Source: Candidatus Kapaibacterium sp. (GTDB lineage Bacteria > Bacteroidota > Ignavibacteria > Kapaibacteriales > UBA2268). From it: a stretch of 31,255 bases of DNA. The stretch lies in contig JBBRJR010000001.1 in the NCBI GenBank assembly GCA_038218865.1, positions 1-31,255 of the forward strand, given 5' to 3'. Below the pieces are notes generated by a model. That model was not told where the DNA came from, did not search any database, and saw only the letters and a program-made list of their open reading frames with translations. Positions 1-31,255 of this stretch are shown piece after piece. The position numbers and the translations under genes were made by a program. Position 1 is the first letter of the stretch. The number at the start of each line of letters is the position of its first letter.

Positions 1-2377
1 TAAGCATTTCTTCGGCTATTTCATCTTCTACGAAACGTTGCAAAGCGCGGCGCAACGGACGCGCGCCATATTTATCGTCGAAGCCTTTATCAACCAAGAA
101 ATCTTTGGCTGCTTGCGACAATTCCAATCCCATATTATTCACTTTCAACCTATCTACTAATTTTTTAAGTTGAATATCGATAATGCCGTAAATATGTTTT
201 TTCTCGAGCTTGTGGAATATTATAAAATCATCAATTCTGTTGATAAACTCAGGATTAAACAACTTTTTGACAGAATCTTCGATAATTGACTTAACGTTAT
301 CGTAGTCATTGCTCGAATTTTCCTCGAGGAATCCGATACGTGCGCCAGATTTCAAATCTCGCGTTCCAACGTTCGATGTCATTATAATTACTGTGTTTTT
401 GAAATCTACTTTTCTGCCCAAGCCGTCTGTCAATATGCCGTCGTCGAAAACTTGTAGCAATATATTGAATACGTCGGGATGCGCTTTTTCAATTTCATCG
501 AGCAGTATAATCGAATACGGTTTGCGGCGTACTTTTTCGGTCAGCTGACCGCCTTCTTCGTAGCCGACATAGCCGGGAGGCGCTCCAACCAAGCGAGATA
601 CAGAATGCTTTTCCATATATTCACTCATATCAATTCGAATCATTGCATCTTCGGTTTCAAACATAACGCGAGCCAAAGCTTTGGCAAGCTCAGTCTTGCC
701 CACGCCAGTCGGTCCCAAGAACATAAAAGAACCGATAGGACGCGATGGGTCTTTCAGCCCAGCGCGAGCGCGACGTATGGATTTGGAGAGAAATTCTATT
801 GCCTCATCTTGCCCAACGACGATTTCTTTCAGTTCGTCGCTAAGTCGCAAAAGCTTGTTGGATTCGCTTTCGGCTATACGATTGACCGGAACGCCAGTCA
901 TCATCGCCACAACGTCGGATATGTCATCTTCGGTAACGGTGAAAATCCGCTCTTGAGCTTCATTTTCCCAATCCGTTTTAGCTTTCTCTAATTCATTTTG
1001 CAAATTCTTTTCGATGTCTCGAAGGCGAGCTGCTTCCTCGAAATTTTGTTGCTTTACGACGCTTGTCTTGTCATTGCGTATAGCATCAATTTTCTCTTCG
1101 AGATCGATAATCACTTTTGGTACCACGATATTAGACAAATGCACACGTGCGCCAGCTTCGTCCAATACGTCGATGGCTTTATCTGGGAACATACGGTCAG
1201 AAATATATCTATCGGACAAGCGAACGCAGGAATCAAGCGCACTGTCATTATAGACTACGCTATGATGTTCTTCGTATTTATCTTTTATTTGCTTTACTAT
1301 TTGCAATGTTTCATCTATCGATGGCGGATCAACCAATATTTTCTGGAAACGACGCTCCAAAGCTCCGTCTTTTTCGATATATTGGCGATATTCGTCAAGC
1401 GTTGTAGCCCCGATACATTGAATGTCGCCGCGAGCCAGAGCCGGTTTGAACATATTAGATGCGTCCAAACTGCCGCTTGCGCCACCTGCACCGACAATAG
1501 TATGCAATTCATCTATAAATAAAATTACATCTTTTGCTTTTTCTAATTCATTAAGTACTGCTTTCATTCTTTCTTCGAACTGCCCGCGGTACTTTGTGCC
1601 GGCAACGATAGAAGCCAAATCCAGCGTAATAATTCGTTTGTCGAAAAGCGCCCGCGAAACTTTCTTTTGGATTATTCGCAGCGCCAAGCCTTCGACTATT
1701 GCCGTTTTGCCGACGCCCGGCTCGCCGATAAGAACAGGATTGTTCTTTTTGCGGCGCGAAAGAACTTGCGAGACTCGCTCTATTTCTTTTGTTCGCCCGA
1801 TAACCGGGTCGAGTTTATTTTCCATAGCGAGCTTTGTCAAATCACGCCCAAAATTATCCAAAACAGGCGTTTTCACCCTATCTTTTGATTTGGCAGCCGA
1901 AGCGGCTGTCTTTTGCGATGAAGCCGAATACTTTGGCACCCCACCGCTGATGTAGTTATCAAGCTCTTTGCGCGTAGTATCGTAGGTTACTGAATGCTGT
2001 GCCAAAATTTGCGCAGCTATATTTTCTTCGTCTCGCAAAAGTGAGAGCAAAAGATGCTCAGTCCCGATGACGTCCGATTTATATAGCCGAGCTTCGAGTA
2101 GTGTGATTTTCAATACTTTTTCGGCTTGTTTAGTAAGCGGGATATTGCCGATAGTCAAGGTAGAGCCTGAAGAGCGGACACTGTCCTCAATTACTTTTTT
2201 TAATTGAAACAGATCGACGCCCATATTTTTTAATATCTTGACAGCAATACCATCACCCTCGCGGACAATACCCAGCAAAAGATGCTCGGTGCCGATATAA
2301 TCATGTCCCAGCCTAAGTGCTTCTTCCCTGCTCAATCGTATTACTTCATTTACTCTATTTGAGAAATTCGCTTCCAT
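1..2377 (-). CDS. clpC: ATP-dependent Clp protease ATP-binding subunit ClpC (3' end runs off the window; not in the supplied ORF track)
   Basis: Manual translation from ATG at 2377 (GAGGAAG SD upstream): MEANFSNRVNEVIRLSREEALRLGHDYIGTEHLLLG (Clp N-domain), second repeat GTEHLLLSLL, NBD1 RRKKNNPVLIGEPGVGKT, M/UVR domain QQNFEEAARLRD (ClpC-type rather than ClpA-type), NBD2 FLGPTGVGKTELAK, and YGARPLRRALQRFVED at the window edge. Confidence 0.96.
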   Translation of the reverse strand, partial: MEANFSNRVNEVIRLSREEALRLGHDYIGTEHLLLGIVREGDGIAVKILKNMGVDLFQLKKVIEDSVRSSGSTLTIGNIPLTKQAEKVLKITLLEARLYKSDVIGTEHLLLSLLRDEENIAAQILAQHSVTYDTTRKELDNYISGGVPKYSASSQKTAASAAKSKDRVKTPVLDNFGRDLTKLAMENKLDPVIGRTKEIERVSQVLSRRKKNNPVLIGEPGVGKTAIVEGLALRIIQKKVSRALFDKRIITLDLASIVAGTKYRGQFEERMKAVLNELEKAKDVILFIDELHTIVGAGGASGSLDASNMFKPALARGDIQCIGATTLDEYRQYIEKDGALERRFQKILVDPPSIDETLQIVKQIKDKYEEHHSVVYNDSALDSCVRLSDRYISDRMFPDKAIDVLDEAGARVHLSNIVVPKVIIDLEEKIDAIRNDKTSVVKQQNFEEAARLRDIEKNLQNELEKAKTDWENEAQERIFTVTEDDISDVVAMMTGVPVNRIAESESNKLLRLSDELKEIVVGQDEAIEFLSKSIRRARAGLKDPSRPIGSFMFLGPTGVGKTELAKALARVMFETEDAMIRIDMSEYMEKHSVSRLVGAPPGYVGYEEGGQLTEKVRRKPYSIILLDEIEKAHPDVFNILLQVFDDGILTDGLGRKVDFKNTVIIMTSNVGTRDLKSGARIGFLEENSSNDYDNVKSIIEDSVKKLFNPEFINRIDDFIIFHKLEKKHIYGIIDIQLKKLVDRLKVNNMGLELSQAAKDFLVDKGFDDKYGARPLRRALQRFVEDEIAEEML

Positions 2378-2603
2378 TTATGCTTCCTCATATTTTTATC
2401 GTGTATGTTTTTTTTTCGCAAAAAAATAAAAATCTTTTTTAAACTTTATTATATGACGTATATTTGTTTTAATTATTTACTGCGGGTTTTGCGGGGTTGC
2501 TCGCAGCTTTAAATAAAATAGCCGAATGCAAAAACACGTAAACACTCGGCATAAAATTTGATAGTGTTTATCTTTATGTATAATTTGACGCAAAAAAATC
2601 TAT

Positions 2604-3518
2604 ATGGATGATCTAGACAAACCATTTGAAGAAGAATTTGACGCTAAAGACGTTGTCAATAGACCACGCAGTTCTTTTACGTCAGAGGAAGAAGAGGAAC
2701 TGTCTCTTGAAGGGAAAAAGTTTATATCTGGCGAAGAGATGGCGGATATTATCCCACAAGGCGATAAGTTTTCATTGCGCCAGATTGAAGATGAGGATGA
2801 ATTTTTTGGGCTGATAAAAAAAGAAGACATCGCTTCCGGCATGGCAAAAGTTGAAATTATCACTTCCGAACAAGATTATAATCAGGATTTGCAAATCCCC
2901 GATGAAGATTTAAATGAGCCCGCATTAGAAATTGATGATGATCTCGAAGAACCGAAAGCAAGTTTGCTTGATTTGATACATAAAAAAGAAGAAAATTTAA
3001 CTCCCGAAGAGCAAAACGAAGCCTATTTGCAAAGGCATTTTCGCGATTTTTTGTCAATTCCGAAAATTTCAGGAAATATTACAAAAGCTATCGAGAAAAA
3101 TTTAATCCCAAAAAATATTGTTTTAAAGACTGGGAAAACTATCGAAATCGCCGATGATATGCCCCACACGACTGAGATTACGCACCAGACATCTATTATT
3201 ATCAATCGCGACGAAGCCGGCGAGCTTGAATCTATGGAAGTCATCTGTAAATGCGGCGAAAGAACTCTTGTCAAATTTGATTATATTTCAGCCAATGATT
3301 TAGATGAAGATTTAACTGAAGTGGAGGACAATCCATTTGACCCAATATCTTTCGATAAATTAGAGAAAAAGAATGACATTCCCACTATATTAAGTCAGGA
3401 ATTTTTGAATATACCAACTGAAGAAGAGGAAGCCGCACAAAAAATATCTGAGAAAAAAAACAAAAAGGGTTACAACCCTTCAGAAGATGATATAGACGAA
3501 GAGGATGTTGATGAATAA
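2604..3518 (+). CDS. Highly acidic hypothetical protein with a central CxCG motif
   Basis: 304-aa ORF; 84/304 residues are D/E by my count. A putative folded core around SIIINRDEAGELESMEVICKCGERTLVKFDY is flanked by acidic low-complexity arms. No family recognised with confidence. Confidence 0.8.
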   Translation: MDDLDKPFEEEFDAKDVVNRPRSSFTSEEEEELSLEGKKFISGEEMADIIPQGDKFSLRQIEDEDEFFGLIKKEDIASGMAKVEIITSEQDYNQDLQIPDEDLNEPALEIDDDLEEPKASLLDLIHKKEENLTPEEQNEAYLQRHFRDFLSIPKISGNITKAIEKNLIPKNIVLKTGKTIEIADDMPHTTEITHQTSIIINRDEAGELESMEVICKCGERTLVKFDYISANDLDEDLTEVEDNPFDPISFDKLEKKNDIPTILSQEFLNIPTEEEEAAQKISEKKNKKGYNPSEDDIDEEDVDE

Positions 3519-3527
3519 GAAAATCAA

Positions 3528-3806
3528 TTAAACTTCGATTTCGGTTAAAAGAGATATTTCTTCCAAAACGGAACTAACATTAAGACACTTGGACATAGAA
3601 CCCTCGTAAGCAATTGATTTGCCAACGAAATGAACCTCGTGGGTGATTTTTTCTGCTTTTATAATTGAGCAAGAAGTAGCTTTGATTAATTGAAATATAA
3701 CCTCATCGAAGGTGTGCATTTCGTCATTATACAGAATTACTTTTGTAATTAATTTGACTTCATCTATTACATCTGTGGAATTTTCAATTTGATAATTTAA
3801 GTCCAT
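3528..3806 (-). CDS. clpS: ATP-dependent Clp protease adaptor ClpS
   Basis: KVILYNDEMHTFDEVIFQL...THEVHFVGKSIAYEG matches the ClpS core (VILxND...VH..G). GGGGAG SD precedes the ATG; clpC lies ~1.2 kb away. Confidence 0.88.
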   Translation of the reverse strand: MDLNYQIENSTDVIDEVKLITKVILYNDEMHTFDEVIFQLIKATSCSIIKAEKITHEVHFVGKSIAYEGSMSKCLNVSSVLEEISLLTEIEV

Positions 3807-4123
3807 TTTCTCCCCGAAACATTTATCATTTCTTCAAAAATAACAAAAAATTGTTATAGATAAAAATAAAAACATCAAATAATTGTTGATTTTCATAAAA
3901 ATTTTCTGATATTTAATCGTTTTTCTCTAATGATACCATCTATGTTTACTTAATTGATTATACCTACTATAGATAAATAAATAAAAGAAAATGATTAAAA
4001 ATAAGTTCTTTAATAATTCGACTATAAAACAATGTCTTGGCATAATTTTTTAAATGATTAATTATTAGAATTTTTAAAATTACGCGGCTTTGCCAAATTT
4101 ATATTTTTTTTAAGGGAGAAAAG

Positions 4124-4603
4124 ATGAGAAAACCGTTCATACTCGTAGTTGATGACAATAAAATTACAACGAAATTATTACGACGTTATTTGGAAGCAAA
4201 CGGTTACGATGCCAAAGAAGCATACGATGGGATTGACTGCTTAGAAAAAGTTGAGGAGCGAATTCCTGATGCTATCGTACTTGATGTAATGATGCCCCGC
4301 ATGGATGGATACGAAACTTCTCGTCGTCTCAAAGAGCAGCCTCATACTAAAAACATACCAGTCGTAATTGTAACAGCTCTTAATGATGTACAAAACCAGC
4401 TGAAATCCATTGAATCCGGTGCTGATGACTTTTTGAGCAAGCCAATAGAAGAAAAACTGCTTATCGCCAAAGTTAAGCTTTTGTCGTCCTATTTCATGGC
4501 AAATCAAAAAGCCGCAGCTCTTGAAATAATTGCCGAAGAAACTTTTGCCGAATTAGGGAAAAACCTCAAAGAAGCGCTCGAAGCCAAAGGTATTGACTAT
4601 TAA
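4124..4603 (+). CDS. Single-domain response regulator (receiver domain, PleD/CheY-like)
   Basis: ILVVDD acidic pocket, phosphoacceptor in VLDVMMPRMDG, VTAL, and ADDFLSKP. Short C-terminal helical tail; no output domain. GGGAG SD. Confidence 0.92.
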   Translation: MRKPFILVVDDNKITTKLLRRYLEANGYDAKEAYDGIDCLEKVEERIPDAIVLDVMMPRMDGYETSRRLKEQPHTKNIPVVIVTALNDVQNQLKSIESGADDFLSKPIEEKLLIAKVKLLSSYFMANQKAAALEIIAEETFAELGKNLKEALEAKGIDY

Positions 4604-4630
4604 CTCTTTTATTGAAAATCAGGTATTTAC

Positions 4631-5311
4631 ATGAAAAAATATATTGAAACAAATTATATTAAATTTAAATATAATAAAGCGAAATATTTCAAAATTGTTG
4701 CATTGGCACTTGTGTTTTCTGCGTTTACTTTCGCAGGCTGCGCATCGCTGAAGCAATTTGCAAATACAATTGAGAATTTAAAACGCCTTGATTTCAAATT
4801 GGGAAATGTTACTAATTTTGCCCTCGCTGGCGTTAATTTACAAAATAAATCAAGCGTTTCGGACTTATCCATCGCAGATGCGTTCAAGCTGACTTCCGCT
4901 TTTTCTTCGCGCCGGTTACCCGCCCAATTTATTTTGAACGTCGAAGCCCGCAATCCTAACACTACAAATGATGCCGAAGCAAGCAACAGTCCTAATGCGA
5001 GCATTACTAATTTTGAATGGCGTTTGATTTTAGACGACGTACCGACCATATCGGGAAATATCGCTGCTCCCGTTACTGTTCCAGGGCAAGGCGAAACGAC
5101 TACTATCCCGCTTACAATCAGCATTGATTTGTATGAGTTTTTCGGTAATCAGGGCTACGATAGGATTATCAATTTGGCTACAGCTCTTTCGGGCGGCAGT
5201 GGTTCATCACGCATAAAGCTCGACGCCAAGCCAACAGTAAGAGTGGGGCAATTCCCTATTACTTATCCTGGCAGGATAACTATTGTTGATCATGAATTCA
5301 GAGATAAATAA
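4631..5311 (+). CDS. Putative lipoprotein, LEA_2/WHy-like beta-sandwich
   Basis: Hydrophobic stretch IVALALVFSAFTF followed by lipobox F-A-G-C (Cys37). The beta-rich body (NVEARNPN, PVTVPGQGETTTIPLTISIDL) resembles LEA_2-type lipoproteins; the family assignment is by recall. Confidence 0.65.
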   Translation: MKKYIETNYIKFKYNKAKYFKIVALALVFSAFTFAGCASLKQFANTIENLKRLDFKLGNVTNFALAGVNLQNKSSVSDLSIADAFKLTSAFSSRRLPAQFILNVEARNPNTTNDAEASNSPNASITNFEWRLILDDVPTISGNIAAPVTVPGQGETTTIPLTISIDLYEFFGNQGYDRIINLATALSGGSGSSRIKLDAKPTVRVGQFPITYPGRITIVDHEFRDK

Positions 5312-5367
5312 GTTATTTATAATAAATTAATATGTTGCATAAATTCGGAGTTTATTTAAATTAATTA

Positions 5368-6432
5368 ATGGAAATATTCTTAATTATTTTATTTTTTATA
5401 ATCGGAATATATAATTCCTTTCTAAAAGGTATATTGCATTCCCTTACGCAGGATTTCGTTTTAAGTAAAATAGATTTACTTCCCAATGCCAAAGAAAGAA
5501 TAGAAAACCTTTGGGATAACTACGATAAATTCAACGACACACTTTCGCTTGCCGAGCAATTCTTTTTATTGCTGTCGAGTATTCTTTTTGGAACTGTTCT
5601 TTTAGAACAGCTTTCTGGCTTTTCAATTGATACACTTCTTATTTTTTCTGTTTCAGTAATAGCTTATTTATTGATTACTATAACATCCAAAAGCTTAGCT
5701 TTCGCAGTAGGCAGGAAAACAGCTTTCAATCTATTTATTCCTAATCTCATATTATTTGGGTTTTTCTCTACCTTGGCGCATCCACTGTATCTTTTATCTA
5801 ACAAGATTTTGAAATTCATACAAGGCAAGTCCGGTCTCGAAGATGATTCGCGCGAGGAAATAACAGCAGCAGTAGAATCTGCCCGCGAGGAAGGCTCTTT
5901 GGACGATGATGAATATAGAATATTGAAAAACATTATGCGCTTTAGCGACGTCTTAGTCAGCGACGTTATGACGCCGCGTACAGTAATTTTCAGCCTATTT
6001 GCAGAAAGATCAGTTTCCGACACAGTTGGCTTACCCGAAGTGCGGATGTATTCACGCTTTCCGATTTGGGAGGGCGAATCGCTCGACGACGGCATAATCG
6101 GCTACGTTATGAGCAAAGACCTTTTGCAAGCCGCTTTGCAAGGAAAGCGAGATACTACGCTGAAAGAATTAAAACGTGAAGTTTATTATATACCCGAAAA
6201 TGCACAGCTCGACACGGCGCTCGATATGTTCCTCAATCGCAGGCAGCATCTCTTCGTGGTTGTCGATGAATACGGCGGCGTCGAAGGCTTGCTCACGATG
6301 GAAGACGTCTTGGAAACAATGTTAGGCGTGGAAATTGTGGACGAAGCCGACCGCTTCGTCGATATGCGTTTGCTCGCCAAGCAACGTCGCGACAGGCGCA
6401 TCTCCGTAGTTTCGTCCGAAGTGAATGAATAA
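5368..6432 (+). CDS. CNNM (DUF21)/CBS-pair membrane protein, HlyC/CorC family
   Basis: N-terminal hydrophobic helices; SREEITAAVESAREEGSLDDDEYRILKNIMRFSDVLVSDVMTPRT; YSRFPIW; second CBS HLFVVVDEYGGVEGLLTMEDVLETMLGVEIVDE. Confidence 0.9.
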   Translation: MEIFLIILFFIIGIYNSFLKGILHSLTQDFVLSKIDLLPNAKERIENLWDNYDKFNDTLSLAEQFFLLLSSILFGTVLLEQLSGFSIDTLLIFSVSVIAYLLITITSKSLAFAVGRKTAFNLFIPNLILFGFFSTLAHPLYLLSNKILKFIQGKSGLEDDSREEITAAVESAREEGSLDDDEYRILKNIMRFSDVLVSDVMTPRTVIFSLFAERSVSDTVGLPEVRMYSRFPIWEGESLDDGIIGYVMSKDLLQAALQGKRDTTLKELKREVYYIPENAQLDTALDMFLNRRQHLFVVVDEYGGVEGLLTMEDVLETMLGVEIVDEADRFVDMRLLAKQRRDRRISVVSSEVNE

Positions 6433-6930
6433 AGGCACTTAGGCTTTGGGCTATCCTGAAGAAGGCTGTCTCATAAACATAATCTGGCGGTTTTGTCATT
6501 CCCGCGTACGCTGGAATCCATATATTACTGCTATTTACAAAATGCTTGGATATTTCGCTAAGCTCAATATGACACTAATCGGGGCAACTCCAGTAAGAAA
6601 AAGACTGAAAGCGGTTTTCCCTCTTTTTTAAAAGAGGGAAGTGAGCGAAGCGAATAGGGGGATTTGTGTTTTATTGAAGAAATCCCCCAAACCCCCTTTT
6701 AAAAAAGGGGGAAAGAAGAACCTAAAGATATAACCTTGTAAGTTATTATTATATCATCACTTCTTCCTCTCTCTTCAAAGGAGAGGACGGGTTGAGGTTC
6801 TTAGTTTTCGGCGAAAAGCCTGTATAGTAGTAGATGTCCAACACCTCGAAGATGTTGGACATTTGGTGTTTTAACTGAAAACTGATTACTGATTACTAAA
6901 AACCTTCTTCCCAAATGCCTACCTGCATTA
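6433..6930. repeat. Composite intergenic repeat cluster A
   Basis: GGCTGTCTCATAA 6464-6476; dRS3-like ATTCCC-N8-TGGAAT 6498-6518; palindromes 6617-6640, 6692-6711 and ~6760-6797; AGATGT hairpin (10-bp perfect stem) 6834-6862; heptamer array 6872-6899 on the minus strand. Confidence 0.8.
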
Positions 6931-7003
6931 TTTTCTTACTTATTCGTCTTGTAATACTTTATATATTATTTTTAATTTAATTTACATGCACAAGGAAATA
7001 ATC

Positions 7004-7423
7004 ATGAAAGTATCACTGGATCTAGTCGGCAATATGAAGCTAAAAGGCACTTCGAGCGATGACCATACCACGTTTTTCGACTCACATAAGGAATCTGGCG
7101 GCGACGATTCAGCCGCTACTCCTATGGAAATCATGCTCGAATCGATGGCTGCCTGCTCTTCGATGGACGTTATTTCAATTATTAGGAAAAAACGCAAAAC
7201 AATTGAAAAATTTGAAGTAAAAATCGATGGGGAGCGCCGCGACACACATCCGAAAACATTTACTCGCGTTCACTTAATATACCGCTTAACCAGCCCCGAC
7301 GCTGAATTAAAAGATTTAGAGCGAGCTGTCGAGCTGTCGCAAACGATATACTGCGGTGCTGCTGCGATGTTCCGCGCTGCTGGCTGCGAAATTTCTTATG
7401 ATTTGGAAGTTATACACAATTAA
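7004..7423 (+). CDS. OsmC/YhfA family protein
   Basis: TPMEIMLESMAACSSMDV (first Cys) and SQTIYCGA (second Cys) typical of the YhfA-like OsmC family. Start moved from 6986 to ATG 7004 because AAGGA lies 7 nt upstream of it. Confidence 0.9.
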   Translation: MKVSLDLVGNMKLKGTSSDDHTTFFDSHKESGGDDSAATPMEIMLESMAACSSMDVISIIRKKRKTIEKFEVKIDGERRDTHPKTFTRVHLIYRLTSPDAELKDLERAVELSQTIYCGAAAMFRAAGCEISYDLEVIHN

Positions 7424-7507
7424 AATAACAAGAAATTTTTTCAGTTATAATTATTTTTTGTTTTTTCGTCTATATTTCTTTTAATTCAATAAATATACAG
7501 GATTATC

Positions 7508-8911
7508 ATGAATCAACATAACGTAGATTTAGTTGTAATAGGCTCCGGACCCGGCGGTTACGTGGCTGCGATAAGAGCTGCACAATTAGGACTAAAAACC
7601 ATTTGCGTCGAGCGCGATTTGCTCGGCGGGGTTTGCCTAAATTGGGGCTGCATTCCTACTAAAGCATTGCTTAAAAACGCTGAATATATGAACTTTTTGA
7701 AGCATTCCGATGACTATGGTTTCTCTATCGACAAAGTCGATGTAGATTTTCATAAGGTCGTAAAACGCAGCCGCGACGTATCAAGCAAAATGTCCAGCGG
7801 CATCGGTTTCCTTTTTAAAAAAAATAAAGTAGAAGTCGTCAGTGGCAACGCCGTAATCAAAAAAGCCGGCTCAATCGAAGTCAAAAATAATGAAGGCGAA
7901 ACTACCGACGAGATAACGACAAAAAATATAATCATAGCAACTGGCGCTCGCCCGCGTATGTTTGAGGGAATCGACGTGGACAGAAAGCAAGTTATAACAA
8001 GCCACGAAGCATTAATCCAACAAAAAGTACCGAAGTCAATGGTTGTCATGGGCGCTGGCGCAATCGGCGTTGAATTCGCTTATTTTTACAATGCTTTCGG
8101 CGCTGAAGTAACAATTATTGAAATGATGGATAGGATATTGCCTGTCGAAGATGAGGAAGTTTCCAAAGAATTAGAAAGAAATTATCGCAAAGATAAAATC
8201 AAAATACTCACCAATACCCGCGTTCTTTCAGCAAAAACTGTCGGCGAGGGCGTAGAAATTAAAATTCAAAAGAAAGACGGCTCCGAAGAGACAATCCACG
8301 CCGAACTTGCCTTGAACGCTATCGGAATACAAGCAAATATCGAAGGAATCGGCTTGGAAGAAGCCGGCGTAAAACTCAAACGCGGTTTTATCGCTATCGA
8401 TAAACACATGAAAACAAATGTCGAGGGAATTTACGCCATCGGCGACGTAGCCGGTCCACCTTGGCTAGCACACAAAGCATCCGCTGAAGGAGTTTTGGCA
8501 GCCGAATTTATTGCCGGCGAGAGCGATGAAGAAATGGATTACTCCAATATACCCGGCTGCACGTATTGCCAACCGCAAGTTGCCAGCGTCGGCTTGACCG
8601 AAGCCAAAGCAAAAGAAGCCGGCTATGAATTGAAAATCGGAAAATTCCCCTTCTCGGCAAGCGGCAAAGCTCAGGGCATTGGTCAAGCTCGCGGATTCGT
8701 AAAATTAATTTTCGACGCTAAATACGGGGAAGTTTTGGGCGCTCACATGATTGGGCCCGACGTTACTGAGATGATAGGCGAAATCGTTCTTGCACGCAGT
8801 TTGGGCGCTACCGGCAAATCCATTTTCAAAACAATTCACGCACACCCTACATTAAGCGAAGCAATAATGGAAGCTGCCGCCGGTGCTTACGGCGAAGCAG
8901 TGAATTTCTAA
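7508..8911 (+). CDS. lpdA: Dihydrolipoamide dehydrogenase (E3)
   Basis: FAD motif IGSGPGGYVAA, redox disulfide GGVCLNWGCIP, NAD motif GAGAIGVE, C-terminal HAHPTLSE. Confidence 0.97.
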   Translation: MNQHNVDLVVIGSGPGGYVAAIRAAQLGLKTICVERDLLGGVCLNWGCIPTKALLKNAEYMNFLKHSDDYGFSIDKVDVDFHKVVKRSRDVSSKMSSGIGFLFKKNKVEVVSGNAVIKKAGSIEVKNNEGETTDEITTKNIIIATGARPRMFEGIDVDRKQVITSHEALIQQKVPKSMVVMGAGAIGVEFAYFYNAFGAEVTIIEMMDRILPVEDEEVSKELERNYRKDKIKILTNTRVLSAKTVGEGVEIKIQKKDGSEETIHAELALNAIGIQANIEGIGLEEAGVKLKRGFIAIDKHMKTNVEGIYAIGDVAGPPWLAHKASAEGVLAAEFIAGESDEEMDYSNIPGCTYCQPQVASVGLTEAKAKEAGYELKIGKFPFSASGKAQGIGQARGFVKLIFDAKYGEVLGAHMIGPDVTEMIGEIVLARSLGATGKSIFKTIHAHPTLSEAIMEAAAGAYGEAVNF

Positions 8912-8929
8912 GTTTTGGGTGTTATTAAG

Positions 8930-9190
8930 GTATTCTTTCCATCTTGGAAGATTGCCACATTGACCTCTTTCCGACCCTCTCCAAAGGAGAGGGAGGAAGA
9001 AGTATATTAAGGTAGATAACAGCATCCTGTTGTAATGTAAGGACTTCTTCCTCCCCTCATGTAAGAGGGGGTCGGGAGGTGTTTAAAAATTCTGGTATCA
9101 TCACATTATTAATACATCATACGTGCCTGTCTCTAAAGCACTTTTTTAGCTGATGAGGCAGCCTCCAATTTAAGCCCTAACGCAAATTCA
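8930..9190. repeat. Composite intergenic repeat cluster B (between convergent lpdA and S46 genes)
   Basis: Inverted pair of C/G-run palindromic units (~8963-9003 and ~9043-9080). Segment 9044-9166 is colinear with 14729-14852 and ends in a degenerate GGCTGTCTCATAA (TGATGAGGCAGCC, 9151-9163). Confidence 0.75.
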
Positions 9191-9222
9191 TCGCTTATCG
9201 TGGATGCCCCATATATTTTTTT

Positions 9223-11301
9223 CTACTTCCCTTCTATTTCTTCAGCTAATTTTTTAGCATCGTATAAATTTCTGAGAGCGTATGATATATATTCAGCGGA
9301 GCAGGAAACTGCTCTGTTTTTGGTAACATCATAAATGAAATTTCCAGGTAAAGACTCTACGTTCCCATCGAAAACAATGCCGATAAATTCAGCTTTTTCG
9401 TTAATTGTTGGCGAGCCAGAATTTCCTCCGATTATGTCGCAAGTAGAAACAAAATTCACCGATGTGGACAAATCCAATTTATCTCGTCTATCCCAATATC
9501 TTTTTGGCAGCTCGAAATCCTCATAACCCTCAAAACTCAAGGCTCTATCGTAAAGACCATAGAGTGTCGTTTTAATCGGAGCAATTGTACCATTCATCGG
9601 GTAACCTTTGACTGTACCGTAAGTTAAGCGAAGCGAAAAAGTTGCGTCAGGATAAGTTTCTTTTCCAAAGACGGCAAAGCGTGCATCGGCGATCTTTTCT
9701 TCGGCTTGAACCATTTTGCTTTCCACTACATCTTGGTATTCTTTTAATTCTTTACGCAAAATCGGATCCAATTGCTGAGCCAACTTAAGGAGCGGGTCTT
9801 TTGTATTTTTCAAGCCAGCGACACCGTTTTCCAAAAGCTCTTTTCTAAATTCCAAATCGTTTACTTTTGTATTATCGAAGAGTTCGTTAGCTCGCTCTTT
9901 GGGAGTTTTGCCATTTAATATTAACTTTATATATTCATCATTCGGAACGTTTTCTAAAGCGAATTTCATGGCTCCAATGAATTTAGCTTTTTCAAAATCC
10001 ATATAGACTGGCGCAGGAGAAAGTAGCCTGACTTTGACGCGTTCGATTTCAGCTTGGTGATAGCCGGCTAATCGTTCTCCGTCAGGTTTTTGGCTTTCTT
10101 CGATAAATCGGACAAGCCCAATCGCTTTGCTTGCAAGGCTCGAGCCTAAGGAATGATATGTCGATTTTTTCCTAATTTCACCACTTTGTTTATTAAGCTC
10201 GGCTATTTCATCCCAAGCGCTGCCATATTTTTTTTGCCAATCGGAATTATCTTTTATTTTTTCTTTAAGCATACGCTCTTCAAAAGCTTTTTTAGCCATA
10301 AGTTGTGGCTCTTTCAGTCCCTCGAGCGTGCCAGCCATAGATTTTTTCCCGTTTTCAAGTCCAAAAATCTCGATTAGCGCCCGGCGTTCTTGTTCTTTGC
10401 CAAGTTTGGAGTATTCGCGAAGAGTTTCGATTTTATTTTCAATCATTTTCAGCATCATAGGATACATGTTATCTTTCATAGATTCAAGCTGCGGATAGGT
10501 CAAGAGGCGCTCGGTAGAGCCGGGATGCCCAGAGATAAACACAAGTTGATCTTCTTTTGGAGCTGTTGGATTAAATTTCAAATAATTATCCGATGAGATG
10601 GGCTTTCCGTCTTCGTAAACGCGGAATATGGTAATGTCCAAATCCCAACGCGGAAAGCAGAAATTGTCGTAATCTCCGCCGAAGTAAGCTGCTTGGCGCT
10701 CCGGAGCGAAAACCAAACGCACATCTTCGTATTTTTTATATAGATAAATCCAATACTCGCCGCCATTGTAAAGCGTTACCAATTCCGCTTTAAGCTTGGT
10801 TTTGTCTTGCAATTCCTTTTTGATTTTTGCAGATTCATTGTCGCGAGCATCGACGGCGTCTTTGCCTGTTTTCCCACCTGAAGACTTGCGGATCCTATCC
10901 GTTACGTTTTGCATATCTATTAGTACGTTCAGCTCCAAATCCTTGCATTTAAGCTCTTTTTCGGGGTTTTCGGCGTAGTAGCCGTTTGTAACTAAGTCAT
11001 TTCCTTCGGTAGAGAGTTTTTGAATTTGTCCGACAGCTACGTGGTGATTGGTAATAACCAACCCAGTTGGACTGATAAATGAACCAGAGCCGCCATCGGA
11101 AAAGCGAACACTGGCAAGCCTTACGTGGCGTAGCCAATCCTCGCTCAATTTGAAATTATAATCCTTTTCGAGTTGCTTGCTCGGCGGGTTGTCGAATGTC
11201 CACATGCCTTCGTCTGCACGCACGTTTCCGGTAAATAAAAAAAGAGCGGCAATAAACAAAAATTGCTGCCCGATATTTTTGAAGTTAATTTTGGTTGCCA
11301 T
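9223..11301 (-). CDS. S46 family dipeptidyl peptidase (DPP7/DAP BII-like)
   Basis: Signal peptide then ADEGMWTFDN; GSGSFIS..GLVITNHHVA (catalytic His); CDIIGGNSGSP (catalytic Ser); FDGN. ATG at 11301 preferred over TTG at 11307 on AGGA spacing. Confidence 0.93.
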   Translation of the reverse strand: MATKINFKNIGQQFLFIAALFLFTGNVRADEGMWTFDNPPSKQLEKDYNFKLSEDWLRHVRLASVRFSDGGSGSFISPTGLVITNHHVAVGQIQKLSTEGNDLVTNGYYAENPEKELKCKDLELNVLIDMQNVTDRIRKSSGGKTGKDAVDARDNESAKIKKELQDKTKLKAELVTLYNGGEYWIYLYKKYEDVRLVFAPERQAAYFGGDYDNFCFPRWDLDITIFRVYEDGKPISSDNYLKFNPTAPKEDQLVFISGHPGSTERLLTYPQLESMKDNMYPMMLKMIENKIETLREYSKLGKEQERRALIEIFGLENGKKSMAGTLEGLKEPQLMAKKAFEERMLKEKIKDNSDWQKKYGSAWDEIAELNKQSGEIRKKSTYHSLGSSLASKAIGLVRFIEESQKPDGERLAGYHQAEIERVKVRLLSPAPVYMDFEKAKFIGAMKFALENVPNDEYIKLILNGKTPKERANELFDNTKVNDLEFRKELLENGVAGLKNTKDPLLKLAQQLDPILRKELKEYQDVVESKMVQAEEKIADARFAVFGKETYPDATFSLRLTYGTVKGYPMNGTIAPIKTTLYGLYDRALSFEGYEDFELPKRYWDRRDKLDLSTSVNFVSTCDIIGGNSGSPTINEKAEFIGIVFDGNVESLPGNFIYDVTKNRAVSCSAEYISYALRNLYDAKKLAEEIEGK

Positions 11302-11439
11302 TTTCAATATCCTAATTTAATAAATATATTTCTATTACGAAAATAGTATTAAAAAAGTTTCAAATATAGTTGAATTACATAGTATTTTCTTGATATTAAT
11401 TATAAGATATATTTTTATCGATAAATTTTAACATATTAA

Positions 11440-11470
11440 TTTGGAATTAGTAAAATTTTTCGTAAATTTG
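11440..11470 (+). promoter_or_regulatory. Bacteroidota-type housekeeping promoter (-33 TTTG, -7 TAnnTTTG) for the CoA-transferase gene
   Basis: TTTG 11440-11443, 19-bp spacer, TAAATTTG 11463-11470, 78 nt upstream of ATG 11549. The region is very AT-rich, so a chance match is possible. Confidence 0.5.
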
Positions 11471-11548
11471 AATTGTATTATTGAAAATTTTGTAAAAAGA
11501 TAAATTTTACATTAAAAAACTAATTGACGAAAGAGAAAAGAGGTTTTT

Positions 11549-13042
11549 ATGTCATTAAAATTCATAAGTGCAGAAGAAGCTGCAAGTTACATAAACGATG
11601 GCGATGTTGTTGGATTTAGCGGATTTACTCCTGCTGGAGCGGTAAAAGTAGTGCCTATAGCAATTGGCGAAAAAGCAAAAAAAGAACACGCCGAAGGCAG
11701 AGAATTCAAAATCGGAATGATTACAGGCGCTTCGACTGGCGATTCGCTCGATGGCTCGCTTGCTCGCGCTGAAGCCGTAAAGTTTCGCACGCCGTATCAG
11801 TCCAATCCTGATTTGAGAAAGCTGATTAACGAAGGCAAAGCCGAATATTTCGATTCGCACCTTTCGGTGGTTGCTCAAAATTTGAGATATGGATTTTTGG
11901 GGAAAATGCAGTGGGGAATCATCGAGGCATGCGACGTAACAGAGGAAGGGGAAATAGTACTAACGACCGGCGTTGGCATTACGCCCTCGATTTGCAAGGT
12001 AGCCGATAAAATCATAATCGAACTAAATAGCTATCATCCAAAGGCATTGCGTGGTATTCACGATATTCATATTGTTGCCGATCCGCCACACCGCCGCGAA
12101 ATTCCTATTTACACGCCAAAGGATAGAGCCGGCGATTGCGTTGTCAAGGTCGATCCGAAAAAAATCGTTGGTATCGTCAAAACTAATTTGCCGGACGAAG
12201 TCGGAGCATTTGCTAAAGCCGACAGCGTTACTCAAAAAATCGGCGAAAACGTTGCGGAATTTTTAACGCAAGAGATTAAGAACAATAGAATTCCCAAGGA
12301 ATTTTTGCCAATACAATCTGGCGTGGGAAATATAGCCAATGCTGTTTTGGGAGCTTTGGGCGACAACAAAAATATTCCTAACTTCATGATGTACACGGAA
12401 GTTATCCAAGATTCTGTTATCAAGCTCATGCGTGAAGGTCGCATTACTTTTGCCAGCGGTTGCTCGCTTACTGTTACGAAAGAAGCATTAGATGAAATAT
12501 ATTCCAATTTGGATTTCTATATGCCAAAACTCGTTTTGAGGCCTCAAGAGATTTCAAATAATCCAGAAGTAGCACGCCGTTTGGGTATTATTTCGATTAA
12601 TACTGCGCTCGAAGTCGATTTATTCGGCAATGTGAACTCTACTCAGGTGATGGGACAAAAGATGATGAACGGCATAGGCGGCTCGGGCGATTTCACACGC
12701 AATGCTTATATCTCGATTTTCACATGTCCATCGGTAGCAAAAGGTGGCAAAATTAGCGCGTTTGTGCCTATGGTCTCACACGTGGATCACAACGAGCACT
12801 CGGTACAAGTCATTATTACTGAGCAAGGCATTGCAGATTTGCGAAGCAAATCGCCTCGTAGGCGAATGGAGGAAATCATCAATAACTGCGTGCATCCGGA
12901 TTACCGCGACCAGCTGAACGAATACGTACACTTAGCAGGCGACACGCACACGCCACAAACGCTTTCCGCAGCTTTCGGCATGCACAACCATTTCATAGAA
13001 ACCGGCGACATGCGCGGCGTAGATTGGAAAAAGTATTTGTAA
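11549..13042 (+). CDS. Succinate/acetate CoA-transferase (acetyl-CoA hydrolase/transferase family)
   Basis: GFSGFTPAGAVK, QSGVGNIANAV, catalytic Glu in YTEVIQD, INTALEVDLFGNVNS, MMNGIGGSGDFTRNA, TEQGIADLR. Confidence 0.93.
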   Translation: MSLKFISAEEAASYINDGDVVGFSGFTPAGAVKVVPIAIGEKAKKEHAEGREFKIGMITGASTGDSLDGSLARAEAVKFRTPYQSNPDLRKLINEGKAEYFDSHLSVVAQNLRYGFLGKMQWGIIEACDVTEEGEIVLTTGVGITPSICKVADKIIIELNSYHPKALRGIHDIHIVADPPHRREIPIYTPKDRAGDCVVKVDPKKIVGIVKTNLPDEVGAFAKADSVTQKIGENVAEFLTQEIKNNRIPKEFLPIQSGVGNIANAVLGALGDNKNIPNFMMYTEVIQDSVIKLMREGRITFASGCSLTVTKEALDEIYSNLDFYMPKLVLRPQEISNNPEVARRLGIISINTALEVDLFGNVNSTQVMGQKMMNGIGGSGDFTRNAYISIFTCPSVAKGGKISAFVPMVSHVDHNEHSVQVIITEQGIADLRSKSPRRRMEEIINNCVHPDYRDQLNEYVHLAGDTHTPQTLSAAFGMHNHFIETGDMRGVDWKKYL

Positions 13043-13350
13043 ACAGGCGTCAGGAAAGGCATTTAGTTTTCGGTTAGCAGTGGTCATTTTTCGGTAAAGG
13101 CAGGGCTTCGACAAGCTTGAGCCTCCGAAGAAGGCAAAATAATGGATTTCGTAGGGGCAGACCCATCTGTCTGCCCTTTGTAATCCAGATGTACTCCACT
13201 TCACTCCAGATGTCCAACAACTCAAAAGTGTGGCACATCAGGGATAGTTCTTTTTCCTACTGCCCGAAGCGTAACGCCCATAGCCTTCTTCGGTGGCTGA
13301 GCGAGGTCGAAGCCCTGCTTTTCATCGACAACCGATAACCCAACCACCCT
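13043..13350. repeat. Composite intergenic repeat cluster C bounded by 36-bp inverted repeats
   Basis: Heptamer array 13063-13097; inverted repeat 13100-13135/13283-13318 (29/36 match, outer 13 bp perfect); GTAG hairpin 13151-13176; AGATGT hairpin 13208-13239; inverted heptamers ~13322-13345. Confidence 0.8.
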
Positions 13351-13426
13351 CCCACTTGCAAAATTTTCTTCTAATAATAAATATTATCATTCGTTTATAA
13401 TAATTAATATAACATCGGAGGTCGTT

Positions 13427-13882
13427 ATGAAATTCAAGAATATTTTGATTCCAACTGATTTTTTTGAGGGCTTTTCGCTCGCTCTCTCTTATGCTAAAAC
13501 TATGGCTACGAGCGATGAAACAATGTTGCACATTTTACACGTCGTCGAGCCGTCGCTATATCCTGCGGATATGGGCTTTTCGCAAATAAGCTATGTAGAT
13601 TTAGAAAAGGAACTTTTTGCCAGTTCGCAAATTGAAGTCGATGCTATTGTCAGCCAGTTACAAAACGAAAACTACCGTTTTACGACAAAAATCTTATTCG
13701 GGCGAGCGAGCGACCAGATTATCAATTACTCTCTCGAGAATAATATAGATTTGATTTGCATCACCACAACCGGCAGATCCAGCTTCGATAGGTTTATTTT
13801 TGGCAGCACTACAGAAAAAGTTTTGCGACGGGCAGAATGCCCCGTTTTGTCAATAAAAATACCGGAGGAAAAAAATGATTGA
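13427..13882 (+). CDS. Universal stress protein (Usp family)
   Basis: FKNILIPTDF, LHILHVVEP, DLICITTTGRSSFDRFIFGSTTEKVLRRAECPVL. GGAGG SD upstream. Confidence 0.95.
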   Translation: MKFKNILIPTDFFEGFSLALSYAKTMATSDETMLHILHVVEPSLYPADMGFSQISYVDLEKELFASSQIEVDAIVSQLQNENYRFTTKILFGRASDQIINYSLENNIDLICITTTGRSSFDRFIFGSTTEKVLRRAECPVLSIKIPEEKND

Positions 13883-14480
13883 AGCAGTGATGATTGACTT
13901 CGGAAGCGTTATTTACAATGCCGACACTAAACGAGCCTTAGCAGCCTTTTCTAAATATTCCGCTTTCCCTGATAAGGTGCGCAATCTTCCCGATGAGGAC
14001 TATGACCAGCTTGTTAGCAAATATGAAAGCGGGGAAATGAGTTCTCAGGAATTTTACGAATTTGCACGTGAAAAGCTAAGTCTTAACGCAACGCTTGAGG
14101 AATTCCACAGTGCTTGGAACAAAACGCTTATCGGCGTTTATTCTTTCGCTTTCGATTCCGTAACAATCCTTAAATCAAATTATAAACTGTTGCTTTTGAG
14201 CAACACATCGCCTTGGCACTACGAAGTTTTCGAGCCTGAATGCCGGCATATTTTTGATTTATTCGAGAAAACATATTTTTCGCATCTCGTGGGATTGCGT
14301 AAACCTGACAAAATTATATATGAATATGTTATGCAAGAAAGTAATCTTTCGCCAGAGAATGTTTTATTTTTAGATGATAAAGAGAAGAATTTAGAAGGCT
14401 TTCAAAAAATAGGCGGCAAAACACTTTTGATAACCAAAGATTTCTCTCTGATGGATTTTGCAGAAAAGCAGAACAGGTAA
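13875..14480 (+). CDS. HAD-superfamily hydrolase (YihX-like)
   Basis: Motif I AVMIDFGSV, motif II LLSNT, motif III GLRKPD, motif IV FLDD. Overlaps the usp gene by 8 nt. Confidence 0.9.
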   Translation: MIEAVMIDFGSVIYNADTKRALAAFSKYSAFPDKVRNLPDEDYDQLVSKYESGEMSSQEFYEFAREKLSLNATLEEFHSAWNKTLIGVYSFAFDSVTILKSNYKLLLLSNTSPWHYEVFEPECRHIFDLFEKTYFSHLVGLRKPDKIIYEYVMQESNLSPENVLFLDDKEKNLEGFQKIGGKTLLITKDFSLMDFAEKQNR

Positions 14481-15225
14481 CAGGTGGCAGTAGTCAGGGA
14501 AGCAGGTTCTTAGTTTGCAGTGGTCAGTTTTCGGTGAAAGACAACTCCTACTGAGCTTTCCAAGATGAGGCTGCCCCGATAAGGTATATTTTTAGGTTTT
14601 ATACATAACATTTTTGTTAAATGAACAATAAAACTGCAAACATAATATGAACACCCCCTAGCCCCATCTTAAAAGAGGGGGGACAAGAACATGGAAATTG
14701 AATTTCGTAAATTCTTATAATTCAAGTGTTTCTTCCTCCCCCTCTTGTAAGAGGGGGTCGGGGGGCATTTAAAAATGTGGGTATCATCACAAGGTTATTT
14801 GAACATGCGTGCCAGCCTTAAAAGCACGTCATTCGACTTATGAGACAGCCCCACATCTAATAAAAAGGCTAATAAATTGCCAAATTCTACCATAATTAAA
14901 CTCCTACGGAGCTTGGAAGCGGATTCTTGTTATGTAGGGAACAACGATTGTTGTTATGTAGGGAACAACGATTCTTGTTCCCTACGTTCCCTACTGAGCT
15001 TTCCAAGATGTGCCACACTTTTGAAGAGTGGCACATCTGGAAAAGAAGCACAAATAGCAAGGACACGGCGTGCCGTGTCCCTACATCAAGAAAATCTGGT
15101 TTAAAAAGGGCAGACACTTGAGGTCTGCCCATACAAATTCCGCTGTTCTTTCTTTCACAATGCCTAACGCCTGCGAAGCAATCCACCGACAACCGATAAC
15201 TGATTACTGATTACCGATAACTAAG
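14481..15225. repeat. Composite intergenic repeat cluster D (between convergent HAD and M20 genes)
   Basis: Heptamer arrays at both ends; MITE-like unit 14563-14858; 24-bp tandem repeat ~14922-14985; exact 21-bp direct repeat 14547-14567/14990-15010; AGATGT hairpin 15006-15038; GTAG/GTAT hairpins 14958-14985, 15061-15084 and 15108-15134. Confidence 0.85.
14563..14858. mobile_element. Putative non-autonomous MITE-like element (~290 bp)
   Basis: Imperfect terminal inverted repeats AGATGAGGCTGCCCCGATAAG (left) and CTTATGAGACAGCCCCACATCT (right). The 13-mer GGCTGTCTCATAA also occurs exactly at 6464 and 31171. No transposase in the window and no direct target-site duplication seen. Confidence 0.5.
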
Positions 15226-16596
15226 TTATACCTTCGCAAATTCATCAAAGAAATGAGCGGCTGCTTTTATGCCACCGTAAAAATTATTCAAATCGAAATT
15301 CTCGTTTGGTGAGTGGATATTGTCGCCCGGCAAGCCAAAACCCATTAAAACAGGCGCCACGTTCAAAACTTCCGAGAAAAGAGCAACTATCGGGATAGAT
15401 CCGCCTTCGCGCATGAATACAGGCTCTTTGCCAAAGGCAGCTTTTAGTGCTTTTTGCGCCGCTTTTATGCCCGGGCTGTCAATTGGCGTCAAAACTGGCT
15501 CGCCGCCGTGCAATGGATTTATCTCAATTTTTACAGTATCAGGCGCTATTTGCTTTAAGTATTTTATTATTTTATTTGTTATATCTTCCGGCTTTTGGTT
15601 TGGCACGAGTCGCATAGATATTTTTGCTGATGCTTCGCTTGGCAGAATTGTTTTAGCTCCCTCGCCCGTGTAGCCGCCTTTTATTCCGTTTATGTCGAGC
15701 GAAGGTCTTATCCATGTGCGTTCGAGCGGCGTGTATCCTTTTTCGCCCGTTAGTGCTTTCACTGACAAATCTTTTTTATATTTCTCTAAATCAAATGGCA
15801 ATTTTTTAAAGTTTTCGCGTTCGAAATCCGTTACATCCAATACATCGTCGTAAAATCCAGGAATAGTAATTCGACCGTTTTCGTCTATAAGTTCATCTAT
15901 CATTTTTGCAAGCACTTGAATAGGATTAGCTACTAAGCCGCCAAACGTACCGGAATGCAAATCGCGGTTTGGTCCCGTCAATTTCACTTCGATAAAAGAA
16001 ATACCACGCAAAGCGTAACAGATAGATGGCACGTCATCGGCAAACCATTCGGTGTCGGAGATAACGACTGTGTCGCAAGCGAGCATTTCCTTGTTATTGC
16101 GGACGAAAGGATCTAAATTATTGCTGCCGGCTTCTTCCTCGCCTTCGATTACAAGTTTGACGTTTACGGGCAGCTTGCCGTTAGTCTTCAAATGTGCTTC
16201 GAGAGCTTTGAGTTGAGCAAAAACTTGTCCCTTGTCGTCAGCTGTGCCGCGGGCAAAGATTTTGCCGTTTCGGACTGTCGGCTCAAATGGCGGCGTATCC
16301 CAAAGCTCGATTGGATCAACTGGTTGAACGTCGTAATGGCCATAAATAAGTACTGTTTTGGCATTTTTGCCCGCACCAGTCCATTCGGCATACACAATAG
16401 GGTGACCTGCAGTTTCGACTACTTTTACGGTTTCAAATCCTATATTTAAAATATGATCTTTCAGATACTCTGCTGTTCGCTTAACTTCTTCTTTTTTCTC
16501 AGGTTCCGAGCTTATACTTTCAAATTTGAGAAATTCCATTAATCCCGTTAAATTCTCTTCTTTCTTACTTTCGATAAAACTTAAAACATCATCCAT
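15226..16596 (-). CDS. M20/M25/M40 family metallo-dipeptidase
   Basis: YGHYDVQPVDP, ARGTADDKGQ, IEGEEEAGS, DLHSG, REGGSIP, NIHSPNE. Confidence 0.95.
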   Translation of the reverse strand: MDDVLSFIESKKEENLTGLMEFLKFESISSEPEKKEEVKRTAEYLKDHILNIGFETVKVVETAGHPIVYAEWTGAGKNAKTVLIYGHYDVQPVDPIELWDTPPFEPTVRNGKIFARGTADDKGQVFAQLKALEAHLKTNGKLPVNVKLVIEGEEEAGSNNLDPFVRNNKEMLACDTVVISDTEWFADDVPSICYALRGISFIEVKLTGPNRDLHSGTFGGLVANPIQVLAKMIDELIDENGRITIPGFYDDVLDVTDFERENFKKLPFDLEKYKKDLSVKALTGEKGYTPLERTWIRPSLDINGIKGGYTGEGAKTILPSEASAKISMRLVPNQKPEDITNKIIKYLKQIAPDTVKIEINPLHGGEPVLTPIDSPGIKAAQKALKAAFGKEPVFMREGGSIPIVALFSEVLNVAPVLMGFGLPGDNIHSPNENFDLNNFYGGIKAAAHFFDEFAKV

Positions 16597-16661
16597 GATT
16601 CTTTCCTAAAAAATGCAATTAATAAAAAGACAAATTATATCAAATAAATTAAATAAAAAAA

Positions 16662-17429
16662 CTAATTATTTTTTCTCGTCAATATAGCGGCGCTTGCTTG
16701 AGCCGTTGGAGTAACTACTAAACTTTGTATATTTACGTGGCGCGGCTGCTCAGCAACGAAGTACGCCGTTCTGGCTATATCTTCGCCCAAAAGTGCATCC
16801 AAGCCTTTGTAAACATTCGCTGCCCGTTCGGCATCTCCATGAAATCGTACAAGTGAAAATTCTGTTTCAACCATACCGGGGTCTATGCTACAAACTCTAA
16901 TGTCATAGCCGTTTAAATCGACGGACATACTTTTGGAAATTGCTTTTTCGGCGTGTTTTGTGCCGCAATAGACGTTGCCAGACGGATAAACCTCGTGCCC
17001 TGCGATAGAGCCGATATTTATAACGTCGCCCGTATTTCTCCTAATCATCAATGGCAATACCATACGCGAAACGTATAGCAAGCCCTTTATGTTGGTGTCT
17101 ATCATCTCTTCCCAATTTTCTATGAGTCCGTCTTGAATTTTCTCTAATCCGCTCGCTAAGCCGGCGTTATTTATAAGAATATCAATATCCTGCCAATCTT
17201 GCGGCAAGGAATTCACCATATCGTGTACTTCATTATATTTTCTAACGTCGCAAACTTTTACAAGCGATTTTGTGCCGTAGCGGCTTTTAAAATCTTTAGA
17301 AATTTCTTCCAATCGCTCTTGCCTGCGAGCAACTAAAATGAGTTGGGCTCCGTTTTTTGCGAAAAGTTCGCTACATGCTTTTCCAATTCCAGACGTAGCG
17401 CCGGTTACCATTACAATTTTGTTCTTCAT
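16662..17429 (-). CDS. NADP-dependent short-chain dehydrogenase, YdfG-like
   Basis: VTGATSGIG, LVARRQERL, LINNAGLASG, catalytic YCGTK, IDPGMVETEFSLVRFHGD. Confidence 0.93.
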   Translation of the reverse strand: MKNKIVMVTGATSGIGKACSELFAKNGAQLILVARRQERLEEISKDFKSRYGTKSLVKVCDVRKYNEVHDMVNSLPQDWQDIDILINNAGLASGLEKIQDGLIENWEEMIDTNIKGLLYVSRMVLPLMIRRNTGDVINIGSIAGHEVYPSGNVYCGTKHAEKAISKSMSVDLNGYDIRVCSIDPGMVETEFSLVRFHGDAERAANVYKGLDALLGEDIARTAYFVAEQPRHVNIQSLVVTPTAQASAAILTRKNN

Positions 17430-17499
17430 GTTATTTTTAATTTTTGTTAAAGAAATCTAATAGCATATAAAATGCCAAACTTTAAAATTTTATCGATTA

Positions 17500-19587
17500 T
17501 TATTTATTTTTTTTAAAAAGAGGCACAGTAAACGAAAATGTAGTGCCTTCGTCCGGTTTACTTTCGACGCTAATAGTGCCGCCATTTCTGTCTACAAATT
17601 CTTTTGATATCAAAAGCCCTAAGCCTGTGCCCTCTTCGTCGTTAGTTCCGCGAGTCGAGCGGTTATTGTCAATTTTGAATAATTTTTCTACCATTTCCTC
17701 GCTCATACCGACGCCATTGTCCTTTATGCTTATTCTCGCAAAATCGGTTTCAACTTTCGTAAAAACATTTATCTCTCCACCTTGCCGAGTGAACTTTATT
17801 GCATTTGTAAGGAAATTCCTGAGAACAGTATTGAGCATATTTGGATCTGCATAGAGCATTAAATTGCTATTTGCGTAATTTATGGTAATATCTTTTTTCT
17901 CGGTTTGAACCTCTAAAATCGCAATTTCTCCTGCGACAGCGACATCAAAATTAACCCTTTCTGGATTGAGGGCTAATTTGCCTGTTTGCGAGCGAGCCCA
18001 CGTAAGTAAATTCTCCAAAAGCTTGAGTAATTGCAGCGATGAAGTATTGACCGAGACTAAAAATTCTCTCTGTTCGGTTGGCGTAATCTCCATAGTATCA
18101 TCGATAAGTAATTCGCTTACTTGCTTTATCGAGCCAAGCGGGTTTTTTATGTCATGAGCAATAATAGAAAAGAAATTATCTTTCGTTTGGTTTAAATCCT
18201 GCAATTCATTATTCAGTGCTTCGAGTTGAATATTTTTTTCTTCTATTGTTTTATGACCTTTTTGACGAAAATAAAAAGCAATAATGAATCCTAATAAAAT
18301 AATTGCGAGCAAAAAAGCAATGACAATATAAATTAATGATTGAAATTCTCTTTGTTTTAATTTTATATTGCTCAATTCATTGTCTTTTTTCAAAAGTAAT
18401 ATTTCTTTCTCTTTACTTTCTACATCATAGAAAGACAGAAGATTACCGATCTGGTCATACTTTTTAATGTTTATTATGCTGTCTTTCAATAAAATATATT
18501 TTTGGCTGAAATAATATGCCGCTTTATAATTATTCTTCTCTGCATAGAGCTTAGATTGTATATAGTAGGTGGTTGTCAAAAGCGGCAAAAGCTGGTGTTC
18601 CGAATATATTTTTTCTGCTTCTTGAAACAATTCAGATGACTTGTCATAATTACCGAGCCGGAATTCAATTTCGGCAATTGTGTTAAAAATACTTGTGGAG
18701 CTGTCCTTTGTTTTTGTAGAGTAGAAAAGAGCTTCGTAAGCTATTGTTTTTGCAAGTTTATAATCTTTTCTTTCGATGTATATATTAGCTAAATTTATAA
18801 GCGTATTAGACAAGTATTTATAATGCGGATATTCTTCAAAAAGCTTTTGTGCTTTTTTGTAATAGATTTCTGCTTCCTTATCATTTTCATAAGAATTATA
18901 AACCATTGCCATATTGCTGTAAGCCGCACCTATCCGATCCTTTCGCCCGAGGACAAGCCCAATTTCTAAAGCCTGTTTGAATAATTCCATGGCTTTACCG
19001 TAGTATTGCAAGTAATACTGATTTAAAGCGAAATCGTTGATAGCAACAGAGTGTACATTTAAAAATCGCTTTTGGTCTTCGCTTAACTTTCCTTTTAGTT
19101 TTCTATAGGCTTTGAGTGAATCGGATATATCTTTTTTGCTGAAATAACTTAAAGCTTTCGTAAAATATTGTATCGCTTTATCGTATTTGCCCAATTCATT
19201 GTAAACATTCCCCATTTGCGATTGGGCGAATACAGCACCCGGGTAATACTTTATCTTTTCAAATAAATCACTTGACAATTGAAAGGAATCAAGCGCTTTT
19301 TGGTATAAGGACTTATTAATGTTAATAGCCGCTATATTGGCTATACTCTTGGCAATCAGCATTGTATCGTTCAGCTCGTGGGATTCTTTCAAAGCCTCGC
19401 GATAGTATTTCATTGATAAATCAATATCTATCGTGAAATAAACTGAAGCAAGCGTTTGTATCGTTTCGATTTGCTGCGATCCAGTTTGTCTCGAAATAGC
19501 AGCTTTCAAACTGTCTTCCTTATTTGGATAGACTGGTGAAAATGGAGTTAACGTAAGGATAACTACAAGAATAAGGCTTAATTTCAT
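17500..19587 (-). CDS. Membrane sensor histidine kinase with periplasmic TPR region
   Basis: N-terminal signal/TM, TPR-like helices (SQMGNVYNELGKYDKAIQYF, AYSNMAMVYNS), TM SLIYIVIAFLLAIILLGFIIAFYF, H-box IIAHDIKNPL, N-box RNFLTNAIKFT, G1 KDNGVGM, G2 GTGLGL. Confidence 0.93.
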   Translation of the reverse strand: MKLSLILVVILTLTPFSPVYPNKEDSLKAAISRQTGSQQIETIQTLASVYFTIDIDLSMKYYREALKESHELNDTMLIAKSIANIAAININKSLYQKALDSFQLSSDLFEKIKYYPGAVFAQSQMGNVYNELGKYDKAIQYFTKALSYFSKKDISDSLKAYRKLKGKLSEDQKRFLNVHSVAINDFALNQYYLQYYGKAMELFKQALEIGLVLGRKDRIGAAYSNMAMVYNSYENDKEAEIYYKKAQKLFEEYPHYKYLSNTLINLANIYIERKDYKLAKTIAYEALFYSTKTKDSSTSIFNTIAEIEFRLGNYDKSSELFQEAEKIYSEHQLLPLLTTTYYIQSKLYAEKNNYKAAYYFSQKYILLKDSIINIKKYDQIGNLLSFYDVESKEKEILLLKKDNELSNIKLKQREFQSLIYIVIAFLLAIILLGFIIAFYFRQKGHKTIEEKNIQLEALNNELQDLNQTKDNFFSIIAHDIKNPLGSIKQVSELLIDDTMEITPTEQREFLVSVNTSSLQLLKLLENLLTWARSQTGKLALNPERVNFDVAVAGEIAILEVQTEKKDITINYANSNLMLYADPNMLNTVLRNFLTNAIKFTRQGGEINVFTKVETDFARISIKDNGVGMSEEMVEKLFKIDNNRSTRGTNDEEGTGLGLLISKEFVDRNGGTISVESKPDEGTTFSFTVPLFKKNK

Positions 19588-19809
19588 ATAAAATATATGT
19601 TTATTATAAAAGTTATTTATAGACGAACTTAAATCAATTTCGTATAAATTAATATATCCTAATATTGTTTACTTAGTTGATATATAAATAAATATCTCCG
19701 GAAATTGCACTTGTTCCATGTTTCCAATGTACATCAATATTTTGCTATTTTTTTATGTTCATTTATTAATGATTTATTCATAGTATTGAATTAATCATAA
19801 TATATTGTT

Positions 19810-19843
19810 TTTGACGTCTTTTAATTATAAAATGTTAAATTTG
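19810..19843 (+). promoter_or_regulatory. Possible Bacteroidota-type promoter for the yhdH-like gene
   Basis: TTTG 19810-19813 and TAAATTTG 19836-19843. The 22-bp spacer is slightly long and the context is AT-rich. Confidence 0.3.
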
Positions 19844-19870
19844 AAATAATATAGGTAAATTAGAAAAATT

Positions 19871-20869
19871 ATGAATAAGAACTTCAAAGCATTTGTAACA
19901 ACAGTAAGCCCCGACGGCACAGTAATAAAAGAAATAACTACCCGAGAAGCTGAAATTGTAAACACCGGAGAAGTGATAATTAAAGTAAAATATTCTTCGC
20001 TTAACTTTAAGGACACGCTTTCGGCGAATGGCAATCGCGGCATTACGCGAAATTACCCACACACTCCCGGTATCGATGCCGCCGGCGAAATTGCAGAATC
20101 CGCAGACGCCCGCTTTAAAGTAGGCGACAGAGTACTCGTAACCGGATACGACATGGGCATGAATACAAATGGCGGCTTTGCAGAGTATATCAAAGTGCCT
20201 GCTGATTGGGTAGTTGCCCTTCCTAATGATGTCTCTTTCCGCGAGGCTATGATATACGGCACTGCTGGCTTTACTGCGGCTAATGCCGTCTTGGAATTCG
20301 AAGAATACGGCATAACTCCTGATAAGGGGGCAGTTCTCGTAAACGGAGCAACAGGCGGCGTGGGCTCGATAGCTATATCAATCTTGGCTAAATTAGGGTA
20401 TAAAGTCATCGCCGCGAGTGGAAAGACGGAAAAATATGATGATTTAAAAGCTATGGGAGCAGCCGATATTATCGGACGCGAGGAACTCTCGGACACAAGC
20501 CCCAAGCCACTCTTGAAAAAAAGATGGATAGCTGCATTGGACAACGTCGGCGGAAATACTCTTTCTACTATATTACGCTCTACCGAAGATTACGGCATAG
20601 TCTGTAATTGCGGTATGGTTGAGTCTTCCTCGCTCGAAGTCTCGGTATTCCCGTTTATATTGCGTGGCGTCAGGCTCGTCGGCATTGCTTCGGCTGAAAC
20701 AACAATGAAAAAGCGGCTTGCCATTTGGGAAAATATATTTGGATCTTACAGGCTCGCCTCTTATGGTTTCCCAATAAACGAAGTATCACTTGAAGAACTT
20801 CCGAAAGAAATTGATTTAATGAGCCGCGGTGGTCAATTCGGCAGGGTGATTATAAATTTGGAAAAATAA
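19871..20869 (+). CDS. YhdH/YhfP (AcuI-like) NADPH quinone oxidoreductase / acryloyl-CoA reductase
   Basis: YSSLNFKD, YPHTPGIDAAG, GGFAEYIKVPADWVVALP, GTAGFTAA, GATGGVGS, FPFILRGVRLVGI. Confidence 0.92.
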   Translation: MNKNFKAFVTTVSPDGTVIKEITTREAEIVNTGEVIIKVKYSSLNFKDTLSANGNRGITRNYPHTPGIDAAGEIAESADARFKVGDRVLVTGYDMGMNTNGGFAEYIKVPADWVVALPNDVSFREAMIYGTAGFTAANAVLEFEEYGITPDKGAVLVNGATGGVGSIAISILAKLGYKVIAASGKTEKYDDLKAMGAADIIGREELSDTSPKPLLKKRWIAALDNVGGNTLSTILRSTEDYGIVCNCGMVESSSLEVSVFPFILRGVRLVGIASAETTMKKRLAIWENIFGSYRLASYGFPINEVSLEELPKEIDLMSRGGQFGRVIINLEK

Positions 20870-20882
20870 CTTGTTTATATAT

Positions 20883-20924
20883 AAAAAAAAGTGGTTTGCC
20901 GTTCAAAGCAAACCACTTTTTTTT
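20883..20924. terminator. Bidirectional rho-independent terminator
   Basis: A8-GTGGTTTGC-cgttcaaa-GCAAACCAC-T8 between the convergent yhdH-like and T9SS protein genes. Confidence 0.9.
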
Positions 20925-20947
20925 AATCATTTGTTGTTGCACAAAGA

Positions 20948-23698
20948 TTATTTTACGATAGCAACTGGCAAAGTAGTTGTATTACTACCAATTTTGGCTA
21001 TTACGTAATACGAACCGCTTGGCAAGTATGAGCCGTCAAATTGGAAGGTGTGCTCGCCCGGAGCTACAGCACCGTTTACAATTAATGCCGCTTGCTTACC
21101 GGAGGCATCAACCAAGCTGATATTCACATCTTGATTTGTATAACCGGGTATGAAGCATTTGATATTTGTATTGGAAATAAACGGATTAGGACCAACGCTC
21201 AGCGAAGAATTAATCTGATTATCCAAAATGCCTGTAGCCGTAGCAGTACCAGTAAGGTCAACTTCTGAGCTAAAATGATCAGGATCATTTGTTACAAAGG
21301 TGAATTTGCCGGTGAAATCGCCTACTGCCAAGGGGTAAAATCTTAAAATAAAATTAAAGCTTGCTGCTGGTGGAATATCTGATGGTGGCAAACTGATAAG
21401 TTTGAAGGTTTCACCAGGATTGTCATTGGAGACAGAAAGTTCACTAATTACCAACGGTGCGATACCTGTATTGGTTATTTTAACTTCTCTGTCAGCAAAT
21501 TTATTTTCTTCTAAATCATTGAAATTAATTAAAGTAACGTCTAATTTCAAACGTGGTCCAGTAGCTACCGAAGCAATACCGCTACCTTTTAAAGCAACTT
21601 TTTCTTGTTTATAAACAGGATCGTTATTGAAAATAATAATTTCCGACAATGAATATGATTTCTCTAATGTAGGAGAGAATCTAACAGTTATAGTAGAAGT
21701 TCCATCAGGAGCAATCACTGCGTCAGCTTCTTTAACAACTTCAAAAACGCCGTCAGGATCATTGTTTATTTCTAATTTAGAAATTTTAAGATCTGCATTA
21801 CCAGTATTATAAACCTCAAAAGTTAAATCTTTTGATTTGCCAATTTCTACTTGTGCAAATTCCAAAGTACTGGTTTCTACGTTTATTTCAGCATCAAATA
21901 CTTCTGGCTCGCCTACAAACCAACGCATAGCATTTTTCACAAATGTAGTTTTCATGTATTGATCCGATGTAACTTCGAGCGGGAAGCCCAAAACGACTAA
22001 TTTAGCGCCGTTTGCTTTCTCTACGCGAATAGCAGCAGTTTCATTGAAATTACCATCATAGATACCAATTTGTTTAGCAGCACTGGCGCCAGGAATTGTG
22101 AAAAAGTCCGAATATGGTGTCCAAAGTTGATTTGAAGAGTTAAATTTCGCAACAAATTGTCCCGTTATAGTGTCTTTGTCAATTCCATTTACGTTAAAAG
22201 GATGAATTGTAATCGTGCTACCACTTGTTGTTGACCAAGTTTTGGCACCACCAAAAGAAACTTCTGCTTCATTATTATAAAAATCAGTATAAGCTGTTTT
22301 CAACTCAACTGGAGTTTGAGACAAACTCATTAAATTAGCAGACACGTCGGAAGAAACAAAAACGTTTTTGCCTTTAGCTAACATTGATTTCATATAATTA
22401 ATATGTGCTGGTTGCATATATGTAATGCCGTTTTGCGTGGACGTAAATGAGAAAAATGCTACGTCGAAATCATCTGCTGTATAGGCTGTGGCAACTGCAG
22501 CAGTAAAAGGAATGACGGCTGAATTTTCATAATAAATCGTACCCGTCAGCGCTGCTTGTGAATACATCGTTCCCAAACCTGTGCCTGTGTAGAAAAAGGC
22601 ATATTTTACTGCTTCTGATAAGTAATACATAGGAAATGTAGCTGAAACAGGCAATACACCCGGTACGTCCATCGGTATAGCTGTTACGTTAACTGTTCCA
22701 AAAGCAGACGTCTCGCCAGCAGTAACAGTAAGATTAACATTGATTGAACCTCCAGCAGGGACATTAGCTTCTGTTTTATCGATGTAAGCGGACCAATCAT
22801 CCGGCAATGTGGATACATCCACACCAATCAAAGCTTTCATTTTAAATGAATTTGGGTTGGTAATCGTTACGACGCGAGAAAGTTCTTCTGTGCCGATTTT
22901 ATTTGCTTGCGATGTCGAAGAAATTGTGAATTTCGCTTCAGCCATGTTTTCTATACCTGTTAAGTCAGGAATAATTGAATTGCCGGCTTGCAAAATTTCA
23001 GGTGTGCTTGCATTTTGAACCCAAGCTACTACGAACAACATCGTAGGATTCCAATTTGCATTGTCATCAAAGCTAAATGAGAAATTCTTTGTTTCGTTTG
23101 CATTGACATTGAATGTTTGGCCAGATGACGGTGTCAAAAATTTGCGAGCTATGAAATAAAATTCTTTCTCGCCATTGTTGCCTGCTTGTGCATAATGATG
23201 AAAAGCTTCGACAACTAATACTCTTAAATTTGTACCCAAATATTTTGCCGAAGAATTAACGCTTATGTCAGCATAATTTTGTATACCATTTTTGGTTTTA
23301 TCAATTGTAATAGTCAAAGGCGAGGTTGTTCCGGCGATTTGATTGACAATTTGTTCGTAGCCGGATAGAGGAATAGGATTACCTTTGTAAGCATTGCCAT
23401 TTACTACCAAATGCGGAACTCCAGTAACTGCATATTTGGTAACCATATCGGAAGCAACTGTAGGATTTTGTCCGTTCATAACGTCTGAGCCAGGCCAGTT
23501 TACGTGGTATGATATTGGTACTATCTTATCCAAATTGGATTTGACATAAGGGTAATATGTCGGTGCCGAAGAAGCGCAAGGAGGACAACTTGCATTTGTA
23601 AAATGCTCGAAAAGTGCTTTGCGTGGCGAATCGGCTTGCGATGTGCCTATCATAGCAAATATTGCAAGCAACATTGCTAATGAGAATAAACGTTTCAT
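20948..23698 (-). CDS. T9SS-secreted protein: Omp28-like thioredoxin-fold domain (CPPC), two choice-of-anchor-D/ASH-like Ig domains, T9SS type A C-terminal domain
   Basis: Signal peptide; FEHFTNASCPPC and TGVPHLVVNG; two repeats of the F..v.....l.v.NtG...L.Is.l Ig pattern; C-terminus SVGPNPF...LVDASGKQ...LPSGSYYV...VAIVK typical of a T9SS CTD. Confidence 0.82.
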   Translation of the reverse strand: MKRLFSLAMLLAIFAMIGTSQADSPRKALFEHFTNASCPPCASSAPTYYPYVKSNLDKIVPISYHVNWPGSDVMNGQNPTVASDMVTKYAVTGVPHLVVNGNAYKGNPIPLSGYEQIVNQIAGTTSPLTITIDKTKNGIQNYADISVNSSAKYLGTNLRVLVVEAFHHYAQAGNNGEKEFYFIARKFLTPSSGQTFNVNANETKNFSFSFDDNANWNPTMLFVVAWVQNASTPEILQAGNSIIPDLTGIENMAEAKFTISSTSQANKIGTEELSRVVTITNPNSFKMKALIGVDVSTLPDDWSAYIDKTEANVPAGGSINVNLTVTAGETSAFGTVNVTAIPMDVPGVLPVSATFPMYYLSEAVKYAFFYTGTGLGTMYSQAALTGTIYYENSAVIPFTAAVATAYTADDFDVAFFSFTSTQNGITYMQPAHINYMKSMLAKGKNVFVSSDVSANLMSLSQTPVELKTAYTDFYNNEAEVSFGGAKTWSTTSGSTITIHPFNVNGIDKDTITGQFVAKFNSSNQLWTPYSDFFTIPGASAAKQIGIYDGNFNETAAIRVEKANGAKLVVLGFPLEVTSDQYMKTTFVKNAMRWFVGEPEVFDAEINVETSTLEFAQVEIGKSKDLTFEVYNTGNADLKISKLEINNDPDGVFEVVKEADAVIAPDGTSTITVRFSPTLEKSYSLSEIIIFNNDPVYKQEKVALKGSGIASVATGPRLKLDVTLINFNDLEENKFADREVKITNTGIAPLVISELSVSNDNPGETFKLISLPPSDIPPAASFNFILRFYPLAVGDFTGKFTFVTNDPDHFSSEVDLTGTATATGILDNQINSSLSVGPNPFISNTNIKCFIPGYTNQDVNISLVDASGKQAALIVNGAVAPGEHTFQFDGSYLPSGSYYVIAKIGSNTTTLPVAIVK

Positions 23699-23925
23699 TG
23701 TAAATCTCCAAATTTATAAATCAAAATATTTAATTCATATATGTATAATAACACTTATAAAGGCTGTTTGGTTACATTATATAATCTATTAATCTTTTCC
23801 ACATTAATAATAATTCTAAAAATCAATTATATAATTTACTAAAAAAAAAGTTTATATAAAAGAATATTTTACAATTTTACATATATATTAATTTTTAATA
23901 ATTTTCATTGGTAATATAAAGAGTT

Positions 23926-24690
23926 TCACCGTAGAAGATTTTCAAATTCCAATGGATAATAAATCTTTTCCAAAACTAATCCTTCGGGCGGAGCTATCCT
24001 TGATATAATCAAACGATTCGGGCGCACCAGCTTTTCTTTTACATCTTCGAATGTTCTTTTTTTCTGTGCCAAATCTAACATAGTGCCGACAATCGAACGC
24101 ACCATTCCGTAAACAAATCTGTTTGCTTTTATGTGAAAAATAAATAATCCATCGCTACGCTTTTCCCAACGGCTTTCTTCTACCGTGCATTTATAATTAT
24201 GCGTATCCGGATTGTACTTCGAAAAAGCTGAATAATCATGCTCGCCAACGAAAAGTTCGGCTGACTGGAAAAGTAAATCTTCACTAAATGGATATTTAAA
24301 GTAACTGGCGTACAGCCGAGAAAAAACAGATTGCCGAAGCGATAGTGAGTATGAATATTCCCGTGCCACAGCGCTGAAGCGAGAATGAAACTCTGCCGGC
24401 ATTTCTCGAGCTTTCGTGATACATATATCTTTTGGTAGAATGGCGTTTAAGGCTATTATCAGTTTTTCAATTGGAATAGGGAAATCATCGGCGGCTGAAA
24501 AATTGGCTGTCTGCCCGCGTGCGTGAACGCCGGCATCAGTGCGACCGGCTCCGATAATTCCAATTTTAATGCCTGTTAATTTATATAGCGATGTTTCAAT
24601 TGTTCCTTGTATAGTTATCTGGTTCGGCTGGATTTGCCAACCCGAATAACGCGTACCATCGTATTCAATCAACATCGCAATATTTTTCAT
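23926..24690 (-). CDS. truA: tRNA pseudouridine(38-40) synthase
   Basis: IEYDGTRYSGWQIQP, GAGRTDAGVHARGQ, ANRFVYGMVRSIVG, APPEGLVL. Confidence 0.96.
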   Translation of the reverse strand: MKNIAMLIEYDGTRYSGWQIQPNQITIQGTIETSLYKLTGIKIGIIGAGRTDAGVHARGQTANFSAADDFPIPIEKLIIALNAILPKDICITKAREMPAEFHSRFSAVAREYSYSLSLRQSVFSRLYASYFKYPFSEDLLFQSAELFVGEHDYSAFSKYNPDTHNYKCTVEESRWEKRSDGLFIFHIKANRFVYGMVRSIVGTMLDLAQKKRTFEDVKEKLVRPNRLIISRIAPPEGLVLEKIYYPLEFENLLR

Positions 24691-25247
24691 TCGCTACTGG
24701 GTTCAATCAATGAATATATTACCGGATAATTTCGCCCGATTTCAGCATAATCAAGACCATAGCCAACTACGAATGCTGGGGGGATTTCTACACCAACGTA
24801 ATCAATTTTCATATCGCTTTTCATTGTATCGGGCTTCAAGAGAAAAGTTGCTATTTTTATCGAACGAGGATTGTAACGAGAAAGCTCGCGAATTAATTGC
24901 GAAACGGTGAGACCTGTATCAACAATATCTTCGATTATTATAACATCTTTGTCCTCTATACTTCCAGACATTTGTGTAACGAGGACATTTCCCGTAGAAA
25001 CCATGCCGCCGCCGTAGCTTTTAGCGCGAATAGACTCGACAAAGCAATCTAAATCTATTTTCTTTAATAAATCAACCGCAAAAAACACAGCGCCCTTGAG
25101 AGTAATAACGAAAACAGGACAAGTGCCTTTGTAGTCGCGATTGATTTCTGTGGCAACTCTTTCTACCGCTTGCTCGATTTGATTAGCATCCAAAAGCACA
25201 CCAAACGTTTTGCCGTGGATTGTTACTTGTTCAGGGTAATTATACAT
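24687..25247 (-). CDS. hpt: Hypoxanthine phosphoribosyltransferase
   Basis: ITLKGAVFF, PRPP-binding IIIEDIVDTGLT, FVVGYGLDYAE. Stop overlaps the truA start (ATGA). Confidence 0.95.
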   Translation of the reverse strand: MYNYPEQVTIHGKTFGVLLDANQIEQAVERVATEINRDYKGTCPVFVITLKGAVFFAVDLLKKIDLDCFVESIRAKSYGGGMVSTGNVLVTQMSGSIEDKDVIIIEDIVDTGLTVSQLIRELSRYNPRSIKIATFLLKPDTMKSDMKIDYVGVEIPPAFVVGYGLDYAEIGRNYPVIYSLIEPSSE

Positions 25248-25250
25248 ATA

Positions 25251-28004
25251 TTATTTCTCGTTGTACCTTATTTCAATTTTTAAAATACTTTGCGATTCCG
25301 GTTTTACTTTGAATTTTTCACTAATTCGCTTGCCGAGTATCCAAATTATCTCTGTTTGAGCAGCCAAAACCAAAACATTTTGTCTATCAACAAAATCTAC
25401 TTTTTCATTAGTTAAAAAATCGGTTATTTTCATCGTACCTGTCATACCGAGTGGCTTAAATACGTCTCCCTCTTGCCAAGTACGCAAAAATAAAGCCGGT
25501 GGCACGCTTTGCATATCAAAATATTCTACATTTGGATTCTTACTGAATTCCATTTGCTTTCTGGTAACTTCTTTGAGAACAATTGTAATATTGCTAACTT
25601 TGAACTTCCCTATTCTATCAATTACCGTGTTTATTTCTTTCAAATATTGCTTTCTGGCAAAAACAATAGTGTTTCTGTCCCTGATAGCAGTAATTGTTTT
25701 AGTAACTTCGCACTTGGCGCCAATTTCTGAATCTTGTAGCGCCACGACTCTATCGATAGATTTCAGCGAAGGCAACTGCACTCGCAAGTATTTCATCAAA
25801 GCGGATTGTATCATCTCGCCTTGGATGAAGCGGTCGAATGTTTGGAAAATCGGCAGCTTGATTGTAAATTTATCAGTTTGGACGTCTGTCAATACGTTAG
25901 GCAAATTATTTCGTACGTAGCCATGGATAATCCTATCGGCTCCTTGCATCAGCTTGGATGTACGATTTATAATTTCCACAATCTTTGGATTGTAATCATT
26001 TTTTAGTTTTGGAATAAGGTCATGCCGTACTCTATTACGTGTATATCCCTGTAAAGAGTTAGTTTCATCTTCGTGCCATTTTATCTTACGTAATTTCGCA
26101 TATTTGATAAGCGTTGCTTTGTCGAAATTTATGAACGGTCGGATAAGAAGTACGTCCTTTACAAATTGCCTGCGGAAAGGTATGCCGCTTAAGCCAGTCA
26201 GCCCCGCCCCGCGGAGTAAATTCATTAGGAATGTCTCGGCTGAATCATCGGAAGTATGCGCAGTGGCAACGAAATCTGAATTTAAATTGCGCGAGGTACG
26301 CTCCAAAAAGCTATAACGTAAAAATCGAGCTGCCGCTTCTATGCTGACCGCATTCTTTTCGGCATAAGTGCGAACTTTTCCGCCTGCTACGTAAACCGGC
26401 AAATTATACGCTGCCGCCACGTCTGAAACAAATTGCTGGTCATTATCGCTCGAATCGCCGCGTAAATTATGATTGTAATGTGCTACGAAAATGCTGAATT
26501 TATACTTATCCGACAGCAAAGCCAATATATCGAGCAAAACTATAGAATCGACGCCACCACTGACGGCAACCACTATTTTTGACGATCTATCGACATACAT
26601 TTCATGTATTAAAAAATGCTCTACATCCGACAAAAATTTGGTTATAAACTCATTTTTTTTCTCCTCGACAGTAAGCAGTTTTTCCGGTGCAATTGTATAC
26701 AAATCTACCAGCGGCTCAATGGTTTTCATTCGAACTGGCGGTGTTGCTGGTTCTTGGTTGAATTTGGAAACAATAGCATCTTTTATGGACGAACTCGCTG
26801 TTTCTTTTTCTTCTTCACTAACAGGCTTTGGCTTATTATTTTCGTCCTTAGTTACTACGATAAATTGATTCTTCTTAGTTTTTTTGCCTCTTCTTTTTTT
26901 GCTCTTTCTAACTTTATCAAGTATCGATTCTTCACTTTCAGGAATTTCTTTATCCTTAGCATCATCTTGTTCGCCATCGGTGGGTTCAGTTTTGTCAATC
27001 TCTCGATTTGCCTTTTCGCCTTCGATCCCTTCGCTCGAAACAGATTTTTCGTGTTTGATTTGCTCTGACGGAATGCCGTCTGATGCCTCCCCAGTCGGCT
27101 CGTTTTCATCAATTACAATAGGCAGCAATGTTGTCTTTTTCGGTCTTCCACCTCTTTTTTTGCGAGTGTGGGGTTGCTCTTTGTTTGCCACCTCAGACGA
27201 AGGTACGACATTTTTCGCATTTTCCAAGCCTTCGGGTTTAGAAAGCTCAGAGCCTTTTTCACTACTTTCGTCTGTTGAAAAAGTTTTCTTACGACTTTCT
27301 TGCAACGTCGCCTGTTCGCTTGCTCGCAAGTTTTCAGACCTCTTTTCAGGAGTGCCGCTCAAAGGCAATTTTTTCTCATCATCAACTGGATTAGGCGAAA
27401 TTACGGTTTGTGTTTCCTTAGCTTGCCTTGCTTTATTATCTTGAGGTTTACCAACATTTTTTTTGGGTCTGCCGGGACGTCCTTTAGCAGGCTTAGAAGT
27501 TTCGGTTATCGCTTTTTTCGTTTCAATTGGCAAATTAGCAGTTTCGCTTTCTTCTTTTACCATTGGCGACGTAACGTGCAAATCTGTTTGAATGTGTTTT
27601 TTCGGAGGTCTGCCCGGACGCCTTTTCAGCTTAATTTCTATTGAATGACTAATATTTTTAATATCTTTTTGCAATGAAACTTTTTCGGAAGGAATATTTT
27701 TCTCTGCCGAATCATTAGAAACTACTGCAATGGGTTTGTCAGCGTTCTTAGCGTTATTTGCATTTATTTTTTTTGAATCACTCGTTTTATCAACGATTGA
27801 TTCCTCTTTTTTTATTTTTGGTGGTCTTCCGGGTTTTCTTTTTGCAGACGTCGTAGCCTCAGTACCAAATTTTCTTTTCCGCGAATTATTTTTTTGGGGC
27901 TTCGCTTCGTCCACGGGAGTTACTTCATCAGCGGCAAGGAATAATATTTCTTCATCGGTCAACCTTTTGGCTGATGAATACTTTTTTTTGGATAAATTTT
28001 TCAT
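25251..28004 (-). CDS. tilS: tRNA(Ile)-lysidine synthase with a ~450-aa N-terminal low-complexity extension bearing AT-hook-like motifs
   Basis: PP-loop VAVSGGVDS (Ser482), HYNHNLRG, EAAARFLRY, TAHTSDDSAET, LIRPF, DETN...YTRNRVR, TilS C-domain RTWQEGDVFKPLGM. One uninterrupted 917-aa frame with an AGGGG SD before ATG 28004. Confidence 0.93.
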   Translation of the reverse strand: MKNLSKKKYSSAKRLTDEEILFLAADEVTPVDEAKPQKNNSRKRKFGTEATTSAKRKPGRPPKIKKEESIVDKTSDSKKINANNAKNADKPIAVVSNDSAEKNIPSEKVSLQKDIKNISHSIEIKLKRRPGRPPKKHIQTDLHVTSPMVKEESETANLPIETKKAITETSKPAKGRPGRPKKNVGKPQDNKARQAKETQTVISPNPVDDEKKLPLSGTPEKRSENLRASEQATLQESRKKTFSTDESSEKGSELSKPEGLENAKNVVPSSEVANKEQPHTRKKRGGRPKKTTLLPIVIDENEPTGEASDGIPSEQIKHEKSVSSEGIEGEKANREIDKTEPTDGEQDDAKDKEIPESEESILDKVRKSKKRRGKKTKKNQFIVVTKDENNKPKPVSEEEKETASSSIKDAIVSKFNQEPATPPVRMKTIEPLVDLYTIAPEKLLTVEEKKNEFITKFLSDVEHFLIHEMYVDRSSKIVVAVSGGVDSIVLLDILALLSDKYKFSIFVAHYNHNLRGDSSDNDQQFVSDVAAAYNLPVYVAGGKVRTYAEKNAVSIEAAARFLRYSFLERTSRNLNSDFVATAHTSDDSAETFLMNLLRGAGLTGLSGIPFRRQFVKDVLLIRPFINFDKATLIKYAKLRKIKWHEDETNSLQGYTRNRVRHDLIPKLKNDYNPKIVEIINRTSKLMQGADRIIHGYVRNNLPNVLTDVQTDKFTIKLPIFQTFDRFIQGEMIQSALMKYLRVQLPSLKSIDRVVALQDSEIGAKCEVTKTITAIRDRNTIVFARKQYLKEINTVIDRIGKFKVSNITIVLKEVTRKQMEFSKNPNVEYFDMQSVPPALFLRTWQEGDVFKPLGMTGTMKITDFLTNEKVDFVDRQNVLVLAAQTEIIWILGKRISEKFKVKPESQSILKIEIRYNEK

Positions 28005-28290
28005 TCTGTCCCCTTTTAATAATATACTAAAATAAATAACGTTTAAATAATAAAAATAACTTTATTTATTATGAACTTGTTTAGATTTTAGTATAGCTTA
28101 GCAATAACTGTTTATATAATACGATTATATGTAATAATATATATTACAAATATATGATAATTATTTGAAAATATTAATAAATATTTTATAATAAAAAAAA
28201 TTAAAAAACATATTGCCATTAAGCAATATATCGAATTTTAATTCGTTTATAAATTAAAATTATTTTACAATATTACAAGGAATAACTAAG

Positions 28291-28674
28291 ATGGAATTTT
28301 TAACAAAAGAGACATTTACCGAAAAAGTATTTGATTTTGAAAAAAGTCAAGAATGGCAGTTCAAAGGTACAAAGCCAGCAATCATCGATTTTTACGCTGA
28401 TTGGTGCGGCCCCTGCAAAATGGTAGCTCCGATATTGGAGGAACTTTCCAATGAATACAACGGACTAGTAGATATATATAAAATTGATACCGAAGAACAG
28501 CAAGAGCTTGCCGCTATGTTTGGCATACGAAGCATACCTTCAATTTTATTTATCCCGATGGACGATAAACCGCAAATGGCAGTCGGCGCAATCCCGAAAG
28601 AAGGCTTTATAAAAGCGATTGAAGACATTTTTAGTGTAAAAAATCCTAATCAAAGCAATATTATATTAAATTAA
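28291..28674 (+). CDS. trxA: Thioredoxin
   Basis: IDFYADWCGPCK active site and cis-Pro loop IRSIPS. AAGGA SD. Confidence 0.96.
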   Translation: MEFLTKETFTEKVFDFEKSQEWQFKGTKPAIIDFYADWCGPCKMVAPILEELSNEYNGLVDIYKIDTEEQQELAAMFGIRSIPSILFIPMDDKPQMAVGAIPKEGFIKAIEDIFSVKNPNQSNIILN

Positions 28675-28712
28675 TTTATAATATTTATATTTAATTTAAT
28701 GTTTTAAATTTT

Positions 28713-28751
28713 AAAAAAAAGCAATTCTGACCCCGAAGAATTGCTTTTTTT
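28713..28751 (+). terminator. Rho-independent terminator after trxA
   Basis: A8-GCAATTCT-gaccccga-AGAATTGC-T7. Confidence 0.88.
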
Positions 28752-28994
28752 GCACTTTTTATATATAAATCATTAAATAATTCATTTTTTAGTTGAACGG
28801 ACATATATCCAAGAAAACATATAAATTACTTATCAGATAGAAATTGTAAAATTATCGATTTTTTATATACGAGAATTTTTGTAATTTTACTATTTTGTAA
28901 TCATCATAAAAGATAAAACTTTTTATTGATGAATATTAAATGATATAGACCTGAATTTTGATATAAAATAAAAAATATATTTGGAGTTATAAAA

Positions 28995-29804
28995 ATGGTT
29001 GATAGAAATTTATACGCACTAATATTGGGCGTTTCGAGCGGATTTGGTCGTGCGTGCGCTGTTGAACTAGCACGAATCGGCTACAATATTTATGGTGTCC
29101 ATTTGGATACCGGCACTAATAAAGAAAAAACGGAAGAATTTCGCCGCGGTTTGGAGCAGTTGAATATAAAAGCTACTTTTTTCAACGTAAACGCTGCCGA
29201 TGACCAAAAGCGGAAAGAAATTATCCAAGTCATTAGTGATAATCAGGCTGCCAACCCGAAGCAGGTTTTGCGCGTACTTATTCACTCGCTGGCTTTTGGC
29301 GCTATTCGTCCTTTTTTCTCGGAGAATTCGGAAGAAATGGTAAATAAAAGGCAAATCGAAATGACAATGGACGTGATGAGTAATAGCCTTGTTTATTGGG
29401 CACAAGACTTGTTTAAATTACGTTTGCTGGCAGAAAATTCCCGTATTTTCGGTCTGACAAGCATCGGTGGCTCGCGTGCTATGGCAAATTACGGCGCTGT
29501 TTCGGCTGCCAAAGCATCTCTCGAAGCCTACATACGCCAAATTGCTGTCGAGCTTGCGCCTTACAAAATTACTGCTAATGCAATCTTGGCAGGCTTGACC
29601 GACACGCCTGCTGCACAGAAAATTCCCGGCTTCCCGAAAATGCTGAAACACGCTAAGCAACACAATCCTTTTAACAGAAACACTGTTCCAGAAGACGTGG
29701 CACAAGCTATTTCTTTGCTGATTGACGAGAAATTTTATTGGATAACCGGACAAACTATCGGCGTCGATGGCGGCGAAAATATCCTTAATTTTATTGAGTC
29801 ATAA
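28995..29804 (+). CDS. Enoyl-ACP reductase-like SDR (FabL/FabI type)
   Basis: LILGVSSGFG, IHSLAFG, Y-x6-K motif NYGAVSAAK, VELAPYKITANAI, WITGQTIGVDGG. Confidence 0.85.
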   Translation: MVDRNLYALILGVSSGFGRACAVELARIGYNIYGVHLDTGTNKEKTEEFRRGLEQLNIKATFFNVNAADDQKRKEIIQVISDNQAANPKQVLRVLIHSLAFGAIRPFFSENSEEMVNKRQIEMTMDVMSNSLVYWAQDLFKLRLLAENSRIFGLTSIGGSRAMANYGAVSAAKASLEAYIRQIAVELAPYKITANAILAGLTDTPAAQKIPGFPKMLKHAKQHNPFNRNTVPEDVAQAISLLIDEKFYWITGQTIGVDGGENILNFIES

Positions 29805-29900
29805 TATTTGATTGAAATAAAATTTATATGATTTAGCATATTTTATAAAAAATGTTTTTTTGAATCTTACTTTTGAAAATAATTATATTAGGTTTTTTGT

Positions 29901-31043
29901 ATGTTTGAACTCACTTTTTCCGAAGAGCAACAAATGCTCCGCGACATGGTTCGCGATTTTGCGAACAACGAATTAAAGCCCATAGCGGCTCAAATCGATG
30001 AAAATGAAGAAATCCCAATGGATATCATCAAAAAGATCGGTGAACTCGGTCTTTTAGGTGCTGCTTTCCCCGTTGAGTACGGCGGAAGCGGTTTTGGTGA
30101 ATTTGGCTATTGCATTGTCCAAGAAGAAATAGGCCGTGCCTGCCTTTCGACTGCTACAATGATTGGCGCACACGTATCTATCGGCACAAATTCGATTTAT
30201 ATCGGTGGCAACGAAGATTTAAAGCAACGTTACGTCGTGCCTTGCGCCCAAGGCGAAAAAATAGCTGCTTTCGCTTTGACCGAGTCGCAAGCCGGCTCTG
30301 ACGCTTTCGACGTTAGCACAAAAGCCGAAAAAGACGGCAACGAATGGATTATAAACGGCGAGAAAATGTGGATTACAAACGGTCCTTTCGCTGACGTTTT
30401 TGCTGTTTACGCAAGAACCAAACGCGGCATCACTGCTTTCGTTGTGGAAAAAGGCGCTCCCGGATTTTCAGCCGGCGAGCCAGAGAAAAAATTAGGCATA
30501 CGCGGAAGCAAAACTTCCACGCTGTCCTTCGATAACGTTCGCGTTCCACAAGAAAATATGATTGGCGACGAAGGTCGCGGATTTTTGATTTCCATGAAAA
30601 CACTTGACGCTGGACGTTTGGGCTTAGGCGCTGCTTGCTTGGGCGCATGCAAGGAATTGCTCGAGATGAGCGTCCGCTATGCCAAAGAACGCAAACAATT
30701 TAACGAGCCAATCGCTAATTTCCAAGCTGTACAATTCATGATTTCCGATATGGCGGCGCTGATATATCAAGTAGAATCTTTGGTTTATCGGACAGCTTCG
30801 CTTTACGACCAAGGCACAATGCTCAGCCGACAATCAGCTATGGTAAAACTCGCTGCCAGCGAAGCTTTGGACAGATGCGTCGATCACGCTATGCAAATAC
30901 ACGGCGGCATGGGCTACTCCCGTGAGCTACCAATCGAAAGATTTTATCGCGATTCGCGCATTAACCGCATTTTCGAAGGCACCACCGAAATACAAAAACT
31001 CGTTATCGCCCGCGATATTATCAAACGCAACGGAATAATGTAG
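29901..31043 (+). CDS. Acyl-CoA dehydrogenase (short/branched-chain type)
   Basis: FALTESQAGSDA, INGEKMWITNG, KKLGIRGS, TLDAGRLG, QIHGGMGY, RIFEGTTEIQ. Confidence 0.95.
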   Translation: MFELTFSEEQQMLRDMVRDFANNELKPIAAQIDENEEIPMDIIKKIGELGLLGAAFPVEYGGSGFGEFGYCIVQEEIGRACLSTATMIGAHVSIGTNSIYIGGNEDLKQRYVVPCAQGEKIAAFALTESQAGSDAFDVSTKAEKDGNEWIINGEKMWITNGPFADVFAVYARTKRGITAFVVEKGAPGFSAGEPEKKLGIRGSKTSTLSFDNVRVPQENMIGDEGRGFLISMKTLDAGRLGLGAACLGACKELLEMSVRYAKERKQFNEPIANFQAVQFMISDMAALIYQVESLVYRTASLYDQGTMLSRQSAMVKLAASEALDRCVDHAMQIHGGMGYSRELPIERFYRDSRINRIFEGTTEIQKLVIARDIIKRNGIM

Positions 31044-31255
31044 TTTCTTAGTTGTCGGTTATCGGTTTTCAGTTTTCAGTTGTCAGTTTTCGGTAAAGAC
31101 GAATAGGCAGCAGGAAAGAAAGGCATTGGGCAGTAGGCTTTAGGCGTTGGGAAATGAAATCCCTAGATGTGGCTGTCTCATAAGGTATTAATTTGAGTAA
31201 TATGGTCAGACAAGAATGTCCGACCTACCGATAATGCATGAGTTAGTAGGATAGA
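31044..31255. repeat. Composite intergenic repeat cluster E (runs to the window edge)
   Basis: Seven tandem heptamers 31048-31096, AGGC-rich units ~31105-31150, AGATGT followed by GGCTGTCTCATAA (31165-31183), and a GTAG-footed hairpin 31205-31228 on the minus strand. Confidence 0.85.

Follow-up and report, generated by a model that had tools for sequence, protein, structure and literature searches.

A lysidine synthetase with a long, predicted disordered N-terminal arm carrying AT-hook-type motifs, a candidate nucleic-acid tether

The tilS gene of the window (the whole stretch of 31,255 nucleotides analysed here) encodes, as a single polypeptide, a type-I lysidine synthetase preceded by a net-positive arm of about 455 residues, which is predicted to be disordered and carries four dispersed GRP-core motifs of the AT-hook type. 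In our opinion, the best reading of this arm is that of a non-specific nucleic-acid tether, which would hold the enzyme to one of two partners, the AT-rich chromosome or tRNA. At least three or four TilS lineages, which together are not a single clade, bear hook arrays, and within each genome these are found almost only in tilS; this observation is new here. The sequence-only reading of this DNA missed the wider picture, in which long, basic, disordered TilS arms are an order-wide trait and are mostly hookless. In nearly all bacteria TilS is an essential enzyme, since without it tRNA-Ile2 would read AUG rather than AUA, and it is regarded as plainly cytoplasmic. The literature searched for TilS with AT-hooks, for a disordered N-terminal extension of lysidine synthetase and for TilS of Kapabacteria contained nothing relevant.

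The tilS gene and its product

The gene occupies positions 25251..28004 of the minus strand as one unbroken open reading frame of 917 amino acids plus stop. Codon-usage log-likelihood in this frame is +0.34 bits per codon for the arm vs +0.20 for the TilS domain, whereas in the other five frames across the arm it is at most 0.02. Thus, the fusion of TilS to an extension of some 450 residues, as claimed by the sequence-only reading, is real and in frame. The same long tilS gene, within the same tilS-hpt(-truA) operon, is found in four independent assemblies (the window and three other samples); since these agree, and no stop or frameshift separates the arm from TilS, misassembly and frameshift were rejected as sources of the long gene. 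Four plus-strand frames lying over the arm (150, 186, 114 and 101 aa) were rejected as genes, because the reverse frames have no coding signal. The distal ATG (28004-28002) does have a Shine-Dalgarno-like sequence, AAGGGGA, 5 nt upstream (28009..28015, minus strand; read from the sequence), as had been proposed.

Residues from about 457 to 917 (25254..26636, minus strand) are, as judged from domain and structure matches, a complete type-I TilS, comprising the PP-loop ATP-pyrophosphatase domain, the central helical region and TilS_C. Pfam and NCBIfam matches span residues 476-907 and include PF01171 (E = 2e-53), PF11734 for TilS_C (1e-7; 31.3 bits vs a cut-off of 22), TIGR02432 (195.3 bits vs 93.6) and TIGR02433 (30.6 bits vs 20.2). 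Residues 22-456 of the core segment align end to end with residues 5-442 of 3A2K, and the AF2 model of the core has pLDDT values of 85-97. The SGGxDS PP-loop, the N-domain and TilS_C are common to this protein and to the type-I enzymes of Geobacillus kaustophilus (3A2K), Aquifex (1WY5) and E. coli (MesJ, 1NI5). Unlike these, which begin about 20-25 residues before the PP-loop, the TilS of the window has about 455 disordered residues ahead of its core; its PP-loop, SGGVDS, lies at residues 482-487 (26544-26561, minus strand; read in the translation), as far from the N-terminus as was first noticed. The core is presumably active as a lysidine synthetase for tRNA-Ile2 CAU, and profile matching finds one TilS copy in the genome (G000, 92.6% complete).

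The N-terminal arm and its hooks

The disorder expected of the arm is borne out by prediction, with pLDDT below 50-58 for residues 1-430 (AF2). Searches of Pfam and NCBIfam with residues 1-450 gave no family, and a PDB search with residues 1-440 gave no sequence at E up to 1. Close to the N-terminus stands the motif AKRLTDEEILFLAA (residues 12-25; 27930..27971, minus strand), in which a short helix is predicted at 17-23 and residues A12, K13, R14, D17, I20, L21 and L23 are invariant in the orthologue alignment; the motif is confined to the immediate clade of the window (G001 and P0002-P0004 only). Farther along, the acidic tract and the basic cluster after it are confirmed: residues 296-362 (26919..27119, minus strand) contain 22 D/E vs 7 K/R, for a net charge of -15, and residues 363-380 have a net charge of +10. 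By charge count and alignment, this cluster and the conserved block FIVVTKDENNKPKPVSEEEKETASSSIKDAIVSKF that follows it occupy 26766..26918 (minus strand). Many columns between residues 364 and 413 are invariant in the orthologue alignment, the FIVVTKDENNKPKPVSEEEKETASSSIKDAIVSKF block is also present in P0004, and a helix is predicted at 401-412 with low confidence (pLDDT about 53-55). The motif IEPLVDLYTI (residues 429-438; 26691..26720, minus strand) lies directly ahead of the TilS core, and it is about here that the TilS proteins of short-arm relatives begin. It should be noted that the arm alignment, at 31% identity, is too divergent for reliable alignment or dS.

The four hooks, all encoded on the minus strand, occupy exactly the positions given to them by the sequence-only reading. 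Hook 1, KRKPGRPPK (residues 55-63; 27816..27842), is itself one of the copies of DNA repeat family D1. Hook 2, KRRPGRPPKK (127-136; 27597..27626), contains the sole invariant 7-residue block of the variable arm, K127-P133 (KRRPGRP), which is identical in P0001, P0002 and P0003 while its flanks differ. Hook 3, KGRPGRPKK (174-182; 27459..27485), has a double GRP and aligns to a decayed KNRPNRDQK in P0002, and hook 4, RKKRGGRPKK (281-290; 27135..27164), aligns to SRRPGRPRK of P0002, with R284, R287 and K290 invariant. Each of the four has a GRP core directly flanked by basic residues, which is the AT-hook as defined in PMC4615771. None has the canonical RGRP, as was also recognized at the outset; the cores are three PGRP, one KGRP and one GGRP. 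The proposed search with the AT-hook profile PF02178 gave no match to any of them even at E up to 10 (gathering score 17.4 bits).

These hooks are not a product of chance, because the strict pattern [RPGK]GRP[KRP][KR] occurs four times in the TilS of the window vs 0.0013 expected from composition-preserving shuffles, and 0/100,000 shuffles reached four. Among the other 5,459 open reading frames of the genome that reach 80 aa or more, none contains this pattern. At the DNA level, only the hook cores of roughly 29 nt are alike, and these are just 69-76% identical and use different synonymous codons, so that recent tandem duplication was rejected as their origin.

Relatives and distribution

The closest relatives have retained the long arm and its GRP hooks, an answer to the question of conservation raised by the sequence-only reading. 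P0002 has six hooks, and P0003 and P0004 have three each; canonical RGRP occurs once in P0002, twice in P0003, three times in P0004 and six times in G003. The canonical hooks in the orthologous arms of the close relatives read KRPRGRPKK, KRGRGRPRK and RRGRPRK. With PF02178, hook 1 reaches 18.8 bits in P0003, above the gathering score, and 15.9 bits in P0004, below it. The alignment also shows individual hooks decaying or appearing between close relatives.

Other hook arrays on TilS comprise six copies of RRGRPPK in G003, about nine of RKRPGRPKK and its variants in G166, and seven of KRGRKPK in G211. Unlike those of the window, the G166 hooks are part of tandem repeats of 165 nt that are 80-93% identical. 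The genome-wide matches to the hook patterns searched lie inside tilS in 6/7, 4/5 and 5/5 cases (G003, G166 and G211, respectively). A single origin of the arrays, with the hook-bearing TilS proteins as one clade, was rejected by the AU test (p = 0.0004), a value that is indicative only, the group having been defined after seeing the data.

The sample from the order comprises roughly 90 TilS proteins. Net-positive, fast-evolving arms of 193-1004 aa are common in it; most have no hooks, and sister TilS lineages carry Lys/Ala-rich, H1-like arms in their place. Among arms of at least 150 aa, 76/79 have a net positive charge. Thus, arm length and net charge are kept while the sequence turns over extremely fast. 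No long TilS arm was seen outside the order in the genomes sampled, and scans of further genome and metagenome contigs returned only two distant short TilS (L021 and L022) and no close relatives. Across the whole order, TilS has acquired a long disordered arm that is positively charged and selected, and the members form a natural series for the study of tail function: some have no arm, others a Lys-rich arm, and others again arms with PGRP or canonical RGRP hooks.

Likeness to known systems

The AT-hook, a GRP core with basic flanks, binds the minor groove of DNA; canonical and extended AT-hooks also bind structured RNA, the extended ones about ten times better than DNA (PMC4615771). As in HMGA1 (PF02178), the arm is a disordered basic region with several GRP cores flanked by K/R and P, although P or G stands before GRP instead of R, and the hooks are 44-108 residues apart vs about 10-25 in HMGA1. 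The DNA-binding domain of CarD consists of an acidic segment and four RGRP hooks (PMC4374960). The TilS of the window is similar in build to CarD of Myxococcus xanthus, which likewise combines a folded functional domain with a disordered module of acidic and RGRP segments. Nevertheless, it is without the CarD_CdnL_TRCF domain and without sequence homology to CarD, its module is N-terminal and about three times longer, and the partner domain is a tRNA-modifying enzyme rather than the RNAP-binding domain of CarD.

Of the HMGA/CarD-like extension suggested by the sequence-only reading, therefore, the order of parts stands, with hooks (55-290) followed by the acidic tract (296-362) and the basic cluster, whereas homology does not: there is no Pfam, NCBIfam or PDB match. 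The module spans about 380 residues, and its hooks are spaced more widely than in the compact HMGA/CarD domain. By sequence comparison, the arm is homologous to neither HMGA nor CarD.

Two further parallels concern the arms as a class. A passage of PMC4374960, citing Garcia-Heras 2009, describes an H1-like domain that in myxobacteria other than M. xanthus takes the place of the HMGA-like one of CarD; as far as that passage goes, this interchange is echoed by the hook arms of some TilS lineages and the H1-like arms of their sisters. Analogously, eukaryotic LysRS, together with related class IIb synthetases, has a basic, disordered N-terminal tRNA-interaction domain added to a tRNA-handling enzyme and absent from prokaryotic LysRS (PMC6213541). 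The comparison with LysRS is an analogy only, its appendage having no GRP hooks and belonging to an enzyme of another class. In length, the LysRS appendage comes to about 65-70 residues.

Possible functions of the arm

The arm probably binds nucleic acid of one kind or another, DNA or RNA. In the mechanism that we propose, the three to six dispersed hooks and the basic cluster would hold AT-rich duplex by its narrow minor groove in a sequence-non-specific manner, and the acidic tract would moderate this binding, as in HMGA-type proteins. As the target we prefer the AT-rich chromosome; the sole TilS would then be held on the nucleoid, where tRNA-Ile2 is transcribed, and C34 could be converted to lysidine before MetRS charges the unmodified tRNA.

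That the arm tethers TilS to DNA or the nucleoid is, however, a tentative proposal. The nucleoid-associated, transcription-factor and condensate roles put forward by the sequence-only reading are likewise conjecture. Because most arms lack hooks, AT-specific minor-groove binding cannot explain the arm throughout the order; nor is a DNA target directly favoured, since the substrate of TilS is RNA and AT-hooks bind structured RNA too. Against a DNA tether, the hooks of the window are of the P/G-GRP type, are without a PF02178 match and are not clustered as in HMGA or CarD, and the other long basic disordered regions encoded in the genome, those of IF-2, an RsmI-like methylase and a DksA-like protein, belong to RNA- or RNAP-associated proteins. 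If DNA is indeed what the arm binds, TilS would illustrate how bacteria can organise tRNA maturation in space, and would join CarD as a second bacterial protein with a eukaryote-style HMGA/H1 module whose hook and H1-like versions are interchangeable. The fullest form of the proposal, in which the sole, essential lysidine synthetase is anchored to the chromosome via its AT-hooks, modifies tRNA-Ile2 at or near the site of transcription and, being the genome's one AT-hook protein, also acts as a nucleoid-associated architectural protein on which hook arrays were gained more than once, is unlikely to hold in all its parts; were it true, a bacterial tRNA-modification enzyme would be moonlighting as a chromatin protein.

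The arm may instead capture tRNA or other structured RNA non-specifically and so raise the local concentration of substrate for the core, like the lysine-rich appendages of eukaryotic LysRS and AspRS. The enzyme it is joined to acts on tRNA and aligns over the whole core with a tRNA-bound structure (3A2K), the RNA affinity of AT-hooks and the LysRS precedent noted above point the same way, the prevalence of plain basic, hookless arms in the order fits general polyanion binding, and IF-2 and the RsmI-like rRNA methylase of the same genome carry similar regions. Arms of 450-1000 residues, however, far exceed known tRNA-binding appendages, and AT-hook arrays with an acidic tract, as well as Lys/Ala-rich H1-like tracts, are classically DNA-binding designs. 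We consider RNA capture as the function of the arm somewhat unlikely; if it is correct, the arm would be a bacterial counterpart of the RNA-binding tails appended to eukaryotic synthetases.

Alternatively, the function of the arm may have nothing to do with nucleic acids. The arm would then serve through its composition, as an entropic bristle or solubility tag, as a condensate scaffold, or as a platform for partners recruited by the N-terminal helix and the 381-413 block, and the hooks would be incidental. Such a function would agree with extremely fast turnover at constant length and net charge, with the loss or gain of single hooks between close relatives, and with the resemblance of the two short conserved helix-prone motifs to linear interaction motifs. 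Nevertheless, the hook motif stays unchanged while its flanks vary, hooks are confined almost entirely to TilS in four genomes, and the arrays occur in separate lineages. For these reasons, the hooks look to be under selection for the motif itself, whose known activity is nucleic-acid binding, and we regard a purely compositional role as quite improbable.

It is very improbable that an internal start such as M426 is the sole or main source of functional TilS, with the 1.3 kb ahead of it serving as a leader, encoding a separate product or being an artefact of annotation: some relatives do have arms of just 13-55 residues that begin at about the position of M426, but the arm codes as well as the core in its own frame and in no other, frames of 700-1500 codons are kept open in about 80 genomes, motifs at the extreme N-terminus are conserved (MAK or MAR begins 28/79 arms), and inspection of the sequence ahead of M426 found no Shine-Dalgarno-like sequence such as precedes the distal ATG. 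A minor short isoform may exist beside the full-length product.

Gene neighbourhood

Downstream of tilS, and in the same operon, lie genes for an hpt-like phosphoribosyltransferase (24687..25247, minus strand; PF00156), which starts 3 nt after the tilS stop, and for a truA-like tRNA pseudouridine synthase (23926..24690, minus strand; PF01416), which overlaps hpt by 4 nt. The order tilS then hpt is common to the close relatives and the genome of P0007, and the truA order is also kept in relatives. Pairing of tilS with hpt is common in other bacteria. Proteins with T9SS tails are encoded next to tilS, in keeping with the Bacteroidota/FCB group.

Upstream, tilS is separated from a divergent thioredoxin-like gene (28291-28674, plus strand), named for the WCGPC motif in its translation, by 286 bp of intergenic DNA with about 24% GC (28005..28290). 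The GC fraction of 28001-29000 is 0.241, and intergenic stretches are near 24% in a genome of about 40% GC. The region presumably holds the tilS promoter; several -10/-35-like sites on its minus strand are consensus matches only.

An extended but otherwise ordinary TilS

The tilS gene is an unbroken minus-strand ORF of 917 codons (window 25251–28004), whose PP-loop, SGGVDS, lies at residues 482–487; the positions and motifs given for it in the sequence-only reading all proved correct, as did the distal ATG with its SD-like sequence (AAGGGGA, 5 nt upstream on the same strand, read from the sequence). TilS is encoded once in the window's genome. The gene hpt begins 3 nt after tilS and truA comes next, while a thioredoxin-like gene diverges from tilS beyond a 286-bp intergenic region (28005–28290, ~24% GC).

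Matches to Pfam and NCBIfam models cover a complete TilS (residues 476–907): PF01171 at E = 2e-53, TIGR02432 at 195 bits (cut-off 93.6) and TilS_C, likewise above its cut-off. Over its whole length, the core can be aligned with 3A2K, the tRNA-bound TilS of G. kaustophilus; thus, the canonical enzyme begins near residue 457 and ~455 residues are extra. Judged by its sequence, the core is that of an ordinary TilS.

A complete TilS stands at the end of a translated, net-positive arm that is predicted to be disordered. By codon-usage log-likelihood, trained on long ORFs of the window's genome, the arm scores +0.34 bits per codon in frame and the TilS domain +0.20. None of the arm's other frames, five in all, exceeds 0.02, and the plus-strand ORFs overlapping it are therefore spurious. 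Equally long TilS genes in the order tilS-hpt(-truA) are found in three other samples (two Logan assemblies and one JGI metagenome), which rules out local misassembly or frameshift. The proposed in-frame fusion is thereby upheld, and no stop or frameshift lies between its two parts.

Arm anatomy

An AlphaFold2 model from an alignment of 48 sequences predicts a disordered arm, with pLDDT below 50–58 across residues 1–430 and 85–97 in the core. Only two short helices are predicted in the arm (residues 17–23 and 401–412), each within a block conserved among the closest relatives: the first in an N-terminal block, AKRLTDEEILFLA, and the second in a block formed by the basic cluster (residues 363–380, net charge +10) followed by FIVVxxKDENKPKPVSEEEKxTASSSIKDAISS. 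An acidic tract (residues 296–362) has a net charge of -15. A third conserved motif, IEPLxDxYTI, occupies residues 429–438, about where short-armed relatives begin.

The arm carries four GRP-core basic motifs (hooks): KRKPGRPPK (55–63), KRRPGRPPKK (127–136), KGRPGRPKK (174–182) and RKKRGGRPKK (281–290). The strict pattern [RPGK]GRP[KRP][KR] occurs four times against 0.0013 expected from composition-preserving shuffles, none of 100,000 reaching four, so that a chance origin is rejected; it is absent from the remaining 5,459 ORFs (at least 80 aa) of the 2.46-Mb genome. The hooks are under motif-level constraint and specific to TilS in this genome. Their DNA copies share 69–76% identity, with synonymous differences and unrelated flanks, and therefore are not recent duplicates.

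AT-hooks are defined by a GRP core with basic flanks (PMC4615771), features that the window motifs possess. They may be likened to AT-hooks on this ground but differ in core and Pfam score: as the sequence-only reading had cautioned, they are P/G-GRP rather than RGRP, and the PF02178 search it proposed matched none of the four. They are non-canonical variants of hooks that take the canonical form in sister sequences. In the extension described as HMGA/CarD-like, hooks spaced 44–108 residues apart precede the acidic tract and the basic cluster; searches of the arm against Pfam, NCBIfam and PDB sequences gave no match, HMGA and CarD included, and the likeness, lacking homology, is therefore architectural.

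Hooks in close relatives

Database searches returned three near relatives, in which GRP motifs are conserved: P0002 (918 aa, core 83% identical) has six hooks (one RRGRP, five RRPGRP), P0003 (865 aa) has KRPRGRPKK, KRRPGRPKK and KRGRGRPRK, and P0004 (1045 aa) has three RRGRP hooks. The gathering score of Pfam AT_hook, 17.4 bits, is surpassed by hook 1 of P0003 (18.8) but not by hook 1 of P0004 (15.9). Despite arm identity of only ~31% overall, KRRPGRP (127–133) is invariant in the alignment. Window hook 3 aligns with a decayed KNRPNRDQK in P0002, and a hook common to P0002 and P0003 aligns with acidic sequence in the window; individual hooks turn over among close relatives.

Distribution across the order

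Of the 251 genomes that represent the same order in our sample, 240 contain a TilS, in many cases within an open frame of 700–1500 codons, whereas in 115 high-quality genomes from elsewhere in the class and phylum the frame spans ~300–535 codons, with few exceptions (614–671). The long basic arm is therefore an order-level trait. About 80 TilS of these genomes, together with database proteins, yielded 79 distinct arms no shorter than 150 aa (median 466, range 193–1004), 76 of them net positive, with a median hydrophobic fraction of 0.20 and a MAK or MAR N-terminus in 28. Their sequences are mutually unrelated (Lys/Ala-rich H1-like, Gln/Lys-rich, Asn-rich, various repeats). Repeats include PKLSYWQQRRLQKKLKQ in P0009 (L057), NTFSV(D/G)I(E/R)DV(K/R)VI(R/K) after the hooks of P0005 (L032, genome G211) and RELKLVLR(S/T)ELEEIE in P0011, P0012 and P0014. 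One in-frame stop each (TAA, TAG) lies within the TilS match of L034 (tilS of G182) and of G205:C237:7400-8758, found in the order-wide search.

TilS with arrays of three or more hooks come from the window's clade, G211/P0005 (seven KSKRGRKPK), G166/P0007 (~nine RKRPGRPKK and variants, within 165-nt tandem repeats) and G003 (six canonical RRGRPPK). In the last three genomes, hook patterns are almost confined to tilS, which holds 6/7, 4/5 and 5/5 of the genome-wide back-translated matches; reversed-pattern controls gave 2, 2 and 0. The G166 array (5.46-Mb genome; L037, 328–1439) is recently expanding: the 165-nt repeats (5.2 copies, 80% match) each have one RKRPGRPKK-type hook, higher-order units measure 354 and 225 nt (91–93% match), and a perfect 15-nt array encodes (AKKTT)n.

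TilS-core trees group the window with P0002–P0004 (98–99% support); G001, which branches just outside this group, lacks hooks. Forcing all hook-bearers, a group set after seeing the data, into one clade lowers the log-likelihood by 135.7 units (p-AU 0.0004). Under parsimony, four changes are needed, at least three forced by well-supported branches, gain and loss being indistinguishable on the unrooted tree; repeated gain is favoured because hook flavours differ and flanks are unrelated.

These arrays are what is new here: a known enzyme and a known motif in a recurrent combination, for which our literature search found no paper on TilS with AT-hooks or such arms. NCBI and ENA already have entries for one protein of this kind, P0007. 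All that is known of the organisms seems to come from metagenome assemblies.

Possible functions of the arm

We infer that the arm is a sequence-independent binder of nucleic acid. MetRS can mischarge unmodified tRNA-Ile2. Tentatively, we favor the AT-rich chromosome as the target, with the arm as a tether; nucleoid-bound TilS might then, speculatively for this arm, modify tRNA-Ile2 early, ahead of MetRS. This preference arises because hook arrays with an acidic tract are a DNA-binding design of HMGA and CarD (PMC4374960), and because sister lineages with H1-like arms recall the HMGA/H1 interchange cited in PMC4374960. If the hooks bind AT-rich DNA, the region 28005–28290, among the most AT-rich of the window, would be an obvious self-target.

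We rate the main rival, direct capture of tRNA or other RNA, only slightly lower: structured RNA is a further ligand of AT-hooks (PMC4615771), a disordered appendage of eukaryotic LysRS binds tRNA (PMC6213541), and similar regions occur on IF-2 and an RsmI-like methylase of the window's genome. Besides TilS, a few proteins there have long basic low-hydrophobicity regions, none with GRP hooks: IF-2 (~470 aa), the RsmI-like TP_methylase (~290 aa, C-terminal), a DksA/TraR-type zinc-finger protein (~270 aa, N-terminal), a family-2 glycosyltransferase and a DUF4175 protein (loci C211:1215-2687, L025; C21:8999-10162, L026; C168:3428-4738, L027; C92:4418-7954, L024; C51:5640-8855, L028). A composition-only or protein-scaffold role is improbable. 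That TilS is made solely from an internal start is very improbable, as no SD-like sequence precedes M426, though a minor short isoform is conceivable.

Downstream of the tilS operon, a 916-aa protein (window 20948–23698, minus strand) combines Ig-like/DUF1573 domains and an Omp28-like region with a T9SS C-terminal sorting domain (Por_Secre_tail). The tilS of G166 (L023) is likewise flanked by T9SS-tail proteins, which fits an organism of the Bacteroidota/FCB group.
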